Shown here: positions 1 through 64,000 of the stretch, piece after piece | How the letters are laid out: each line of letters opens with the position of its first letter | How positions within the stretch are numbered: position 1 is the stretch's first letter | Source of the DNA: an uncultured Muribaculaceae bacterium | GTDB lineage: Bacteria > Bacteroidota > Bacteroidia > Bacteroidales > UBA932 | Length of the DNA stretch: 64,000 nt | Direction: 5' to 3' | Assembly (NCBI GenBank): GCA_964385795.1 | Contig: CAYLPY010000002.1 | Location: 47,079-111,078, forward strand | Program-made: the position numbers and the translations under genes | Notes under the pieces: model-generated | The model's database searches: none | Told to the model about the DNA's origin: nothing | Seen by the model: the letters and a program-made list of their open reading frames with translations, nothing else

Positions 1-642
1 AGGCTTGAAGGCGCGAGAGCAGCAGGCATCGACCTGTCGCAGGACCCTGCCGTGCTTCTGACCGACAAGGTCATGTCCGCCCTCGCAGAGCTCTACAAGG
101 GCTACGCCACCGCATACGCCAAGATCGCCGAGCCGTCAAAGACCTACGCGGCAGCGCTCCTCGAATGGACCAAGGACATGCCAAGCTATCCGGATGCCAA
201 CATGACCTGCCGTCTGACCTACGGCACAGTCAGGGGATACGAGCCTAAGGACGGCGTGATATACAAGTACTACACCACTCTCAATGGCGTGATGGAGAAA
301 GAAGACCCTTCCAACTACGAGTTCAGGGTACCTTTACGCCTCAAGGAACTCTACGAGCAGAAGGACTTCGGCCAATATGCCGACGAGAACGGCGATATTG
401 TGACCTGCTTCCTCACCAACCTCGACATCACCGGAGGCAACTCCGGAAGTCCGGTGATGGACGCCGACGGCAACCTCATAGGACTCGCGTTCGACGGCAA
501 CTGGGAGGCGATGAGCGGAGATGTCATCTTTGAGCCTAACCTCCAGAGGTGCATCTGCGTGGACATCAGGTATGTCCTCTTCATGATGGACAAGTTCGGA
601 AGGGCCGGATGGCTTCTCGACGAGATGAACATAGTCAGATAG
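1..642 (+). CDS. S46 family dipeptidyl peptidase (DPP7-like), C-terminal part, 5' end outside window
   Basis: Frame open from base 1. Has [10 protein letters not shown] catalytic Ser motif and [14 protein letters not shown]; Gly in AMSGD is typical of DPP7 rather than DPP11. Confidence 0.92.
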
Positions 643-645
643 GAT

Positions 646-1716
646 ATGACAAAAGAAGATATACTCTCCGTCCTCAGGGAAGTGAGACATCCGGCGATGA
701 AGGACACTGACATCGTCACTCTGGGGATGGTTCACGACGTAGAAATCTCTCCGGACAAGGTCATGGTGACGCTTGCCTTCCCAAAGAAGCGCGACCCGCT
801 GGCGGAGTACCTCATCGGGAGTTCCCGCGCAGCGCTCATACGGTTTCTTCCGAAGGGATTCGATTCTGAAGTCAAGACAGTGGTCGTGGACGAGGCAAAG
901 GCAAAGTCCCAAAAGACCAACGTCAATGACCTGACTCTCGACAACCTCAACAACGTCAGACATATAATAGGCATCGCATCCGGAAAGGGCGGCGTCGGCA
1001 AATCCACAGTGGCGGTCAACCTCGCCTGCGCCCTCGCCAGACTCGGATACAAGGTAGGCCTTGCCGACGCGGACGTATACGGGCCATCGATTCCGACGAT
1101 GACATGCACCGAGGGTGTGACTCCCGATGCCGAAGGGGAAGAAGGACATGAAGTCATCCTCCCCATCGAGAAATACGGCGTGAAATGGATGTCCATCGGA
1201 TATTTTGCCGAGAAAGGCCAAGCTCTTATATGGAGAGGCCCGATGGCCTGCAACGCGCTCAAGCAGATGGTCCTGCAGGTAAAATGGGAGGAACTTGACT
1301 TCCTCATCATAGACATGCCTCCGGGAACCGGAGACATCCACATCAGCCTCGTGCAGGAGATTCCGATGGAGGGGGCGGTCATCGTCACCACTCCTCAGAC
1401 AGTGGCTCTCGCCGACGTAGAGAAGGGCATCAACATGTTCCGCAACCAGAACATCGCAAGGCCTGTCTTCGGGCTCGTGGAGAACATGGCGTGGTTCACC
1501 CCCGAGGAGCATCCTGACGAGAAGTACTTCATCTTCGGAAAGGACGGCGGTGCAGAGATGGCGAAGGAGTTCGGAATCGAGCTCCTCGGCCGGATTCCTC
1601 TCGTGCAGAGCATCCGCGAAAGCGGCGACAGAGGGGAGCCTGCCGCGCTGAGTTCCCGTCCTGATGGTCTGGCTTTCCTTGAACTGGCCGGGAAGTTGGC
1701 TGAAAAACTTGGTTAG
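646..1716 (+). CDS. mrp: Mrp/NBP35 (ApbC) Fe-S cluster carrier ATPase with N-terminal DUF59-like domain
   Basis: GKGGVGKST deviant Walker A, DADVYGPSIP, WRGPM, DMPPGTGD and VENM motifs. Confidence 0.95.
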   Translation: MTKEDILSVLREVRHPAMKDTDIVTLGMVHDVEISPDKVMVTLAFPKKRDPLAEYLIGSSRAALIRFLPKGFDSEVKTVVVDEAKAKSQKTNVNDLTLDNLNNVRHIIGIASGKGGVGKSTVAVNLACALARLGYKVGLADADVYGPSIPTMTCTEGVTPDAEGEEGHEVILPIEKYGVKWMSIGYFAEKGQALIWRGPMACNALKQMVLQVKWEELDFLIIDMPPGTGDIHISLVQEIPMEGAVIVTTPQTVALADVEKGINMFRNQNIARPVFGLVENMAWFTPEEHPDEKYFIFGKDGGAEMAKEFGIELLGRIPLVQSIRESGDRGEPAALSSRPDGLAFLELAGKLAEKLG

Positions 1717-1719
1717 CTG

Positions 1720-2508
1720 ATGGAAGTTCGTGCAAAAAAGGCCCTCGGGCAGCACTTTCTGACAGACCAGAAGATAGCCCGCACCATCGTCGACTCGCTC
1801 GGCGAGTCCGAGGTGCGGGATGTCCTCGAGATAGGTCCGGGGATGGGTGTGCTCTCGAAGTATCTGCTCGACAGAGTAGACATAGACCTAAAACTTGTCG
1901 AGATAGACGGAGAGTCCGTGGACTACCTTCTGTCGCACTATCCGGACATCGAAGGCAAACTGATGATGGCGGACTATCTGAAGATGAACATGAAAGACGT
2001 GTTCGCAGGAAAGTACCGCGTCATCGGCAACTTTCCCTACAACATCTCCTCTCAGATTTTCTTCAAGATTCTGGAAGACAAAGACTTGGTCCCTGAGGTA
2101 GTGTGCATGATACAGAAAGAGGTCGCCGACAGAATCGCGGAAGCTCCGGGCAGCAAGACATACGGCATACTCTCCGTGCTTCTGCAGGCCTGGTACGACA
2201 TCGATTACATCGTCAGCGTGGGCCCTGGCGCATTCTGCCCTCCTCCGAAAGTGAAGTCGGCGGTCATAAGGCTCAGACGCAACTCCAGAGAAGACCTCGG
2301 CTGCGACGAGAAACTCTTCCGTCAGGTTGTCAAGACGGCGTTCAACCAGCGCCGCAAGACCCTCAGAAACGCATTGAAGACCATCCTTCCGGAGGGCTTC
2401 GATGACAAGGGCGAATTCTTTGACCAAAGAGCCGAGAGGCTTTCGGTCGGGGACTTCATCGCCTTGACAAATTCATTAGTTGAGGCGCAGCAAAACCGGC
2501 CGCAATAA
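1720..2508 (+). CDS. rsmA: 16S rRNA adenine dimethyltransferase RsmA/KsgA
   Basis: KKALGQHFL, EIGPGMG, GNFPYNISS, PPPKV, AFNQRRKTLRN. Confidence 0.97.
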   Translation: MEVRAKKALGQHFLTDQKIARTIVDSLGESEVRDVLEIGPGMGVLSKYLLDRVDIDLKLVEIDGESVDYLLSHYPDIEGKLMMADYLKMNMKDVFAGKYRVIGNFPYNISSQIFFKILEDKDLVPEVVCMIQKEVADRIAEAPGSKTYGILSVLLQAWYDIDYIVSVGPGAFCPPPKVKSAVIRLRRNSREDLGCDEKLFRQVVKTAFNQRRKTLRNALKTILPEGFDDKGEFFDQRAERLSVGDFIALTNSLVEAQQNRPQ

Positions 2509-4897
2509 GCACTGCCATTATCAGAAGTATCGAGGAGACTCTCGAGACCGCCTCGCCTGTCCTGTAGGACGGCGGATCGAAACGCATCACCAGACTGTGC
2601 TCTCCGGCAGGAAGCACCGCCGCACGCAGCACACCTTCTTCCGGAACAATCTCTACAGACTCCGAACCTCCATCAACGGTAAGTTTCCAGCCCACAGGGT
2701 AATAGACCTCGCTGAAGACAGCCTTCCCACCATGCTCCGAGTTGTAGCTGTAGCGAAGTTCATTAGGAGCGTAGGATGTCATGCAGATGCTGTCCTGCGG
2801 ACTTTCCACAAACCAGGCATTGCCTTTGGCGTATCTGTAGCGGAGAGGCGGGAGATCCGGGCCGACGATGATGTAGCGGCAGTTCATCCTGGCGAGTCCG
2901 TCCAGATAAGGCAGGTTTTCCTCAACTTCTTCAAAACTCTTACCTTCTGCGGCGAGAGAGCCGTAGAGCCTGTTGATTTCCGGTGTGAGCGTGCTCTCGA
3001 TGAATTCCTGATACCGCTGAAGCTTGGCCGCGGAGTAGCCGCCGATATTCTTGTGCCAATATGAAGGATGTGAGTCGTTGAAGACGTTGACCGTCAAGTC
3101 CAGCACTCTGTATGACGGGTCGTTGTCCGCGAGGATATAATCATCCACAGGGCGTTTGTCGAACTGACTGCTGAAGTCCTTCGGAGTCACGAAATCTTCG
3201 GAATTGAGATATCTCTTGTCCACGAGGAAAAGGTCTGCGAGAACGAGCGCGCAGACAAGCAGAGCCGCTGTCCTGCGTCGCGCATAACGCATCTGCGGCT
3301 GCGTTGCAAAGGTCTTGGAAGCGCTCTTAGGCGCGGTACAGCCCCAGAGAAGCAACAGATAGGCAGCCCCTATGAAAAGAGCCGAACGCAGAGCATCCAC
3401 GACAAGCAGGTGACGCCTGTCTACGGCGAGAGCGTCCGAGAGGACATCCGCCATCCCGGCATCAGAAGCGCCATGGAAAGAGCCGGCAATCCCCGGGAAA
3501 GCTGCACAGAGAAGACAGAAGCCCCCTGTGACCGCAGCGGCAATCCAGCCTTTGGACCTGAACCGCTCCGCCCCGTCATCCGTGCGGACTATGCGGTCAA
3601 GCACGAGACAGGCAAGGACTGGCAGGCAGAACTGCAGCAGTACGAGGGCCATCGACACGGTCCTGAACTTGTTGTAGAAAGGAGCGCAGTTGTAGAACAG
3701 TTTGGTAAACCACAGGAAATGGCTGCCAAGAGCCAGGAACACTGCCAGCAGCGCCGTAGCCACGACCCACCATTTTTCCTTGCCCTTGTAGCAGTACAAC
3801 CCGAGGATGAAGAGGAATATCGTTATTGCTCCCATGTACATAGGGCCTGCCGTGAACGGCTGCGGACCCCAGTATAGCGGGAGGTTCTTGGCTGTCTGTC
3901 GGAGATTGGTATGTCCTGCACGGCGGAGAAGGTTGACGGTGGCCGATTTGTCCGGATCGACCGCTCCCGAGGAGGAACCTCCGTTGAAGTGCGGTATGAG
4001 CATGTTGGGCAGTTCTTCCCACCCATAGGACCACGCAGTGGCGTAGTCAATGTCAAGTCCCCTGGTTCCTGAACCGTCTGAAGACGAAGCGGAAGAGCCT
4101 CCACGCATGGAATACGGAGTATACTCATAGGTCGGGAGGAGTTTTATCGCGTTGGTCGCGATGCCAGCGATGCCGAAGACGAGAAGCAGCGACGAAGCCA
4201 CGAGGAAACGCACAGACTTCTCCCTGCGTCCTTCTCTCCGACGGAAGACGGACACAGCAAGAACGATGACATAGATTAGAATCATCAGCGCCAGATAGTA
4301 GGTTATCTGGGGATGATTCGCCTTGACCTGAAAACTCAGTGCAAGCCCAAACAGAGCCGCCCCTAATGCTGCGAAAGGCAGATATTTCTTCTTCTTGAGA
4401 GCGCTGTCGTAGGCAAAGACGAGCGCCGCGAGCACCCACGGCAGGAAGGCTATGGCCTGCATCTTGGTGTTGTGCCCGACCTGGATGATCTGCATGTTGT
4501 ATGAGCAGAAAGTCACCGCGACAGCGCCGCCGAGCGCCACGAGCGGGTGCACTCCGAGGGCGAGCATCAACAGCCACGCTCCCAAAAGCGAGATGAAGAG
4601 ATAAGTCGCGGGACGCTTGCCGGTGAGCAGAAGGTCATACAGCGGCTGAGTCCAGTCTCCTTTGGTGGAGGCATGGATGGTCGTTGTCGGCATTCCGCCG
4701 AACATCGAACCTGTCCAGGCCGTCTGGTCATCAGGATGCGCGGCATTCCAGTCCATCATCTCCTTCGACATGCCCTGCCATCCGGAGATGTCGCTCTGGT
4801 TGACGATTTTGCCGCCGATCACCTGCGGCACATAGGCATACGCAAGCGCCAGCATCGAGGCGACAATGCAAAGAATGTATATGAATTTCTTTTTCAT
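2456..4897 (-). CDS. YfhO-family polytopic membrane protein (GT-C-fold glycosyltransferase-like)
   Basis: 813 aa with many TM segments; WTGSMFGGMP, NHPQITYY, YSMRGG, YWGPQPFTAGPMY and FSEVYYPVGW motifs typical of Bacteroidota YfhO. Confidence 0.85.
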   Translation of the reverse strand: MKKKFIYILCIVASMLALAYAYVPQVIGGKIVNQSDISGWQGMSKEMMDWNAAHPDDQTAWTGSMFGGMPTTTIHASTKGDWTQPLYDLLLTGKRPATYLFISLLGAWLLMLALGVHPLVALGGAVAVTFCSYNMQIIQVGHNTKMQAIAFLPWVLAALVFAYDSALKKKKYLPFAALGAALFGLALSFQVKANHPQITYYLALMILIYVIVLAVSVFRRREGRREKSVRFLVASSLLLVFGIAGIATNAIKLLPTYEYTPYSMRGGSSASSSDGSGTRGLDIDYATAWSYGWEELPNMLIPHFNGGSSSGAVDPDKSATVNLLRRAGHTNLRQTAKNLPLYWGPQPFTAGPMYMGAITIFLFILGLYCYKGKEKWWVVATALLAVFLALGSHFLWFTKLFYNCAPFYNKFRTVSMALVLLQFCLPVLACLVLDRIVRTDDGAERFRSKGWIAAAVTGGFCLLCAAFPGIAGSFHGASDAGMADVLSDALAVDRRHLLVVDALRSALFIGAAYLLLLWGCTAPKSASKTFATQPQMRYARRRTAALLVCALVLADLFLVDKRYLNSEDFVTPKDFSSQFDKRPVDDYILADNDPSYRVLDLTVNVFNDSHPSYWHKNIGGYSAAKLQRYQEFIESTLTPEINRLYGSLAAEGKSFEEVEENLPYLDGLARMNCRYIIVGPDLPPLRYRYAKGNAWFVESPQDSICMTSYAPNELRYSYNSEHGGKAVFSEVYYPVGWKLTVDGGSESVEIVPEEGVLRAAVLPAGEHSLVMRFDPPSYRTGEAVSRVSSILLIMAVLIAAGFAAPQLMNLSRR

Positions 4898-6163
4898 CTA
4901 TGTGAGTTTATCCAGTTCTTCAACGAGCCTTCGGGTGAGGAGGCAACGCGAAAATTTCTCCACACCTTCCGGCGCTGCCGATGCCCCGATGAGGTAGTCC
5001 ACAAGTCCGTCTCCGCTGTCCCAGCCGAACATCCGCCCGGCACCGGCTTGCTGGAGAATCTCGTCCGCCGCCCCGCCTTCGTCGCCGATTCCCAGAACAG
5101 GACGGCCTGCGGCCAGATATTCGAAAATTTTCCCTGGCAAGACCTTCGCGTACTCCGGCTCCCTGCGCAGTGGAAGCAGCAGGACATCCGCCGTACGCTG
5201 TTCAGCAACGCATTCCTTATGAGGAAGATACCCGAGATTGACGAGATTTCCACCAAGTCCTCTGGACTCTATCGCGGAGACGACCTGCGAGTCTGTCTTT
5301 CCTGCAAGCCTTATCTCCAGACAGCTGCGGAAAGCGGTGTCAGCAGCGCATCTTGCGGCAAGAGCATCCCAGAGATTGAGCGGGTTTCCATCGGCGGCAA
5401 AAAGCCCCGTGTGGACTATCCGGAACTTGCCGTCATGCCTTGGAGCAACATTGCCGGCAGCATAGTCATCCTCGTCGAAACCGTTGGTTATCAGACACAC
5501 TGGAGTGGTCGTCGCGGCAGCGAAATCTCTCCCTACCTGAGGCGATACGGATATCACGAGATCTGCTGAGTCGAGCACCGTCTGCTCAAGGCGGCGATGC
5601 TTCCTGTCCGCGCAGCGGGAAAGTTCAAGATGCTTGTAATAGAACATTCTGGTCCAGGGATCCCGGAAATCCGCAATCCATTTGACTCCCGTCCGGCGTT
5701 TCAATCCGAGCCCGATGAGGTGCATGGACTGAGGTGGACCGGTGGTGACTACTGCATCCACGGGGTGTTCTCGAAGATATTTTTCCAGAAACTTCACCGA
5801 TGGCTTCACCCATGAGACTCTGGGGTCCGGAATAAAGAGATTGCCCCGCGCCCATAACGAAAGCCGCTTCGCAAGACTCTTCTTTTGTGAGTTCAAAGGG
5901 TTGACTTCTCCGCCTCCGGAGTGACGGAAAAGTTTGCGGTAGAGAGCGTAAGGCTCGACTATTCGGGTCTTCAGCACCTCGGCGCATGGCGGTATGTCGC
6001 CTGCAAGGCTTTCGTCGACCGCTAACTGCTCGGGGTTCTCGGGAGTGTATACGACGGGTTGCCAGCCGTATTGCGGCAGGTACTTGCTGAACTTGACCCA
6101 GCGCTGTACGCCTGACCCCCCTGTGGGAGGCCAGTAGTAAGTGATTATCAGAAGCCTCTTCAT
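4898..6163 (-). CDS. GT4-family glycosyltransferase
   Basis: LIITYYWPPTGGSGVQRWVKF N-terminus, TTGPPQSMH, IADFRDPW, PGKIFEYLA. Confidence 0.9.
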   Translation of the reverse strand: MKRLLIITYYWPPTGGSGVQRWVKFSKYLPQYGWQPVVYTPENPEQLAVDESLAGDIPPCAEVLKTRIVEPYALYRKLFRHSGGGEVNPLNSQKKSLAKRLSLWARGNLFIPDPRVSWVKPSVKFLEKYLREHPVDAVVTTGPPQSMHLIGLGLKRRTGVKWIADFRDPWTRMFYYKHLELSRCADRKHRRLEQTVLDSADLVISVSPQVGRDFAAATTTPVCLITNGFDEDDYAAGNVAPRHDGKFRIVHTGLFAADGNPLNLWDALAARCAADTAFRSCLEIRLAGKTDSQVVSAIESRGLGGNLVNLGYLPHKECVAEQRTADVLLLPLRREPEYAKVLPGKIFEYLAAGRPVLGIGDEGGAADEILQQAGAGRMFGWDSGDGLVDYLIGASAAPEGVEKFSRCLLTRRLVEELDKLT

Positions 6164-6177
6164 TCGTCAACAACTTC

Positions 6178-6185
6178 CAAAAGTA
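6178..6185 (-). promoter_or_regulatory. Bacteroidota -7 promoter box (GT4-yfhO operon)
   Basis: TACTTTTG on the minus strand, 15 bp before the start. Confidence 0.6.
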
Positions 6186-6197
6186 GACAAAAAAGAG

Positions 6198-6205
6198 TAC
6201 ATTTG
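6198..6205 (+). promoter_or_regulatory. -7 promoter box (GH106-GH28/mutS)
   Basis: TACATTTG fits TAnnTTTG. Confidence 0.65.
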
Positions 6206-6226
6206 CGAGAACCAAATACCACATTC

Positions 6227-9200
6227 ATGAAAAAAACGCTGCTTGCAACCATTCTCGCCCTCGCGGTTCCGCAACTCGCGTCCGCGCAGCTCATAAAGAG
6301 TTGGGAGAGTATCCAGGACAAGAGCATCGAGGAGCTCCGCGAAGGGTACGGTCTTCCGCCTGCCGAGTACGCTAGCCACATTCTTTGGGGCTGGGAAGGG
6401 AACATCGACAAGAAGGTGATCCGCGAGGACCTTGATCTCATGCAGAGCGTGGGCACAAGGGTGGTGAACATAGAACCTGGCTACGGCTTCCAGTATGAAT
6501 ATCTCTCTGACGGGTGGTTCAAGACAGTAAAGACAGCCGTCAAGGAAGCCAAGGCTCGCGGGATGAAGGTATGGCTCATCGACGACGCGAAATATCCGAG
6601 CGGATTTGCCGGAGGCAAGTTCTCGCGGGAAAGGCCCGACCTGAAGATGTGGGCGCTCGTAGAACTTGACGAGAAGTTAACTGTCGGCAAGGGGGAGGAA
6701 GTCGTGGACTGCAACGTCCCTAAGGGTGCGGTGTCCGCAGTCGCCTTTTCTGAAGGGCAGCCGAACAGGCAAGTCGCGATAAAAGACGGCAAGATAAGCT
6801 TCAACGCCGGTGTCCACGATTGGACTATCATCTTCGCTGGCTACGCCCACAAGAGCGGCGACACCCGCGCGGTCAACAATCCGACCCACGGCAAAGACAC
6901 ATCAAACTTTCTCCACGACCACCTCAGCACAGAGGCCGTCGACCAGTTCATAGCGTGGACGCACGAGGCCGCCAAGAAGGCTCTCGGAGCCGAGATGGGC
7001 TCGACGGTCATGGGGTTCCGCGGAGACGAGCCTGAATACATGTACACTCCATGGACTCCGAATATCACGGAAGTCTTTATCGAGAAGAAGGGCTACGACC
7101 CGACTCCATACTACGCTTCGTTCTTCGCGCCGACCAGGAGCGAATTTGAAAAGAGGGTGAAGGCAGACTACTGGGACGTCTGGTCGGAGATGTTCGCGGA
7201 CATATTCTTCAAGCGTCAGGCAGAGTGGCATGAGCGCAACGGGATGGCACACATCACCCACCTCAACAACGAGCACATAATGCCGGTGAACATAGAGGCG
7301 GACGGAAACTTCTTCCGCGTCCTCAACAGGGTGCAGATTCCGGGTGTCGACGTCATCAACTCCCATGTGGCACCGGGCGTGGACAACGATTTCCCAAAGC
7401 TCGCGTCGTCCGTGGCACATGTCTACGGCAAGCCGCGCGCTTTCAGCGAGACGATGGGAGCCGTGAGGGGTGACCTTCTCAAGAGCAAGCAGGTGCTCAA
7501 CTACCAGTTCGCAAGGGGCATCAACTATTTCGAATACAATTTCTGGAGCTCAAAGTCACAGACTGCGGAGAGTCTCGCGAAGACTCCTCAGATGAAACCG
7601 CTCTCTGACTACATAAACCGCACCTCATACCTTATGAGTATGGGGGTCCCGGGCGCGAGAGTTGCCATGTACTACCCGACCCTCACGATGTGGCTCGGCA
7701 ACAACGAGCCTTACTGGGAGCTGTCCGAACTCTCGCAGTTGCTCCTGCGGCATCAGGTGGACTTCGACTACGTGGACGATGACGCCTTCTTCGAGGCTCT
7801 CACCGTCGGCCCTGGCTATTTCGAGAACAGGAGCGGCCAGAAGTACTACACCCTCATCATCCCGTCCTCCGAAGTCATCTCGAAGAAAGCATGGACTGTC
7901 ATCGAGGATTTCGTAAAGCTCGGCGGCAAACTGCTCTTCTGGGGCTCGAAGCCGAACTATCTCTACGACAAGACTTTCACGAAACTCGAGAGTTTCCCTG
8001 ACTGTCTCGCCGCGACGCACGAGCCTCTGCGCAGATGGACCTCACAGGTGGAGAGCGTCCTGCCGGAGAGCGAGATGTGCATCCTTGCAGAAAGGCCGGA
8101 GGGAATCTACATCAGCAGTCCTACGGCCCCGTACAGACTGGAACCGTCGCCACAGAGGGTCGCACAGAGCGCAGTGCGGCAGTCCCAGCGCAGGCAGGCC
8201 GACAGTCAGGCGTGGGTGACGATTGAGTCATTCAAGAGGCAGATGGGAATGACCGAGGTCATCATCCCGACCGACAATATCCGCTACACCAGAAGAGTCC
8301 TCCGCGATGCCGATGTCTTCTTCATATTCAACGAGGGGACGCGCGAGCTGAACTTCAAGGCAAGTTTCGATGCGGTAGGAAAGGTGTCCGTATGGGACGG
8401 CTTCACGGGCGAAGTCAAGCCTATGCCGGCACAGATCGTGGACGACAGGACTGAGGTCGAGCTCAGCATAGAAGGCTATGGAAGTTGCATAATCAGCATC
8501 CAGAAAGACAGCAAGGTATTTAATGTCAGGGATTTCGGAGCGGTCGGCGACGGCAGCACGAAGGACACCAGGGCCATCCAGGCAGCATCCGATGCGGCTT
8601 ATGCAAACGGCGGCGGAGTTGTCACCATACCGGCGGGCAGGTATCTCACCGGAGCGCTTTTCTTCCGCAACGGAGTGGACCTCAATATCGAGGAGGGGGC
8701 GACGTTAGTCTCCACGGTTGAAACGGAGGATTTCCCGCAGATTTCAACCCGTTTCGAGGGAATCGAGCGCAAGTGGAGATGTGCCCTGCTCAACTTCGAC
8801 AATTCCAGAGGAGTGCGCGTCTTCGGCAAGGGAGCCATCGAGGGACGTGGTCAGGAATGGAGCAAACACAAGAACAGCGACGGCCACTGGGGACGTCCGA
8901 GAATGCTCTGCTTCACCAACTGCCCCGGCGGAAGCATCCGAGATCTGACCATGCGCAACCATGCTTCATGGTGTCTGCATGTGCTTTATACAGACGGATT
9001 CAAGATTGATGGAGTCAACATCAGCGTGGACTCCTACGTACCGAGTTCGGACGGAGTGGACATCGACTCCTCCAGCAACATCGAGATGACCAACGTCTAC
9101 ACCAACGTCACCGACGACTGCCTCTCCATCAAGAGCGGCAAGAACGAAGACGGACGCAGGGTCGCGAGGCCGAGCATGAACATCGTAGTCATGGACTGCA

Positions 9201-9715
9201 ACTTCGACGGAGGGCACGGCGTGGCGATGGGTAGCGAAATCTCAGGCTGCATACGCAACGTGCTCATAGAGAACTGCATCTGCGGCGAGAAGAACCAGGC
9301 TCCGGTGAGGTTCAAGTCTCAGCCGTCGAGGGGCGGCATCGTGGAAGACATCACATTCAAGGATTTCAAGCTCGAGAACTGCGGGACATTCATCTCCGCG
9401 AACATGATATGGAGAATGGTGGAAGACTACGCCCCGTATTCTCCACGCACCGTCCTCCGCGACATTAAGGTCATCAACGTCTGTGGAAAGGCTCGGACTG
9501 CAGGAGAGATTATCGGAGACCCTGCCGCACCAATACCGGAGGGAACTTTCAAGTTCGAGAACTGCAAGCTTGAGGTGGAAAGGGGACTGAATCTCGCGAA
9601 TGTGGACCAGCAGAACTTCGAGGGAATCGACATCTGCACCCCCGAAGGAGTCGAGAAGATAAAGAGAATCGAAGTCGTCGGAGGCAAAGGCTCCGGCACG
9701 GCAAAGAGGAGATAA
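6227..9715 (+). CDS. Secreted bimodular glycoside hydrolase: GH106-like (alpha-L-rhamnosidase family) N-terminal part plus GH28 C-terminal part
   Basis: Signal peptide MKKTLLATILALAVPQLASA from ATG 6227, downstream of a -7 box. GH106-like YLSDGW...EAKARGMKVWLIDDAKYPSGFAGG. GH28 FNVRDFGAVGDG, SSDGVD, TDDCLSIKSG, GGHGVAMGSE, RFKS. Confidence 0.8.
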   Translation: MKKTLLATILALAVPQLASAQLIKSWESIQDKSIEELREGYGLPPAEYASHILWGWEGNIDKKVIREDLDLMQSVGTRVVNIEPGYGFQYEYLSDGWFKTVKTAVKEAKARGMKVWLIDDAKYPSGFAGGKFSRERPDLKMWALVELDEKLTVGKGEEVVDCNVPKGAVSAVAFSEGQPNRQVAIKDGKISFNAGVHDWTIIFAGYAHKSGDTRAVNNPTHGKDTSNFLHDHLSTEAVDQFIAWTHEAAKKALGAEMGSTVMGFRGDEPEYMYTPWTPNITEVFIEKKGYDPTPYYASFFAPTRSEFEKRVKADYWDVWSEMFADIFFKRQAEWHERNGMAHITHLNNEHIMPVNIEADGNFFRVLNRVQIPGVDVINSHVAPGVDNDFPKLASSVAHVYGKPRAFSETMGAVRGDLLKSKQVLNYQFARGINYFEYNFWSSKSQTAESLAKTPQMKPLSDYINRTSYLMSMGVPGARVAMYYPTLTMWLGNNEPYWELSELSQLLLRHQVDFDYVDDDAFFEALTVGPGYFENRSGQKYYTLIIPSSEVISKKAWTVIEDFVKLGGKLLFWGSKPNYLYDKTFTKLESFPDCLAATHEPLRRWTSQVESVLPESEMCILAERPEGIYISSPTAPYRLEPSPQRVAQSAVRQSQRRQADSQAWVTIESFKRQMGMTEVIIPTDNIRYTRRVLRDADVFFIFNEGTRELNFKASFDAVGKVSVWDGFTGEVKPMPAQIVDDRTEVELSIEGYGSCIISIQKDSKVFNVRDFGAVGDGSTKDTRAIQAASDAAYANGGGVVTIPAGRYLTGALFFRNGVDLNIEEGATLVSTVETEDFPQISTRFEGIERKWRCALLNFDNSRGVRVFGKGAIEGRGQEWSKHKNSDGHWGRPRMLCFTNCPGGSIRDLTMRNHASWCLHVLYTDGFKIDGVNISVDSYVPSSDGVDIDSSSNIEMTNVYTNVTDDCLSIKSGKNEDGRRVARPSMNIVVMDCNFDGGHGVAMGSEISGCIRNVLIENCICGEKNQAPVRFKSQPSRGGIVEDITFKDFKLENCGTFISANMIWRMVEDYAPYSPRTVLRDIKVINVCGKARTAGEIIGDPAAPIPEGTFKFENCKLEVERGLNLANVDQQNFEGIDICTPEGVEKIKRIEVVGGKGSGTAKRR

Positions 9716-9723
9716 ACTGACAA

Positions 9724-12333
9724 ATGGCAAAGAGAGGAGAAGACACACCTATGCTGAAGCATTATTTCAGCATCAAGGCTCAGCACCCGGAAGCACTGCT
9801 TCTGTACAGGGTTGGAGACTTTTACGAGACATATTCAGACGATGCGCTCCTTGCGAGCAAGGTCCTCGGACTTGTTCTTACGAAGCGTTCCAACGGCGAC
9901 AAGGGAAGCACCGAGATGGCTGGCTTCCCGCACCATGCCGTGGACTCCTACCTCCAGAAACTCGTGCGTGCCGGCTACAAGGTGGCTATCTGCGACCAGC
10001 TCGAGGATCCCGCTCTTGTCAAAAATAAGCTCGTCAAGAGGGGCGTCACAGAGATTCTGACTCCTGGAATTGCGTTCGGGGAAGGGATGCTCGAGCAGAA
10101 GGAGCACAACTTCCTCTGCGGCATCTCCCAGAAAGACGGCGAATGCGGAGCCGCGTTTCTGGACGTGTCCACCGGCACTTTCCAGCTCGCCCAGGGAAAG
10201 CCCGAGTACATCGGCACCCTCCTCTCGTCTTTCGCTCCGAAGGAACTCGTGATCCGAAGGGAGGATACCCGTACAGTCAAAGAACAGTTCGGAGACTTCT
10301 ATCTGACCACGCTCGACGAATGGGCCTTCGTTCAGGAGGCTGCCGAGGAAAGGCTGCGCAACCAGCTCAAAGTCAAGAATCTCAAGGGTTTTGCCGTGGA
10401 AGGCTATCCTCTTGCAGTCTGCGCTGCCGGCGCACTGCTCGTCTATCTTGAGCAAACCCGCCACTCTGGACTCGGCAACATCTGCTCCCTTTCAAGGATA
10501 GACTCGGACAAGTTCGTGTGGATGGACAAGTTCACCTTCCGCAATCTGGAAGTATTCCAAAGCAACGCCGGGAAGGATGGGGTCAGCCTTGTGGACTGCA
10601 TCGACAGATGCTGTTCCAGCATGGGGTCGCGGCTGCTCCGGCAATGGCTCGCGATGCCGATTATGGACATCAAAGCTCTCGAAGACAGATACGATATCGT
10701 CCAGCACTTCACCGGGAACGAAGATGCTCTCGAGGAACTGCGGACAGAAATCAGTGCCATAGGCGACCTCGAACGCATCCTCTCAAGGGCGGCCACAGGA
10801 AGGATTCTGCCTCGGGAACTTCTGCAGCTCGGGCGCTCGCTGGAGCACTCCGTGCCTTTCGGAAGAATCTGCGCTGAGTCCGGAATTCCGGCTCTGGTGA
10901 AACTTGTCTCAGGGATGAAGGACACGGCCAAAGTCCAAGCACTCATCACCGGCACTCTCGCCAACGAGCCGGCCGCGCAGCTTGGGAAAGGGGAAGTCAT
11001 CCGCGCCGGAGTGGACGCTGAACTCGACCGGCTGAGGGACATCTCGAAAGGCGGGAAGCAATACCTGTTCAGCATGCAGGAGCGCGAGTCGGAACGCACC
11101 GGCATCCCAGCACTCAAAATAGGATACAACAACGTCTTCGGCTACTATATCGAAGTCCGCAACGCCTCCAAGGACAAAGTCCCGATGGAGTGGGTGCGCA
11201 AGCAGACTCTTGTCAATGCGGAACGCTACATAACTCCGGAACTCAAAGAATATGAGGAGCAGATTCTCGGAGCGGAGAATTCGATTCTGGAGATTGAAAG
11301 CCGTACCTACGCCGCCCTCGTGGGCGAGGTGCAGAAGGCCATCCGCGACATCCAGAACAACTGCCGGATAATCTCCGCCCTCGATGTACTGCAGGGCTTT
11401 GCACGGCAGGCAGTGGACCACAACTACTGCAGGCCGCAGGTCGACAGGACGACTTCCCTTGAAATCAAGGCCGGAAGGCATCCGGTAATCGAGTCGCTGA
11501 TGAGTGCAGGAGAGGAATATGTCCCCAACGACCTTTCCATGGACAGCAAGGACGGCCAGATCTACCTCATCACTGGCCCCAACATGGCAGGAAAGTCGGC
11601 TCTGCTCAGGCAGACGGCACTCATCGTCCTGATGGCGCAGATAGGGTCGTTCGTCCCAGCACAGTCCGCAAGGTTCGGCTTCTTCGACAAGATATTCACC
11701 CGCGTAGGCGCGACTGACAACATCTCCCGGGGAGAGTCTACCTTCATGGTCGAGATGACGGAGACCGCCATGATCATGCATAACCTCTCCGCCCGTTCCC
11801 TCGTGCTTCTGGACGAGATTGGAAGGGGCACTTCGACATACGACGGCATGGCCATCGCACGCGCACTGGTGGAGCACATCCACAACGAGGGTAAAGGAGC
11901 CAAGACGCTCTTTGCCACCCACTACCACGAACTCAACGACCTCGAAGGCATCTACCCGCGCGTAAAGAACTACCACGTCGCTGTCAAGGAAGAGGGCAAG
12001 AACATCATCTTCCTCCGCAAGTTGGAGCGCGGCGGAGCTGCCAGGAGTTTCGGTATACATGTCGCAAGACTGGCCGGAATGCCGCGTGAAGTGGTGGAGT
12101 CGGCAGAGAAGACACTGCGCCTGCTGGAAAGCAAGGAGAAGCACGCCAGCAAGATGGATCTCAAGGACGACGGAAGCGTGCAGCTGTCGTTTTTCGAACT
12201 CGACGACCCGACGCTGTCCTCCATCCGCGAGAAGCTGGAAGGAGCCGACCTCAATAACATGACACCACTCCAGGCCTTCGACATGCTGCGCAGCATGAAG
12301 GACGAGCTCGGCATTGGCCGCAAGTCCGACTGA
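9724..12333 (+). CDS. mutS: DNA mismatch repair protein MutS
   Basis: TPMLKHY, LLYRVGDFYE, GPNMAGKS, STFMVEM, DEIGRGTST, FATHYHEL. Confidence 0.98.
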   Translation: MAKRGEDTPMLKHYFSIKAQHPEALLLYRVGDFYETYSDDALLASKVLGLVLTKRSNGDKGSTEMAGFPHHAVDSYLQKLVRAGYKVAICDQLEDPALVKNKLVKRGVTEILTPGIAFGEGMLEQKEHNFLCGISQKDGECGAAFLDVSTGTFQLAQGKPEYIGTLLSSFAPKELVIRREDTRTVKEQFGDFYLTTLDEWAFVQEAAEERLRNQLKVKNLKGFAVEGYPLAVCAAGALLVYLEQTRHSGLGNICSLSRIDSDKFVWMDKFTFRNLEVFQSNAGKDGVSLVDCIDRCCSSMGSRLLRQWLAMPIMDIKALEDRYDIVQHFTGNEDALEELRTEISAIGDLERILSRAATGRILPRELLQLGRSLEHSVPFGRICAESGIPALVKLVSGMKDTAKVQALITGTLANEPAAQLGKGEVIRAGVDAELDRLRDISKGGKQYLFSMQERESERTGIPALKIGYNNVFGYYIEVRNASKDKVPMEWVRKQTLVNAERYITPELKEYEEQILGAENSILEIESRTYAALVGEVQKAIRDIQNNCRIISALDVLQGFARQAVDHNYCRPQVDRTTSLEIKAGRHPVIESLMSAGEEYVPNDLSMDSKDGQIYLITGPNMAGKSALLRQTALIVLMAQIGSFVPAQSARFGFFDKIFTRVGATDNISRGESTFMVEMTETAMIMHNLSARSLVLLDEIGRGTSTYDGMAIARALVEHIHNEGKGAKTLFATHYHELNDLEGIYPRVKNYHVAVKEEGKNIIFLRKLERGGAARSFGIHVARLAGMPREVVESAEKTLRLLESKEKHASKMDLKDDGSVQLSFFELDDPTLSSIREKLEGADLNNMTPLQAFDMLRSMKDELGIGRKSD

Positions 12334-12495
12334 TTGGCAATATATTGCCACAGAAAGGACTTATTTCTCCAAGGAGACAAAAGCCTTTATTACGCAACAA
12401 GACGTCTCCTGCTTGAATTGGCTCTGCAATCACAAGGATGTTGATGCAGATCTCCTTACTGGGCAAAGTGGGCCGAATTGAGGCCAGACGGACGG

Positions 12496-12984
12496 CTACC
12501 GGCGGGCGTAGGTGACAAATTCAAAAGTGAGACCTGAGTTCTCGTCGCACAGAGTCTCCGAGCGTGATACTTCCTCCCATACAATCTCGTCTATCTCCGG
12601 GAAGAACGTATCCGCATCCTGGACCACGGTATGGATATGCGTCACAAACATCCGGTCAGCAAGACCGATTGCCTGCGCGTATACCGAAGCGCCGCCCATC
12701 ACGAAGCACTTCTGCGCCGGAGCGGCAAGCTCGAAAGCCTCCTGCAGTGAAGCTGCACGCACTACTCCCTCCGGGAAAGCGGTGGCACCCCTTGAGAGCA
12801 CAATGTTCTTCCTCCCCGGAAGAGGCCTCCCGATTGAGTCGAAAGTGGTCCGGCCCATTATCACAGGGTGACCGAGAGTGGTTCTCCTGAAGAATTTCAG
12901 ATCCTCGCCTACATGCCACGGCATGACTCCCCCGCAGCCTATCGCGAGATTGTCGGAGATTGCCACGATGATGCACTTTTCCAT
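12496..12984 (-). CDS. folA: Dihydrofolate reductase
   Basis: MPWHVGEDLKFF, VIMGRTTFDSIGRPLPGRKNIVLS, GGASVY, DTFFP. Confidence 0.96.
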   Translation of the reverse strand: MEKCIIVAISDNLAIGCGGVMPWHVGEDLKFFRRTTLGHPVIMGRTTFDSIGRPLPGRKNIVLSRGATAFPEGVVRAASLQEAFELAAPAQKCFVMGGASVYAQAIGLADRMFVTHIHTVVQDADTFFPEIDEIVWEEVSRSETLCDENSGLTFEFVTYARR

Positions 12985-12988
12985 AGCC

Positions 12989-13783
12989 CTAAACCGCCAC
13001 AGGAGCCTTTATTGTCGGCCACGGATCGTAGTCTTCAAGAGCGAAGTCCTCGTATCGGAAATCGAAGACAGACTTGACATCCGGATTGAGCTTCATCCTC
13101 GGAAGAGGACGCGGAGTGCGCGAAAGCTGCTCGCGGACCTGGTCGAAGTGGTTAAGGTAGATGTGCGTGTCGCCGGTCGTATGTATGAACTCCCCCGGCT
13201 GCAGACCGCAGCACTGGGCAATCATCATGGTGAGAAGCGAATAGGACGCTATGTTGAACGGGACACCGAGGAAAGTATCGGCACTACGCTGGTAGAGCTG
13301 ACAGTTCAGACGTCCGTCCGCGACATAGAACTGGAACAGACAGTGGCATGGCGGTAAGGCCATCTTGTCGACCTCCCCGGGATTCCACGCACTGACTATC
13401 ATCCGCCGGGAGTCAGGGTTACGGTGTATAGTGTCGATGACCTCGGAGAGCTGGTCGATGCTTCTTCCGTCCGGAGAAGGCCAGCTGCGCCACTGATGGC
13501 CGTAGACAGGTCCGAGATTGCCGCTCTCGTCAGCCCACTCGTCCCAGATGGAAACCCCGTGATCCTTGAGGAAGCCGATGTTGGTGTCGCCGCTGATGAA
13601 CCACAGGAGCTCGTAGATGATGGACTTCAGGTGCACTTTCTTGGTGGTTAGTAGCGGGAATCCCTCGCCGAGGTCAAAGCGCATCTGATGCCCGAAAATG
13701 CTTTTCGTTCCGACTCCGGTGCGGTCGTGCTTGACAGTGCCAGTGTCCATTATTTCCTGAAGAAGGTCGAGGTACTGTCTCAT
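12989..13783 (-). CDS. thyA: Thymidylate synthase
   Basis: [34 protein letters not shown]. Confidence 0.98.
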
Positions 13784-14844
13784 TTCTCAACTCCGAAAGC
13801 AAAGATGATAGCCTCATGAAGCACCTCCCCCGGACGGAGGACAGTGTCGGGATAGTCCGGCCTATTAGGACTGTCCGGAAAATGTTGGCACTCGAGAGCG
13901 ATGCCGTCATAGTCGTGATAGATTCTGCCCCGCTTCCCGAGAGGAGAGCCGCCGAGCCAGTTGCCGGTATAGACCTGGATGCCCGGCTGCGTGGTGTAGA
14001 CCTTGAGAGTGCGGCCGCTCTGTCTGGAGAAAAGTTCCGCAGCCTCATTGAGTTGTCCCGGCAGGTAGTCATCGAGCACCCAGCAGGCATCATAGCCCTT
14101 GCCGTAGTTCAGAGCTGGAAAATCCTTCTTGATGTCGCGCCCAAGGGTCTTCGCCGTGATGAAATCCATCGGCGTGCCGGCCACAGGCTCGGAATCCCCG
14201 AGAGGAATCAGAGTCTCGTCGGTCGGGAGATACTCGGAAGCATTGAGTTTCAGATAGTGCCTCAGCACGGAGCCGCGACCGTTGAGGTTGAAGTAACAGT
14301 GGTTGGTGAGATTGACCACGGTAGGAGCACTGCTTTTCGCAGAGAAGGTCAGCCTCAGTTCGTTCTCCTCGCTCCACTCGTAACGGACCACAAGGACAAG
14401 GTCACCCGGGTATCCCATCTCCCCGTCCGGAGAGACGTACTTGAACTCCACTCCGCCCTTGTGTTTGCGTGATTCCCAGACTTTGTTCTGGAAACCGTCA
14501 GGACCGCCGTGCAGGTGGTTGGGGCCATTATTGACAGGAAGGGTGTATTCTGTGCCGTCGAGGGAGAACTTGCCCTTCGCTATGCGGTTGGCGAACCTGC
14601 CTGGGCACTTGCCGAGACAAGGACCGTCGCCGAAGTAGCTCTCCGGCCTGGAGTAACCGAGGACTACATCGGAAAGCTTTCCGTCCTTGTCCGGGACATT
14701 GACGGAGAGGATTGCCGCTCCGAGATTGCACACCACTGCGGAGGCACCGCTTCCGTTGGTGAGGACATATTTGTAAATTTCACGTCCGTCGGACGTCTTT
14801 GACCAAAGTTTTCTCTTGATTGTTGACATATACAGTTTTTTCAT
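13780..14844 (-). CDS. galM: Aldose 1-epimerase (galactose mutarotase)
   Basis: [38 protein letters not shown]. Confidence 0.95.
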
Positions 14845-15812
14845 TTGAGTTCCATTCCTTCCCGAATCTGATCGAGACGCATGAGGACAAATTCCACAGG
14901 GGCATCCTTATAGATCACTCTCTTTTGGGAATCAAGCAGATACAGCGAAGGTATCGCCCGGACGAAGTAGAGGTCATCCTGCCTTATCAGCCCCTTCCAG
15001 TCATAGCCGCAGACCCAGTTGCGGGGATAGTTGTGCTCGTACTCCTTCCACTTGTCAACCTCCTCGTCGATATAGATATTGACAACGGCCACTTCCCCGT
15101 CCGCAATCATCGAGTCCAGATAGCTGCGGGTGCCGAGCTGGTCTATGATTTCCTTGCAGGCTTCGCATCCTGGGTTGCTGAAGAACAGCAGCGTGTAGCG
15201 GGCATTCACTCCGTAGAGATTGCGGATATTGCCGGAGATGTCCTTGAACCGGAAATCGGGGACCTTTGCCCCATAAGGGTTGAGAAGACACTTTTCAAGT
15301 TCGAAACGATAGCCCGCGAGTTTATCGGGAGCAGTGAACGGAGAGTTTACAAGCCCTTCTACCAAAGGAAGATACAAGTCTTCGCTCCTGAATGGGGAGT
15401 TCGGATCATAGAGGTACTTTCCGAAAATCTCAGTTATCTGGAGGTAGAAGGTGGAGGATGTGTCGCGTTGCTGCACTTTTTCTATGTTCGAGAATATCGA
15501 CTTGATGTGCTTCTGCGCTTCCGGGACGGGGAGGGTATGGAGAAGCATGATGTAATAGCCGGCCGTCTCCATCACCTCGGAACGCTTTACACCGAGAATC
15601 TGCAGCGAATCGGACTGACCCTTGCCTGCGAAGAAAGCATCCCAGCAGTGGTTCAGCATGTAGTTTTTCTGTTCCTCCTCGGAAGTGATGAGCGAAGGGA
15701 CTGAAATCGACGGGAAATCCGCCCCAACCGCCGTGCTGCCGGCATTCTTTCCCTTCTGGGTGCATGAAAGCACGGAAAGCAGGAGCGCGAAAACCGCAAA
15801 TGTTCTTTTCAT
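14841..15812 (-). CDS. Lipoprotein, DUF5106-like domain plus thioredoxin-like domain with CxxC
   Basis: Lipobox LLSVLSC; YLYDPNSPFRSE; C-terminal TlpA/AhpC-like PDFRF...LLFFSNPGCEAC...IPSLYLLD. Confidence 0.75.
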   Translation of the reverse strand: MKRTFAVFALLLSVLSCTQKGKNAGSTAVGADFPSISVPSLITSEEEQKNYMLNHCWDAFFAGKGQSDSLQILGVKRSEVMETAGYYIMLLHTLPVPEAQKHIKSIFSNIEKVQQRDTSSTFYLQITEIFGKYLYDPNSPFRSEDLYLPLVEGLVNSPFTAPDKLAGYRFELEKCLLNPYGAKVPDFRFKDISGNIRNLYGVNARYTLLFFSNPGCEACKEIIDQLGTRSYLDSMIADGEVAVVNIYIDEEVDKWKEYEHNYPRNWVCGYDWKGLIRQDDLYFVRAIPSLYLLDSQKRVIYKDAPVEFVLMRLDQIREGMELK

Positions 15813-15895
15813 TGCCTCAAACCGTTGTTACAAAATGACCCCCCTAATTTACGAATCTTATTCTTATTTTAGCACCTCCGAATGTTGATGAACAG

Positions 15896-18748
15896 ATGAA
15901 CTCATTCCCAAAACTCAAGACGTCGCTTGTCCTCTGCGTCCTCGCAGCAGCCTGCTGGACTGCCGACGCCCAATTCTATGTGTCCGGAACTGAACCTTCT
16001 TCTGCCAGATGGATGTACGTCGAGACTCCTTCATTCAAGGTGATATACCCCAGAGGGACGGATTCACTCGCAATAGAATATGCCAAGACCCTCGAGAGAG
16101 TATCGCTCCGCGTGGGCAGCAGCGCCGGATTCTCGCCGAACTCCTGCTTCAGAACTCCGATGCCTGTCCTTCTTAGACCATACGCGGCAGTCTCGAACGG
16201 ACAGGTGGTGTGGACTCCGAGGAGAATGGAGCTATACTCCCAGCCAGACCCTTTCTGGTCTGAACCGACCCCTTGGGAGAAGCAACTCATCGTACACGAG
16301 TCACGGCACGCAGCCCAGATGCAGTTCACGATGGCCAGACCGTTCAGGTTTTTCAACATACTCACCGGCCAGCTCGCCGCAGGAGCATTCTCTGCCATGT
16401 ACACCGACCCTGCTTTCCTCGAAGGAGATGCCGTCGCAACCGAGACAGCACTCAGCCACGGCGGACGCGGACGTAGCGCGGATTTCCTCGAATACTACCG
16501 CATCAGCTTTGCCGAAGGAGACCTGAGAGACTACTGGAAGTGGAGATACGGTTCGCAGAAGAACTACACCCCAAGCTACTATCAGGTCGGATACATAGCC
16601 CACGCCGGCATCCGCACCTTGTACTCCAAGCCCGACTTCACCGCATACTATTTTGGAAGAATCCGCGACAACCACGGTTTCGCCCTGCTCGGCAGGAGCG
16701 TGAGAAAGGTCAGCGGCAAGAGTTTCAACCGGACTTTCAGAGAGATAAGCGACTCTCTTGCAAGCTTCTGGGAGCATAACGACTCGCTCCGCGGACCTTT
16801 CATGGAGACCGGCACGCTCGTCGAAAGCCCTAAGAGGTTCTTCGAAGTATTCAGCGGCCTTGAATATGCCGACGGCCGGATCTTCGCAGTCAGAAGCAGC
16901 CTCACGTCCCCTGCGGAACTTGTGGAGATTTCTCCGGAAGGCAAGGTCAGAAGACTCTCGGACTTCGCCCCGTCCTTCTCCGGACTCCGCTACGACGCAA
17001 GCAGCGGACGACTCTTCTGGACAGAGTATTCCAAAGACCTTCGCTGGGAACAGAAGTCTTCCTCCGACCTTTTCAGACGGGACAGCAGCGGACGCAAGCG
17101 CCGGCTCACCAGAGGCCTGAGACTCTATCACCCGGCCCCTTCTCCGGACGGCAGGACGGTAGCCGTGACCGAGTACCCTTTCGAAGGAGGAAGTCTCGTC
17201 CGTCTGGTTGACTCGGAAGACGGCAGGACGATGGGGACAATTAAGGCCCCGGACGGGATGCAGATTGTCCAGACGGCATGGGTGGGTGAAGAACTGTATG
17301 CCGACATCCTCTCGGACGAGGGGTACGGAATCTATCGTCTGCCTGACTTCAGCTGTGTGCTTGAACCTGAGCATGTCAAGATAAAGCAGCTCCGGGGCGG
17401 AGCTGGCAGGCTCTATTTCACCTGCGACCTCAGCGGAGTGGACGAAATTTACACTCTCTCCACAGACGGGACGTTGCAGAGACTCACGAGCACACGCCTC
17501 GGAGCTTCGGACTTCACCTTTAACGAGGAAGGCAAAATCCTGTTTTTCACATCGTTGAGAAAACGAGGCAGAGGTATCGACTTCCTTCCGGTGGACTCTC
17601 TCCGCTTCGAGTCGGTGGATTTCTCTCCAGAAGAAGGAGCATATCCGTTCACAGATGCACTAAGCCAGGCGGAGCAGCAGATAGACTACGGCGCTCCGGT
17701 GACGGTCGGGAAGCCAAGAAGATACAGCAAAGCAACCAACCTGCTGCAGTTGCACTCTTGGTTTCCGCTGTATATCGATTACGACGCTGTCGACCTCAGC
17801 AGCGGAGCTTCCGTAACAAGCATCGCCGGTCTCGGAGCAACACTGTTTTTCCAGAACACTCTCGGAAGTTTCTATGGCACGGCGGCCTACAAGGCAAGCC
17901 ACAAAACAGGGAAATGGTGGCACTCCGGACATCTTTCGTTCACCTACAAAGGACTTTATCCTGTCTTCGAGGGCAAACTGGACTTCGGCGATGGGAACGC
18001 CTCCGTCACCAGCATAGAACAAGTGACGGACGAGTCCGGACAGCCAAAGAACGTCCTCCGCATGGACAGCAGAGGAATTCCCCTGCTCAACGCCAGTCTC
18101 AGGACATACGTGCCGCTGTCAAGTTCCACAGGCGGGTGGCGATATGGAGTTGTTCCGTTGCTGAAGATGCAGTACAGCAACAATCTGCTCAGCTATCACG
18201 GAGAAAACAGTATCTATCTGTTCAACATACTCAGTGCCAGAGGCTACATCATGGAAAGCACCACCCCTTCGTCGAGGATATGGCCACGCCTGGGCATCGG
18301 TGCGGAACTCGGCTACCAGGGTCTGACATTCGCCCACGACGCATTTAGGTCCAACAACTTCTACACCTATCTCTACGGCTATCTTCCTGGCCTCTACAAG
18401 ACCCACGGGCTGAAACTGACAGGACTCTGCACCTTCGGCTCTTCCATCTTGCTGACTGCGGACTACGCCATGCCATTCGCCTCCGTAGACTGGTCAGGAC
18501 TCTGCCCTGTGGCATATCTGCGCAACTTCGAGCTTCTGCCTCACGCTGAACTGACGGCCATGCTTCCGAAAGGCGCAAAGCTGTATAAAGTAGGCACAGA
18601 CCTCGTGGCCAGGCTCGAGAACTTCCTGTGGATTCCATACACGGTACGTATCGGGTTGACGTACAGATACACTGGAAGCCTCGCTGACGAGGCTTCCTTC
18701 TCAAGTTCTCCACATAGCTTTGGGCTTACCATGAGCGTGGAGATGTAA
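15896..18748 (+). CDS. Outer-membrane protein with N-terminal zinc-metallopeptidase-like domain, TolB-like beta-propeller and C-terminal beta-barrel
   Basis: Signal peptide; HESRH...EGDAV gluzincin pattern; propeller repeats (PAPSPDGRTVAVT); alternating aromatic beta-strands at the C-terminus. Confidence 0.65.
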   Translation: MNSFPKLKTSLVLCVLAAACWTADAQFYVSGTEPSSARWMYVETPSFKVIYPRGTDSLAIEYAKTLERVSLRVGSSAGFSPNSCFRTPMPVLLRPYAAVSNGQVVWTPRRMELYSQPDPFWSEPTPWEKQLIVHESRHAAQMQFTMARPFRFFNILTGQLAAGAFSAMYTDPAFLEGDAVATETALSHGGRGRSADFLEYYRISFAEGDLRDYWKWRYGSQKNYTPSYYQVGYIAHAGIRTLYSKPDFTAYYFGRIRDNHGFALLGRSVRKVSGKSFNRTFREISDSLASFWEHNDSLRGPFMETGTLVESPKRFFEVFSGLEYADGRIFAVRSSLTSPAELVEISPEGKVRRLSDFAPSFSGLRYDASSGRLFWTEYSKDLRWEQKSSSDLFRRDSSGRKRRLTRGLRLYHPAPSPDGRTVAVTEYPFEGGSLVRLVDSEDGRTMGTIKAPDGMQIVQTAWVGEELYADILSDEGYGIYRLPDFSCVLEPEHVKIKQLRGGAGRLYFTCDLSGVDEIYTLSTDGTLQRLTSTRLGASDFTFNEEGKILFFTSLRKRGRGIDFLPVDSLRFESVDFSPEEGAYPFTDALSQAEQQIDYGAPVTVGKPRRYSKATNLLQLHSWFPLYIDYDAVDLSSGASVTSIAGLGATLFFQNTLGSFYGTAAYKASHKTGKWWHSGHLSFTYKGLYPVFEGKLDFGDGNASVTSIEQVTDESGQPKNVLRMDSRGIPLLNASLRTYVPLSSSTGGWRYGVVPLLKMQYSNNLLSYHGENSIYLFNILSARGYIMESTTPSSRIWPRLGIGAELGYQGLTFAHDAFRSNNFYTYLYGYLPGLYKTHGLKLTGLCTFGSSILLTADYAMPFASVDWSGLCPVAYLRNFELLPHAELTAMLPKGAKLYKVGTDLVARLENFLWIPYTVRIGLTYRYTGSLADEASFSSSPHSFGLTMSVEM

Positions 18749-18763
18749 GAAACTTCCGTCAGG

Positions 18764-19579
18764 CTATACTCCGCTGAACGAGCTGAATCCGCCATCCACC
18801 GGAAGAACCACTCCGGTGACGAAACCGGCGGCCTCGCTGCAGAGGAATTGCGCTGCACCGTTGAGTTCAGTCAAATCGCCGAAGCGGCGCATCGGGGTCT
18901 TGGCAATCACTTTCACGGACCTTTCCGTAAGAGAGCCGTCCTCGTTGAGAAGCGCAGCCCTGTTCTGTTTGCCGATGAAGAACCCTGGAGCAAGAGCATT
19001 GACCCTGATTTTCGGGCTGTACTTGAGCGCCATCTCTGCCGCAAGCCAGCGGGTGAAGTTGGACACGCCCTCCTTGGCAGCTCCATATCCGGCCACCCTC
19101 GTAAGAGCGTCATATGCTGCCATGGAGGATATGTTCAGGATGCAGCCGTAACCCTGGGATGCAAACACTTCGGTGAAGACGTGGCAAGGATAGACAGTCC
19201 CGTTGAGATTGAGGTCCAGAACCTTTGTCCAATCCTCCAGTTTCATATCCCAGAAATTCTGGTCCGGCATCACGTTGGCACCCGCCACGTTGCCTCCGGC
19301 TACGTTGATTAGGATGTCCACGCGGGAATAGTCCTCGATAACTTTCTCCGCTATACTCTTAAGCTGCTCCACATCAAGGACATTGCAGGCATAGGCGCAA
19401 GGATTGCCGCCTAGAGCCTTGAGTGCCTCACAGGTGGGAGCGACCTGCTCCTCCCTGTGCACGAGAGCCACCACATCGGCTCCCTGAGATGCGAAATGCC
19501 GGGCGAGAGAACCTCCCAACGCTCCTGCAGCACCGCTGATGACAGCAACTTTGCCGACTACGGAGTAAAGTTCATTCAT
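18764..19579 (-). CDS. uxuB: D-mannonate oxidoreductase (SDR family)
   Basis: GAAGALG, NVAGGN, YGAAK, NALAPGFFIGKQNR; overlaps uxuA by 4 bp. Confidence 0.85.
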   Translation of the reverse strand: MNELYSVVGKVAVISGAAGALGGSLARHFASQGADVVALVHREEQVAPTCEALKALGGNPCAYACNVLDVEQLKSIAEKVIEDYSRVDILINVAGGNVAGANVMPDQNFWDMKLEDWTKVLDLNLNGTVYPCHVFTEVFASQGYGCILNISSMAAYDALTRVAGYGAAKEGVSNFTRWLAAEMALKYSPKIRVNALAPGFFIGKQNRAALLNEDGSLTERSVKVIAKTPMRRFGDLTELNGAAQFLCSEAAGFVTGVVLPVDGGFSSFSGV

Positions 19580-20757
19580 ATCAATGCGTTTTTGAGTTCG
19601 TTCTTCACCGCCACAATCATTCCCTCTACCTGACCGAGAGCGAGCATTCTGCCGTGGAACGTGTATCCAGGATTGTATCCTTCCTTCTCATCCCCGAGCA
19701 TGTTACGGCCGTGGTCAACTCGCATAGGAAGCGCCGGATTCTGCTTCTCGAAGATTCGGATGAGTTCCACGAGATCTACCCTTCCGTTAGTGTGCGGAGC
19801 TTCGATGAAATCGCCTCCCGGAAGGAGAGAGCAGGTACGGATATGTACAAAACGGGTTCTTCCAGCAAACTCACGGGCCATCGCGAGGACATCGTTGTGG
19901 GCACCTGCAGAAAGAGAACCTGCGCAGAATGTCAGCCCGTTGTGAGGGTCGTCAACTGCGGTGAGCATCTTGCGGATGCCATCGGCGCTGCCGATGATTC
20001 TCGGGAGTCCGAAGACCGGCATAGGCGGGTCATCCGGATGTATGCACATTTTAATGTCGTATTCGTTGCAGACAGGCATGATTGCCTTGAGGAAGTAGAC
20101 AAGATTGTTGAAGAGGTCTTCTTTGGTCACTCCGTCGAAGAGAGAGAGGAAACTGCGGAAATGCTCCACAGGAGACTTGTCTCCCTCTGAAATATTGCCG
20201 TTGACAAAGCCCTGAGTCTTGACGATGATGGCATCCACGAGCTTGATTCTGTCCTCTAAGGTAATGGTCTTGCGCAGTTCCTCTACCTTGGCGAGGATTT
20301 CCTCGGGATAGTCCTTCTCCGCGCCGGCTCGCTGGAGGACAACTATGTCGAAATACGCAAATTTCGCATAGTCGAAATAAAGAGCGTCAGTCCCGTCCGG
20401 AAGATGGTATGCGAGGTCTGTCCTGGCCCAGTCGATGACCGGCATGAAATTGTAGCAGATAGTCTTGACGCCGCACTTTCCAAGGTTGCGTAGACTCTCT
20501 ATATAATTGTCTATAAGAGCATCTCTGCGAGGTCCGGCATATTTTATCTCCTCGCAGACCGGAAGGCTTTCCACTACTGACCAACGCATTCCGTACGACT
20601 CGATATACTCTTTCAAAGAACGGATGTCTTCCTCTCTCCAAACTTCCCCGTTTGGGACTTCATGAAGTGCTGTGACGATTCCCTCAACTCCAATCTGACG
20701 AAGCATTCCGAGGGTAATCTTGTCTTTGCGGCCAAACCAGCGCCAAGTCTTTTCCAT
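19576..20757 (-). CDS. uxuA: Mannonate dehydratase
   Basis: MEKTWRWFG, WSVVESLPV, CYNFMPVIDWART, IHPDDPP, MRVDHG, PGYTFHGR. Confidence 0.97.
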   Translation of the reverse strand: MEKTWRWFGRKDKITLGMLRQIGVEGIVTALHEVPNGEVWREEDIRSLKEYIESYGMRWSVVESLPVCEEIKYAGPRRDALIDNYIESLRNLGKCGVKTICYNFMPVIDWARTDLAYHLPDGTDALYFDYAKFAYFDIVVLQRAGAEKDYPEEILAKVEELRKTITLEDRIKLVDAIIVKTQGFVNGNISEGDKSPVEHFRSFLSLFDGVTKEDLFNNLVYFLKAIMPVCNEYDIKMCIHPDDPPMPVFGLPRIIGSADGIRKMLTAVDDPHNGLTFCAGSLSAGAHNDVLAMAREFAGRTRFVHIRTCSLLPGGDFIEAPHTNGRVDLVELIRIFEKQNPALPMRVDHGRNMLGDEKEGYNPGYTFHGRMLALGQVEGMIVAVKNELKNALI

Positions 20758-20785
20758 TTTTATTTGATTTTTTGTTTTTCGCGCG

Positions 20786-20793
20786 CAAAGATA
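20786..20793 (-). promoter_or_regulatory. -7 promoter box (uxuAB)
   Basis: TATCTTTG on the minus strand. Confidence 0.65.
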
Positions 20794-20804
20794 ATTTGTT
20801 TCTT

Positions 20805-20830
20805 CTTATTTTTAGAAATTTAAAAATAAG
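20805..20830. promoter_or_regulatory. Inverted repeat, candidate operator upstream of the uxuA promoter
   Basis: CTTATTTTTA-N6-TAAAAATAAG, perfect 10-bp arms. Confidence 0.4.
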
Positions 20831-20841
20831 TTTTCACCAAG

Positions 20842-21438
20842 ATGACTCCTTCTTCGACAACCATAGAACGAACCTGCCCCAATTGCGGCAGAACGCACAA
20901 GATAGAATTCATACCCAGCGTAAACGTGGCCCTCTCCCCCGAACTCAAGGACAAGGTCAAGAGCGGCGAGCTTTTCATCTGGGAATGCCCTTTCTGCGGG
21001 CAGCGCAACCTACTCTCCGAGCCTTTCCTCTACCACGATCCTGACGAGAAGATCCTCATCCTGCTGAGCAGTTCCGCCGTCAGGGCGGATGGTCTCGCGG
21101 AAGGCTATACTGGAAGACTCGTGGGAAGCGTCGGGGAACTCGTGGAGAAGATCAGCATCTTCGATGCCGGACTGGACGACATCTGCATGGAGTTGTGCAA
21201 GATGATAACCTGTCAGGAACTCGGCAAGGATGTCATCCTCAAGTTCTTTGCGCAGAGCGGGGCAGATTCAGAACTGAGGTTCACCTACCCGGAAGACGGG
21301 CAGATGCAGGTGATAGAAGTAGGATTCAACGTCTATGAGGACTGCGCCGGCATCCTGCAGCGCAATCCTGAAATAAAGAAAGCCTCCCTGGGACTCACGA
21401 GAGTCGACCAGGAATGGCTTTCAAATTTCATCGGGTAG
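20842..21438 (+). CDS. CpXC-domain (Zn-ribbon) protein of unknown function
   Basis: CPNCG...SVNV...PELK...G.LF..ECPFCG...FLYHDP pattern. Confidence 0.8.
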   Translation: MTPSSTTIERTCPNCGRTHKIEFIPSVNVALSPELKDKVKSGELFIWECPFCGQRNLLSEPFLYHDPDEKILILLSSSAVRADGLAEGYTGRLVGSVGELVEKISIFDAGLDDICMELCKMITCQELGKDVILKFFAQSGADSELRFTYPEDGQMQVIEVGFNVYEDCAGILQRNPEIKKASLGLTRVDQEWLSNFIG

Positions 21439-21447
21439 GATGCCGGC

Positions 21448-22599
21448 CTACAGCTTTCTTGCACCGTCGCTGATACGCACGTCATAAACTTTTGGCTCGT
21501 GCCCGAACCTTGAGGCGAACTCTTCACGCGCCGTCTGCACGAAAGTGTCGTAGAGTTCATCTTTGACCAGATTGATTGTGCAGCCGCCAAAACCGCCGCC
21601 CATCACACGCGAACCGGTGACATCCTTCTTCCGTGCCAGACGATTGAGAAAGTCTAGCTCTTCGCAACTCACCTCATACAGGCGGCTTAGCCCGAAGTGT
21701 GTCTGATACATGAGTTCGCCCACGGTCTCGTAGTCTCCCCTTTCAAGCGCATCGGAGACGTCGAGCACCCGCTGGACTTCGCCTATCACGAACTCCGCCC
21801 GCAGGAAATCCTCCTCCGACACTATCCCACGCACCTCCTCGAGCCACACTCGCTTACATTCGGAGAGGCAATCTATCTCAGGATGGTTCTTCCTGATGGC
21901 AGCAACGACGTTCTCACATGAGGCGCGCCTTCTATTGTAGGCGCTGGATGCAAGCTGATGCTTCACGCAGGAGTCCAGCAGCACCAGACGATAACCCTCA
22001 GGATCAAAGGGGAAATACTTGTATTCTAATGTCTTGCAGTTGAGTCTTATGAGACTTCCGGACTTGCCGAAGCAGGACGCGAACTGGTCCATGATTCCAC
22101 AGTTCACGCCGCAGTAGTTATGCTCCGTGGACTGGCCGACAAGAGCCAGGGTAAACTTATCCATATCATTGTGGAACAAGTCGTTGATAGCGTAGGCAAA
22201 ACAGCTTTCCAGCGCGGCTGAAGACGACAGCCCTGCCCCTGGAGGCACATCTCCGGAGAAGACTGCATCGAAGCCCTCCACCCTTCCTCCACGCTTGATG
22301 GTCTCGCGGCACACCCCGAAGATGTATTTTGCCCAGGATAGCCTCGGACACTCCTCCTCCCTCAAGCCGAAAGAGCAGGACTGCCCGAAGTCGAGCGAGC
22401 AGACATTGACCTCGGAAGTCCCGTTGGGACGTATCTCAGCCATTATGCCCTTATCTATGGCTCCTGGGAAAACATATCCTCCATTGTAATCAGTGTGCTC
22501 CCCTATCAGGTTGACGCGCCCGGACGCAGCATAGAAGACACCTCCCTCGGAAGAGAAGATTCTGGTGAATTTATCGTGGATTCTGTTCTTCATTTCCAT
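21448..22599 (-). CDS. galK: Galactokinase
   Basis: GRVNLIGEHTDYNGG, GAGLSSSAA, CGIMDQF, GSRVMGGGFGGC. Confidence 0.97.
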   Translation of the reverse strand: MEMKNRIHDKFTRIFSSEGGVFYAASGRVNLIGEHTDYNGGYVFPGAIDKGIMAEIRPNGTSEVNVCSLDFGQSCSFGLREEECPRLSWAKYIFGVCRETIKRGGRVEGFDAVFSGDVPPGAGLSSSAALESCFAYAINDLFHNDMDKFTLALVGQSTEHNYCGVNCGIMDQFASCFGKSGSLIRLNCKTLEYKYFPFDPEGYRLVLLDSCVKHQLASSAYNRRRASCENVVAAIRKNHPEIDCLSECKRVWLEEVRGIVSEEDFLRAEFVIGEVQRVLDVSDALERGDYETVGELMYQTHFGLSRLYEVSCEELDFLNRLARKKDVTGSRVMGGGFGGCTINLVKDELYDTFVQTAREEFASRFGHEPKVYDVRISDGARKL

Positions 22600-22621
22600 G
22601 TTGATGTGGTTTTAAGGGTTA

Positions 22622-22629
22622 CAAATCTA
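22622..22629 (-). promoter_or_regulatory. -7 promoter box (galK)
   Basis: TAGATTTG on the minus strand. Confidence 0.6.
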
Positions 22630-22648
22630 TCAAAAAGGATGCACTCTT

Positions 22649-23530
22649 TCAATAGTTCTCTACAGGCTTGGAAGTAATGGTGAGAACTATCGGCAGATGG
22701 TCACTCACTCCCCCGTTGTAGCGCGGTCCGATGAATGTCCTACGCGGCTTCTCACCTCCGAAAGAGCGGTCCTCCTCAAGCAGTTCCTTTTCGTAGAAGA
22801 CCTGCTCCTCCACAGCAAGACCGCCTCCGAAGAGAAAAAAGCCGTCAATCTTATCCCAGTCCCCGTTGTACTTTATCGTTCCTGCGCACCCCTCACCCCA
22901 TAGGGAGTCGTTGAAGTCCCCGACAGCCACCACCGCCGGAGTCCCGGCATCTATCAGAGAATCCACGGCTGCAAGCATGGTAGCAAAAGCGAACTCGCGG
23001 CGGTCGGTCTTGCCGCCAATCTTCGAAGGATGGTGGTTGACGGCAAGAGCCCAGTCCCCGAAGTCCGCCACCAGAACATCGCGCGTAGGAAGCACCTGAC
23101 CTGCGGAATCCCGTACGTGGACGGGCCTGCTTGCCCGCAGAGTGAGGGTACTTTTGCGATAGAGCAGAGCGCAGTCTATCCCGCGATGGTCCGGAGAATC
23201 GTAGTGGACCGTCTCATAGTCGAGTTTGCGCAGGAGCGTCATCCCGATCAGACTGCGAAGCACAGAACGATTCTCCACCTCGGCGAGCGCAACTACGTCG
23301 GGAAGGGCCCCGAAAGTGTCGGCGAAGCGCAGCACCATCTTGCTTAAAGCATTGCACTTGCGGTAGAAGCGTCCTCTGGTAAGTCCTTCTGGACAGGAAG
23401 GAGAGCGGTAGTCGAAGAAATTCTCCACGTTCCAGAACATCACTCTCAAGGTGTCCGGACGGGCTGATGCAAGGCGCGGAAAGCATGTTGCCGACAATAG
23501 CAGAAGAAGTGTAATCATAGTTCGTTTCAT
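22649..23530 (-). CDS. Secreted endonuclease/exonuclease/phosphatase family protein
   Basis: Signal peptide; FWNVENFFD, LAEVEN, NHHPSK, GDFND, SDHLP. Confidence 0.88.
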   Translation of the reverse strand: MKRTMITLLLLLSATCFPRLASARPDTLRVMFWNVENFFDYRSPSCPEGLTRGRFYRKCNALSKMVLRFADTFGALPDVVALAEVENRSVLRSLIGMTLLRKLDYETVHYDSPDHRGIDCALLYRKSTLTLRASRPVHVRDSAGQVLPTRDVLVADFGDWALAVNHHPSKIGGKTDRREFAFATMLAAVDSLIDAGTPAVVAVGDFNDSLWGEGCAGTIKYNGDWDKIDGFFLFGGGLAVEEQVFYEKELLEEDRSFGGEKPRRTFIGPRYNGGVSDHLPIVLTITSKPVENY

Positions 23531-23554
23531 TCGGCTAATATGGGCTTTTTTGAG

Positions 23555-23562
23555 TAACTTTG
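23555..23562 (+). promoter_or_regulatory. -7 promoter box (ychF)
   Basis: TAACTTTG(CG). Confidence 0.7.
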
Positions 23563-23581
23563 CGCACCAAAATTGATTTTT

Positions 23582-24682
23582 ATGTCTCTTAAATGCGGCA
23601 TCGTGGGACTTCCTAACGTCGGAAAGTCCACTCTTTTCAACTGTGTGAGCTCAGGCAAGGCCCAGAGCGCGAATTTTCCTTTCTGCACCATAGAGCCGAA
23701 CCTCGGCTCGACCAACGTTCCGGACCGCAGACTTGACGTCCTGACGGAAATCTGCCACCCTCAAAGGACTATCCCGGCAACTGTGGACATAGTCGACATA
23801 GCAGGTCTGGTGAAGGGTGCAAGCCACGGAGAAGGTCTTGGAAACCAGTTTCTTGCAAACATACGCGAGTGCGACGCGATTCTGCACGTCCTCCGCTGCT
23901 TCGACAACGGCAACGTAGTCCATGTGGACGGCAGCGTCGACCCGGTGAGGGACAGGGAGGTCGTGGAGCTGGAACTCCAGATAAAGGACCTCGAGACCGT
24001 AGAGTCAAGGCTCACGAAGGCCGAAAAAGCCGGAAAAGCCGGAGACAAGGATGCGAAAAAACTCGCCGACCTTCTGCTCAGATACAAGTCTGCCCTCCTG
24101 CAGGGACGCTCATGCCGTAGCGTAGCCCTTGTCAACGAGGAGGAAGCCGCCATCGCAAGAGACCTTTTCCTGCTCACCAACAAGCCTGTTATGTATGTCT
24201 GCAATGTGGACGATGCATCGGCGCTGAACGGCAACGCCTACGTCGACGCAGTACGCGAGGCTGTTAAGGACGAAAATGCTGAAATCCTCGTGATTTCCGC
24301 CAAGACTGAATCCGAAATCGCTGAAATGGAAGACTACGAGGACCGGAAGATGTTCCTTGAGGAGATGGGTCTTGAAGAGTCGGGAGTCGTTAGACTCATC
24401 CAGAGCGCATACCGCCTTCTCGGTCTGCAGACTTTCTTCACTGCAGGAGCCGACGAATGCAGAGCATGGACCATAAAGATTGGAGACAAGGCGCCGAAGG
24501 CCGCCGGAGTCATCCACTCCGACTTCGAGAAAGGCTTCATACGGGCCGAAGTAATCAAGTACGATGATTTCGTCAAGTACAAGACCGAATCTGCCGTAAG
24601 AGCCGCCGGAAAGATGGGAATCGAGGGCAAGGACTACGTCGTCCAGGACGGAGACATAATGCACTTTCTCTTCAACGTATAG
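23582..24682 (+). CDS. ychF: Redox-regulated ATPase YchF
   Basis: GIVGLPNVGKST, NFPFCTIEPN, DIAGLVKGA, IHSDFEKGFIRAE; ATG 23582 follows a -7 box. Confidence 0.98.
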   Translation: MSLKCGIVGLPNVGKSTLFNCVSSGKAQSANFPFCTIEPNLGSTNVPDRRLDVLTEICHPQRTIPATVDIVDIAGLVKGASHGEGLGNQFLANIRECDAILHVLRCFDNGNVVHVDGSVDPVRDREVVELELQIKDLETVESRLTKAEKAGKAGDKDAKKLADLLLRYKSALLQGRSCRSVALVNEEEAAIARDLFLLTNKPVMYVCNVDDASALNGNAYVDAVREAVKDENAEILVISAKTESEIAEMEDYEDRKMFLEEMGLEESGVVRLIQSAYRLLGLQTFFTAGADECRAWTIKIGDKAPKAAGVIHSDFEKGFIRAEVIKYDDFVKYKTESAVRAAGKMGIEGKDYVVQDGDIMHFLFNV

Positions 24683-24777
24683 CCACTTTAGCAGACCGGG
24701 ATACAGCAGATTTCAACTGCGGAAGTTCCACTCCGCCGCCGATTCCAAGGCATCAGTTGCGGGCAGATGCAAAACCG

Positions 24778-24810
24778 AAAAAACCGGCCCTCGAGGGGGT
24801 CGGCTTTTTT
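24778..24810. terminator. Bidirectional intrinsic terminator (ychF / ppiD)
   Basis: A6-CCGGCCCTC...GGGGTCGG-C-T6. Confidence 0.75.
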
Positions 24811-24848
24811 CATTGTTCCTCCGTAATGGAGGGGTATGCTGTCCTGTC

Positions 24849-26930
24849 TTAGAAGAACCTTGCCCTGTTGTCCTTCACGTTGTCGTATTCAGACATCACG
24901 GAGAGGATAAGCTGGGACATGTACTGGGACTTCTGCGCAGCGAGATTCTTCGCATCGTCCTCAGTATAGTATGCTCCTGAAGTGCGGGAATTCACCTTGG
25001 TAACGTATACTCCAAGAGTTCCTGCCACAGGTCCGTAAATTTCTCCCTCCTTAGCCACGGCGGCAGCTCCGAGAAGAGCCTGGTCCACGGTGGTGGAAGC
25101 GAGAGAAAGACTCTCGTTGTGGGTAGGATCAACACCGAGCGCCTCGGCAACCTCCTCGATGGTGGAGAGTCCCTTGATCTTCTCTGCGGTGGAAGCGATG
25201 GTCTTCGCCTGAATCTTGTCGGAATAGAGCCTGCTCTGAATCATTGAAGAGACCTCGTTAAGCGGAGCATAGCCTTCCTTGTGGATATCCTTGACTGCGG
25301 CTACAAAGAAGTAGTTGTTGTTGACGGTAATAATGCCTGAAGCCTTACCCTTCTTGTTGTCGAACACCCACCTCGTCACCTCCTTGGCCTGGTCGATTGC
25401 GCCATAGGAAGAGGTAGCCTCGGTGACATTGATGTTGTGCGAGTATATCTTGGTGGAGTCTACCGCGCGGCGATAGCCATCGTATGAACCTGCTGTTAGG
25501 ACTGCAAACTTGTTTGCGTCGCTGTAGTACTTGTTGTAGGTCTCCTTGCTTGCAAGAGAGGTCTTCTCGAGGATGGCAACCTGCTTCTTGGCTATTGGTT
25601 TTGTCCTCTCTGAAACGAGTACCACATGAGTACCATACTGAGTGTTAACAACATAAGGCTTACCGACTGTTGCTTCGAGAGTAGACTCGAGACCAGGAAT
25701 CATGTATGTCTGGGTCATCCAGCCGATGCTTCCGAGCTGACCGTCAGCTGCTGATGAGTTGTCTGCAGAGTACTCAGCAACCAAGTTGGCGAAGTTTGAT
25801 TTACCCTTGGAAATTACGTTCACGAGGCTGTCTGCAAGATGTTTGGCATCGGTACCGGTGAGAAGGATGTGCTTCACGAACACTGAGTCAGGAACAGCCT
25901 TGCTTGCGACCTCGCGTGCAGCGTAGAAACTGTTGCCCGAACGGATGACACCTGTCACCTTGTTGCCTTTGAAAATCTCTGAGTTGAGCTGGCTGTTTAT
26001 GGTGTTGAGTTCTCCGTCCTTATACCAGTATGTAGAAAGCGGACGCTCCGAATTCTTGAGAAGGAAAGCCTTGAGGTTGTCGGTGGTCTTGAACTCCTCG
26101 TAAGCCTTCTCCATATCGGAAGAAGTCTGTGCGATGTCGGCATCTGAAGGAACCACCTCGAAGACGACATACTCGATGTCGCGACTGGCGTTCTGCTTGA
26201 AGAACTTCTTGTGTCCGTTGTAGAACTTCTTAATCTCGTCGTTTGAGACAGTGACGGTAGAATCCTGTACCACAGGATAGTAGAGCATGCAGTACTCGAC
26301 GTCTGCAGAAGTGTTGTTGGCAGCAATGTCATCCTTAAGTTGGAGCGCGTTCTCAAAGTTGGAAGCGTTGAAAAGCGAACCGTACTTGAGGTAGAACTGC
26401 TGGTTGTAGACGCTGTTCTGGATAAAGTTCCAGTAGATGCGGTACTGGTTGGTGTTGTCTGCGCCGACTGCTGAAACAAACTCCCTTACCCTGTCTGCAG
26501 AAAACTCGCCGTTCTCGTTGAGGAAGATAGGATTCTGCGCGAGCACGGCAGAAGGATTCTCTCCTGTAGTAAGGTCAAGCATCTCGTCGACACCGACGTT
26601 GAATCCTGCAGCGCGGGCATTCTTCACGAACATGTACTTGTCGAGAAGTTCCTGCCATGCAGCGTCACGAATCTGCTGCTGAACCTGGTCGTTATGGGCC
26701 GTACTGCCGGTGATGAGGTCATTGATGGTAGTGTACCTGTCGATATCCTCCTGATAATCAGTGTATGAAACCCTCTTTCCCGCAATCTGTCCGACATCAT
26801 TCTTTGAAGACATCGACACGAATGCAGACTCAAGCGTTCCAGGGTCGATTATGAACGACAGAAGGGCCAGCGCGATAAGGATTGAAATCGCGAGACCGAA
26901 TTTAACGCGTATTTTTTCAAGTACCGCCAT
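24849..26930 (-). CDS. ppiD: PpiD/SurA-N-domain periplasmic chaperone (peptidyl-prolyl isomerase)
   Basis: MAVLEKIRVKFG plus TM anchor; parvulin-like HIL...FANLVAEYS.D...GSIGW...TQYGTH. Confidence 0.85.
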   Translation of the reverse strand: MAVLEKIRVKFGLAISILIALALLSFIIDPGTLESAFVSMSSKNDVGQIAGKRVSYTDYQEDIDRYTTINDLITGSTAHNDQVQQQIRDAAWQELLDKYMFVKNARAAGFNVGVDEMLDLTTGENPSAVLAQNPIFLNENGEFSADRVREFVSAVGADNTNQYRIYWNFIQNSVYNQQFYLKYGSLFNASNFENALQLKDDIAANNTSADVEYCMLYYPVVQDSTVTVSNDEIKKFYNGHKKFFKQNASRDIEYVVFEVVPSDADIAQTSSDMEKAYEEFKTTDNLKAFLLKNSERPLSTYWYKDGELNTINSQLNSEIFKGNKVTGVIRSGNSFYAAREVASKAVPDSVFVKHILLTGTDAKHLADSLVNVISKGKSNFANLVAEYSADNSSAADGQLGSIGWMTQTYMIPGLESTLEATVGKPYVVNTQYGTHVVLVSERTKPIAKKQVAILEKTSLASKETYNKYYSDANKFAVLTAGSYDGYRRAVDSTKIYSHNINVTEATSSYGAIDQAKEVTRWVFDNKKGKASGIITVNNNYFFVAAVKDIHKEGYAPLNEVSSMIQSRLYSDKIQAKTIASTAEKIKGLSTIEEVAEALGVDPTHNESLSLASTTVDQALLGAAAVAKEGEIYGPVAGTLGVYVTKVNSRTSGAYYTEDDAKNLAAQKSQYMSQLILSVMSEYDNVKDNRARFF

Positions 26931-26974
26931 TGTATACGATAATTTTTAGTTTGCAAATAGGGTTGCGAAATTAG

Positions 26975-27604
26975 TTATTTTTTTTGAAAAGGACCAATAA
27001 AATTCACAGAATCAATAATAACTGCCGTCGTGTCTCGAACCGTCACAACAAAGCTATTGAAGGGATTGTTCAGTTTCGAATTCCTCATTCTGTCATCCGA
27101 ACGCATCCCATAGCCCTGTGCGAAAGACTCGCGAGTATATAACTTGACATAACAGTCGGTATATATCTCCTTATTGCTGCTATCCCAGAAGATGGTGTCG
27201 GTCTCCATCGTCTCATGCTTTATGACATTGTGCAATATGACGTTGCCGAAAGCTTTCCAAATCTCGTCGCCGTCCTTGGGGTCTGTATGTTCCGCCTCGT
27301 CGGCAATAATCACCGACTCCAAAAGTCCGTCGTCCGTGTAGCCGTAGACGGAAACCCCGTCCGGAAAATAGTCGCGTCTTCCGGCAGCATTGCTGTAATG
27401 CTCCATCACTCCGGCTTCAAGACGCATCTCCAAGATGCCGTTCTTGGACCTAATAGCGAAGACATCGTCAATCTTCTGCATTGGAGTCTTGTCTAAGTCA
27501 AGCTTCTCAGCCTCCCCGAGAGACGAACCGCAAGAAACGAAATTACTGGCAAGCACAAAAGCACCTGCCAGTAACCCTATAGTATGTAAAGGTCTTCCTT
27601 TCAA
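26975..27604 (-). CDS. lptC: LPS export periplasmic protein LptC (Bacteroidota type)
   Basis: Lipobox-like FVSC; YFPDGV, AFGNV, ETDTIFWD, IYTDCYV, GYGM.SD; position in the conserved coaX-OMP-TPR-lptC-ppiD operon. Confidence 0.8.
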   Translation of the reverse strand: MKGRPLHTIGLLAGAFVLASNFVSCGSSLGEAEKLDLDKTPMQKIDDVFAIRSKNGILEMRLEAGVMEHYSNAAGRRDYFPDGVSVYGYTDDGLLESVIIADEAEHTDPKDGDEIWKAFGNVILHNVIKHETMETDTIFWDSSNKEIYTDCYVKLYTRESFAQGYGMRSDDRMRNSKLNNPFNSFVVTVRDTTAVIIDSVNFIGPFQKK

Positions 27605-27608
27605 ATTT

Positions 27609-28934
27609 CTACTTCACTGTGCGCACAGTGGTGGTAGCCCTCATACCTCCGCAGACTACGGTGTATGACTGTCCATTGGTAATGTCATACATGAAGGCTT
27701 CGGCCGCCTGAGGGAAGTATGCACTGTACTGTTTGATGTATTCCCGTGCTGACTCCTCAAGTGTAGGATCTGCCGCGATGGCCTTGTTCATATAGTCGCA
27801 GGCAACCCAGAACGGAGCACGGCTGGCGATTTCGTCTCCGCCGCAGCGGGTCGTCCCCCAGATTGTTCCGATGAGGAAGTAAGCCTTTCCGGCGAGTTTC
27901 TCGGAGTGTGAAGCCACTGAAGAAGCGTACTCCACAGCCTTTGGCATGAGACTGTGCTTGAAGCAGAATGTCGCAAGCTCGTAAGTCCACTCGATATCGG
28001 TCTCGGCGTTTGAATCCTCGCTTGCGATAGCCTCCTCCATGTAGTTGATAGCCTCGTCTACATTTCCTCTTGCAGAGTGAAGTTTGAAGAGGTAGTATGC
28101 TGAAGTAGCGGAAGGAGAGAGCCTGTTCATTGCGGTGACAGACTTAAGGAAGAGGTCATTATCGTTGCAATCCTCGGCAAGACTCATGGTTTTAACGATG
28201 CTGGTCACAAGATCAAGATTCTCAGGATCAGCCTCATAGCGAGGAGCGAAGAGGTTGATGAGGTGGTCGCAGCTGGCAACCTTACTTCCTGCGAAGAGGC
28301 TACCCATGTCGGCCTTGAGGTTGTTGTTCTGCTCGCCTTCTATCTCATTACGGACAGGAGCCCTGTCGATGAGATCGTTGTTTCTCTGGTATACGTTGAT
28401 TACCTTCTCTGCATCAAGAGCACCTTTCTGGTAGAGATCGATGGCAGCCTGGAGATTGAAGAGAAGGATGTTTACCTTGGTCTGCTCCTTATTGTTTTCG
28501 ATGATTCCCTCATATCCGTTGAAAAGTTTCTCGGAGTCACCCTTGATATAGTTCGCCATGTCGAGACCCTTGTTGTTGAGTGCTGTCACGGCATACTTCG
28601 GATAGTACTGGGCGCGGGTGTCGTGGAGAGTGAGGAGGGTATCGATGAGCGCATTCTTGTACTCCGGACTGGCAGCGTTCTTCTGGATGAGCCTGCGGAT
28701 GAGAGTAGTTCCATCGATGAGCATGTTCTGGCTCGCCGTAGCTGGGCAGAGGCTGTATGCCTTTCTCCAGTTAGGAATCGCTTCATCATAAGCCTTCTGC
28801 TTGAAGTACTCCTTATAGTATGACATATAAGTGATACATTGAGCACTGTCGGCTCCCCATTTTCCCTGGGCAAAAACATCTGTGCCGCACAGAAGCGCGG
28901 TCAAGGACAGGATTGCAAGTGATATTCTTTTCAT
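27609..28934 (-). CDS. Secreted TPR-repeat protein
   Basis: Signal peptide; helical repeats (YDEAIPNWRKAY, AYYLFKL, KAYFLIG, ACDYMNKA); ends YFP..E.FM...G..YTV.CG. Confidence 0.75.
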   Translation of the reverse strand: MKRISLAILSLTALLCGTDVFAQGKWGADSAQCITYMSYYKEYFKQKAYDEAIPNWRKAYSLCPATASQNMLIDGTTLIRRLIQKNAASPEYKNALIDTLLTLHDTRAQYYPKYAVTALNNKGLDMANYIKGDSEKLFNGYEGIIENNKEQTKVNILLFNLQAAIDLYQKGALDAEKVINVYQRNNDLIDRAPVRNEIEGEQNNNLKADMGSLFAGSKVASCDHLINLFAPRYEADPENLDLVTSIVKTMSLAEDCNDNDLFLKSVTAMNRLSPSATSAYYLFKLHSARGNVDEAINYMEEAIASEDSNAETDIEWTYELATFCFKHSLMPKAVEYASSVASHSEKLAGKAYFLIGTIWGTTRCGGDEIASRAPFWVACDYMNKAIAADPTLEESAREYIKQYSAYFPQAAEAFMYDITNGQSYTVVCGGMRATTTVRTVK

Positions 28935-28955
28935 TATTGGTGATTTGTTATTGTT

Positions 28956-30269
28956 CTATTCGTAATGTGGTTTCTGGAACCAGATGTCAAAGATATTAAC
29001 TCCGATTGAAAAATTAAAATACCGCTCCAGAATCATCCCGTCGGAAAGTCCTCCCCTGCGCCCGTACTCGAATCCCACGGTAAGGCCGTTGTACCAGCGG
29101 AAGACAGGGAATGTCGCCCCAACGGTTACACCTGTGGAGAAGACACCCTGCCCATTGAGCAGGAAGTTCTCCTTCTTGTAGTAGGCACCGGCACGATAGG
29201 CTACGTTGTTGAGATAGTAGCGTATGTCGTTACGGTTCGGAACTATTTCAAAACCCAGTCTGTAGGCTTCAGAAACAGAAGTCGAGAAAGGTGATGACAC
29301 ACTTGAGAAACCGCTGATATGCTCAAGTCCGCTGCTCCTCCAGTCAGACCGCGTGTAATCGAATGAGAGCATCCATTTGTCGGCGTATCTGACGGTGATT
29401 CCGGCTCCGATTTCCGAAGGAATCCTTGTATCGATGCCGAGTCCAAGCGTGTCCACTTTGTAGTAAAGTGTATCGGTAGCGGCACTGGTGCCGGCGTAAC
29501 GAAAATTCTCATAATATCCCCTCATCTTCGCTCCAGTAGAGTATGTCGCACCGGCTATGAGTCTAACCTTGTCTCCTATTGGCTGCTCATACTGGATACC
29601 GACCTTACCTCCCAGAGCATTGACCTGAAGGGAATTGGTGTTGTTGATACTGTTGTAGGAATTGTCACTGATGGTGGTGGTGAAAGCCTTGTCCACGTTG
29701 CCGAAGTAGAAATCCATCTGAGCCCCCACCGAAAGCCGCTTCCAGAAGGTGATTCCGGCAGCCGCGAACAGTTTGTATATGCTTCCTCTGCCTACGGCAG
29801 CGAAATTGATATTGCCGACGTTGCCTATCACGGAAGGATCGGTGTAGTCAAGGGAGTAGCCGAATCCAGTATTGCTGAAAGGCGAGATTCCGACCATCAT
29901 CGCAGAAGTACTCCAGAGAGGGAAAGAAATCACGCAGTCATTGACGTTGAAGGTATTGTTGACAGCGGAAATGTCGTTCTGCTTGAAGACTTTATTGTCT
30001 CCATAAAGAGAGAAGTCAGCCATAAACGCGAGAGAATCCCTCGCAGTAACGGCCGCCGGATTGAGAATATTGATGAAACGGTTGTTTCTCACGGCAACCC
30101 CGACACCGCCCATGGTCTGGTTATAAGCGGTCCCGCTGTGTCCCATATCTCCCACTCCGAAAATCGAATACGGCGAATATCCGCTGAAAGCCTGTGCACC
30201 GGCCACTTGCCCGATGCACATCAGCAGCAGCGCGACTGCCAATATCTTATTTGACGTTCTTACTGACAT
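28956..30269 (-). CDS. FadL/OmpP1-like outer-membrane beta-barrel (probable Bacteroidota BAM accessory BamG orthologue)
   Basis: Signal peptide; SPYSIFGVGD, MGG.G.A, NILNPA hatch motif; amphipathic strands; ends WFQKPHYE. Confidence 0.75.
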   Translation of the reverse strand: MSVRTSNKILAVALLLMCIGQVAGAQAFSGYSPYSIFGVGDMGHSGTAYNQTMGGVGVAVRNNRFINILNPAAVTARDSLAFMADFSLYGDNKVFKQNDISAVNNTFNVNDCVISFPLWSTSAMMVGISPFSNTGFGYSLDYTDPSVIGNVGNINFAAVGRGSIYKLFAAAGITFWKRLSVGAQMDFYFGNVDKAFTTTISDNSYNSINNTNSLQVNALGGKVGIQYEQPIGDKVRLIAGATYSTGAKMRGYYENFRYAGTSAATDTLYYKVDTLGLGIDTRIPSEIGAGITVRYADKWMLSFDYTRSDWRSSGLEHISGFSSVSSPFSTSVSEAYRLGFEIVPNRNDIRYYLNNVAYRAGAYYKKENFLLNGQGVFSTGVTVGATFPVFRWYNGLTVGFEYGRRGGLSDGMILERYFNFSIGVNIFDIWFQKPHYE

Positions 30270-30975
30270 ATTCTTCTGTGATGATGGCTAAACCCATCAG
30301 TTCAAGATTGCAAACCACAAAGATGGAGTTTTTCATCTTCTTGGCAAAATAAATTGCATCACCGCCCGTAAAAACAACTATATTGTCCTGACGGGAACGG
30401 ATATATCCCTCTATTTCAAACATTATACCCGAAACTACACCTGTCTCGATTGACGAACGGATTGAAAACCCCTCCGGAGAAAGCTTCTCGGGAGTGTCTA
30501 CGAGAGGAAGAGCCTTCGAATAACGGTTGAGAGCCTTGAACCTCGTGCGACATCCAGGGGAGATGTTGCCGCCGAGATACCTGCCGTCCGGACCTATGAA
30601 ATCTATGGTGAGGGTCGTCCCGAAATCGAACACCGTGCATGGTTTGCCTTTGAAGAGAAACCTTGCGGCGACTATGCCAGCGGACCTGTCAAAAGAAAGG
30701 TATTCAGGAAAATCGTACTTGAGAAGATAGTGCGTATGGTTCTTGTCAAGTATCAGAAGATGAGAACATTCCTTTCTGAGTATAGCCTCCTCCTCAGGAA
30801 GTACGCCGTAGACGGAAGCTATGGTGAGCACATCCGGCTTTTCCTTTTCTGTGAGGGTCAGAAGATATTCGAGCATCTTCTCACCCTGATAACGAAAAGT
30901 CTTGCCGAGAGTCACCCCTTCAGACCAAGCCGCCTTCAGCGCGGTGTTTCCTGTTACTACCAATAGATTGGCCAT
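30247..30975 (-). CDS. coaX: Type III pantothenate kinase, divergent first motif
   Basis: GNT, FDR, VFDFGT, GGNISPG, FTGGDA; the DxGNT Asp is replaced (VTGNT). Confidence 0.88.
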   Translation of the reverse strand: MANLLVVTGNTALKAAWSEGVTLGKTFRYQGEKMLEYLLTLTEKEKPDVLTIASVYGVLPEEEAILRKECSHLLILDKNHTHYLLKYDFPEYLSFDRSAGIVAARFLFKGKPCTVFDFGTTLTIDFIGPDGRYLGGNISPGCRTRFKALNRYSKALPLVDTPEKLSPEGFSIRSSIETGVVSGIMFEIEGYIRSRQDNIVVFTGGDAIYFAKKMKNSIFVVCNLELMGLAIITEEYVSKNVK

Positions 30976-30988
30976 AATGCAAATCCCG

Positions 30989-30996
30989 CAAATTTA
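30989..30996 (-). promoter_or_regulatory. -7 promoter box (coaX operon)
   Basis: TAAATTTG(CG) on the minus strand. Confidence 0.65.
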
Positions 30997-31033
30997 ATCA
31001 TTTTCTCAAACTCTTCGAATCTTCGGAAAATAC

Positions 31034-34000
31034 TCATGAAAGGGTGTTCAGTATTTTGAACGCCACTGCAAGATTCGCGACGTTGCGGGAGATTATCTTC
31101 AGTTTGTTCTCGGTCTGCTTTAGTTCCACGCGCCCCTGCATATCGTTGATTCTCGACATAACCCTCTCGAAAGTGGAGGACTTGTAATACGGGGACATGG
31201 CGTTGGCCACGAAGAACGCTATCAGAAGCCCGTTCTTTACGATGACCTTCTCGAAACCGAGAGCAGCCCCACGGTTTCGTATCTTGACTACAAAGAAAAG
31301 GTTCTGAATTTCTGCAGGAAGAGGTCCGAACCTATCTTCGAGACGGGAGGCGTAGTTGTCTATCTCCTTATCCGAGGACATCGAATCTATATTCCTGTAA
31401 ATTCTTATCTTTTCGGCAGTTATATCTATATAATCATCTGGTATGAGCGCCGGCTGATCGGTTTCTACGGTGCAATCTGTCACAAACTTGGCATCACTGC
31501 CTCCTATGCTCACGCCGGTCTCCACTCCGAGTTCCTCCATAGCTTCCGAGAGAATCTTCTGGTAGGTCTCATAGCCCATCTCAGTTATGAATCCGCTCTG
31601 TTCAGCTCCGAGCAGATTGCCGGCGCCGCGGATGTCGAGATCCTGCATCGCTATATTGAAACCGCTCCCGAGATCCGAGAACTCCTCTATCGCCTTGAGT
31701 CTCCTGCGGGCTTCGTCGGTGATGCTGACAAGCGGCGGCACTATGAGGTAGCAGAACGCCTTCTTGTTCGACCTTCCCACGCGCCCGCGGAGTTGATGGA
31801 GATCGCTGAGTCCGAAATTCTGCGCCTGATTGATTATTATGGTATTGGCATTAGGGATGTCGAGACCGTTCTCTATGATGGTGGTGCAGAGCATCATGTC
31901 ATAGTCACCACGCATAAAGTCGAGCATTATTCCCTCGAGTTTCCCTGATTCCATCTGACCATGCGCCACGCAAATCTTCATGTCGGGTACGAGTCTGTGC
32001 AGAATCTCGTATATAGCCTGAAGTTCCTCAACTTTGTTGTGGAGGAAGAACAGCTGACCGCCACGGTTGAGTTCATAGTTAATGATGCTCTTTATCTCCT
32101 TCTCATCGAAGAGAATAATCTCCGTCTGGACAGGAATCCTGTTAGGAGGTGGGGTGTTGATAATGCTGAGGTCCCTTGCTCCGAGCAGAGAGAACTGCAG
32201 AGTTCTCGGAATAGGCGTTGCGGTGAGAGTTAGTGTGTCCACCGAGGATTTCATCTGGCGGAGTTTCTCCTTTGCGGATACTCCGAACTTCTGTTCCTCA
32301 TCTATGATGAGGAGTCCAAGATCTTTAAACTGATAGTCCTTGCCGAGTATCTTGTGGGTGCCTATGAGGATGTCTATCTGACCCTCGAGAAGCCTTTTCT
32401 TTATGTCGGCGAGTTCTTTCGCGGTACGCAAACGACTGACGTACTCGATTGTGCACGGCAGGTTGTGCAGTCTGTTCTTGAAGGTATTGAAATGTTGAAG
32501 TGCGAGAATGGTCGTTGGCACGAGGACGGCTACCTGCTTGCCGTCCGCAGCCGCCTTGAACGCAGCACGGATGGCTATCTCCGTCTTGCCGAATCCCACG
32601 TCGCCGCAGACGAGCCTGTCCATCGGGCAGGAATCCTCCATGTCGCGTTTGAAAGCTGCAGTCGCTGCCTCCTGGTCCGGTGTGTCATCAAACATGAACG
32701 AAGACTCGAGTTCTTCCTGCATATACGTGTCGGGGGAGAAGGCGAAACCTTTGGAAGCCCTGCGCTTGGCATAGAGTTGAATCAGTTCCTTCGCGATGTC
32801 CTTGACCTTGGACTTTGCACCGGTCTTGAGCGCACTCCATGTCTTAGAGCCTAACTTATTGATTTTAGGTGGCTCTCCATCCTTGGAGCGGAAGCGGGAA
32901 ATCTTGTTGAGCGAGTGCACGGAGACGAACACTACATCTCCGTCCTTATAGGTTATTTTGACAACCTCCTTCATCCTCCCTCGGTCGTCGCGCATCCTGA
33001 CAAGACCTCCGAATATACCCACGCCATGGTCTATGTGCACGACGTAGTCACCGACGTTGAAGGCGTTTAAGTCGTTGATGGTGAGTTGCTCGCTCTTCTC
33101 AACCGAACGGCGTATGCTGACGCGGTGGAACCTGTCGAATATCTCGTGGTCCGTGTAGCAGCATACCTTGTCGGAAGAGTCTATGAAGCCGTTATGGATA
33201 TTCTTGCCTGCCACGAACTCGGGGATGAGACCGCCATTCTGGGAAAGGATTGATTTTATCCTTTCAAGCTGCGAGGCTTTTTCGCCGAATATCAGCACTT
33301 TATATCCAGTCTCCATACGTGAGCGGATGTCCTCTGTAAGAAGTTCAAAGTTCTTGTTGAAAGCAGGCTGAGGACTTACCTCGAAGACTGCCTGGCTGTC
33401 CACCGGGACGGAGAGGGGAGTGTCTATGTAGATTTTCCTGTAAGGGCCTGTGTCTTTCACGAAAACTTTTTGTGAATACATGTCGAAGGAGTCAAGCCAC
33501 AGAATGGAATCCTTTGGAAGTATGGAGAAGAGACTCTGTCCGTCCTCGGCTCGAGTGGACACGACAGCCGAGACTATGTCGGCGTTGTCAAGTTCTCCTG
33601 TGGAAAGCTGGGTGTTGCAATCGAAAGTGTGGATACTCTCTATCTCGTTGCCCCAGAACGAAATACGGTAGGGGAAGTTGTTTGAGTAAGAGAATATGTC
33701 AACTATCGAGCCTCTGATGGCATACTGTCCTGGGGAGGACACGAAGTCAGCGCGCTCGAAATCCTTTGAGGAGAGCATCTCGACTATCTCGTCGTGGGAT
33801 ATCTCCTGCCCTCTGGAAATGTGAAGTATGGACGAGTCCATGTCCGCACTCAGAGGAATAAACTCCTCAATGGCCTCAGGATAAGTGACCACTATCGTGA
33901 GTTCCTTCCCGGCTGAGAGTATCTTTCCTATCGCGGAGGTTCTCTGGACGGCGAGAGAGGATTTGTAGTTGCTGCGCTCCACGTTTATGCCGGATTCGGG

Positions 34001-34222
34001 GAGGAAGAACACACGGTCACCTTCAACGAAGTTGTAAAGATCAGCAGCACAGTATTCTGCAGATTCAAGGGACGGCAGCAGTACGAGATGCATCCCGCTC
34101 TTCGCTACCTGCGAAAGCACAATCCAACGGGCCGACAGATACAGACCTCGGCAATATATATTTTTCTCTCCGGAAGAAATCCGTCCCTCAAGTTCTTTGC
34201 AAGACTTGGAACTTATTAACAT
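31034..34222 (-). CDS. mfd: Transcription-repair coupling factor
   Basis: GDYVVHIDHGVG, CGDVGFGKT, IDEEQKFGV, TATPIPRT, QLRGRVGR, TRCF C-terminus; ATG at 34222 preferred over the TTG at 34333. Confidence 0.96.
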   Translation of the reverse strand: MLISSKSCKELEGRISSGEKNIYCRGLYLSARWIVLSQVAKSGMHLVLLPSLESAEYCAADLYNFVEGDRVFFLPESGINVERSNYKSSLAVQRTSAIGKILSAGKELTIVVTYPEAIEEFIPLSADMDSSILHISRGQEISHDEIVEMLSSKDFERADFVSSPGQYAIRGSIVDIFSYSNNFPYRISFWGNEIESIHTFDCNTQLSTGELDNADIVSAVVSTRAEDGQSLFSILPKDSILWLDSFDMYSQKVFVKDTGPYRKIYIDTPLSVPVDSQAVFEVSPQPAFNKNFELLTEDIRSRMETGYKVLIFGEKASQLERIKSILSQNGGLIPEFVAGKNIHNGFIDSSDKVCCYTDHEIFDRFHRVSIRRSVEKSEQLTINDLNAFNVGDYVVHIDHGVGIFGGLVRMRDDRGRMKEVVKITYKDGDVVFVSVHSLNKISRFRSKDGEPPKINKLGSKTWSALKTGAKSKVKDIAKELIQLYAKRRASKGFAFSPDTYMQEELESSFMFDDTPDQEAATAAFKRDMEDSCPMDRLVCGDVGFGKTEIAIRAAFKAAADGKQVAVLVPTTILALQHFNTFKNRLHNLPCTIEYVSRLRTAKELADIKKRLLEGQIDILIGTHKILGKDYQFKDLGLLIIDEEQKFGVSAKEKLRQMKSSVDTLTLTATPIPRTLQFSLLGARDLSIINTPPPNRIPVQTEIILFDEKEIKSIINYELNRGGQLFFLHNKVEELQAIYEILHRLVPDMKICVAHGQMESGKLEGIMLDFMRGDYDMMLCTTIIENGLDIPNANTIIINQAQNFGLSDLHQLRGRVGRSNKKAFCYLIVPPLVSITDEARRRLKAIEEFSDLGSGFNIAMQDLDIRGAGNLLGAEQSGFITEMGYETYQKILSEAMEELGVETGVSIGGSDAKFVTDCTVETDQPALIPDDYIDITAEKIRIYRNIDSMSSDKEIDNYASRLEDRFGPLPAEIQNLFFVVKIRNRGAALGFEKVIVKNGLLIAFFVANAMSPYYKSSTFERVMSRINDMQGRVELKQTENKLKIISRNVANLAVAFKILNTLS

Positions 34223-34445
34223 ATTCGGCGTTTCAGATGTTGAAAAACTGTTAAAAAGCCGTTCGTACGCACCCATGTTTTTGTTGAGAACTTTCAGCCG
34301 GATGTTTTTCAACTTTTCGTCGACAGGCCGCAAATAAGGTATTCAACTTTTTTGACGTTTATTAAAGAATTAAGCTACAGACCTTTAAAGTAGTTATCAA
34401 CAATATCAACAAGCTATAATAACATTCAAATTATATAAATAAAAG
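34213..34445. other. Candidate replication origin (oriC): A/T-rich spacer with clustered DnaA-box-like 9-mers
   Basis: TTATTAACA 34213, TGTTGAAAA 34238, TGTTAAAAA 34249, TGTTGAGAA 34282, TTTTCAACT 34306, TATTCAACT 34340, TTATCAACA 34394, ATATCAACA 34403; flanking genes diverge from this point. Confidence 0.55.
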
Positions 34446-34447
34446 AC

Positions 34448-34455
34448 TATATTTG
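34448..34455 (+). promoter_or_regulatory. -7 promoter box (ruvB-sdhAB)
   Basis: TATATTTG. Confidence 0.65.
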
Positions 34456-34471
34456 TATTTCATTTAAAGCT

Positions 34472-35503
34472 ATGGCGCATTCGGAGTTTGACCCGCACGA
34501 CACGAACGAGGGCAAAGATAAGGATTTAGAGGGAATTATCCGTCCTCACGAATTGGAAGATTTCACTGGCCAAGGTGAGATTGTGTCCAATCTACGCGTT
34601 TATGTGCAGGCTGCCAAGATGCGCGGAGAAGCTTTGGACCACACGCTTTTCCATGGTCCTCCAGGACTCGGAAAGACGACTCTGGCGCATATCATAGCCA
34701 ATGAGATGGGCGTCAACATCAAAATAACTTCAGGTCCAGTTCTCGACCGCCCCGGCGATCTGGCAGGTCTGCTGACTTCTCTCGACAAAGGTGACGTGCT
34801 CTTCATAGACGAGATACACCGTCTGTCTCCGGAAGTGGAGGAGTATCTTTACTCCGCGATGGAGGACTATGTCATAGACATCATGATAGACAAAGGACCG
34901 GGAGCCCGTTCCGTGCGGATTTCCCTCAATCCATTCACGCTTGTGGGCGCTACGACGAGGGCAGGTCTGCTGACCGCGCCCCTGCGGGCACGTTTCGGCA
35001 TCAACTGTGGGCTTGAGTACTATGACACAATGGATCTTATGAAGATTATAAGGCGTAGCGCAGGAATTCTGAACGTACCAATCGATTCTGCGGCTGCCGA
35101 GGAGATTGCGCTACGCAGCCGTGGAACGCCGCGTATAGCCAACTCTCTGCTGCGGCGCGTGCGAGACTTCGCGCAGGTCAAGGGTGACGGTTGCATTGAT
35201 CTTGCGATAGCGAAGTTCGCTCTTGACAAGCTCAGGATAGATACCCGAGGACTGGATTCGGTGGACAACAAGATTCTCCGCACCATCATCGAGACTTTCA
35301 AGGGCGGTCCTGTCGGAGCTAACACCATAGCAACGGCGATAGGGGAGGATCAGGGTACTTTCGAAGAAGTTTATGAGCCTTTCCTTATAAAGGAGGGTTT
35401 TATAGTAAGGACGCAGCGGGGAAGAATTGCCACCGACCTGTCATACCGTCATCTCGGTCTCATGAAGGACAGGGGAGAAGGGAGCGAGCCGGCGCTTTTT
35501 TAA
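34472..35503 (+). CDS. ruvB: Holliday junction branch migration helicase RuvB
   Basis: [40 protein letters not shown]. Confidence 0.98.
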
Positions 35504-35542
35504 CTTACAATAATTGCAACAATATAATAATCTTATAGATAA

Positions 35543-37489
35543 ATGTCTGACAAGTTAATTTCTAAAATTCCGGAAGGACCGCTTGAACAAAAATGGACCA
35601 AGCGCAAGTCCGAAATCCATCTTGTGAGCCCGAACAACAAGCGCAAGCTTGAGGTTATCGTTGTCGGCACCGGCCTCGGAGGAGCTTCCGCAGCTGCTTC
35701 CCTCGGTGAACTCGGCTACAATGTGAAGATTTTCTGCATCAGCGACTCTCCTCGCCGTGCGCACTCCATCGCCGCGCAGGGAGGTATCAACGCTGCAAAG
35801 AACTATCAGAACGACAATGACTCGGTCTATCGTCTGTTCTACGACACCATCAAGGGTGGTGACTACCGCAGCCGCGAGGCCAATGTCTACCGTCTCGCTG
35901 AAGTGAGTGCAGCCATCATCGACCAGTGCGTTGCTCAGGGAATTCCTTTTGCCCGCGAGTATGGCGGATATCTTGCCAACCGTTCTTTCGGAGGTGTGCA
36001 GGTTAGCCGCACTTTCTACGCCAGGGGACAAACCGGACAGCAGCTTCTGCTCGGAGCCTATGCTTCTCTCAATAAGGAGATTGCAGCGGGCACAGTCAAG
36101 TCTTACCCTCGCCACGAGATGCTCGACCTAGTTATCGTGGACGGTCAGGCAAAGGGTATCATCACCCGCAATCTTGTCACCGGACAACTTGAGAGGTTTG
36201 GAGCGCACGCAGTCGTAATTGCCACCGGAGGTTACGGAAATACCTATTTCCTCTCCACCAATGCGATGAACAGCAATGGTTCTGCAGCTCTCCAGTGTTA
36301 TAAGAAGGGAGCTTATTTTGCAAATCCTTGCTTTGCACAGATTCACCCTACTTGCATCCCTGTACACGGAGACCAGCAGTGTAAGCTCACCCTTATGAGC
36401 GAGTCTCTCCGCAACGACGGACGCATCTGGGTTCCAAAGAAGAAGGAGGACGTGCTGAAACTCAGAAAGCATGAAATCAAGGCTTCCCAGATACCTGAGG
36501 AAGACAGGGATTACTATCTCGAGCGCCGTTACCCTGCATTTGGAAACCTCGTTCCTCGTGACGTGGCTTCACGTGCCGCGAAGGAAAGGTGCGATGCCGG
36601 CTTTGGAGTGAACGAGACCGGAAAGGCAGTGTTCCTCGACTTCTCCGATGCCATCCAGCGTCTCGGTCATAAGAGGGTTGCTGAGCGTTATGGCAACCTC
36701 TTCGAGATGTACGAGAAGATTACTGCTTCTTCTCCTTGGGAGGAGCCTATGATGATATATCCGGCAATCCACTACACGATGGGCGGCATCTGGGTTGACT
36801 ACGACCTTCAGACAACGATTCCTGGCCTCTACGCCATCGGCGAGGCCAACTTCTCTGACCACGGCGGAAACCGTCTCGGCGCCTCGGCGCTCATGCAGGG
36901 TCTTGCGGACGGATATTTCGTGCTCCCTGTGACTATAGGAGATTACCTTTCAAAGAAGTTTGCAGAGCCTAAGACCGATACTTCCACCAAGGAGTTCGTG
37001 GAGGCTGAGAAGGCAGTGCAGGCACGTATCGACCGACTTTTCTCAATCAAGGGTACAAAGACCGTCGATTCTATCCACAAGAAACTTGGAAACATCATGT
37101 GGGAGTATGTCGGTATGGCCCGTGACGCTGAAGGACTAAAGAAGGCAATCAAGGAAATTGACGAACTCCGCAAGGATTTCTACGAGAACGTTAATGTCCC
37201 TGGAAGCCAGTTCGAGTTCAACCAGGAACTTGAGAAGGCTCTTCGTCTTGAGGACTTCTTCGAGATTGGTTCTCTTATGGCCCGTGATGCTCTGAACCGC
37301 AACGAGTCTTGCGGCGGACATTTCCGCGTAGAAAGCCAGACCGAAGAGGGAGAGGCCAAGAGAGACGACGAGAACTATATGTATGTGGCGGCTTGGGAAT
37401 ACAAGGGTGAAGGCGTTGAGCCAGAACTTCATAAGGAGCCTCTCAAATACGAGTTTATCAAGGTTGCCACGAGAAACTACAAAGACTAA
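35543..37489 (+). CDS. sdhA: Fumarate reductase/succinate dehydrogenase flavoprotein subunit
   Basis: [44 protein letters not shown]. Confidence 0.97.
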
Positions 37490-37494
37490 TCGCG

Positions 37495-38274
37495 ATGGAA
37501 TTCAATTTAAAAATATGGCGTCAGCAGAACGCTAAAGCCAAAGGACATTTTGAGACATACCATATTTCCGGCATCGAAGAGGACGCATCTTTCCTTGAGA
37601 TGCTCGATATTCTCAACGAGCAGTTGATTAGCGAGGGATGTGATCCTGTCGCCGTTGAGAGGGGATGCCAGAGCAGTGGTCCTGTCTCATTCGACCACGA
37701 TTGCCGTGAGGGTATATGTGGCGCTTGTTCTCTGTATATCGACGGGCGCGCACACGGCCCGGATGATCATGTGACTACCTGCCAGCTCTTTATGAGACAT
37801 TTCAAGGATGGCGCTACAATCACCGTAGAGCCATGGAGAAGCGCGGCGTTCCCGGTTATCAAGGATCTTGTAGTTGACCGCAGGGCTTTCGACAAGATTC
37901 TTCAGGCAGGTGGATTCATTTCCGTGCGTACCGGTGCAGCCCAGGATGCCAACAATATCCTCATCTCTCATGAGAAGGCTGAGGAGAGTATGGATGCAGC
38001 CGCTTGCGTAGGTTGCGGAGCTTGCGTTGCCACCTGCAAGAATGGCTCTGCAATGCTGTTTGTGGCAGCTCGTGTAAGTTCTCTCGCACTCCTTCCTCAG
38101 GGCCGTCCTGAGGCAGCAAAAAGAGCCAAGGCGATGGTTGCCAAGATGGATGAACTTGGATTCGGAAACTGCACTAACACTCGCGCCTGCGAGCTTGAAT
38201 GCCCTAAGGGCATCACTGTAGCTCACATCGCAAGGCTCAACCGCGAGTTCCTTAAGGCGAAGTTCTCAGACTAA
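37495..38274 (+). CDS. sdhB: Fumarate reductase/succinate dehydrogenase iron-sulfur subunit
   Basis: [19 protein letters not shown]...C, CTNTRAC...CP; carries an insertion of about 12 aa before the first Cys cluster. Confidence 0.97.
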
Positions 38275-38298
38275 GGCTTTTCTCTTGCGATAATATTC

Positions 38299-38335
38299 AA
38301 TCTGGACCGACAAATGCCGGTCCAGATTTTTTTTT
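38299..38335 (+). terminator. Intrinsic terminator after sdhB
   Basis: AATCTGGACCG-N8-CGGTCCAGATT followed by a T-run. Confidence 0.88.
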
Positions 38336-38442
38336 GTTCGCCTGTCACGGACTCACTCTAACGGGTGCAATCCCTTATACAGTTATAATAGATTGAAACT
38401 TAGAGCGTGAGTTAAGTTACGCAGTGAGACTTAAGCTGATGT

Positions 38443-39627
38443 TTACCAGAGAAAATTATTGAAAGGATATCTTCCGGCATGTATCTCAGCCACCATCTTG
38501 TAGATGTCATCCTTAAGTTTATCGATACCTATTTTCTCGGTTGCAGATATGAATATGCAAGGTATCTTGCGGTCATTGACCCACTTGTACTTGACTTCGT
38601 CGAGAGTCAGGTGCCTGTCTTCTTTCGGCTCAAGGGAGAATTCGTCATACTCCTCGTTTGTGTAGGCATCTATCTTGTTGAAGACTATGTATATAGGCTT
38701 GTCTGATGCTGATATATCCTTAAGTGTCTTTTCAACTACCTCCATCTGCTCTTCGTAATCCGGATGTGAAATATCCACCACGTGCACCAGTATGTCTGCT
38801 TCCCTGACCTCGTCGAGGGTACTCTTGAAGGCTTCTATGAGTTGTGTAGGCAGTTTACGGATGAACCCTACGGTGTCGCTGAGAAGGAACGGGACGTTCC
38901 CTATGACTACTTTTCTTACTGTTGTATCAAGAGTTGCGAAAAGTTTGTTTTCAGCGAATACGTCCGACTTTGAAAGCAGGTTCATGAGCGTTGATTTGCC
39001 TACATTGGTGTAGCCCACCAGCGAGAGACGTACCATTGCTCCGCGGTTACTCCTCTGTGTGGCCATCTGCTTGTCCACCTTCTTTAGCTGTTCTTTGAGC
39101 CTTGCGATTCTTTCTCTGACTATGCGCCTGTCCACCTCAATCTGTGTTTCGCCCATACCTCCTCGCATTCCGACGCCTCCCCTCTGTCTTTCGAGGTGGG
39201 TCCACATTCCGGCAAGCCTCGGGAGCATATAGTTATACCTTGCAAGCTCCACCTGCATCTTTGCGTACGCAGTCTTGGCTCTCTGTGAAAAAATCTCGAG
39301 TATAAGGCTGGTCCTGTCGATGACGGTGGCAGTCTTTATGACTTTTTCGATGTTGCGCTGCTGCATTCCACTGAGTTCATCATCAAAGATGACATATTTG
39401 ATAAGTTGCTCCTCGCAATACTGCGCTATTTCCTCAAGCTTGCCACTTCTTATATATGTGGACTTTTCCGGTTTTTCGAGCCTCTGGATGAATTTTCTGT
39501 CTCCTGCGGCACCTGCGGTTTCTGCCAGGAACTCGAGTTCGTCGAGATATTCCATCACCTTTCGCTCGTCGTCACCTTGCTTGATTATACCGACGAATAC
39601 TGCTTTCTCTTCTGTTCTGATGTCCAT
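38443..39627 (-). CDS. hflX: Ribosome-splitting GTPase HflX
   Basis: GKLEEI, IFDDELS, GETQIEVDRR, GYTNVGKST, LFATLDTT, DTVGFI, NKID. Confidence 0.97.
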   Translation of the reverse strand: MDIRTEEKAVFVGIIKQGDDERKVMEYLDELEFLAETAGAAGDRKFIQRLEKPEKSTYIRSGKLEEIAQYCEEQLIKYVIFDDELSGMQQRNIEKVIKTATVIDRTSLILEIFSQRAKTAYAKMQVELARYNYMLPRLAGMWTHLERQRGGVGMRGGMGETQIEVDRRIVRERIARLKEQLKKVDKQMATQRSNRGAMVRLSLVGYTNVGKSTLMNLLSKSDVFAENKLFATLDTTVRKVVIGNVPFLLSDTVGFIRKLPTQLIEAFKSTLDEVREADILVHVVDISHPDYEEQMEVVEKTLKDISASDKPIYIVFNKIDAYTNEEYDEFSLEPKEDRHLTLDEVKYKWVNDRKIPCIFISATEKIGIDKLKDDIYKMVAEIHAGRYPFNNFLW

Positions 39628-39635
39628 TTATTATC

Positions 39636-39668
39636 AAAAAAAAGGCCATCCTTTTTGTGGGACAGCCT
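39636..39668 (-). terminator. Intrinsic terminator after tonB
   Basis: Minus strand AGGCTGTCC...GGATGGCCT followed by T8. Confidence 0.75.
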
Positions 39669-39688
39669 CAGTATTGTGTTTTTGTATT

Positions 39689-40381
39689 TTACCTCAACTG
39701 GAAGATAACAGGGAACGTGTAGGTTACCTTTACTGCACGGTCTCTCTGGCGACCCGGCTCCCACTTAGGTGAACTTGAAACAACCCTGACTGCCTCCTTG
39801 TCAAGAGAAGGATCAACGCCTCTGAGCACTATAACATTTGTTATGGTTCCGTTAGGGTTTACGGTGAACTGGAGCATAACACGTCCGCTCAAGCCATTCT
39901 CCTTTGCAATCTCCGGGTAATCAAGGTGCTCAGACACCCACCTTGAGAAGGTATTGGCATCTCCTCCTTGGAAAGAAGGCTTCACTTCTACAATCTGGAA
40001 CGGTATAGCCTCTTCTTCTATAGTCTCTTCCTCAACTTCCTCAACGTAGTCCATAATTTCCACACCGAGGTTAGGGTCGTCCTCGAGGTTGATGAAAGTG
40101 TCATCGACTTTGATGTCGTCATCTACGATGTCGATCTGGTCTGAAAGGAACACCTGCTTCGGTGCTTCTGCAGGTGGTGGTGGAGTCTCTTGCTGGGTGA
40201 TAGGAATTACCTCTTCCTCAGCCACCTCGGCAACTTCCGCTACCAAAGCTGCCTCTGACTTCTCGGAGCTCGTCCAGTTGAAGGCAACGAACACTACGAG
40301 GAGTGCGATGACGAAACCTATCTCCACGAACAGCAACTTTCTGTTGTTCAAGTCGGCTTTAGGTGATTTTTTAACTTCCAT
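39689..40381 (-). CDS. tonB: Energy transducer TonB (stand-alone)
   Basis: MEVKKSPKADL, TM helix, PPPP linker, PSFQGG...YPEIAKENG.SGRV...W.PG.QR; start set to ATG 40381 because a -7 box lies at 40415-40422. Confidence 0.92.
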   Translation of the reverse strand: MEVKKSPKADLNNRKLLFVEIGFVIALLVVFVAFNWTSSEKSEAALVAEVAEVAEEEVIPITQQETPPPPAEAPKQVFLSDQIDIVDDDIKVDDTFINLEDDPNLGVEIMDYVEEVEEETIEEEAIPFQIVEVKPSFQGGDANTFSRWVSEHLDYPEIAKENGLSGRVMLQFTVNPNGTITNVIVLRGVDPSLDKEAVRVVSSSPKWEPGRQRDRAVKVTYTFPVIFQLR

Positions 40382-40414
40382 TTTATTAGTTTTTAGATTA
40401 TTCCATTCGCGGTC

Positions 40415-40471
40415 CAAAGATAAAAATATTTCGACTTATTTCCAATTTTTGACTTTATAGTTGTAGATTTG
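40415..40471. promoter_or_regulatory. Divergent -7 promoter boxes (tonB / ybeY-mnmG)
   Basis: TATCTTTG minus 40415-40422; TAGATTTG plus 40464-40471. Confidence 0.65.
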
Positions 40472-40486
40472 CGCAAATTTTAATGG

Positions 40487-40912
40487 ATGGTACGCTACTT
40501 TACTGAGGATTCTGATTTTGTCTTCAAGCCTAAGGCTTTGAACAATAAGTGGTTGAAAATGGTTGCAGGAAGCGAGATTAAGCGTCTTGGCGCCATCAAC
40601 ATCATCTTTTGTTCGGATAACTACATCCTTGACGTCAATATGAAATATCTTCAGCATGACTACTTTACGGATATAATTACCTTCGATTACTGTGAAAAGG
40701 ATGTTCTTTCCGGGGATCTTTTCATAAGTGTGGATTCTGTCCGTGAGAACGCAGCTTTCTATAAGACAGAATTCAATGACGAACTCAACCGTGTCATCGT
40801 CCATGGTCTTCTTCACCTTATAGGTTACGATGACCATACGGATGAAGATATCAAAATCATGCGGAGCAAAGAAGATTACTATCTCTCGCTCAGAACTTCT
40901 CTCGTAGGATGA
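40487..40912 (+). CDS. ybeY: rRNA maturation RNase YbeY
   Basis: [28 protein letters not shown]. Confidence 0.96.
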
Positions 40913-42771
40913 GTTTTATTTATGATGTCATTGTCGTAGGCGGTGGACACGCCGGCTGCGAGGCTGCGATGGCGGCGGCGAATCTCGGGTCGAGAGTCCT
41001 TCTGCTTTCAGCTGATATGTCTGCCTTTGCTAAAATGTCCTGTAATCCTGCAATAGGCGGAATTGCTAAGGGTCAGATAGTTAGAGAGATAGATGCTCTT
41101 GGAGGGTATACCGGCATAGTAACTGACCGCTCTACGCTCCAGTTTAGGATGCTCAACAAGTCTAAGGGTCCTGCAATGTGGAGTCCTCGCGCGCAGTGTG
41201 ATAAAGTGCTGTTTTCACTGAATTGGCGCAAAATTCTTGAAAGTAATTGTAATATAGATATTTACGCCGATTTTGCCGTTTCTTTTCTCTTTGAGAATTT
41301 AAAAATTGTCGGTGTTCGTACAAATACCGGGGCAATTTTTAAGTCTCGGAGCGTTGTCCTTACCGCAGGAACATTCCTTTCGGGCAAAATATTCATAGGA
41401 CGCACTTCTATGACAGGTGGTAGAATAGGAGAACTGTCGTCGGAAGGTCTGACTTTGCAGCTCACTGAAAGGGGGCTTGTCTCCGGAAGAATGAAGACTG
41501 GAACTCCGCCGAGGATAGACATCTCCTCAGTAGATACTTCTTCACTGACTCCCCAGTTTGGAGATGCTGAACCGGAACGCTTTTCCTTTCTTGACTCTCC
41601 GTCGAGGATTCAGGATGGCTCGTCTTCTCAGATGCCGTGCTTTATTCTTCATACGAATGAGAAGGTCCATGATATCCTCCGCAGTGGTTTTTCTGATTCT
41701 CCTCTTTTTACAGGTCTGATTCATGGCAAAGGGCCGCGATATTGTCCGAGTATCGAGGATAAACTACGTGTCTTTCCGGAGAACAATGCTCATCAGCTCT
41801 TTCTTGAGCCGGAAGGGGAGTGGACCAACGAGTACTATCTCCAGGGGTTCTCTTCTTCTCTTCCGCTTCAAGTCCAACTTGATGCCCTCCATGCTATAAA
41901 GGGACTTGAGAACGCGAAGATATTCAAGCCTGCGTATGCGGTAGAGTACGATTATTTCGATCCTACCTGTCTTACATCTTCTCTTGAGACGAAGACTGTA
42001 GAAGGACTTTTTCTTGCAGGGCAGGTGAATGGCACCACCGGATATGAGGAGGCTGCTGCTCAAGGAATAATAGCAGGTATCAATGCTCATCGAAAGATTA
42101 ATGGGCAGGATCCTCTGATTCTCGGTCGCGATCAGGCTTATATCGGGGTTCTGATTGATGATCTCGTCACGAAGGGTGTAGATGAACCTTACCGTATGTT
42201 TACTTCCCGTGCTGAATACCGGATACTTCTTCGTCAAGATAATGCTGATTATCGTCTGACAACGCTGTCGTATTCTATCGGACTTGCTAATGAGCGTAGA
42301 TATGTTTTGACAATGCGCAAGTATGAGGAGGTGGAGTCTCTGTTGAAATATTGCGATAAGTATAAAATATCCGCTTCTTCCCTCAATCCTTTCCTTACAG
42401 AGCGTGGTTCAAATACTGTTTCAGAGTCAAAGAAAATTGCCGATATTGCCACTCGTCCTGAAATTACACTCTATGATTTGCTTCAAATAGTTCCACGTGG
42501 AACAACTGATAAGGTTATTTGCGAGAGCGTGGAAATAGCCATAAAATACAAGGGGTATATCGATCGTGAACTGCAGGCTGCAGAAAAGCTACATCGTCTT
42601 GAGAATCTCCAGATACCGGATGGATTTGATTTTGAGAAGATAAATGGTCTTTCAATTGAGTGCCGTCAGAAGTTTAAAAAATATAGCCCGCGCACAATCG
42701 CGCAGGCTATGAGGATTTCGGGCGTGTCGCCTTCTGATATTTCTGTGCTTCTCGTCTATTTCGGACGGTGA
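40909..42771 (+). CDS. mnmG: tRNA uridine-5-carboxymethylaminomethyl(34) synthesis enzyme MnmG (GidA)
   Basis: [50 protein letters not shown]. Confidence 0.98.
42489..42504. promoter_or_regulatory. parS: parS centromere-like site embedded in mnmG
   Basis: AGTTCCACGTGGAACA, 15/16 match to the bacterial parS consensus TGTTCCACGTGGAACA; perfect 14-bp palindromic core; encodes (I)VPRGT. Confidence 0.75.
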
Positions 42772-42821
42772 TATTATGATCTGCTTGCTCCTTTATGAAG
42801 TCTTCTGCAGTATGCTCCTTC

Positions 42822-43415
42822 TTAGAGTATTTTGAGAGCAGCCTTGATGATTTCCTCTACGGAAGCAATAGGGTTGCCTTTTAAGATGGACTGGATAGTT
42901 TTTGATATATTCGGTTTCGCGAAGCCGAGATTGAGCAGTGCCGTTGCTGCTTCTTCTGCCGCCAGATTGGATTCTGCTTTGAGTAGTGTCTCGAAACTTG
43001 AATTCTCTCCCTTGACTATCTTGTCTTTAAGTTCGAGGATAAGTCTTTGGGCGCTTTTTAGTCCGATTCCTTTTATGGACTTGAGTCTGTTGATGTCCTC
43101 CGAGAGGATAGCTTCGTTGAGTTCCTGCGGGCTGAGCGACGAAAGAATCATCCTCGCTGACGACGCGCCCATTCCGGATACGGAGGTGATGTTTCTGAAG
43201 AGGGCTCTCTCTTCCTTGCTGGCGAAACCGTAGTCTGTCTCTAGTCCGTCGCGCTGGTTGACTTGTTTCTGAATGTAGACGACTGCGTCGCTGTTTCCGC
43301 TTAGAACATCGTAGGTCTGCAAGGATATTTCGACACAGTAACCTATGCCGTTGTTGTCTATTACTGCCGATGTTGGGGTCAGTTCTTTGATTTTGCCACT
43401 AATGTAGTCTATCAT
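42822..43415 (-). CDS. ruvA: Holliday junction branch migration protein RuvA
   Basis: MIDYISG, GIGY, GMGASSA, IKGIGLKSAQRLILELKDK. Confidence 0.95.
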   Translation of the reverse strand: MIDYISGKIKELTPTSAVIDNNGIGYCVEISLQTYDVLSGNSDAVVYIQKQVNQRDGLETDYGFASKEERALFRNITSVSGMGASSARMILSSLSPQELNEAILSEDINRLKSIKGIGLKSAQRLILELKDKIVKGENSSFETLLKAESNLAAEEAATALLNLGFAKPNISKTIQSILKGNPIASVEEIIKAALKIL

Positions 43416-43435
43416 TTCTATTTGTTTTACCGATG

Positions 43436-43498
43436 CAAAAATATAAATTCCTTAACACTTTGTCTGTTGTCAAATATCAAAACAGATTGTTAATTTTG
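43436..43498. promoter_or_regulatory. Divergent -7 promoter boxes (ruvA / sufS operon)
   Basis: TATTTTTG minus 43436-43443; TAATTTTG plus 43491-43498. Confidence 0.65.
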
Positions 43499-43506
43499 CA
43501 GTTTAT

Positions 43507-44733
43507 ATGAATTCAGAAGAATTGCGATCATTTTTTCCGCAGCTTTCCGAGCGCGTGTATGGCAAGCCGCTTGTCTATTTAGACAATGCTGCCACTACAA
43601 TGCGCCCTGTACAGGTCGTGCAAAAATGGGATGAGATGTCGCTGAAATTCAACTCAAACCTTCATCGCGCAGTTCACCATATCGCGGATCTTGCGACTGA
43701 GGAGTATGAGTCTTCGAGGACAGTAGTGGCTGACTTTATTGGTGCTGCTTCTGGAGACGAGATTGTATTCACCTCAGGTACCACAGCTTCCATCAATCTT
43801 GTGGCATATTCTTTCGGTGAAGCGTTCGTAGGTGAGGGCGACGAGATAATCGTTTCCGAATCCGAGCATCATTCCGATATCGTTCCATGGCAACTGCTTT
43901 GCGGGCGGAAGAAAGCTGTACTGCGAGTGCTTCCGGTCGATGACTACGGATGTCTCAGACTCGATGTGCTGAAGTCCCTCCTTTCGGAGAAGACAAAACT
44001 CGTATGCGTCGCTCACATTTCCAATGTGCTTGGACTGGTTAATCCGGTAAAGGAGATTGTAAATATTTGTCATTCAATTAATTGTCCTGTTCTTGTCGAT
44101 GGCGCTCAGGGAGTGGTTCACGAGTGCGTGGACGTATCTAGTCTGGACTGTGATTTTTATGCTTTCTCCGGGCACAAGATATATGCCTCACCCGGCACAG
44201 GAGTCCTTTACGGGAAGAAGAAGTGGCTTGATGCCATGCCGCCTTTCCTCGGGGGAGGTGAGATGATTGCTACGGTCTCCTGGGATGGCACGGCATACGC
44301 GGTTGCTCCGCATAAGTTCGAGGCGGGAACCCAGAACATCTCGGGGACTCCGACTTTTAAACCGGCCACTGAACTCATGAGACAGATGCGCTGCCCAGAA
44401 ATAGAGAGACAGACCGAAGAGATTTGCGACTATATTCTGAATATTCTTTCAAGTGATTGCAGGATAAAACTTTACGGTACTCCGTTCGGCGGATGCAGGA
44501 AGATACCTCTCTTTTCGTTCTCCGTGGAACATATCCATCACGAGGATCTCGCGCTCATTCTGGACAAGATGGGGGTGGCGGTCCGTTCGGGACAGATGTG
44601 TGCCGAGCCGCTGATGGACAGATTTGGAGTCACCGGCATGCTCAGGGCATCGTTCGCTCCGTACAATACACTTGACGAAGCGAAGTATTTCGTGGAATCA
44701 CTTGACAGGGCCATTAAAATGCTTGACAGATGA
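43507..44733 (+). CDS. sufS: Cysteine desulfurase SufS
   Basis: YLDNAAT, EHHSD, DGAQG, FSGHK (PLP Lys), EAGT, VRSGQMC. Confidence 0.95.
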   Translation: MNSEELRSFFPQLSERVYGKPLVYLDNAATTMRPVQVVQKWDEMSLKFNSNLHRAVHHIADLATEEYESSRTVVADFIGAASGDEIVFTSGTTASINLVAYSFGEAFVGEGDEIIVSESEHHSDIVPWQLLCGRKKAVLRVLPVDDYGCLRLDVLKSLLSEKTKLVCVAHISNVLGLVNPVKEIVNICHSINCPVLVDGAQGVVHECVDVSSLDCDFYAFSGHKIYASPGTGVLYGKKKWLDAMPPFLGGGEMIATVSWDGTAYAVAPHKFEAGTQNISGTPTFKPATELMRQMRCPEIERQTEEICDYILNILSSDCRIKLYGTPFGGCRKIPLFSFSVEHIHHEDLALILDKMGVAVRSGQMCAEPLMDRFGVTGMLRASFAPYNTLDEAKYFVESLDRAIKMLDR

Positions 44734-45152
44734 AGACATTGAAGGAAGCACAGGATGAACTTGTAGACGAACTGTCGATGTTCGACAACTGGTTGGACAA
44801 GTATGAATATCTTATAGATATGGGTAAGTCGCTTGATACTTTCCCAGAGGAGGCAAAGACTGAAGATTGTCTCATAAAAGGTTGCCAGTCAAGAGTATGG
44901 CTCGACTGGAAAGAGGTAGATGGGGCTCTTCAGTTCTGTGCGGACAGCGATGCTCTCATCACGAAGGGTATCATATCGCTTCTCGTCAGGGTGTATTCCG
45001 GAAGGACTGCCTGCGAGATAGCAGCTGACGATTTCTCTTTCGTCGAGAGACTCGGGCTCAAGGAGAACCTTTCCCCGACGAGAGCCAACGGACTTGCCTC
45101 GATGATAGCCACGATGCGACGCATCGCAAACGAAAACTGCAGCAGCAAATGA
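44730..45152 (+). CDS. sufE: Sulfur acceptor SufE
   Basis: KYEYLI..GK, IKGCQSRVW, DSDALI.KG, LSPTRANG. Confidence 0.95.
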   Translation: MKTLKEAQDELVDELSMFDNWLDKYEYLIDMGKSLDTFPEEAKTEDCLIKGCQSRVWLDWKEVDGALQFCADSDALITKGIISLLVRVYSGRTACEIAADDFSFVERLGLKENLSPTRANGLASMIATMRRIANENCSSK

Positions 45153-45523
45153 GTGACGAAAAAGACATTCTCACACCGGAAGACGTCAAGGAACTTGCAC
45201 CTCTCTATGAAGCGGTGGTCCTTGCGTTGAAGCAGGTGTACGATCCGGAGATACCTGTGAACATCTATGACCTCGGACTTATCTATGAACTCAACATAAG
45301 CAAGTCGCGTGATGTGCACATCAAGATGACTTTCACTGCGCCGAACTGCCCGATGGCCGACGAGGTTCTTGCGGAAGTGAAGCACAACGTCGAGATTACG
45401 CCAGGCATTAAGTCCTGCGCGATAGAACTTGTGTTTGAACCGGTGTGGGACAGGAGTATGCTTTCCGACGAGGCGCGGGTGGCTCTCGGCATGGATCCTG
45501 AGATGGACGATGATTTCGCTTGA
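45149..45523 (+). CDS. sufT: DUF59/SufT Fe-S assembly protein
   Basis: VYDPEIPVNIYDLGLIY, MTFTAPNCP, FEPVW. Confidence 0.9.
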   Translation: MSDEKDILTPEDVKELAPLYEAVVLALKQVYDPEIPVNIYDLGLIYELNISKSRDVHIKMTFTAPNCPMADEVLAEVKHNVEITPGIKSCAIELVFEPVWDRSMLSDEARVALGMDPEMDDDFA

Positions 45524-45947
45524 TGTTTATCTCTCCCTCGGTACCAACGAAGGCGACCGTCGTGCCAATATCGGCAGGGCTCTCGCTCTTCTCGATGAAA
45601 GGATGGGGGGAGCGAGGACTGCTCTTTCTTCCATTATCGAATCTAAGTCCTGGGGATTCGAGGGTGGGGATTTTCTGAACTGCGTGGCCTGCTACAGCAC
45701 CTCACTTGGGCCAGAGGAGATACTTTCGGTGTGCAAGGGCATAGAGAAGGAGATGGGCCGCCGCGAAGTCGTGGAATATGCTTCGGACGGAAGCCGTATC
45801 TATCACAACAGAATCATAGACATAGATATTCTCCTGTACGGAGACATGACCGTCGACACGCCTTTCCTTAAGATTCCTCATCCACTGATGAAGGAAAGGG
45901 ATTTCATTATGCGGCCGCTACTGGAAATATTGGGCGAAAAAGCGTAA
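45510..45947 (+). CDS. folK: 2-amino-4-hydroxy-6-hydroxymethyldihydropteridine diphosphokinase
   Basis: YLSLGTNEGDR, FLN, IE..MGR, RIIDIDILLY, IPHP...RDF; start at ATG 45510 inferred. Confidence 0.93.
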   Translation: MISLDVYLSLGTNEGDRRANIGRALALLDERMGGARTALSSIIESKSWGFEGGDFLNCVACYSTSLGPEEILSVCKGIEKEMGRREVVEYASDGSRIYHNRIIDIDILLYGDMTVDTPFLKIPHPLMKERDFIMRPLLEILGEKA

Positions 45948-45952
45948 ATTTG
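45945..45952 (+). promoter_or_regulatory. -7 promoter box (glyQS-thiL-like), overlapping the folK stop codon
   Basis: TAAATTTG. Confidence 0.55.
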
Positions 45953-45993
45953 TCGCTTGTCCTTCAAGAAGAAAACGAAAAAATCAAACTGAT

Positions 45994-47532
45994 ATGACAC
46001 AAGAAGAATTGTTCAAGGTTCTCGTTGCCCACTGCAAGGAGTACGGGTTCATCTTTCCATCGAGCGACATCTACGACGGTCTTGCCGCCGTGTATGACTA
46101 CGGCCAGATGGGCGTGGAACTTAAAAACAACATCAAGCAATATTGGTGGAACGCGATGACTCGTCTCAACGAGAACATCGTCGGCATCGACGCCTGTATA
46201 TTCATGCACCCGAAGACCTGGGTTGCATCCGGTCACGTGGCAGCGTTCAACGACCCACTCATCGACAACAAGGACTCCAAGAAAAGATACCGTGCCGATG
46301 TCCTGATTGAGGACTATCTCTGCAAGATTGAGGAGAAAATCAATAAGGAAGTCGAGAAAGGCCGCCGCAAATTCGGAGAGTCCTTCGATGAGGCGAAGTT
46401 CCGCGAGACCAATCCGAACGTTCTTCGCGAGAAAGCTCGCTATGAGCAGGTTCACAACCGCTATGTGGCAGCCGAGCAGGCCAATGACCTCAAGGAATAC
46501 AAGCAGATTATCATGGACTGTGGCATCGTATGTCCGATCAGCGGCACCTGCAACTGGACGGATGTGAGACAGTTCAACCTCATGTTCTCTACACAGTTCG
46601 GCTCCGTGGGAGACGAGTCCAATACCATCTATCTCCGTCCTGAGACTGCGCAGGGCATCTTTGTGGACTACATCAACGTCCAGAAGACCGGCAGGATGAA
46701 GATTCCTTTCGGTATTGCGCAGATAGGCAAGGCCTTCCGCAACGAAGTTGTGGCGCGTCAGTTCATCTTCAGAATGAGGGAGTTCGAGCAGATGGAGATG
46801 GAGTTCTTCGTCCGCCCTGGGACTGAGATGGAGTGGTTCAAAAAGTGGAAGGAGAATCGCATGAAATGGCATACCAACCTCGGAATGGGGGAGGAGAACT
46901 ACCGTTTTCACGATCATGAGAAGCTCGCGCACTATGCTAACGCCGCTACGGACATAGAGTTCAACTTCCCATTCGGCTTCAAGGAACTCGAAGGTATCCA
47001 CAGCAGGACCGACTTCGATCTCGGCAACCATCAGAAAATCTCCGGCAAGAAGCTCCAGTACTTCGACCCTGAGACCAACGAAAGCTATGTGCCTTACTGC
47101 GTGGAGACTTCCATTGGCGTGGACCGTATGTTCCTCGCAGTGCTGAGCCACTCCTACAAGGTCGAGACTCTCGAAAACGGCGAGACCCGCACCGTGCTCA
47201 GCCTTCCTGCGCCTCTCGCGCCGGTCAAGGCGGCAGTCCTCCCCCTCGTGAAGAAGGACGGTCTTCCAGAGTTCGCGCAGAATGTTATGGACGAGCTTAA
47301 ATATGACTTCAATTGCCAGTACGACGAGAAAGACAGTATAGGCAAGAGATACCGCCGTCAGGATGCTCTCGGAACTCCGTACTGCATCACGGTCGACCAC
47401 GATTCTCTCGTGGACAACTGCGTCACCGTCCGTGACCGCGACACGATGCAGCAGGAGAGAGTGCCTGTGGCAGAGCTCCGCAGCCTGATTGACAAGAGAG
47501 TCAACCTCAACAACCTGCTGAGGAACCTCTAA
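45994..47532 (+). CDS. glyQS: Glycyl-tRNA synthetase, homodimeric type
   Basis: YDYG..G..LK.N, YLRPETAQG, GKAFRNE, FIFRMREFEQME, HYA..A.DIEF, GKRYRRQD. Confidence 0.97.
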   Translation: MTQEELFKVLVAHCKEYGFIFPSSDIYDGLAAVYDYGQMGVELKNNIKQYWWNAMTRLNENIVGIDACIFMHPKTWVASGHVAAFNDPLIDNKDSKKRYRADVLIEDYLCKIEEKINKEVEKGRRKFGESFDEAKFRETNPNVLREKARYEQVHNRYVAAEQANDLKEYKQIIMDCGIVCPISGTCNWTDVRQFNLMFSTQFGSVGDESNTIYLRPETAQGIFVDYINVQKTGRMKIPFGIAQIGKAFRNEVVARQFIFRMREFEQMEMEFFVRPGTEMEWFKKWKENRMKWHTNLGMGEENYRFHDHEKLAHYANAATDIEFNFPFGFKELEGIHSRTDFDLGNHQKISGKKLQYFDPETNESYVPYCVETSIGVDRMFLAVLSHSYKVETLENGETRTVLSLPAPLAPVKAAVLPLVKKDGLPEFAQNVMDELKYDFNCQYDEKDSIGKRYRRQDALGTPYCITVDHDSLVDNCVTVRDRDTMQQERVPVAELRSLIDKRVNLNNLLRNL

Positions 47533-48515
47533 TGGCGCAGACTTTTTCTGAGCTTGGCCGTGTGGAAGCCATACGGCAGCTTTTTGAAGGCAGCGGATAC
47601 ACTCCTTTCGGGGAGCCTCTGCGCAGTGCTGCGGAAGCAGGGGAAAGTGTCTTTGCATCGAGGCTTTTCCTCGAGGGGACGGATTTCAGTCTCGTCTACT
47701 TCCCACTTAAGCATCTCGGCTACAAATGCGTCGTGGCTGTAACAGGGGAGCTTTATGCCTCGATGGCCCATACGAGAACTCTTTCCGTAGTGCTCGGTAT
47801 CTCGGCGAAGCTCGACTACGAGCAGATTTCCGAGCTCTGGGAGGGTGTCGTCACTGCGGCTCACGAGCACGGCTACGCTTCTCTCTCTCTGGATCTGGTC
47901 CCGTCGCGCAACGGACTTGCTATAAGCGTTTCGGCGACTGGTCTATCCGCGACTGTGGAGCGCGGCAGGCCGGAGAGCAAGGATCTCCTCTGCGTGTCGG
48001 GCAGTCTCGGTGCTGCCTATCTCGGACAGCAAGCTCTCGAACATGAGAGAAAGGACCTCGAGACATACAAGATGCTTGTGAAGGCCTATCTTAAGCCTGA
48101 ATTAAGCCCTGGAACGGTTACGCAGGCGGTGAGTGGTGGAATTATACCTTCGTACTCTTATCTTGTCTCCAGGGGGCTTTCTGATGCTGTTTTGAGGCTG
48201 CGTAGGGACAGTGGCCTCGGCGTAAAGATATATGCTGACAAAATTCCGTTCGAGGGCAACAGTTTCGCACTCGGAAAAGAACTCGATATTGACCCTGTCT
48301 CCGCCGCGATGAACGGAGGGGATGATTTCCGGTTACTTTTCGTGGTGCCGATAGCTCGCTACGAAGATTTAAGGCGTGAGTTCGGCGGTTTCGACATAAT
48401 CGGGCATCTTGCCCGTCCGGAGGTGGGAGCAGTGCTTGTTACTCCAGACGGACTGGAGCATCGCATCTCGGCGCAGGGCTGGCAAGAAGAGGAGCAGAAG
48501 CCTCTGTTTTCATAG
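47532..48515 (+). CDS. ThiL (thiamine-monophosphate kinase)-like protein with degenerate active site
   Basis: Scaffold motifs YFPLKHLGYK, LCVSGSLGAAYLG, LKPE, AMNGGDDF.LLF.VP, AQGW retained; GDD, TD, NxSD and DxSDG acidic residues lost. Confidence 0.8.
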   Translation: MAQTFSELGRVEAIRQLFEGSGYTPFGEPLRSAAEAGESVFASRLFLEGTDFSLVYFPLKHLGYKCVVAVTGELYASMAHTRTLSVVLGISAKLDYEQISELWEGVVTAAHEHGYASLSLDLVPSRNGLAISVSATGLSATVERGRPESKDLLCVSGSLGAAYLGQQALEHERKDLETYKMLVKAYLKPELSPGTVTQAVSGGIIPSYSYLVSRGLSDAVLRLRRDSGLGVKIYADKIPFEGNSFALGKELDIDPVSAAMNGGDDFRLLFVVPIARYEDLRREFGGFDIIGHLARPEVGAVLVTPDGLEHRISAQGWQEEEQKPLFS

Positions 48516-48551
48516 GCAGGCCTTCTTCAGCCGACGTTGGCCGACATTCAG

Positions 48552-48583
48552 GCAGGATGACCTTCGGGCCACCCTGCTTTTTT
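48552..48583 (+). terminator. Intrinsic terminator after glyQS-thiL-like
   Basis: GCAGG..CC-TTCG-GG..CCTGC followed by a T-run. Confidence 0.6.
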
Positions 48584-51500
48584 ACGAGGTTTTGTTGGTG
48601 TTGATGCTGTAAGTGACGCCGAGATTGGAAAGAGCGTCCACCAGATTCTGGCACACGCAGACAGACACGCTCTTGGATCTGAACGGTATTTTGTAGCCCG
48701 TGGCGGCATCCCATAGATGGATGGAGAGGGTGGTCTTGCCCTTGAATGCCTTGAGTTTCTTTACGAGATTCTTCCTGAACTCCTCCGAAAGCTGCTCCGA
48801 GGTGAGGTTGATGACTATTTCCGAGATTCTCTCAGTACCGACGTTGCCGAGCAGAGAGACCTTGCCTATCCTGAACGTGTACGGGACCTTTTTCCCCTGC
48901 TCTCTCTCTTCTGGCTTGATGAAGAACCTCGGCTTTACTTCACCCTCCACGAGAATCAGGTTGTGCAGCTGCATATACGGGATGAACGACTCGTATTCTT
49001 TGCCGAAAAGCATCAGCGAGCCGTTGCCCTCGTAGTCCTCTATGGTTATCTTCGCTCCAGGAGAACCATTCTTGGATATCATTGTCTTGAAGTCCGTTAT
49101 AATTCCGGCTATGGCAATTTTCTGGATCTTGTCCGTCCTTTCTGCTTCTTCAATCTTGGCGGAGATGCCGCCGGCGGGGCAGTTGGCGAAGGTCTCTATC
49201 TCGAACCTGTACTGGTCCAGCGGGTGGGATGAGAGATACATGCCGACATATTCCTTCTCCATCTGAAGAAATCTCAGGCTGTCTTCTTCGCCGATGAACA
49301 GCGGGGCTTCCGGGCGCACGGGCTTTATCTCCTCGTCGTCTCCGAAGAGAGAAGTCGCGCTGTCGAACTTGTCGTTGTTGTATAGCGTCGCGTATCTGAC
49401 GAGTTCGTCCACGAAGTCTTCACCGCTCTTGCCGGGGGTAAAGAACTGGCTGCGCTTAAGCCCGAAAGAGTCCAGAGCTCCTGAATAGATGAGGGTCTCG
49501 AGGTTGCGGCGGTTGAGGCTGCTCGCCATCCTTTCCACGAAGTCGTAGATATCTGTGAAATTGCCATTCTCGGTCCTCTCCCTGATGATACTTTCCACCA
49601 CGTTGTCTCCGAATCCCTTGAGTCCACTGAGACCGAAGCGCACGTCTCCCTGCCTATTGACGGAGAACTGGGGCTCGGACTCGTTGACGTCCGGGCTAAG
49701 TACCTTGATACCGCCCTTCTTGCAGTCCGCCATGATCTCCTTCATCTCGCTCATGTTGGCGGTGTTCTGCGTCAGGTTGGCAGCCTGGAACTCGGAAGGA
49801 TAGTGTGCCTTGAGCCAGGCGGTCTGGTAGCTCACCCAGGCGTAGCAGGTAGCATGGGACTTGTTGAAGGCGTACTTGGCGAAGGCTTCCCAGTCCTTCC
49901 AGATCTTCTCGAGCGTCTCCTGCGGATGTCCGTTGGCGAGAGCACCCTTCATGAAGGAGTCCTTGAGGGAATCGAGCACGTCCTTCTTCTTCTTTCCCAT
50001 CGCCTTGCGGAGTTTGTCGGCCTTGCCCTTCGAGAATCCTGCGAGCTTCTGCGAGAGCCTCATCACCTGCTCCTGATAGACTGTGACGCCGTAGGTCTCA
50101 TTGAGGAATTCCTCCATGGCCGGGAGGTCGTAGGTTATCTTGCTCGGGTCCTTCTTGCCCTCGATGAACTTCGGGATGTAATCCATAGGGCCAGGTCGGT
50201 AGAGGGCGTTCATGGCTATGAGGTCCTCGAATCTTTCCGGGTGCAGCTGTATTAGGTACTTCTGCATTCCTGGAGATTCGAACTGGAAGATGCTCTTGGT
50301 ATCTCCACGGGAGAAGAGGTCGAAGACTTCGGGGTCGTCGATAGGGATTTTCTCTATGTCGAAGTCCTTTCCGAAACGCTTCTTTATCAGGTCGAGGCAT
50401 CGGGTGATGATGGAGAGGGTCTTCAGTCCGAGGAAGTCCATCTTCAGCATTCCGACGTCCTCAATCTTGCTGCCTTCATACTGACTTACCCACACTTCCT
50501 GGTTTGTGGCCTTGTCCACTCCGGTGGTAATCGGGATGTAGTCTGTGAGGTTGCCGCGTCCGATGATCATCGCGCAGGCGTGGATGCCCGTCTGGCGGAT
50601 GCAGCCGTCGAGTTTGACGGCGTACTCGAGGACTTCCCTCACAAGTGGTCCGCCGTTCTCGTATTCGTTGCGCAGCTCGTTGATGTGCGTGACATAGTCC
50701 GCGAGTTTCTTGGAGTTGACATCCTCTCCCTTGCTGTTCTTGAACTCGACAGGGCCGTCAGGCACCATCTTGGCTAGCCTGTTGGACTCTGGTATCGGGA
50801 GGTCCGAGATGCGTGCGACGTCCTTGATGGCCAGTTTGGCAGCCATCGTGCCGAAGGTTACGACGTGGGAGATGTGGTCGGCGCCGTAGTGCTCCTGCAC
50901 GTACTGGATAACTCTGTAGCGGCCTTCATCGTCGAAGTCCACGTCTATATCTGGCATCGAGATACGTTCCGGGTTGAGGAAACGCTCGAAGAGAAGGTCG
51001 TAGCGGAGCGGGTCGAGATTGGTGATTCCGAGGCAGTAGGCCACGCAGGAGCCGGCCGCGGAGCCTCTTCCCGGCCCGACGGACACTCCGTTGTTGCGCC
51101 CCCAGTTGATGAAGTCCTGGACGATGAGGAAGTAGTCGGGGAATCCCATGTAGGAGATTGTCATCAACTCAAAGTGGATTCTCTCCTGCTGCTCATCGGA
51201 GAGCGTCTCGCCATAGCGGCGGTGCGCTCCGGAGTAGGTCTTGTGGCAGAGGAAAGCCACCGAACGGCAGAACTCGTCACCACGGTAGTTTTTTTGGACG
51301 ATGTTGCCGTCGTGGTCCTTCACAACCTCGTACTTGCCGTTCTCGATGATTTCGTCGTACCTTGCGAGGTGCTCGTCTATGTTGTCGAGGAAACTCTGGT
51401 CTATCTGGAACTTCGGCAGGACATGGCCGCGGTCGATGGGATAGCGCTCAATCTTGTTCAGGACCTCCATCGTGTTGTATATGGCCTCCGGATGGTCTGG

Positions 51501-52292
51501 GAATAACGAGAGCATCTCATCCTCGCTCTTGAGGTACTCCTGTTGGGTGTAGCGGAGCCTCTTGGGGTCGTTCATTATCGTGCCCGTGTTGATGCAGATG
51601 AGCCTGTCGTGTGCAGGTCCGTCCTCCCGCATCACGAAGTGCACGTCATTGGTGGCCACTACCTTGACTCCGTGCTTCTCTGCAAGGCGGAAAATCTCAT
51701 CGCAGTACTCCTTCTGCCTTTCGTAGATGTCGGTGGAGAGTCCGGGTACCTCTGTCCGGTGCAGCATCACCTCGAGGTAGTAGTCGTCTCCGAAGACTCT
51801 CTTGTGCCACTCGATGGCGTTGTCTGTGGCTTCGGTGTCGCCCGCGAGGATGTCCGTCGGGATTTCTCCGGAGATGCAGGCGGAGCAGCAGATGAGGTTC
51901 TCGTGGTATTTCTCGAGGACTTCGTGGCTGACCCGCGGCTTCTTGTAGTACATGCCCTCTATATGTCCCGTGGAGACTATTTTGATGAGGTTCTTGTAGC
52001 CGTCGTAGTTCTTGGCGAGGAGGATGAGGTGGTAGTACTTCTTGTGGTCGTTGTCTTTCAGCTTGTGGTCGTAGTGCCGTGTGACATAGATTTCGCAGCC
52101 GATTACTGGCTTCACGGACGGGAACTTGGCCGAGATGTCCATGAAGTCCTTAACGCCATACATATTGCCGTGGTCGGTGATGGCAAGTCCTGGCATTCCG
52201 AGCGCTTCAGCGCGTTTGAAAAGCTTGGAGATGTCGCTCATCCCGTCAAGGATGGAGTACTGGGTATGGACGTGAAGATGTACGAAAGACAT
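48582..52292 (-). CDS. dnaE: DNA polymerase III alpha subunit
   Basis: FVHLHVHTQYS, AITDHGNM, GRGSAAGS, MPDIDVD, KMDFLGL, AFNKSH; start ATG 52292 downstream of a -7 box. Confidence 0.98.
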   Translation of the reverse strand: MSFVHLHVHTQYSILDGMSDISKLFKRAEALGMPGLAITDHGNMYGVKDFMDISAKFPSVKPVIGCEIYVTRHYDHKLKDNDHKKYYHLILLAKNYDGYKNLIKIVSTGHIEGMYYKKPRVSHEVLEKYHENLICCSACISGEIPTDILAGDTEATDNAIEWHKRVFGDDYYLEVMLHRTEVPGLSTDIYERQKEYCDEIFRLAEKHGVKVVATNDVHFVMREDGPAHDRLICINTGTIMNDPKRLRYTQQEYLKSEDEMLSLFPDHPEAIYNTMEVLNKIERYPIDRGHVLPKFQIDQSFLDNIDEHLARYDEIIENGKYEVVKDHDGNIVQKNYRGDEFCRSVAFLCHKTYSGAHRRYGETLSDEQQERIHFELMTISYMGFPDYFLIVQDFINWGRNNGVSVGPGRGSAAGSCVAYCLGITNLDPLRYDLLFERFLNPERISMPDIDVDFDDEGRYRVIQYVQEHYGADHISHVVTFGTMAAKLAIKDVARISDLPIPESNRLAKMVPDGPVEFKNSKGEDVNSKKLADYVTHINELRNEYENGGPLVREVLEYAVKLDGCIRQTGIHACAMIIGRGNLTDYIPITTGVDKATNQEVWVSQYEGSKIEDVGMLKMDFLGLKTLSIITRCLDLIKKRFGKDFDIEKIPIDDPEVFDLFSRGDTKSIFQFESPGMQKYLIQLHPERFEDLIAMNALYRPGPMDYIPKFIEGKKDPSKITYDLPAMEEFLNETYGVTVYQEQVMRLSQKLAGFSKGKADKLRKAMGKKKKDVLDSLKDSFMKGALANGHPQETLEKIWKDWEAFAKYAFNKSHATCYAWVSYQTAWLKAHYPSEFQAANLTQNTANMSEMKEIMADCKKGGIKVLSPDVNESEPQFSVNRQGDVRFGLSGLKGFGDNVVESIIRERTENGNFTDIYDFVERMASSLNRRNLETLIYSGALDSFGLKRSQFFTPGKSGEDFVDELVRYATLYNNDKFDSATSLFGDDEEIKPVRPEAPLFIGEEDSLRFLQMEKEYVGMYLSSHPLDQYRFEIETFANCPAGGISAKIEEAERTDKIQKIAIAGIITDFKTMISKNGSPGAKITIEDYEGNGSLMLFGKEYESFIPYMQLHNLILVEGEVKPRFFIKPEEREQGKKVPYTFRIGKVSLLGNVGTERISEIVINLTSEQLSEEFRKNLVKKLKAFKGKTTLSIHLWDAATGYKIPFRSKSVSVCVCQNLVDALSNLGVTYSINTNKTS

Positions 52293-52296
52293 ATTG

Positions 52297-52304
52297 CAAA
52301 TATA
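52297..52304 (-). promoter_or_regulatory. -7 promoter box (dnaE), near-leaderless
   Basis: TATATTTG on the minus strand, 4 bp before the ATG. Confidence 0.6.
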
Positions 52305-52307
52305 CAC

Positions 52308-52349
52308 AAAAAGGACCCGACAGAAAAGATTTCGCCGGGTCCTTTTTAT
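52308..52349. terminator. Intrinsic terminator after secDF
   Basis: AAAAAGGACCCG...CGGGTCCTTTTT. Confidence 0.8.
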
Positions 52350-52367
52350 CGTGCGGTAAAGCTTTCG

Positions 52368-55300
52368 CTATTTCTTTTTTACAGCCTTGCGTGAAGCCTT
52401 CTTGGCGGCATCAAACATAATCGGAGTACCGATCATGATGGAAGCGTAGGTTCCGATGCAAACACCGAGGCAGAGCGCTACGGAAAGACCTCTGATGGAC
52501 TCACCTCCGAAGATTGCGATTGCAAGCATAGGGAGGAGAGTAGACACTGAGGTGTTCACCGTACGGGTGAGGGTCGCGTTGAGGGACTTGTTCACTGTCT
52601 GCGCGAAGTCGTCGTGCGGATGCAGGGCGAGATTCTCGCGGATACGGTCGAAGATGACCACGTTGTCGTTGATGGCGTATCCGATGATAGTCAGGATAGC
52701 CGCGATGAACGTCTGGTCGACATCGAGGTTGAACGGAAGGATGCCGCTGAACAGCGAGAAGAATCCGATTACGATGATGGCCGTATGGGCGAGGGATACA
52801 ACACCTCCGAGACCCCATATCCAGCCGCGGAAGCGGATGGCGATGTAGCCGAAGATTACAATCAGCGCGAGGATGATGGAGATGACCGCATTGCGCTTGA
52901 TGTCGTTGGCGATGGATGCTCCAACCTTGTCGGATGAGATGATACCGTTAGGGTTGTCGAGAGTTGAGGTGAACTCGTCGAGCGTGAGGTCATCGGAGTA
53001 GAAGCCCTTGAGTGACTCGTAGAGCATGCCCTCAATCTCTGAGTCGACAGTAGAAGACTCATCCTCGAACTTGTAGGAGGTGGTGATCTTCATCTGGCTG
53101 TCTCCACCGAACTGCTTCACTTCCACTGAAGAAGCGCTGACAGAAGGATCCGCTGCTGCAGCTTCCTCGAACACTTTGTTTGTGGACTGACGTACATCCT
53201 CGGCGGTTACCGGCTTGTCAAAGCGGACCACATAGGTACGGCCTCCGGTGAAGTCAACACCATAGGTGAATCCCTTGAAGCAGATAGAACCGATGGCGAT
53301 GAGGATGAGGAGTCCGGAAACGAGGTATGACCACTTCTTTCCGGAGAGGAAGTTGATCTTGGTGTTCTTGAGGAAGTTCTTGGTGAGTGAGGTCTCGAAA
53401 GAGATGCTCTTGCCTGCCTTGACGCGGTCGTCGAAGATGAGCCTTGTGACGAAGATAGAGGTGAGTACCGAGGTGATGATACCAATCATCAGCGTCGTTG
53501 CGAAGCCCTTGATAGGACCTGAGCCGAAGAAGAAGAGTACCAGACCGGTGAGGAAGGTGGTCACCTGACCGTCGATGATGGCTGAGTAGGCGTTGCGGTA
53601 ACCGTCGTGGATAGCCACGGACAGACCCTTACCTGCCTTGAGTTCCTCCTTGATACGTTCATAGATGATCACGTTCGCGTCGACTGCCATACCCATGGTG
53701 AGGACGAGACCTGCGATACCAGGCAAGGTGAGCACTGCACCGAACGCTGAAAGCGTACCGAAGAGCAGGACAACGTTGGAAAGAAGAGCGATGTCGGCTG
53801 CAACGCCGGCTCCCTTGTAGAAGAAAATCATGTAGAGGAGCACGCAGCAGAACGCGATGATGAAGGAAATGAGTCCGGAGTGGATGGAAGCGGCACCGAG
53901 TGAAGGTCCTACGACCTGCTCCTGAACGATGGTGGCAGGGGCAGGAAGCTTACCTGAGTTGAGTACGTTGGCAAGGTCGGTCGCCTCTTCTACGGTGAAA
54001 TTGCCGGTGATTGAAGATGAACCACCGGAAATCTCGGTCTGGACGGTAGGATATGAGTATACGGTGCCGTCGAGCACGATGGCCACCTGACGTCCGATGT
54101 TGTCTTTGGTAAGACGTGCCCAAGTGTTTGCGCCTTCGGCGTTCATGGTCATTGATACACCAGGAGTGCCTCCGCGGCTGTTCTCGTATTCAACGCGGGC
54201 GTTGGTGACTGAACCTCCGTCGAGAGGTGCCTTGCCGTCGCGTGAGGATGCCTTGATGGCGATGAGTTCATATACATTGCCTCCAGCAACCATCTGACTC
54301 GGCTTCACGGACCACATAGGGCGGAATTCAGCTGGGAACACGGATGCCACCTCAGGTGCATGGAGATAGCGATTGACGAGTGCGGTGTCAGCTGCTGAAG
54401 CGAAACCGATGCAGGCGTTGTCGCGGAAGTCACTTGGAGTGAGGACCGCGAAGAGCGGATTGGACTTCCTGTAGCTTTCGAGCTCGGCGTTGCTGCTTGC
54501 TGCATTGTTGAGCTCCTGGGCTACGATATCATCGGTGTCGGCCGACTTGCTTGCGGTTTCTTCAGCCTTTTCAGGCTCGTCTGCTGCGAGAGTCTGTGCG
54601 AGCACTGAATTTGCCTCCACGAGGTAAGGGGTAATCTCCTGCGCTGTATAGGTTGTCCAGAACTCGAGCGATGCGGTGCCCTGGAGCAGCTTGCGCACAC
54701 GCTCAGGTTCCTTCACGCCAGGGAGTTCGACGAGGATGCGTCCGGTGTTGCCGATCTTCTGGATAGAAGGCTGGGTGACACCGAAGCGGTCGATACGGTT
54801 GCGGAGCACGTTGAAGGAGTTCGCCACCGCGCTCTCCGCCTCGGACCTGATTACGCTGATGACCTGATCGTCGGAAGTCTCGGGGGTGATTCTGTCCTTC
54901 ATCTCGTAGGTGCCGAATATCGTGGCAAGCCTTGTGCCTCCGGAAGTCTCCTTCCATGCGTCAGCGAAGAGAGTGATGAAGTCGGACTGTGAGTTGACAC
55001 TCCGCTCCTTCGCAAGGGCGATGGCCTGCTGGAACGCAGGATTCTCACTGTTGTCCGCGAGAGCTCTCACGAGGTCCTCGAGCTGCACCTGCAGCATTAC
55101 GTTCATACCGCCCTTGAGGTCAAGTCCGAGGCTGATTTCCTGCTCGCGGACGCCCTTAAGGGTATACCAGAGATAAATCTTCTTGCTGGCGATGGAATCA
55201 GTGTAACGCAGGGTCTCTATCTTCCTGATAGAGTCAAGGTAGTAGGCCTTGTCGACATCCGGCACTTGACTGAATTCGGCTGTCTTCTGTACGTTCTCCA

Positions 55301-55427
55301 CAGCCCTTTCGCCGGCGGCGTCGGCCTTCTTCTCGTAGATGTTGGTCACGAGGGTGAAGGAAAGTTGCCACAGGCAGGCAAGAAGGAGGCAGATTGCAAT
55401 TAATCTGACGAAACCTTTATTGTGCAT
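52368..55427 (-). CDS. secDF: Protein translocase fused subunit SecDF
   Basis: LGLDLKGG, RIDRFG, AIVLDG, GMAVDANV, DFTGG, GYAINDNVVIFDRIRE. Confidence 0.97.
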   Translation of the reverse strand: MHNKGFVRLIAICLLLACLWQLSFTLVTNIYEKKADAAGERAVENVQKTAEFSQVPDVDKAYYLDSIRKIETLRYTDSIASKKIYLWYTLKGVREQEISLGLDLKGGMNVMLQVQLEDLVRALADNSENPAFQQAIALAKERSVNSQSDFITLFADAWKETSGGTRLATIFGTYEMKDRITPETSDDQVISVIRSEAESAVANSFNVLRNRIDRFGVTQPSIQKIGNTGRILVELPGVKEPERVRKLLQGTASLEFWTTYTAQEITPYLVEANSVLAQTLAADEPEKAEETASKSADTDDIVAQELNNAASSNAELESYRKSNPLFAVLTPSDFRDNACIGFASAADTALVNRYLHAPEVASVFPAEFRPMWSVKPSQMVAGGNVYELIAIKASSRDGKAPLDGGSVTNARVEYENSRGGTPGVSMTMNAEGANTWARLTKDNIGRQVAIVLDGTVYSYPTVQTEISGGSSSITGNFTVEEATDLANVLNSGKLPAPATIVQEQVVGPSLGAASIHSGLISFIIAFCCVLLYMIFFYKGAGVAADIALLSNVVLLFGTLSAFGAVLTLPGIAGLVLTMGMAVDANVIIYERIKEELKAGKGLSVAIHDGYRNAYSAIIDGQVTTFLTGLVLFFFGSGPIKGFATTLMIGIITSVLTSIFVTRLIFDDRVKAGKSISFETSLTKNFLKNTKINFLSGKKWSYLVSGLLILIAIGSICFKGFTYGVDFTGGRTYVVRFDKPVTAEDVRQSTNKVFEEAAAADPSVSASSVEVKQFGGDSQMKITTSYKFEDESSTVDSEIEGMLYESLKGFYSDDLTLDEFTSTLDNPNGIISSDKVGASIANDIKRNAVISIILALIVIFGYIAIRFRGWIWGLGGVVSLAHTAIIVIGFFSLFSGILPFNLDVDQTFIAAILTIIGYAINDNVVIFDRIRENLALHPHDDFAQTVNKSLNATLTRTVNTSVSTLLPMLAIAIFGGESIRGLSVALCLGVCIGTYASIMIGTPIMFDAAKKASRKAVKKK

Positions 55428-55461
55428 GATTATTACGTTAAATAATTTCCAAAATAGTTCG

Positions 55462-55519
55462 CAAAGTTAGTATTTTTATCAAAACAACGAAACTTTACCC
55501 CATGCTTTTTGTATATTTG
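55462..55519. promoter_or_regulatory. Divergent -7 promoter boxes (secDF / nfeD-floA)
   Basis: TAACTTTG minus 55462-55469; TATATTTG plus 55512-55519. Confidence 0.65.
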
Positions 55520-55542
55520 CCCGAACAACAAACAGTCTGAAT

Positions 55543-56013
55543 ATGTGGTGGATTACTACAGCCTTGATTCTTGCCGGCATCATTTTCATGTTGGTCGAGT
55601 TGCTGCTCATCCCTGGAGTGGGAATCGGAGGCTTTCTCAGCCTTGCCTCCCTCGGCGCGGCATGCTGGTACACTTTCGCGTACATAGGTTTTTCTGCGGG
55701 ATGGTGGGTGCTTTCGTGCACTCTCGTTCTTCTCGTCGTATGCATCGCGGTAGTCCTGAGGGCCAGGACATGGAAAAAGTTCGAACTCTCCACCGAGATC
55801 ACCTCCAAGGTCAATGTCGAGTCGTCGAGGGTACGCGCCGGAGACAATGGAGTCGCGAAGACACGTCTGGCCCCTATGGGTACTGGCAAGTTCGGTGAAG
55901 TACTCGTCGAGGTGAAGTCAGATGACGGTTCCCTCGTGGATGCCGGCACACCGGTCGAAGTCGTCTCGGTGGAAGGCAGCCAAGTCACAGTCAAACCAAT
56001 AACAGAACAATAA
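55543..56013 (+). CDS. Short NfeD-family membrane protein
   Basis: Three TM helices with ELLLIPG.G; C-terminal OB-fold (G...T.L.PMG.G). Confidence 0.88.
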
Positions 56014-56014
56014 A

Positions 56015-56959
56015 ATGAGTCCAATTCTTCTCGCGGCGATAATCATCGTCGCACTTGTTATCCTCCTCTGGTTCTTCCCGGTGGCCTTGTGGTTCCAGGC
56101 AATCCTTTCCGGAGTATATGTGTCTCTCCTTCAGCTCGTCCTGATGAGGTGGAGAGGAGTCAACCCATACACGATAGTGATGGCGATGATAACCGGAACC
56201 AAGGCAGGCCTGACTCTGAAGGCCAACGAGCTGGAGGCGCACTATCTCGCCAAGGGAAACGTGACCAATGTGGTTATGGCACTCATCTCCGCCAACAAGG
56301 CCAACATAGCTCTGGACTTCAAGATGGCTTCCGCCATCGACCTTGCCGGCCGCGACGTGCTTGAGGCGGTGCAGATGTCGGTCAACCCTAAAGTCATCAA
56401 CACTCCTCCGGTGACGGCGGTTGCCAAGGATGGCATTCAGCTCATCGCGAAAGCCCGCGTTACCGTGCGTGCCAATATCAAGCAACTCGTCGGAGGTGCC
56501 GGAGAAGAGACTATCCTCGCGCGTGTGGGCGAGGGCATCGTCAGCAGCATCGGCTCTTCGGAGTCCCACAAGTCCGTGCTCGAGAATCCTGACAGCATCT
56601 CCAAGCTCGTGCTCAACAAGGGCCTCGACGCAGGGACGGCATACGAGATACTCTCCATCGACATCGCCGACATCGACGTCGGCAAGAACATCGGTGCCGT
56701 CCTCCAGATTGACCAGGCTGAGGCCGATAAGAACATAGCCCAGGCCCGTGCTGAGGAGCGCCGCGCCATGGCGGTGGCTCTCGAACAGGAGATGAAAGCT
56801 AAGGCGCAGGATGCACGTGCCAAGGTTATCGAAGCCGAAGCCGAGGTCCCTCTCGCTATTGCTGAAGCTTTCCGCAAGGGCAACATCGGGGTCATGGACT
56901 ACTACAAACTGAAGAACATTCAGGCCGACACCGACATGCGGGAGAACCTCTCGAAGTAA
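56015..56959 (+). CDS. floA: Flotillin-like protein FloA (YqfA, SPFH superfamily)
   Basis: [62 protein letters not shown]. Confidence 0.95.
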
Positions 56960-56984
56960 CGGTGCACTTACCCTGGAAACTGAA

Positions 56985-57024
56985 GAACCCCGAAGGCCGG
57001 AGACGGTTTTCGGGGTTCCTTTTT
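56985..57024 (+). terminator. Intrinsic terminator (floA / malQ)
   Basis: GAACCCCGAAGGCCG-GAGA-CGGTTTTCGGGGTTC-CTTTTT. Confidence 0.85.
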
Positions 57025-57039
57025 CATGAGTCGGCGGGA

Positions 57040-58905
57040 CTATTTCGCGGCTCTTCCGCTGTCCTGGACGAGAGACTTGACGGCCTTGTTGAGGGCTGAG
57101 GCTTCCAGCAGACTCTCAAGATTGAAGTGCAGCCGGAACTTCCACCTGTTGTGCGGGTCGGCGGGGTAGTTGATTCTCTCCACGCTGCGGTCCGAGCGGC
57201 GGAATCCGCCGTCGAGCGCTACCCAGTCCTGGATTGGGAAGATTGCGAGCATCGAAGGTGAGCACAGGAACTCCTGAAGGGCCTTCATTACCTCGTAAGG
57301 GGTAGGGTCTTCGGGGAACTGCATCCGGAGGGTCTCCATATCGTGGCTTGAAGTCGCGCAGACGCTCAAGTACTTCCACTCTCCCTCGTGCTCCATGCCG
57401 CGCATCTTGAGCGAGAGAATCTTCTCGTGCTCCATCACTCCCGGTACGCAGTCCGGCACCATCCCGAGGTCCTCGCCACAGGCGAGCATCCCGGTGGCGT
57501 TCAGCAGGGCAGGGAGCTTCTTCTCGGCGTTCTTTCTCCAGAACTCGTTGTGTCGGTGGAAGAAGAACTCGTTGTACAGCGCTCCGAACCTCTCCTGCTG
57601 CCACTGTGGCAGGTTCTGCGAGGCAGGGCTGATGAGCGGCTGGTACATTCCCGGATGACGCGGATCTTCGTGGAAGAGCCCCTCCCGAGGAAGTTGCATG
57701 AAGTATATTTCCTCGGCGGAATACGGCAGAGCGGGATTGAAATGCCCCTCGATGCCGCCGCGGCAGCCCACAGGAATCTCCCAGATGCGGAAGAACCCGA
57801 GGATGTGGTCGATTCTGAAGGCATCGAAGTAGCGGGACATCTTGCGCAGGCGGGATTTCCACCAGGCGTAGCCGTCCTTGGCCATTTCGTCCCAGTTGTA
57901 GGTCGGGAATCCCCAGTTCTGGCCATCGCGGCTGAAATAGTCAGGCGGGGCGCCGGCCGTTGAGTCGAGATTGAAAAGTTCCGGATGCCAGCAGGCCTCC
58001 GCGCTGTCTGCGCTTACCCCGATAGGCAGGTCCCCCTTGAGCGCGATGCCCTTCGAGCGGGCATACTTGGCTTCAGCATAGAACTGCTTGTCGAGATGCC
58101 ACTGCATCCATCTGTAATAGTCTTCTTCGAGGGAGTCCCTCCGTGCGCAGAAAGAGGCGTATTCGTCGAGCCAGCCAGAGTTCTCCTTGACGAAACTCCG
58201 GTATCCGGGGGTCTCCATATCCTTCTTGCCGCGCTGCTCGAAAGCCTGGCGGAGATAATTCATCTTAGCCTTGAATACTCGAGGGTAGTCGATTTCCGGC
58301 AGCTCGTTGAGCTCTTTCTGGAGCTTTCTGAATGCTGCGTTCTCCTTGATGCCGAGGCTCTGGAGATGGATGTAGAGCGGATGGAGGGCGAAGGAAGACA
58401 CCGGGCTGTACGGGTACGAGTCTTCCCATCCTCCCTTTCTGGTCGTATCGTTGACTGGCAGGAGCTGGATTATGCACTGTCCAGTCTGTGAAGCCCAGTC
58501 GATGAGTGCGTGGAGGTCTTTGAACTCGCCGATGCCGAAGTCGTTCTCGCTGCGCAGCGAGAAGACAGGGACGGCAGTGCCTGCACCCTTGAATCCCGGG
58601 GTGTCGAACATGGCCGCCTGATGCGCTCTCGGGAAAGGGCAGCCCTTGACGGGACAGTCAATCCAGCTGTCGTGGATGTCGCTGCTGACTCTGGATGAGT
58701 GGTTGCACCATTCGACTCTCCAGACAAGTCCCTCGCGAATGACGACATAGGAGTATGACTTGAGGTCTGCTGCGCTGCAGTGGTCCACGGTGACGTGCCA
58801 GAGGCCGCCGTCGCCCCATTCCATCCGGTAGGTCCTGCCACCGATGACGAGAGCGAGGTAGTCACCCCACTCTGTCATGTATTCGATGCTGAAATTTATT
58901 TTCAT
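57040..58905 (-). CDS. malQ: 4-alpha-glucanotransferase (GH77)
   Basis: GTAVPVFSLR, QLLPVNDT, LKGDLPIGV, QNWGFPTY, RIDHILGFFRIW, CGEDLG, SSHD. Confidence 0.93.
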   Translation of the reverse strand: MKINFSIEYMTEWGDYLALVIGGRTYRMEWGDGGLWHVTVDHCSAADLKSYSYVVIREGLVWRVEWCNHSSRVSSDIHDSWIDCPVKGCPFPRAHQAAMFDTPGFKGAGTAVPVFSLRSENDFGIGEFKDLHALIDWASQTGQCIIQLLPVNDTTRKGGWEDSYPYSPVSSFALHPLYIHLQSLGIKENAAFRKLQKELNELPEIDYPRVFKAKMNYLRQAFEQRGKKDMETPGYRSFVKENSGWLDEYASFCARRDSLEEDYYRWMQWHLDKQFYAEAKYARSKGIALKGDLPIGVSADSAEACWHPELFNLDSTAGAPPDYFSRDGQNWGFPTYNWDEMAKDGYAWWKSRLRKMSRYFDAFRIDHILGFFRIWEIPVGCRGGIEGHFNPALPYSAEEIYFMQLPREGLFHEDPRHPGMYQPLISPASQNLPQWQQERFGALYNEFFFHRHNEFWRKNAEKKLPALLNATGMLACGEDLGMVPDCVPGVMEHEKILSLKMRGMEHEGEWKYLSVCATSSHDMETLRMQFPEDPTPYEVMKALQEFLCSPSMLAIFPIQDWVALDGGFRRSDRSVERINYPADPHNRWKFRLHFNLESLLEASALNKAVKSLVQDSGRAAK

Positions 58906-59018
58906 GACGGTTAAAATCGCGTAAATATAATGATAAAATGCGCCATTTCAAGTCTATGAAGTGCAGCTTTGAAACTTGGGGAAAGTGTCCCCGGTGGATG
59001 GCGTGAGCATATTTTGTA

Positions 59019-59026
59019 TATATTTG
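59019..59026 (+). promoter_or_regulatory. -7 promoter box (folE)
   Basis: TATATTTG(CA), 5 bp before the ATG. Confidence 0.65.
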
Positions 59027-59031
59027 CAACT

Positions 59032-59616
59032 ATGATTACGGAAGATCAGGCACGCCGCGATATCCGCGAGCTGCTGGAATACATAGGTGAAAACCCCGAC
59101 AGGACCGGTCTTGCAGAGACTCCTGAAAGGATGCTCAAGATGTTCAGGGAAATCTTTCGCGGCTATGACGAGACTCAGAAGCCGACGGTGACCACTTTTC
59201 CGAACGGGCAGGACGGCATCGTCTATGACGACATGGTAGTGGACAGCGGCACGTTCTACTCGATATGCGAGCATCACTGCAGGAGCTTCTTCGGAGACTA
59301 CTGGTTCGCCTACCTTCCGAACCCGAAGGGAAGGATTCTGGGGCTGTCGAAGATAGGCAGGGTGGTGGATTACTGCGCTTCACGCCTACAGGTGCAGGAA
59401 CGGCTCGTGCACGATGTGGTCGATACTCTCTCCGAGGCTCTAGGCAGCGACAATCCTCCGCGCGGGATGGCTCTGATGATGAGAGGACGGCATCTCTGTA
59501 AGGAGGGGAGAGGTGCACGCAAGAGCGGCGTGATGACCACGACCTGCCTGACCGGAGCTTTCCGGAACGACCCCCGCGTCCGTGCGGAGTTCCTCTCCTA
59601 CATAAAGCAGGAGTAG
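59032..59616 (+). CDS. folE: GTP cyclohydrolase I, divergent type
   Basis: GL.ETP.R, CEHH, GLSK..R, RLQVQERL, H.C; ATG 59032 follows a -7 box at 59019. Confidence 0.9.
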   Translation: MITEDQARRDIRELLEYIGENPDRTGLAETPERMLKMFREIFRGYDETQKPTVTTFPNGQDGIVYDDMVVDSGTFYSICEHHCRSFFGDYWFAYLPNPKGRILGLSKIGRVVDYCASRLQVQERLVHDVVDTLSEALGSDNPPRGMALMMRGRHLCKEGRGARKSGVMTTTCLTGAFRNDPRVRAEFLSYIKQE

Positions 59617-59641
59617 TAAATGACTTGTGAAGAGGGGCTGG

Positions 59642-60436
59642 CTACAGTCTGTAGTAGCTTGAGAGTATCTTTGCGAAGATGCTCGGTGGAAGTATCCCTT
59701 TCAGAAAGACGGAGAGCCTCTGCTCCAACGTCGCCACGATGTAGTGGTAGCGCGGATTCTTCTTCTTGACAATCGATGAAATCTTGGCGGCGAGCACGTC
59801 CGGAGTGAGCCCAGACGACTCGTCGTGCTCTATCTTGGAAAGCGATTCCGCATAGGATTTGTAGACCTTGAGAGCTTCGTCGTTGTTGACGCTCTTGCGC
59901 ACTGCGGTGAAGCCTGTCGAGAAGTCTCCGGGTTCGACAACCACGACCTTGATACCGAATGCCTTGGTCTCGAGACGAAGAGCTTCGCAATAGCCTTCAA
60001 TAGCGTATTTCGACGCAGAGTACAGCCCCTGGAACGGAAGACCCATAAGGCCGCCTATGGAACTGATACAGATTATCTTGCCTCCGCCTTGACGGCGCAT
60101 AACAGGGACCACGGAATGCAGGAATCTGACCATCCCCATCCAGTTGACGTCCATCTGCCTCTCCGCGTCCTGCAGCGAGGAGAACTCGAGCGGACCGCCT
60201 ATACCCATGCCGGCGTTGTTGATGAAGACGTCAATCCGTCCTTCGGCTTCCATGACCTGGGTCACTGCTGCCTCGACCTGCGCCTCGTCGGATGAATCCG
60301 CTTTGATGTAGACTACTCCGGGAATCCGGGCAACGTCGCGGCGGTGGGTTCCGTAGACCTTGTGTCCATCAGCGGACAGTCGCTCTGCCATCGCCTTCCC
60401 GAATCCGGAACTGATGCCTGTGATGAGGATGACCAT
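59642..60436 (-). CDS. SDR oxidoreductase, probable 3-ketodihydrosphingosine (ketosphinganine) reductase
   Basis: TGISSGFG, NNAGMGIGG, YSASK, EPGDFSTGFT; 6 bp downstream of spt; resembles the recalled Bacteroides KDSR sequence. Confidence 0.7.
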   Translation of the reverse strand: MVILITGISSGFGKAMAERLSADGHKVYGTHRRDVARIPGVVYIKADSSDEAQVEAAVTQVMEAEGRIDVFINNAGMGIGGPLEFSSLQDAERQMDVNWMGMVRFLHSVVPVMRRQGGGKIICISSIGGLMGLPFQGLYSASKYAIEGYCEALRLETKAFGIKVVVVEPGDFSTGFTAVRKSVNNDEALKVYKSYAESLSKIEHDESSGLTPDVLAAKISSIVKKKNPRYHYIVATLEQRLSVFLKGILPPSIFAKILSSYYRL

Positions 60437-60442
60437 CTGCGC

Positions 60443-61636
60443 CTATGCGATTAGGCCTTCCTCTTTGAAGATGGCGGTGAGTTTTTCGACGGCTTCGTCG
60501 ACCTGTGCGATGTTGTGCGTGGCCATGAGAGCGAAGCGGATGAGCACGTCGCTTTCAGGGACGGCAGGGGCGATGACAGGGGTGATGAAGACTCCTACCT
60601 CGTAGGCCTTGCGCACGATTCTCATCGCCTTGATGGTGTCGCGGACGAAGAGCGGGATGATAGGGGACTGAGTGTGACCTGTGTCGAAACCGTTGTCCTT
60701 GAATGCTTTCTGTGCGTGTCTTGTGACTTTCCAGAGGTTCTCTCTGCGCTCCGGCTCGTTGATCATGATGTCGAGAGCCGCGGATGCAGCAGCGACTGCC
60801 GCCGGGGTCATGGATGCGCTGAAGATGAGAGAGCGTGAGTTGTGCTTGAGGTATTCGATGACCTCCTTGTCTCCGGCGATGAATCCTCCGAGCGAGCCGA
60901 AACTCTTGGAGAAGGTGCCCATGATGAGGTCTGTCTTGTCGGTGAGACCGTAGTGGCTTGCGGTGCCTGAACCGTTCTCGCCGATGACTCCGAGTCCGTG
61001 TGCGTCGTCGACCATCACGGAGGCGTTATATTTCTCGCAGAGTCTCACCAGTTCAGGGAGCGGGGCGATGTCTCCTTCCATCGAGTATACGCCGTCCACT
61101 GCGATGAGTTTCGGGGCATCCGCAGGTGCGAGGGCGAGCTTCTTCTCGAGGGCCTCAATGTCGTTGTGCTTGAATTTGCGGACTTCGGCAAATCCGAGGC
61201 GGCTGCCGTCGATGATACAGGCGTGGTCAAGCGCGTCAAGGAAGGTGTATCCTCCCTTGAACCCGAGGCAGCTGAGAACTCCAAGGTTAACCTGGAATCC
61301 GGTGCTGTAGGTGACGGCTTCGTCTTTGCCTACAAACTTCGCGAGTTTGGCTTCAAGCTCCTCGTGGATGTCGAGCGTTCCGTTGAGGAAGCGGCTTCCG
61401 GAGCAGCTTGTTCCGTATTTGTGTATCGCCGCGATTGCGGCTTCTTTGAGTCGTGGGTCGTCAGAGAGACCGAGATATGAATTGGAGCCGAACATCAGGA
61501 CTTTCTTGCCGTCGGCCATGGTGACCACGGGGTCCTGTCCGGAGGAAATAGGTCTGTAGTAAGGGTAGATTCCGAGGGCTTTAACTTCTTGTGGGACTGT
61601 GTATTTAGCACAAATATTATTCAGATTTTTCTTCAT
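60443..61636 (-). CDS. spt: Serine palmitoyltransferase (AOS family, PLP)
   Basis: YPY.R.I, KVLMFGSNSYLGL, GSRFLNGTLD, STGFQVNLG, DHACI, GTFSKS, HNSRS.IFSAS typical of Bacteroidota SPT rather than BioF/Kbl; start ATG 61636. Confidence 0.88.
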   Translation of the reverse strand: MKKNLNNICAKYTVPQEVKALGIYPYYRPISSGQDPVVTMADGKKVLMFGSNSYLGLSDDPRLKEAAIAAIHKYGTSCSGSRFLNGTLDIHEELEAKLAKFVGKDEAVTYSTGFQVNLGVLSCLGFKGGYTFLDALDHACIIDGSRLGFAEVRKFKHNDIEALEKKLALAPADAPKLIAVDGVYSMEGDIAPLPELVRLCEKYNASVMVDDAHGLGVIGENGSGTASHYGLTDKTDLIMGTFSKSFGSLGGFIAGDKEVIEYLKHNSRSLIFSASMTPAAVAAASAALDIMINEPERRENLWKVTRHAQKAFKDNGFDTGHTQSPIIPLFVRDTIKAMRIVRKAYEVGVFITPVIAPAVPESDVLIRFALMATHNIAQVDEAVEKLTAIFKEEGLIA

Positions 61637-61669
61637 CAGAAATAGGATTAAATCATTAGTACAATATCG

Positions 61670-61677
61670 CAAATATA
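61670..61677 (-). promoter_or_regulatory. -7 promoter box (spt-SDR operon)
   Basis: TATATTTG(CG) on the minus strand. Confidence 0.7.
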
Positions 61678-61836
61678 CAAAAAAATTAAATACTCCATCT
61701 TTTGCCTGCCTCTGGCTGACTTGTCTACTTCTGCTTCGGCTGTGGAACTGCTGCCGCCGCTCTTTGTTTGCTGTTAGCCGTGCATTCTTCGCAATTATGG
61801 ACTTGGATTATGTCTTTGCACAAAACAACTATGGCA

Positions 61837-61864
61837 AAGGCCACGACTATGAAGTCGTGGCCTT
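61837..61864 (-). terminator. Hairpin terminator after the S9 peptidase
   Basis: Perfect 12-bp stem AAGGCCACGACT-N4-AGTCGTGGCCTT. Confidence 0.75.
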
Positions 61865-61896
61865 GCAGTGTGTTGCCAGAATGTCGGAGGCAGGCG

Positions 61897-64000
61897 CTAT
61901 TCCGCGTATTCGTAGCCGAAGTAGCTGCCCTTGCGCTCATAAGGGATACCGGACTTCATCCAGACCGGCTCCGGAGCACCCTGCAGGTAGTGGTCGAAGA
62001 ACTGCTGAAGCCTGACGGAAAGGTCCTTGCAGTTGCGCCTTTCGCGGAGGTTATGCGCCTCGTTGTTGTATTCCAAGAGCCATGAAGGCTTTCCGAGACG
62101 TCTTAGCGACATGAAGAACTCGATGCCTTGGTACCATGGAACGGCGCCGTCGGCATCATTGTGCATGATGAGCACAGGAGTCTTCACCGCAGGAGCGAAG
62201 AACACCGGCGAGTTCTCTATGTAGAGGTCAAGCCCGCCCTTGTCCCAGAGAGTGGCTCCGATACGGCTCTGGCCATGTTCATACTGGCTGATGCGGCTGT
62301 TGCCGGACTCCCAGCGGATGCCGCCGTAGGCGCTGGTCATGTTGCCCACCGGAGCTCCTGCACCGGCCGCTGCGAACATGTCTGTGCAGGTCACGAGGTA
62401 GGCCACCTGGTAGCCGCCCCAGCTCTGGCCCTGGATGGCCATGCGCGACTTGTCGATGAAGCTGTATTCCGCGCACATGGCCTCAGCACCTGCACAGATG
62501 CAGTTGTATGCGCTCTTGCCGGGATGTCCCACCTTGTAGACAATGTCCGGCACGAAGACAACGTAGCCTCGGCTGACGTAGAACGGTATGTTGATTATGG
62601 AACGGCTTGGCGCGGGTGAGTAGTAGTTGTAGAGAGTTTCGGAATTCTTTTCGTAGAAGTAGACCATCATAGGGTACTTCTTTGTAGTGTCGAGATTCTC
62701 CGGGGTGTAGAGGAGGCCTTTGAGCGGCGTGCCGTCGTAGGCCTTCCAGTGGACGAGCTTCACATCTCCCCAGATATAGCCATCCTGCTGAGAATTGAGC
62801 CCGGTGAGCCGGGTCCCTTCATCCTTGACGATGTCGGAAGAGGTGTAGAGGTCCATCGGGTGACGGAAATCTCCTTTGAGGTACGCGAACACTTCGGCGT
62901 GAGCAGCCTTCAGGGTCATCAGGAAGGAATTCTCCGCCGTGAATCCGACAGGCACGCTCGGCTTTGCGAGGTCCGCCACCGCATAACCGTTTCTGGAAGT
63001 CTCCTCGCTGAAAGCGCTCAAGTAGAGCTTGCCTTTCCTGGCGAGATTGCGGTTGTCCAGGTACAGATAAGGATTCCGTTCTGGGGCACCGAGGCTGACC
63101 ACGCTGTAGTCGGTCCTGGTCCTGCGCCCCTCTCCCTTCGTGAGATTCTCTGTCTTCCTGCCGTCCGGAGAGAATCTCCACACGTCGTAGCGGTCCTCTA
63201 TGAGGAGGTTCTCGTCGTCGTTTCCCTGCCAGTCCGGGTAGGAGTATGGCTGATAGCCGGCCGGATGATCGTCTTCCTCGTCCCAGAACTTGACTCCGGT
63301 TCCTGCGGTGAGGTTCACCTTGTCACCGGTCGCCACATTCCAGCAGTACCAGTCACCGTCTTCCGGGTTGAACCACGTGAGATACTTTCCCGAAGGTGAC
63401 GCGAGTACCGTCCCGATATTGCCTTTGGCGAGGCTTCTTCTGCTGCCGTCCGTGAGGCTGACCACGGAGATGTCCATCTTGGCCGCTGCCTCCCAAAGAG
63501 ACTCCACAGCGTAGTCTTTAGTGTCCATCGAGATGGCGTAGTCTCCGTCTGCGCCGGCAGGGAGTGTCACGCGGTCCAAAGGTGACTTCGAAAGCACCAG
63601 CAAAGAACCGGTCTCGCCGGAGAGATTGACCACCGCTTTCAGAAACTCCATCGAAGGAGTGGCCTTGTCCATAGGCGGGAGCCTGTAGGCGTCGTAGTTC
63701 CAGATGTCGAGGGATGCCGTCTCGAACGAGACGAGGGTGGTGTCCTTGGCCGGGAAATATCTGTTGAGGTTGAGAACGAGTCTCCCGTTGCCGTTGGAGA
63801 AGAGCGGTGTGGCGTTCTTGCCTATGACCCACCCCTCCGGAAGTGCGGAATCGGTGGCGGACACCACCTCGCTTGTCCGCACTTCCTTGACTGCCGGAGA
63901 GCGGCGTGTGGCTTTCTTGAGAGTGACTTCCCTTGCAAGGTTCACAGAATAACGCGGCGTTCCGTCAAGTTTCTCGTCGCTGTCTGAAGCGAGGAAGACC
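61897..64000 (-). CDS. S9 prolyl-oligopeptidase-family peptidase, 5' end outside window
   Basis: GQSWGGY nucleophile elbow, HNDADGAV, EAHNL; frame open to the window edge. Confidence 0.92.
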   Translation of the reverse strand, partial: VFLASDSDEKLDGTPRYSVNLAREVTLKKATRRSPAVKEVRTSEVVSATDSALPEGWVIGKNATPLFSNGNGRLVLNLNRYFPAKDTTLVSFETASLDIWNYDAYRLPPMDKATPSMEFLKAVVNLSGETGSLLVLSKSPLDRVTLPAGADGDYAISMDTKDYAVESLWEAAAKMDISVVSLTDGSRRSLAKGNIGTVLASPSGKYLTWFNPEDGDWYCWNVATGDKVNLTAGTGVKFWDEEDDHPAGYQPYSYPDWQGNDDENLLIEDRYDVWRFSPDGRKTENLTKGEGRRTRTDYSVVSLGAPERNPYLYLDNRNLARKGKLYLSAFSEETSRNGYAVADLAKPSVPVGFTAENSFLMTLKAAHAEVFAYLKGDFRHPMDLYTSSDIVKDEGTRLTGLNSQQDGYIWGDVKLVHWKAYDGTPLKGLLYTPENLDTTKKYPMMVYFYEKNSETLYNYYSPAPSRSIINIPFYVSRGYVVFVPDIVYKVGHPGKSAYNCICAGAEAMCAEYSFIDKSRMAIQGQSWGGYQVAYLVTCTDMFAAAGAGAPVGNMTSAYGGIRWESGNSRISQYEHGQSRIGATLWDKGGLDLYIENSPVFFAPAVKTPVLIMHNDADGAVPWYQGIEFFMSLRRLGKPSWLLEYNNEAHNLRERRNCKDLSVRLQQFFDHYLQGAPEPVWMKSGIPYERKGSYFGYEYAE

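Follow-up and report, generated by a model that had tools for sequence, protein, structure and literature searches.

Does the short A/T-rich gap between the divergent genes mfd and ruvB serve as the replication origin of an uncultured Muribaculaceae bacterium? The question was raised by an earlier note made from the sequence alone, which described this gap as a probable oriC that lies away from dnaA and carries a lineage-specific variant of the DnaA box. We followed up this proposal in the window, a stretch of 64,000 nucleotides (C2:47079-111078) from an assembly of 1.65 Mb in 30 contigs (97.5% complete, ~55% GC), as well as in the rest of that assembly and in the genomes of relatives. Taken together, the evidence described below points to the mfd-ruvB spacer (34213-34471) as the chromosomal replication origin, a reading to which we assign a probability of about 90%.

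Results

The mfd-ruvB spacer and its boundaries

Pfam searches agreed with the gene names and orientations given previously (Table 1): all genes between 24.8 and 34.2 kb lie on the minus strand, ruvB, sdhA and sdhB lie on the plus strand, and the region to the right of ruvB contains sdhA/frdA, sdhB, hflX, a TonB-like gene, ybeY, mnmG/gidA and ruvA. The left edge of the spacer depends on where mfd begins. An open frame extends from mfd up to 34333, but as a gene start this was rejected, being peculiar to this genome. In 28/32 relatives the conserved start ATG-TTG-ATA-AGT (MLIS) has no in-frame ATG 5′ of it, and in several of them a stop codon lies at most four codons upstream. We therefore place the start of mfd at the conserved ATG at 34222-34220 (MLISS), which leaves the spacer boundary of the earlier note correct. 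The spacer proper thus spans 249 bases (34223-34471) at 81.4 kb on C2, and the 259-bp stretch analysed here (34213-34471) also takes in box 1 over the mfd start. An Rfam search of 34100-34600 returned no RNA family.

Table 1. Coordinates of the features at and near the mfd-ruvB spacer, as positions in the window.
Feature	Position	Strand	Sequence and remarks
mfd (transcription-repair coupling factor)	31034-34222	-	Pfam TRCF, UvrB_inter, CarD_TRCF_RID, DEAD, Helicase_C
Box 1	34213-34221	+	TTATTAACA; overlaps mfd start codon
Box 2	34238-34246	-	TTTTCAACA; plus strand reads TGTTGAAAA; aligns with conserved inverted boxes of relatives
Box 3	34249-34257	-	TTTTTAACA; 11 bp from box 2 (one helical turn)
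Box 4	34282-34290	-	TTCTCAACA
Box 5	34306-34314	+	TTTTCAACT; conserved island TT.TCAACA in relatives
Box 6	34340-34348	+	TATTCAACT; weak (two mismatches), at the conserved gTTTTCAAC position of relatives
Box 7	34394-34402	+	TTATCAACA; exact; in tandem with box 8 (TTATCAACA-ATATCAACA)
Box 8	34403-34411	+	ATATCAACA; weaker
G/C gap (AGC) and DnaA-trio-like triplets	34412-34431	+	TAA TAA CAT TCA AAT; A every third base
Candidate DNA-unwinding element	34412-34447	strand-neutral	A/T-rich; ~83% A+T measured over 34412-34471
Candidate ruvB promoter	34448-34455	+	TATATTTG; fits TAnnTTTG, 17 bp before ATG
ruvB	34472-35503	+	Pfam RuvB_N, AAA_lid_4, RuvB_C
mnmG (gidA)	40909-42771	+	Pfam GIDA, 8e-150
parS-like palindrome	42489-42504	strand-neutral	AGTTCCACGTGGAACA; inside mnmG

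A single dense cluster of DnaA-box-like 9-mers

The eight 9-mers related to TTWTCAACA that had been reported from 34213-34471 are all present, seven of them with at most one mismatch and one with two. The exact form TTATCAACA occurs in one of the eight only, and a perfect E. coli box is not among them; when the strict E. coli box is applied with at most one mismatch, only 1-2 sites qualify in the 259-bp stretch. The density of the cluster greatly exceeds that of dinucleotide-preserving shuffles of the same stretch, which contain 0.49 boxes on average and four at most, with 0/5000 reaching seven. The genome as a whole contains 343 sites within one mismatch of TTATCAACA, yet more than two per 300 bp are found at the mfd-ruvB spacer only, and the next-best locus among the 616 genome windows with a GC content of 0.38 or less has four boxes. 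A genome scan for the classical TTATCCACA box revealed no cluster anywhere, and the region upstream of dnaA contains one box only.

A concentration of DnaA boxes need not mark an origin. Clusters outside oriC are well documented (PMC2533591), and the spacer could be a titration or regulatory site, comparable to datA of E. coli or to the eight intergenic regions that DnaA binds stably in B. subtilis, that perhaps controls mfd and ruvB, with the true oriC lying nearby or in unassembled DNA. The overlap of the boxes with both promoters and with the mfd start codon is in keeping with such a role; however, no second box cluster exists in the 97.5%-complete assembly that could take the place of this one, and further evidence against a non-origin cluster comes from the unwinding-type module and from the strand asymmetry described below.

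The boxes are conserved at the mfd-ruvB junction of a single clade

A divergent mfd-ruvB junction was found in 45 relatives, made up of 16 same-genus genomes and 29 named loci, with three records common to both sets. In the former, mfd is divergently upstream of ruvB in 16/16 of the genomes that have ruvB; the latter are labelled Candidatus Cryptobacteroides, 'Alistipes sp. CAG:514' or rumen/gut Bacteroidales MAGs. The junction was seen in 0/13 genomes from other families of the order and is confined to a Cryptobacteroides-like clade, to which this bacterium, of gut or rumen type, belongs. Boxes are present in every one of the 16 same-genus genomes and of the 29 named loci, the latter with 2-8 A-type boxes each within 600 bp upstream of ruvB. 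By contrast, the 51 Bacteroidota loci without mfd upstream of ruvB (from Prevotella, Paludibacteraceae, Bacteroides, Flavobacteriia, Sphingobacteriia and others) mostly have no box and never more than four. The boxes therefore track the mfd-ruvB junction and not ruvB. This bears out the comparison proposed in the earlier note, which had asked whether the spacers of related genomes hold the same boxes: their position is conserved across all 45, which share the layout described below, and the boxes are largely absent where mfd is not the neighbour.

The same motif emerged when none was assumed. All 8-mers were ranked by their presence in 42 non-identical spacers versus 40 control ruvB-upstream regions, and the top words were TATCAACA (39/42 spacers, 0/40 controls), TTATCAAC and TTTCAACA, together with the promoter word TATATTTG (33/42 versus 3/40). 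The three unconstrained bases 5′ of TC[A/C]ACA cores proved to be T (0.72), T (0.89) and A/T (0.51/0.45). These TTW flanks reproduce the form of the DnaA-box consensus, TTWTNCACA, which is matched at eight of nine positions. The remaining position, position 6 of the box, carries A at 84% of sites and C at 16% over the 42 spacers, and at equivalent positions some relatives have TTATCCACA or TTTTCCACA.

These patterns bear on a further possibility, namely that the repeats are operators of another DNA-binding protein that co-regulates mfd and ruvB. The cluster is flanked by divergent repair genes, and its repeats lie in both orientations over both promoters, just as operators might. The agreement with the DnaA-box consensus argues against this, since it includes flanks that were not selected for, and so does the replacement of the repeats at the same positions by the canonical TTATCCACA or TTTTCCACA. 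Operators of ruvB would also be at odds with the few or no sites upstream of this gene in the 51 other Bacteroidota loci, and operators of this gene pair with a similar cluster that, in another family, marks a strand switch and has unrelated neighbours. Finally, a regulator leaves the strand switch at the spacer unexplained. We consider the operator reading very improbable indeed.

A MAFFT alignment of 27 spacers resolved conserved islands within otherwise poorly conserved DNA, and these islands coincide with the boxes. From the mfd side, AcTTATCAACAT over the mfd start is followed by two or three inverted TGTTGA(A/T)AA boxes with 11-bp spacing; in the middle there are two forward boxes, the tandem AgTTaTCAAC-ATaTcAACA and a G/C gap of 3-4 bp; and on the ruvB side there is an A-rich run and then ACTATATTTGTA, which fits TAnnTTTG. 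Of all elements in the spacer, the tandem (boxes 7 and 8) is conserved best across the 27 aligned species. Box 1 reads TTATCAACA-T in most relatives, and its conservation may be partly due to coding for M-L-I-S of the Mfd N-terminus. For the inverted boxes 2 and 3, whose 11-bp spacing is kept in relatives, the constraint is on DNA and not on protein, since 11 is not a multiple of 3.

An A/T-rich tract adjoins the tandem boxes

The A/T run that the earlier note placed right after the tandem boxes is indeed there (Table 1), and an A-rich tract occupies the same place in 27/27 aligned relatives. Its A residues are periodic: over the 27 species the A fraction is 0.81-0.85 at positions 5, 8, 11, 14 and 17 after the second box, while the other two phases average 0.39 and 0.56. 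In the window the triplets occupy 34417-34431, in a register shifted by one base relative to the relatives, and 14 bp separate the strong box from the first triplet, as compared to 12 bp in relatives. In the basal unwinding system, one or two DnaA boxes are followed by a spacer of at most 16 bp (peak 10-13 bp), at least three DnaA-trios (3′-NAN-5′) and then an A/T element (PMC8287927, PMC6669920). As candidates for DnaA-trios the periodic-A triplets are suggestive only, trio matches being weakly discriminating: matching to [A/T]A[A/G] does not separate the registers across the whole A-rich tract. The combination of tandem boxes, periodic A and A/T tract makes up a putative unwinding-type module, which argues against a non-origin box cluster.

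In the window, TATATTTG, which precedes ruvB, is likely the ruvB promoter, judging from its fit to TAnnTTTG, which we take to be the Bacteroidetes -7 promoter element (as in Bacteroides sigma-A promoters). Four species have longer spacers, and there the A-rich module remains next to the boxes, with a second TAnnTTTG adjoining ruvB; the module is therefore not merely the ruvB promoter.

The replication strands switch at the spacer

The earlier note had proposed the cumulative GC skew of the contig as a check. Among the large contigs, C2 is the only one whose raw cumulative skew is not monotonic. Its minimum lies at C2 ~70 kb (window ~23 kb), about 10 kb to the left of the spacer, the bottom of the curve being flat between 45 and 85 kb. 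A simple regression on GC3 placed the switch within C2 69-89 kb (90% interval). Taken at face value, the 10-kb offset would favour a box cluster outside the true origin. Because coding effects had to be removed, we replaced both the raw skew and the GC3 regression by a logistic codon classifier, which takes as input the frequencies of the 64 codons in every ORF of 100 aa or longer and was trained with C2 excluded, the label being gene strand multiplied by the sign of the contig skew. Cross-validated by contig, it reached an AUC of 0.957 and an accuracy of 0.90.

On C2 the best change point fell between the gene ending at 34333 and ruvB at 34472 (score 394.8), followed by the change points one gene away on each side (393.1 and 387.8). 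To the left, almost all genes score as leftward replichore, and to the right, up to ~59 kb, almost all score as rightward replichore; among the latter are the minus-strand genes hflX and ruvA, whose base composition had been singled out by eye in the earlier note. The switch of the contig is thus located in the mfd-ruvB gap itself, as had been suspected. In runs that left out one contig at a time, all contigs other than C2 proved monotonic, including C11 with dnaA, except for a switch of the opposite kind at C3 ~126.7 kb, which is likely the terminus. The mfd-ruvB gap is the only origin-type strand switch of the assembly.

Relatives offer a test in which the raw skew can be read on other contigs. 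In four of them, where the contigs are long, the raw skew reaches its minimum no more than about 2 kb from the mfd-ruvB spacer: at 418.0 kb versus 417.8 kb on a contig of 577 kb, where the GC3 change point and the gene-orientation minimum are found as well (G023:C1), at 74.0 kb versus 74.05 kb in a clean V (G044:C88), at 62.0 kb versus 62.6 kb (G042:C2) and at 74 kb versus 71.8 kb (G045:C2). In five relatives with short or noisy contigs the minimum is not cleanly at the spacer. One of these (G020:C20) has a weak local minimum at 62-70 kb, 0-7 kb away from its spacer at 63 kb, with no GC3 signal; in two more the minimum is 26 kb off the spacer (G007) or ~13 kb off by GC3 (G041), and the last two (G009 and G016) have no V shape there. 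Both the corrected switch in this genome and the position of the raw minimum in the four relatives speak against a titration or regulatory cluster with oriC elsewhere, a reading that we regard as quite improbable.

The polarity of the switch is that of an origin

A strand switch could also be a replication terminus or an artificial assembly join. Such a reading could draw on parB, found 16 kb away from the opposite switch on C3, and on rpoC, which is transcribed head-on under origin polarity and would be co-directional if the polarity were reversed. The G-rich strands, however, diverge from the spacer, as they do at origins in nearly all bacteria. Gene orientation argues for the same polarity: in seven genomes 57-76% of genes point away from the spacer, and the ribosomal-protein operon is directed away too, with the L14 gene on the minus strand 60 kb left of the spacer. 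We treat the orientation of rpoC as uninformative, since it contradicts that of the ribosomal-protein operon in a genome where the leading-strand share of genes is only 52%. A search for 16S/23S primer sites found no rRNA genes in the assembly.

The parS-like palindrome in mnmG, which the earlier note had placed 8 kb from the spacer, was confirmed as the sole site in the genome with at most two mismatches to the parS consensus TGTTNCACGTGAAACA, and mnmG/gidA, a classical origin-proximal gene, is 6.4 kb from the spacer. Neither the parS-like site nor the box cluster lies on C3; both are at or near the spacer. Since the same mfd-ruvB adjacency occurs in 45 independent assemblies, a misjoin is excluded. 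Overall, we regard a terminus or an assembly join as extremely unlikely.

DnaA has substitutions at base-contacting residues

The absence of dnaA from the vicinity of the spacer, pointed out in the earlier note, holds true: the gene is on contig C11 and not on C2. It encodes a DnaA of 474 aa (1.7e-49 to PF00308; 1.4e-84 to B. subtilis DnaA 8BTG). Of 12 relatives searched, all nine with a known spacer contig likewise have dnaA and the spacer on different contigs. In Bacteroidetes oriC is commonly far from dnaA, according to a study that cites DoriC (PMC4755523); the lack of adjacency being usual in the phylum, we do not count it against oriC.

We aligned this DnaA to B. subtilis DnaA (8BTG) and used E. 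coli numbering. In domain IV, R399, D433, H434 and H439 are kept, while P423 is replaced by A, R432 by K and T435 by A. Base-specific contacts are reported for R399, P423, D433, H434, T435 and H439 (PMC2533591, PMC7561715). The motif K-D-H-A-T-V-L-H-A is present in 20/21 genomes tested, from 17 families of the order, and at the position of P423 these genomes mostly have A or S.

A-type boxes also occur at a strand switch outside the clade. In a 33%-GC genome from another family (G040), eight sites at 486,990-487,331 form the densest box cluster in 200 kb; they include the tandem TTATCAACA-taa-TTATCAACA and lie between unrelated genes that diverge, and the strand-corrected GC3-skew minimum is at the cluster, at 488.3 kb. 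In another comparison across families, with a 35%-GC genome (G037:C5), the skew minimum is at 22 kb and two exact boxes are at 20.6 kb, in apparent coding DNA and against a high background. Because the DnaA substitutions span families and the G040 cluster sits at a strand switch, A at box position 6 is probably an order-wide trait, not one peculiar to this lineage. Thus, of the original proposal of an oriC with a lineage-specific box variant, the oriC is supported by each of the note's computational checks that we ran, whereas the lineage specificity is not supported: 20/21 genomes share the DnaA changes and an A-type cluster is found in another family.

Discussion

Our results suggest the following course of initiation. 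DnaA encoded on contig C11 would bind the eight TTWTCAACA-type 9-mers. An ATP-DnaA oligomer would be anchored by the tandem pair at 34394-34411, which would act as a platform for filament growth, and the oligomer could then extend over the short G/C gap onto the triplets with A at every third base. There it would open the adjoining 83% A+T tract, onto which the helicase would be loaded and from which forks would depart both ways. Both DnaA binding to the boxes and unwinding at the A/T tract are predicted here from the arrangement of the sequence elements.

Seen in this way, the spacer is a DnaA-dependent oriC of an already known type and not a new kind of system. It resembles E. coli oriC, located at mnmG/gidA-mioC, in being unlinked to dnaA, in its proximity to gidA and in having a strong box beside an A/T-rich unwinding element. 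In E. coli, the strand that reads TTATC-ACA at the box is also the A-rich one in the unwinding element that comes after it, and the orientation is the same in the mfd-ruvB spacer. Unlike E. coli oriC, the spacer has no 13-mer repeats and no GATC clusters, has A instead of C at box position 6 and has other neighbours. With the basal unwinding system of B. subtilis incC and other phyla it shares a short G/C gap and an A/T tract, tandem boxes of which the upstream one is the better match to consensus, and at least three triplets with a conserved A as candidate DnaA-trios; it differs from B. subtilis in being away from dnaA-dnaN and in not being bipartite.

Within the phylum, the closest parallels are origins that are themselves predictions, such as that of Prevotella intermedia OMA14 chromosome 1, which was predicted at the skew transition from E. 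coli boxes with one mismatch allowed (PMC4755523). Like the mfd-ruvB spacer, the predicted Bacteroidetes oriCs (DoriC/Ori-Finder; PMC4755523) consist of an intergenic box cluster at a GC-skew transition far from dnaA; they differ from it in the flanking genes and in the use of the E. coli box as opposed to the TTWTCAACA consensus. In the open literature we found no paper that links TTATCAACA to Bacteroidetes DnaA, no experimentally mapped Bacteroidales origin and no Bacteroidales DnaA binding data.

Shifted box consensus sequences that go with base-contact substitutions in domain IV have precedents. Epsilonproteobacteria have boxes with a TTCAC core, for which positions 423 and 435 are candidate determinants (PMC5043019), and the Thermotoga DnaA box is given as a 12-mer in a work cited in PMC6669920. 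The shift seen here differs from these in its location at box position 6 (C to A) and in the substitutions that accompany it (P423A/S, R432K and T435A). The change from C to A may be linked to P423A and T435A of DnaA. A broader scenario, whose chances of being right or wrong we see as evenly balanced, is that the specificity of Bacteroidales DnaA has shifted, with two of six base-contacting residues changed order-wide (P423A/S and T435A) along with R432K, and that the box has co-evolved to TTWTCAACA; in the clade studied here, the origin would then have become fixed between two repair genes, with the mfd start codon and both promoters inside the initiation complex.

A base-precise origin for an uncultured gut and rumen genus serves metagenomic growth-rate estimates, the orientation and checking of MAGs, and replichore analyses. 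The analysis also yields TTWTCAACA as a box consensus open to testing, and DnaA residues 423 and 435 as candidates for determining specificity; the apparent co-variation of box position 6 with these residues merits an experiment. If the specificity shift is real, tools built on the E. coli box would systematically under-score Bacteroidales origins.

The mfd-ruvB spacer and its annotation

In the studied genome (G000), the 37 codons that precede the conserved mfd ATG are free of stops in the mfd frame and include an in-frame ATG (see table for coordinates). Automatic annotation is thus likely to place the mfd start too far upstream, so that the called gene would run over three of the putative DnaA boxes. 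The alignment of relatives' spacers also displays a palindrome-like element, aTTGATa.TCAAt, which precedes the tandem boxes by approximately 20 bp; most relatives keep this element, and the copy in the window is degenerate (gaattaagctacaga). It may be the site of an accessory origin-binding protein. A Bacteroidales-type mfd-ruvB junction was also observed in a record labelled 'Bulleidia sp.' (CAVFMX010000040.1), yet Bulleidia is a Firmicutes genus. The ruvB of this record is 86% identical to that of G000, and the record probably stems from a bin that carries the wrong label or mixes organisms.

Coordinates of the features described
Feature	Location	Position	Strand
Open frame upstream of mfd ATG	window	34223-34333	
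In-frame ATG	window	34276	
Palindrome-like element	window	34360-34390	
Second-ranked box cluster	G000:C3, outside window	74187-74224	
Opposite strand switch	G000:C3, outside window	~122-127 kb	
parB	G000:C3	142683-142961	
rpoC	G000:C4	94640-95659	
dnaA	G000:C11 (record L001)	961-2385	minus
Eight-box cluster	G040:C1	486990-487331	

Other features of the chromosome

The second-best box cluster in the genome contains four sites, among them TTTTCCACA and TCATCAACA, which are inverted with a spacing of 11 bp. It lies inside a 470-bp gap that has a queA-like gene on one side and a small gene of HTH-like type on the other, and may serve either in regulation by DnaA or in DnaA titration. The same contig carries the sole opposite strand switch in the assembly, on which the raw skew maximum and the codon-frequency classifier of leading- and lagging-strand genes agree, and which is likely the terminus. 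parB is located 16 kb past this switch, distant from the single parS-like site of the genome, which is on contig C2. Genome-wide, only ~52% of genes are on the leading strand. If standard skew polarity holds, rpoC is on the lagging strand and therefore head-on to replication.

DnaA and a box cluster in another family

Domain IV of DnaA reads SLATIG...GGKDHATVLHAC in G000, compared to SLPEIG...GGRDHTTVLHAC in E. coli. Across the order, T435A (E. coli numbering) is common to 20 of the 21 genomes tested, which represent 17 families, while position 423 is mostly A or S. G040, a genome from another family of the order, contains a cluster of eight boxes, including the tandem TTATCAACA-taa-TTATCAACA, together with an A/T tract; the flanking genes are divergent, one being sppA-like. 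The strand-corrected GC3 skew reaches its minimum at this cluster, which is probably the oriC of G040.

Follow-up and report, generated by a model that had tools for sequence, protein, structure and literature searches.

In PurL (FGAM synthetase), the degenerate half, known from the StPurL and TmPurL structures, has lost catalysis and carries a structural ADP site, so that a former catalytic module has become a structural or ligand-binding element. Among kinases of other folds, proteins once called 'dead' from their sequences, such as CASK, later proved to be metal-independent enzymes. The closest described relative of the protein reported here is thiamine-phosphate kinase (ThiL; EC 2.7.4.16, TIGR01379), for which the structures of AaThiL (3C9T), AbThiL (5DD7) and PaThiL (8YKU) served as references, with residue roles numbered as in PaThiL. 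ThiL coordinates its metal ions through strictly conserved aspartates, D30, D47, D75 and D211 in PaThiL, whereas the nucleotide is contacted by G121 (ribose), T123 (adenine) and D214, and TMP by H54 and Y189 (PMC13254938). The GGDT motif brings together the ribose Gly, the Mg1 Asp and the adenine Thr (PMC13254938), and the I-G-D-D loop (PaThiL G28-D29-D30) has a ribose-phosphate and metal role (PMC6416309, PMC13254938). In trypanosomatids, the AdoMetDC prozyme and its counterpart in DHS are catalytically dead paralogs that regulate active partners (PMC5201418, PMC3663545).

The protein described here, which we call pseudo-ThiL, is encoded within a window of 64,000 nucleotides, the whole stretch of DNA that was analysed. 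It shares with ThiL the two-domain PurM-type fold, a similar length, orthology, the scaffold motifs (PLKHLGYK, LGAAYxG, LKPE, NGGDD..LF, AQGW) and a position divergent from sufB that is also seen in some other Bacteroidales. It differs from ThiL in scoring under the family cut-off, in lacking the equivalents of D30, D47, D75, D211, D214, G121, T123 and H54, and in that none of the sampled genomes relies on it to make TPP. Like the degenerate half of PurL, it is a PurM-fold module kept apparently without catalysis, but the PurL module shares its chain with an active one, to which it is fused and with which it pairs, whereas pseudo-ThiL is a protein by itself, in most cases from genomes that have no active ThiL. 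As with the AdoMetDC prozyme and DHS, selection has conserved a homolog of a metabolic enzyme that is predicted to be inactive; those proteins, however, are duplicates that act only with an active paralog, whereas pseudo-ThiL is itself the original ortholog, and most genomes that have it lack active ThiL of both types. The likeness to CASK-like pseudokinases lies in the replacement of acidic metal ligands, partly by basic residues, and in a 'dead' call that is sequence-based, although their fold is that of protein kinases, not PurM, and in pseudo-ThiL the Gly and Thr that contact the nucleotide have become Leu. A full-text literature search for degenerate, pseudo or paralogous ThiL found no description of such a protein.

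Table 1. Features of the pseudo-ThiL locus (window positions; residues are those of pseudo-ThiL).
Feature	Position	Strand	Remark
glyQS, glycyl-tRNA synthetase, 512 aa	45994..47532	+	co-directional, upstream of pseudo-ThiL
TAATG junction	47530..47534	+	glyQS stop TAA 47530-47532, pseudo-ThiL ATG 47532-47534, one base common
pseudo-ThiL ORF	47532..48515	+	327 aa + stop; degenerate ortholog of Bacteroidales-type thiamine-phosphate kinase
variable shortened loop, residues 19-40	47586..47651	+	replaces I-G-D-D loop; pLDDT 79
SRLFLEGTDF, residues 43-52	47658..47687	+	R44 for metal-ligand D47; D51 for TMP-contact H54
VTGE, residues 70-73	47739..47750	+	for N-x-S-D; E73 replaces PaThiL D75
SLDL, residues 119-122	47886..47897	+	for GGDT; Asp D121 retained
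LVSRG, residues 211-215	48162..48176	+	for D-I-S-D-G; D211 to L, S213 kept, D214 to R
NGGDDFRLLF, residues 261-270	48312..48341	+	C-domain motif retained (GGEDYELLF in active ThiL)

The features of the locus are collected in Table 1. Motifs were compared by alignment to active ThiLs from the same genome and from others of its genus, family and order. Every scaffold motif quoted in the original prediction was located in the protein (PLKHLGYK at residues 58-65, CVSGSLGAAYLG at 154-165, LKPE at 187-190 and AQGW at 314-317), and the substitutions that it listed, GEF to GRV, TD to SR, NxSD to VTGE, GGD to SLD and DISDG to LVSRG, hold against these active proteins. Its further claim that GDDAA had been deleted is right about the loss of the loop but not about a simple deletion, since the loop is replaced by a non-conserved stretch about 6-8 residues shorter. 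All four strictly conserved metal-ligand Asp residues of ThiL are missing from pseudo-ThiL, one of them being now a Glu (E73) that is conserved in only 66% of the degenerate clade. Leu occupies the positions of the ribose-contact Gly (L120) and the adenine-contact Thr (L122) in 91% of the clade each, position 211 is L in the window's protein and F in 87% of the clade, and the S-D-G-L loop of ThiL reads S213-R214-G215-L216, its Asp having become Arg. Retained are D121 (79% of the clade), D264/D265, K65 and S125, and G262, G263 and D265 are invariant across the clade. New residues are conserved at more than 90%; D51, at the His of EGxHF in active ThiL, reaches 98%, and Y186 is conserved near PaThiL Y189, an equivalence that the alignment leaves uncertain. 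Positions 44, 73, 213, 214 and 222 of the former active site vary within the clade, a pattern that relaxation would fit equally well as a new site.

Three groups of sequences were distinguished: clade A, the degenerate copies; B-type, the native Bacteroidales ThiL; and C-type, a distantly related canonical ThiL. Both active lineages share 53 invariant columns; clade A keeps 24 of these, mostly Gly or Pro, and changes 29, including the equivalents of PaThiL D47, H54, D75, G121, T123, D211, D214 and H222. The same degenerate motif pattern was found in all 47 clade members sampled, from at least 21 genera, and in 80/80 loci of the same genus, which is far above chance expectation.

Despite these changes, the protein is still recognizable as a ThiL relative. 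With the equivalog profile TIGR01379 it scores 112.7 bits (112.2 in the genome scan), below the cut-off of 184.15, and with PF00586 (AIRS) 22.8 bits, below the gathering threshold of 24; the AIRS_C Pfam domain gave no match in pseudo-ThiL. The Dx4GAxP-type ATP motif of the PurM superfamily is broken, its Asp being R44 while G49 is kept. An AF2 model (pLDDT 90.6, pTM 0.90) contains the two-domain ThiL/PurM fold, and Foldseek searches with this model returned ThiL structures 8yks, 8yku, 5cm7 and 3c9t as the best matches (TM 0.74-0.84, 21% identity); the top 16 matches are all ThiL chains with E about 1e-23, and PurL is also among the fold matches. According to the model, pseudo-ThiL keeps the complete two-domain PurM/ThiL fold. 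AF2, Foldseek and the alignments agree with the earlier view of a full-length ThiL-fold protein without Mg/ATP ligands.

In the phylogenetic tree, the clade A sequences form one monophyletic group (support 100), whose sister is made up of partly degenerate forms, and this group is nested within the clade of native Bacteroidales-type ThiL in family UBA932 (support 98). The gene is thus a vertically inherited ThiL ortholog, and this nesting rules out that pseudo-ThiL is a novel paralog. Could it simply be a ThiL gene that is decaying once redundant? The loss of catalytic residues and the presence of a redundant TPP route would fit such plain pseudogenisation, but the evidence from selection refutes it. 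The window's reading frame has no internal stops, all 80 copies in the genus (Candidatus Cryptobacteroides) are full-length intact ORFs of 317-344 aa, and dN/dS has a median of 0.13 in 357 pairs. Pairwise omega is 0.03-0.11 for clade A, compared with 0.03-0.075 for active B-type and 0.11-0.25 for canonical C-type ThiL, and for the same genome pairs pseudo-ThiL shows 72/69/65/60% identity versus 59/57.5/63/49% for canonical thiL. Moreover, the gene survives intact in most of the family, its carriers span at least 21 genera whose reduced genomes measure 1.5-2.5 Mb, its new residues are more than 90% conserved and its predicted fold is confident. Purifying selection therefore acts on pseudo-ThiL as strongly as on active ThiL, and we give pseudogenisation practically no chance. 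The proposals that the ORF is full length without stops and reflects selection rather than decay are borne out, and the dN/dS comparison across relatives suggested with them shows no sign of neutral evolution. Fold kept, catalytic residues lost and purifying selection together make up the operational definition of a pseudoenzyme, with inactivity predicted from sequence.

How TPP is formed in these bacteria bears directly on whether pseudo-ThiL is still an enzyme. Among 61 genomes surveyed in the family, 38 carry pseudo-ThiL. All 28 in which it is the only ThiL copy have a thiamine pyrophosphokinase (TPK), whereas TPK occurs in one of the ten that also carry a C-type thiL, which mostly adjoins thiE in such genomes; this complementarity is significant (Fisher p = 6e-8) and suggests an order of events in the rewiring of the pathway. 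TPP formation in clade genomes is covered by TPK or a second canonical ThiL. None of the 38 lacks both, which argues that pseudo-ThiL is not the TPP-forming enzyme, and among the 18 clade-A genomes with thiE there is none in which it is the sole candidate. A second canonical thiL, which the original prediction proposed to look for, is present in the window's genome on contig C6 (C-type, 309.6 bits with TIGR01379). This genome has pnuT behind a TPP riboswitch, a search of it found no TPK and no thiE, and no enzyme was found to account for its step from thiamine to TMP.

An alternative reading is that pseudo-ThiL still works as an enzyme, either as a metal-independent or non-canonical TMP or thiamine kinase or in a new reaction, for example TMP hydrolysis feeding TPK. 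Strong purifying selection, the retention of D121, D265, K65 and S125 and the new conservation of D51 and Y186 would all fit. So would two metabolic gaps: nine genomes with thiE carry pseudo-ThiL as their only ThiL copy, so that their step from TMP to TPP must go via a phosphatase and TPK, or via pseudo-ThiL, and the window's own genome has pnuT and canonical thiL with the thiamine-to-TMP step unaccounted for. On the other side stand the loss of the four metal-ligand Asp residues, the conserved Leu residues in place of the ribose Gly and the adenine Thr, the variable sequence in place of the I-G-D-D loop and the fact that no clade genome relies on pseudo-ThiL alone. In addition, we know of no PurM-superfamily enzyme that works without the Asp cluster. 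On this balance we regard a retained or new enzymatic activity as unlikely.

The co-occurrence with C-type ThiL raises a further possibility, that pseudo-ThiL is a 'prozyme'-like or poison subunit modulating the canonical enzyme in a heterodimer. Both chains of a ThiL dimer contribute residues to the active sites, which are situated at their interface (PMC6416309, PMC13254938), dead-paralog activators are known (PMC5201418, PMC3663545), and both proteins occur in the window's genome and nine others. However, 28 of the 38 genomes have pseudo-ThiL without any canonical ThiL, so that this is rejected as its main role, and since pseudo-ThiL and C-type ThiL share 23% identity, a conserved heterodimer is unlikely. 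We consider such modulation very improbable.

The gene neighbourhood bears on a possible link to GlyRS. The TAATG stop/start overlap originally noted is exact, with one base shared, and TGATG or TAATG junctions recur in the nearest relatives; the glyQS products of the close relatives L005-L007 are 83-90% identical to that of the window. These junctions could speak for a dedicated GlyRS partner or regulator held at a fixed ratio through translational coupling, but they are limited to one sub-clade of the genus: of 80 genus loci only 29 have glyQS immediately upstream, and of 47 loci from all over family UBA932 only 6 do. The family-wide ancestral arrangement is instead one in which the gene is divergent from sufB and has its own promoter-like TAnnTTTG box, and linkage to glyQS makes no difference to how well the protein is conserved. 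A GlyRS partnership, which had been suggested from the overlap, is therefore not supported and in our estimate has only a very slight chance of being correct; the one-base overlap would reflect merely co-transcription within one sub-clade. A PnuC-family transporter gene (PF04973) lies between sufB and sufC, beside the pseudo-ThiL gene, in 19 clade loci. As genes for active ThiL, too, are linked to sufB in other families, and as active-ThiL loci of family UBA932 are mostly in other contexts, this transporter could not be tied to the loss of catalysis. No conserved neighbour or fusion indicating a specific new function was found among the clade loci examined. An Rfam scan of the 64-kb window and 20 related loci returned no RNA family, indicating that the pseudo-ThiL gene is not under TPP riboswitch control.

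Taken together, we think it likely that pseudo-ThiL is the vertically inherited ThiL of UBA932, which lost its catalytic residues while TPP came to be made otherwise, and is now a non-catalytic pseudoenzyme with a kinase-independent function. It thus probably does a different job from its ancestor. The description of a repurposed non-catalytic PurM-fold protein holds for ligand loss and selection but not for the suggested GlyRS partner, and the ligand sensor named beside it is a candidate role. As to how such a pseudoenzyme may work, the conserved hydrophobic residues L120, L122 and F/L211 would occlude the former ATP site, the metal-ligand aspartates at positions 44 and 214 have mostly given way to Lys or Arg, and the thiamine-moiety side of the pocket appears remodelled to a new conserved state with D51 and Y186. 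With such a site, the protein would most likely either bind a thiamine-related compound or another anionic ligand without the help of a metal, or serve as a structural element or partner via a PurM-type dimer.

We speculate that the kinase-independent function was already present in the Bacteroidales ThiL scaffold before catalysis was lost. ThiL above the cut-off is kept in 147/151 Bacteroidales genomes. A second degenerate clade (P0136) co-occurs in another genome with C-type thiL beside thiM/thiD, and judging from these sequences, loss of catalysis with retention of the gene would have happened at least twice, independently. This recurrence in a second lineage hints at a kinase-independent role of the Bacteroidales-type scaffold. 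It is possible, if rather doubtful, that a second function of this scaffold, as a sensor or sequestering protein for thiamine, TMP or TPP or as a structural partner in another process, is what alone was preserved in UBA932 and at least one other lineage once TPP synthesis had passed to TPK or a second ThiL. Of the sub-threshold matches in other families of the order, that of genome G119 is a genuine, partly degenerate ThiL, that of G183 is only a contig-end fragment, and G029 yielded a HypE-like protein with a PRIC tail and a further relative of AIR synthase, none of them ThiL.

These findings have a practical side. Public records label clade members 'thiamine-phosphate kinase', and vitamin B1 phenotype prediction uses a ThiL/ThiN signature (PMC6593275), so that predictions which count ThiL would credit the TPP step to a clade-A protein very probably incapable of it. 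The family also offers a natural experiment in enzyme evolution, in which the loss of catalysis befell an ortholog rather than a duplicate, and selection has held on to the gene over family-level divergence; its retention suggests that a textbook cofactor enzyme has a second function so far overlooked. If this is true, the PurM superfamily would have in pseudo-ThiL its first stand-alone pseudoenzyme, and vitamin B1 homeostasis in gut and rumen Bacteroidales would gain a new participant. The thiamine-to-TMP gap in the window's genome is a testable one. By their record titles, UBA932/RC9-group bacteria come from rumen, chicken, horse and human gut samples.

The view that the ORF following glyQS in the window encodes a repurposed non-catalytic protein of the PurM fold, derived from thiamine-phosphate kinase and here called pseudo-ThiL, is well supported within the reach of sequence, structure prediction and comparative genomics. 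Our analysis confirms the initial observation on this ORF, including the stop/start overlap with glyQS (...CTC TAATG GCG..., where TAA and ATG have one base in common), and the start is backed by the N-termini of relatives (MAQTF, MAETF, MAEKTF and others). Pseudo-ThiL matches NCBIfam thiL TIGR01379 at E = 1.7e-32 and 112.7 bits, below the curated cut-off of 184.15, and in Pfam the AIRS N-domain alone at a sub-threshold score (22.8 versus 24 bits). The closest solved structures by sequence are the Aquifex and Acinetobacter ThiLs (E about 1e-9). When an AlphaFold2 model made from a 44-sequence alignment (mean pLDDT 90.6, pTM 0.90) was compared with the PDB by Foldseek, ranks 1-16 were ThiL chains (8yks, 8yku, 3c9t, 5cm7 and others; E about 1e-23, TM 0.72-0.84, about 21% identity), followed by HypE, SelD, PurL and PurM. 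The entire ThiL architecture is thus kept. Full-text literature searches and curated family libraries yielded no description of a ThiL-derived pseudoenzyme of this kind, and some public records name proteins of its clade thiamine-phosphate kinase.

Coordinates of pseudo-ThiL, its upstream genes and related loci (G, genomes, G000 being the window's own; C, contigs; L, loci)
Feature	Location	Strand	Remarks
pseudo-ThiL ORF	window 47532-48515	+	327 aa, uninterrupted
glyQS ORF	window 45994-47532	+	512 aa; ends at the start point of the pseudo-ThiL ORF
sufS, sufE (PF02657), DUF59/SufT-like FeS_assembly_P gene (PF01883), folK (HPPK, PF01288)	window 43507-45947		directly upstream of glyQS
canonical C-type thiL, G000	C6:2317-3252		309.6 bits, motifs all intact
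TPP riboswitch (72 bits), then OMthi-like TonB-dependent receptor, pnuT, G000	C3:49041-52033		outside the window
PnuC-family gene, G000	C2:4139-4807		
thiE-adjacent C-type thiL, G089	C88:11162-12421		one 438-codon open frame, no internal stops
P0136 gene, GCA_034659275.1	L176/L177:4001-4996		downstream of lpxD-lpxC/fabZ-lpxA

All scaffold motifs quoted in the original prediction were found, and all the substitutions it listed hold in an alignment with active ThiLs; for the GDD loop, the loss stands but a clean deletion does not, as a shorter, non-conserved stretch stands in its place. In ThiL, whose active site is located at the interface of the dimer, the I-G-D-D loop holds the nucleotide ribose-phosphate (PMC6416309). 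The strictly conserved metal ligands of the P. aeruginosa enzyme (PaThiL, our numbering reference) are D30, D47, D75 and D211, Mg1 is held by D122, adenine and ribose are contacted by T123 and the backbone of G28 and G121, TMP is hydrogen-bonded by H54 and Y189, and in the conserved loop S213-D214-G215-L216 D214 bridges to the TMP phosphate (PMC13254938). Pseudo-ThiL has lost the D30 loop and carries R44 for D47, D51 for H54, E73 for D75, L120-D121-L122 for G121-D122-T123, L211 for D211, R214 for D214, A219 for D219 and R222 for H222; S213 is kept. Of the 53 alignment columns that never vary in either active ThiL lineage, the degenerate clade holding pseudo-ThiL (type A) retains 24, mainly Gly/Pro together with K65, D121, S125, D151 and D265, and has altered 29. 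New states are fixed at D51 (98%), G72 (98%), L120 and L122 (91%), G209 (91%), F211 (87%) and Y186 (98%); positions 44 and 214, Lys/Arg in most members by eye in the motif table, and E73 (66%) are variable. Hydrophobic side chains thus appear to fill the nucleotide site, and part of the acidic Mg cluster appears to have reversed its charge. As a function, metal-independent binding of a ligand, or a structural contribution via the ThiL dimer, seems likelier to us than the main rival explanation, a non-canonical enzyme activity.

The MAGs that carry loci related to pseudo-ThiL bear the titles Candidatus Cryptobacteroides and 'Bacteroidales bacterium' and originate from the guts of humans, chickens, horses and ruminants; the window's genome is 1.65 Mb and 97.5% complete. 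Same-genus type A copies share 58-78% identity. Pseudo-ThiL is 31-39% identical to type B, a 'Bacteroidales-type' ThiL with all catalytic motifs that has PLKHLGYK, LGAAYxG, LKPE and AQGW in common with type A, and 20-25% identical to the distantly related canonical type C. Maximum-likelihood analysis of 87 sequences recovers type A as a monophyletic group (SH-aLRT 100) within the clade of B-type ThiLs of its own family, UBA932 (support 98), with partly degenerate B forms as sister and type C as a separate clade (support 100). Because of this nesting, and because branching inside type A tracks genera, pseudo-ThiL is the ThiL ortholog that UBA932 has inherited vertically, and a new paralog is ruled out. 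Of 151 Bacteroidales genomes, which represent about 139 families, 147 have a ThiL scoring above the cut-off, and thus the degeneration is lineage-specific. Nine partly degenerate ThiLs, L066-L074 (G055, G058, G060, G063, G065, G080, G083, G085, G088), score 156-246 bits against TIGR01379; some retain GDD or the H of EGxHF, without the SD, GGD or DISDG motifs, and they resemble intermediate stages of a step-by-step loss of catalysis.

Plain pseudogenisation is excluded. All 80 Cryptobacteroides loci fetched have full-length, stop-free ORFs (317-344 aa). The median Nei-Gojobori dN/dS is 0.13 over 357 pairs restricted to dS 0.05-1.5 (0.02-0.17 in the closest pairs), which bears out the selection originally proposed, and pairwise omega is 0.03-0.11 for A, 0.03-0.075 for active B and 0.11-0.25 for C. 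When both copies are compared between the same two genomes, identity is higher for A (72/69/65/60%) than for the canonical C (59/57.5/63/49%).

Of the indirect arguments against type A being a functional TMP kinase, the one from TPP supply is the strongest. Our survey of the family covered 61 genomes in 35 genera: 38 have type A (36 sequence-checked), 9 partly degenerate B, 12 active B and 2 none. Thiamine pyrophosphokinase (TPK; TIGR01378) is found in all 28 A-only genomes and all 9 with partly degenerate B, but in only 1 of 10 with A and C (Fisher p = 6e-8), 7 of which have thiE adjoining the C-type thiL. The 18 clade-A genomes with thiE comprise 9 with C-type ThiL, 9 with TPK and none with A alone, with the caveat that in the 9 A-only genomes TMP would have to undergo dephosphorylation and then pyrophosphorylation. 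As TPK or C-type ThiL accompanies A throughout, no surveyed genome therefore relies on A for TPP. The window's own genome has the second, canonical thiL that had been considered; thiE and TPK were not found there (TPK also by tblastn with same-genus TPKs), nor was a candidate enzyme for converting imported thiamine to TMP. In G089, the match of the C-type thiL to the ThiL model is split into three parts (summed 239 bits), seemingly by extra sequence. Beside C-type thiL, thiE lies in open frames of 438-446 aa (G056:C17, G067:C9, G081:C13, G048:C8), probably ThiD-ThiE or similar fusions within a compact thi operon.

Degeneration of B-type ThiL has recurred. In a wider tree of representatives clustered at 50% identity, 14 further degenerate B-type relatives form a clade of their own outside the UBA932 family clade (P0136, and P0133, P0142, P0144, P0153, P0159, P0169, P0170, P0188, P0192, P0205, P0207, P0233 and P0238). 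In addition to P0136, its genome encodes a C-type thiL next to thiM/thiD, and a partly degenerate copy is carried by G119, a small genome from another family. Such repeated keeping of dead B-type ThiL suggests that the scaffold has a kinase-independent function.

The proposed partnership with GlyRS is not supported, since just 29 of 80 genus loci and 6 of 47 family loci have glyQS immediately upstream, there within a sufS-sufE-sufT-folK-glyQS block. A linkage limited to this minority indicates that the TAATG overlap would reflect co-transcription in one sub-clade. The gene order found across UBA932 is sufC(-), PnuC-family gene(-), sufB(-), thiL-like(+), dnaE(-), with a divergent sufB/thiL-like spacer of about 38-70 bp in most loci carrying back-to-back TAnnTTTG boxes, the Bacteroides -7 promoter consensus. 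In three other families (L016-L018) active B-type ThiL likewise faces away from sufB, which marks the sufB linkage as ancestral. In the window, the sufS-sufE-SufT-like-folK genes overlap or abut at their ends; with TTG as the start of folK, its frame and the SufT-like gene share about 95 nt. The PnuC-family transporter gene (PF04973, 136.9 bits) between sufB and sufC is present in 19 clade-A and 2 partly degenerate loci (including L031, L032, L034, L038 and L040-L042), and shares only about 25-32% identity with the riboswitch-linked pnuT.
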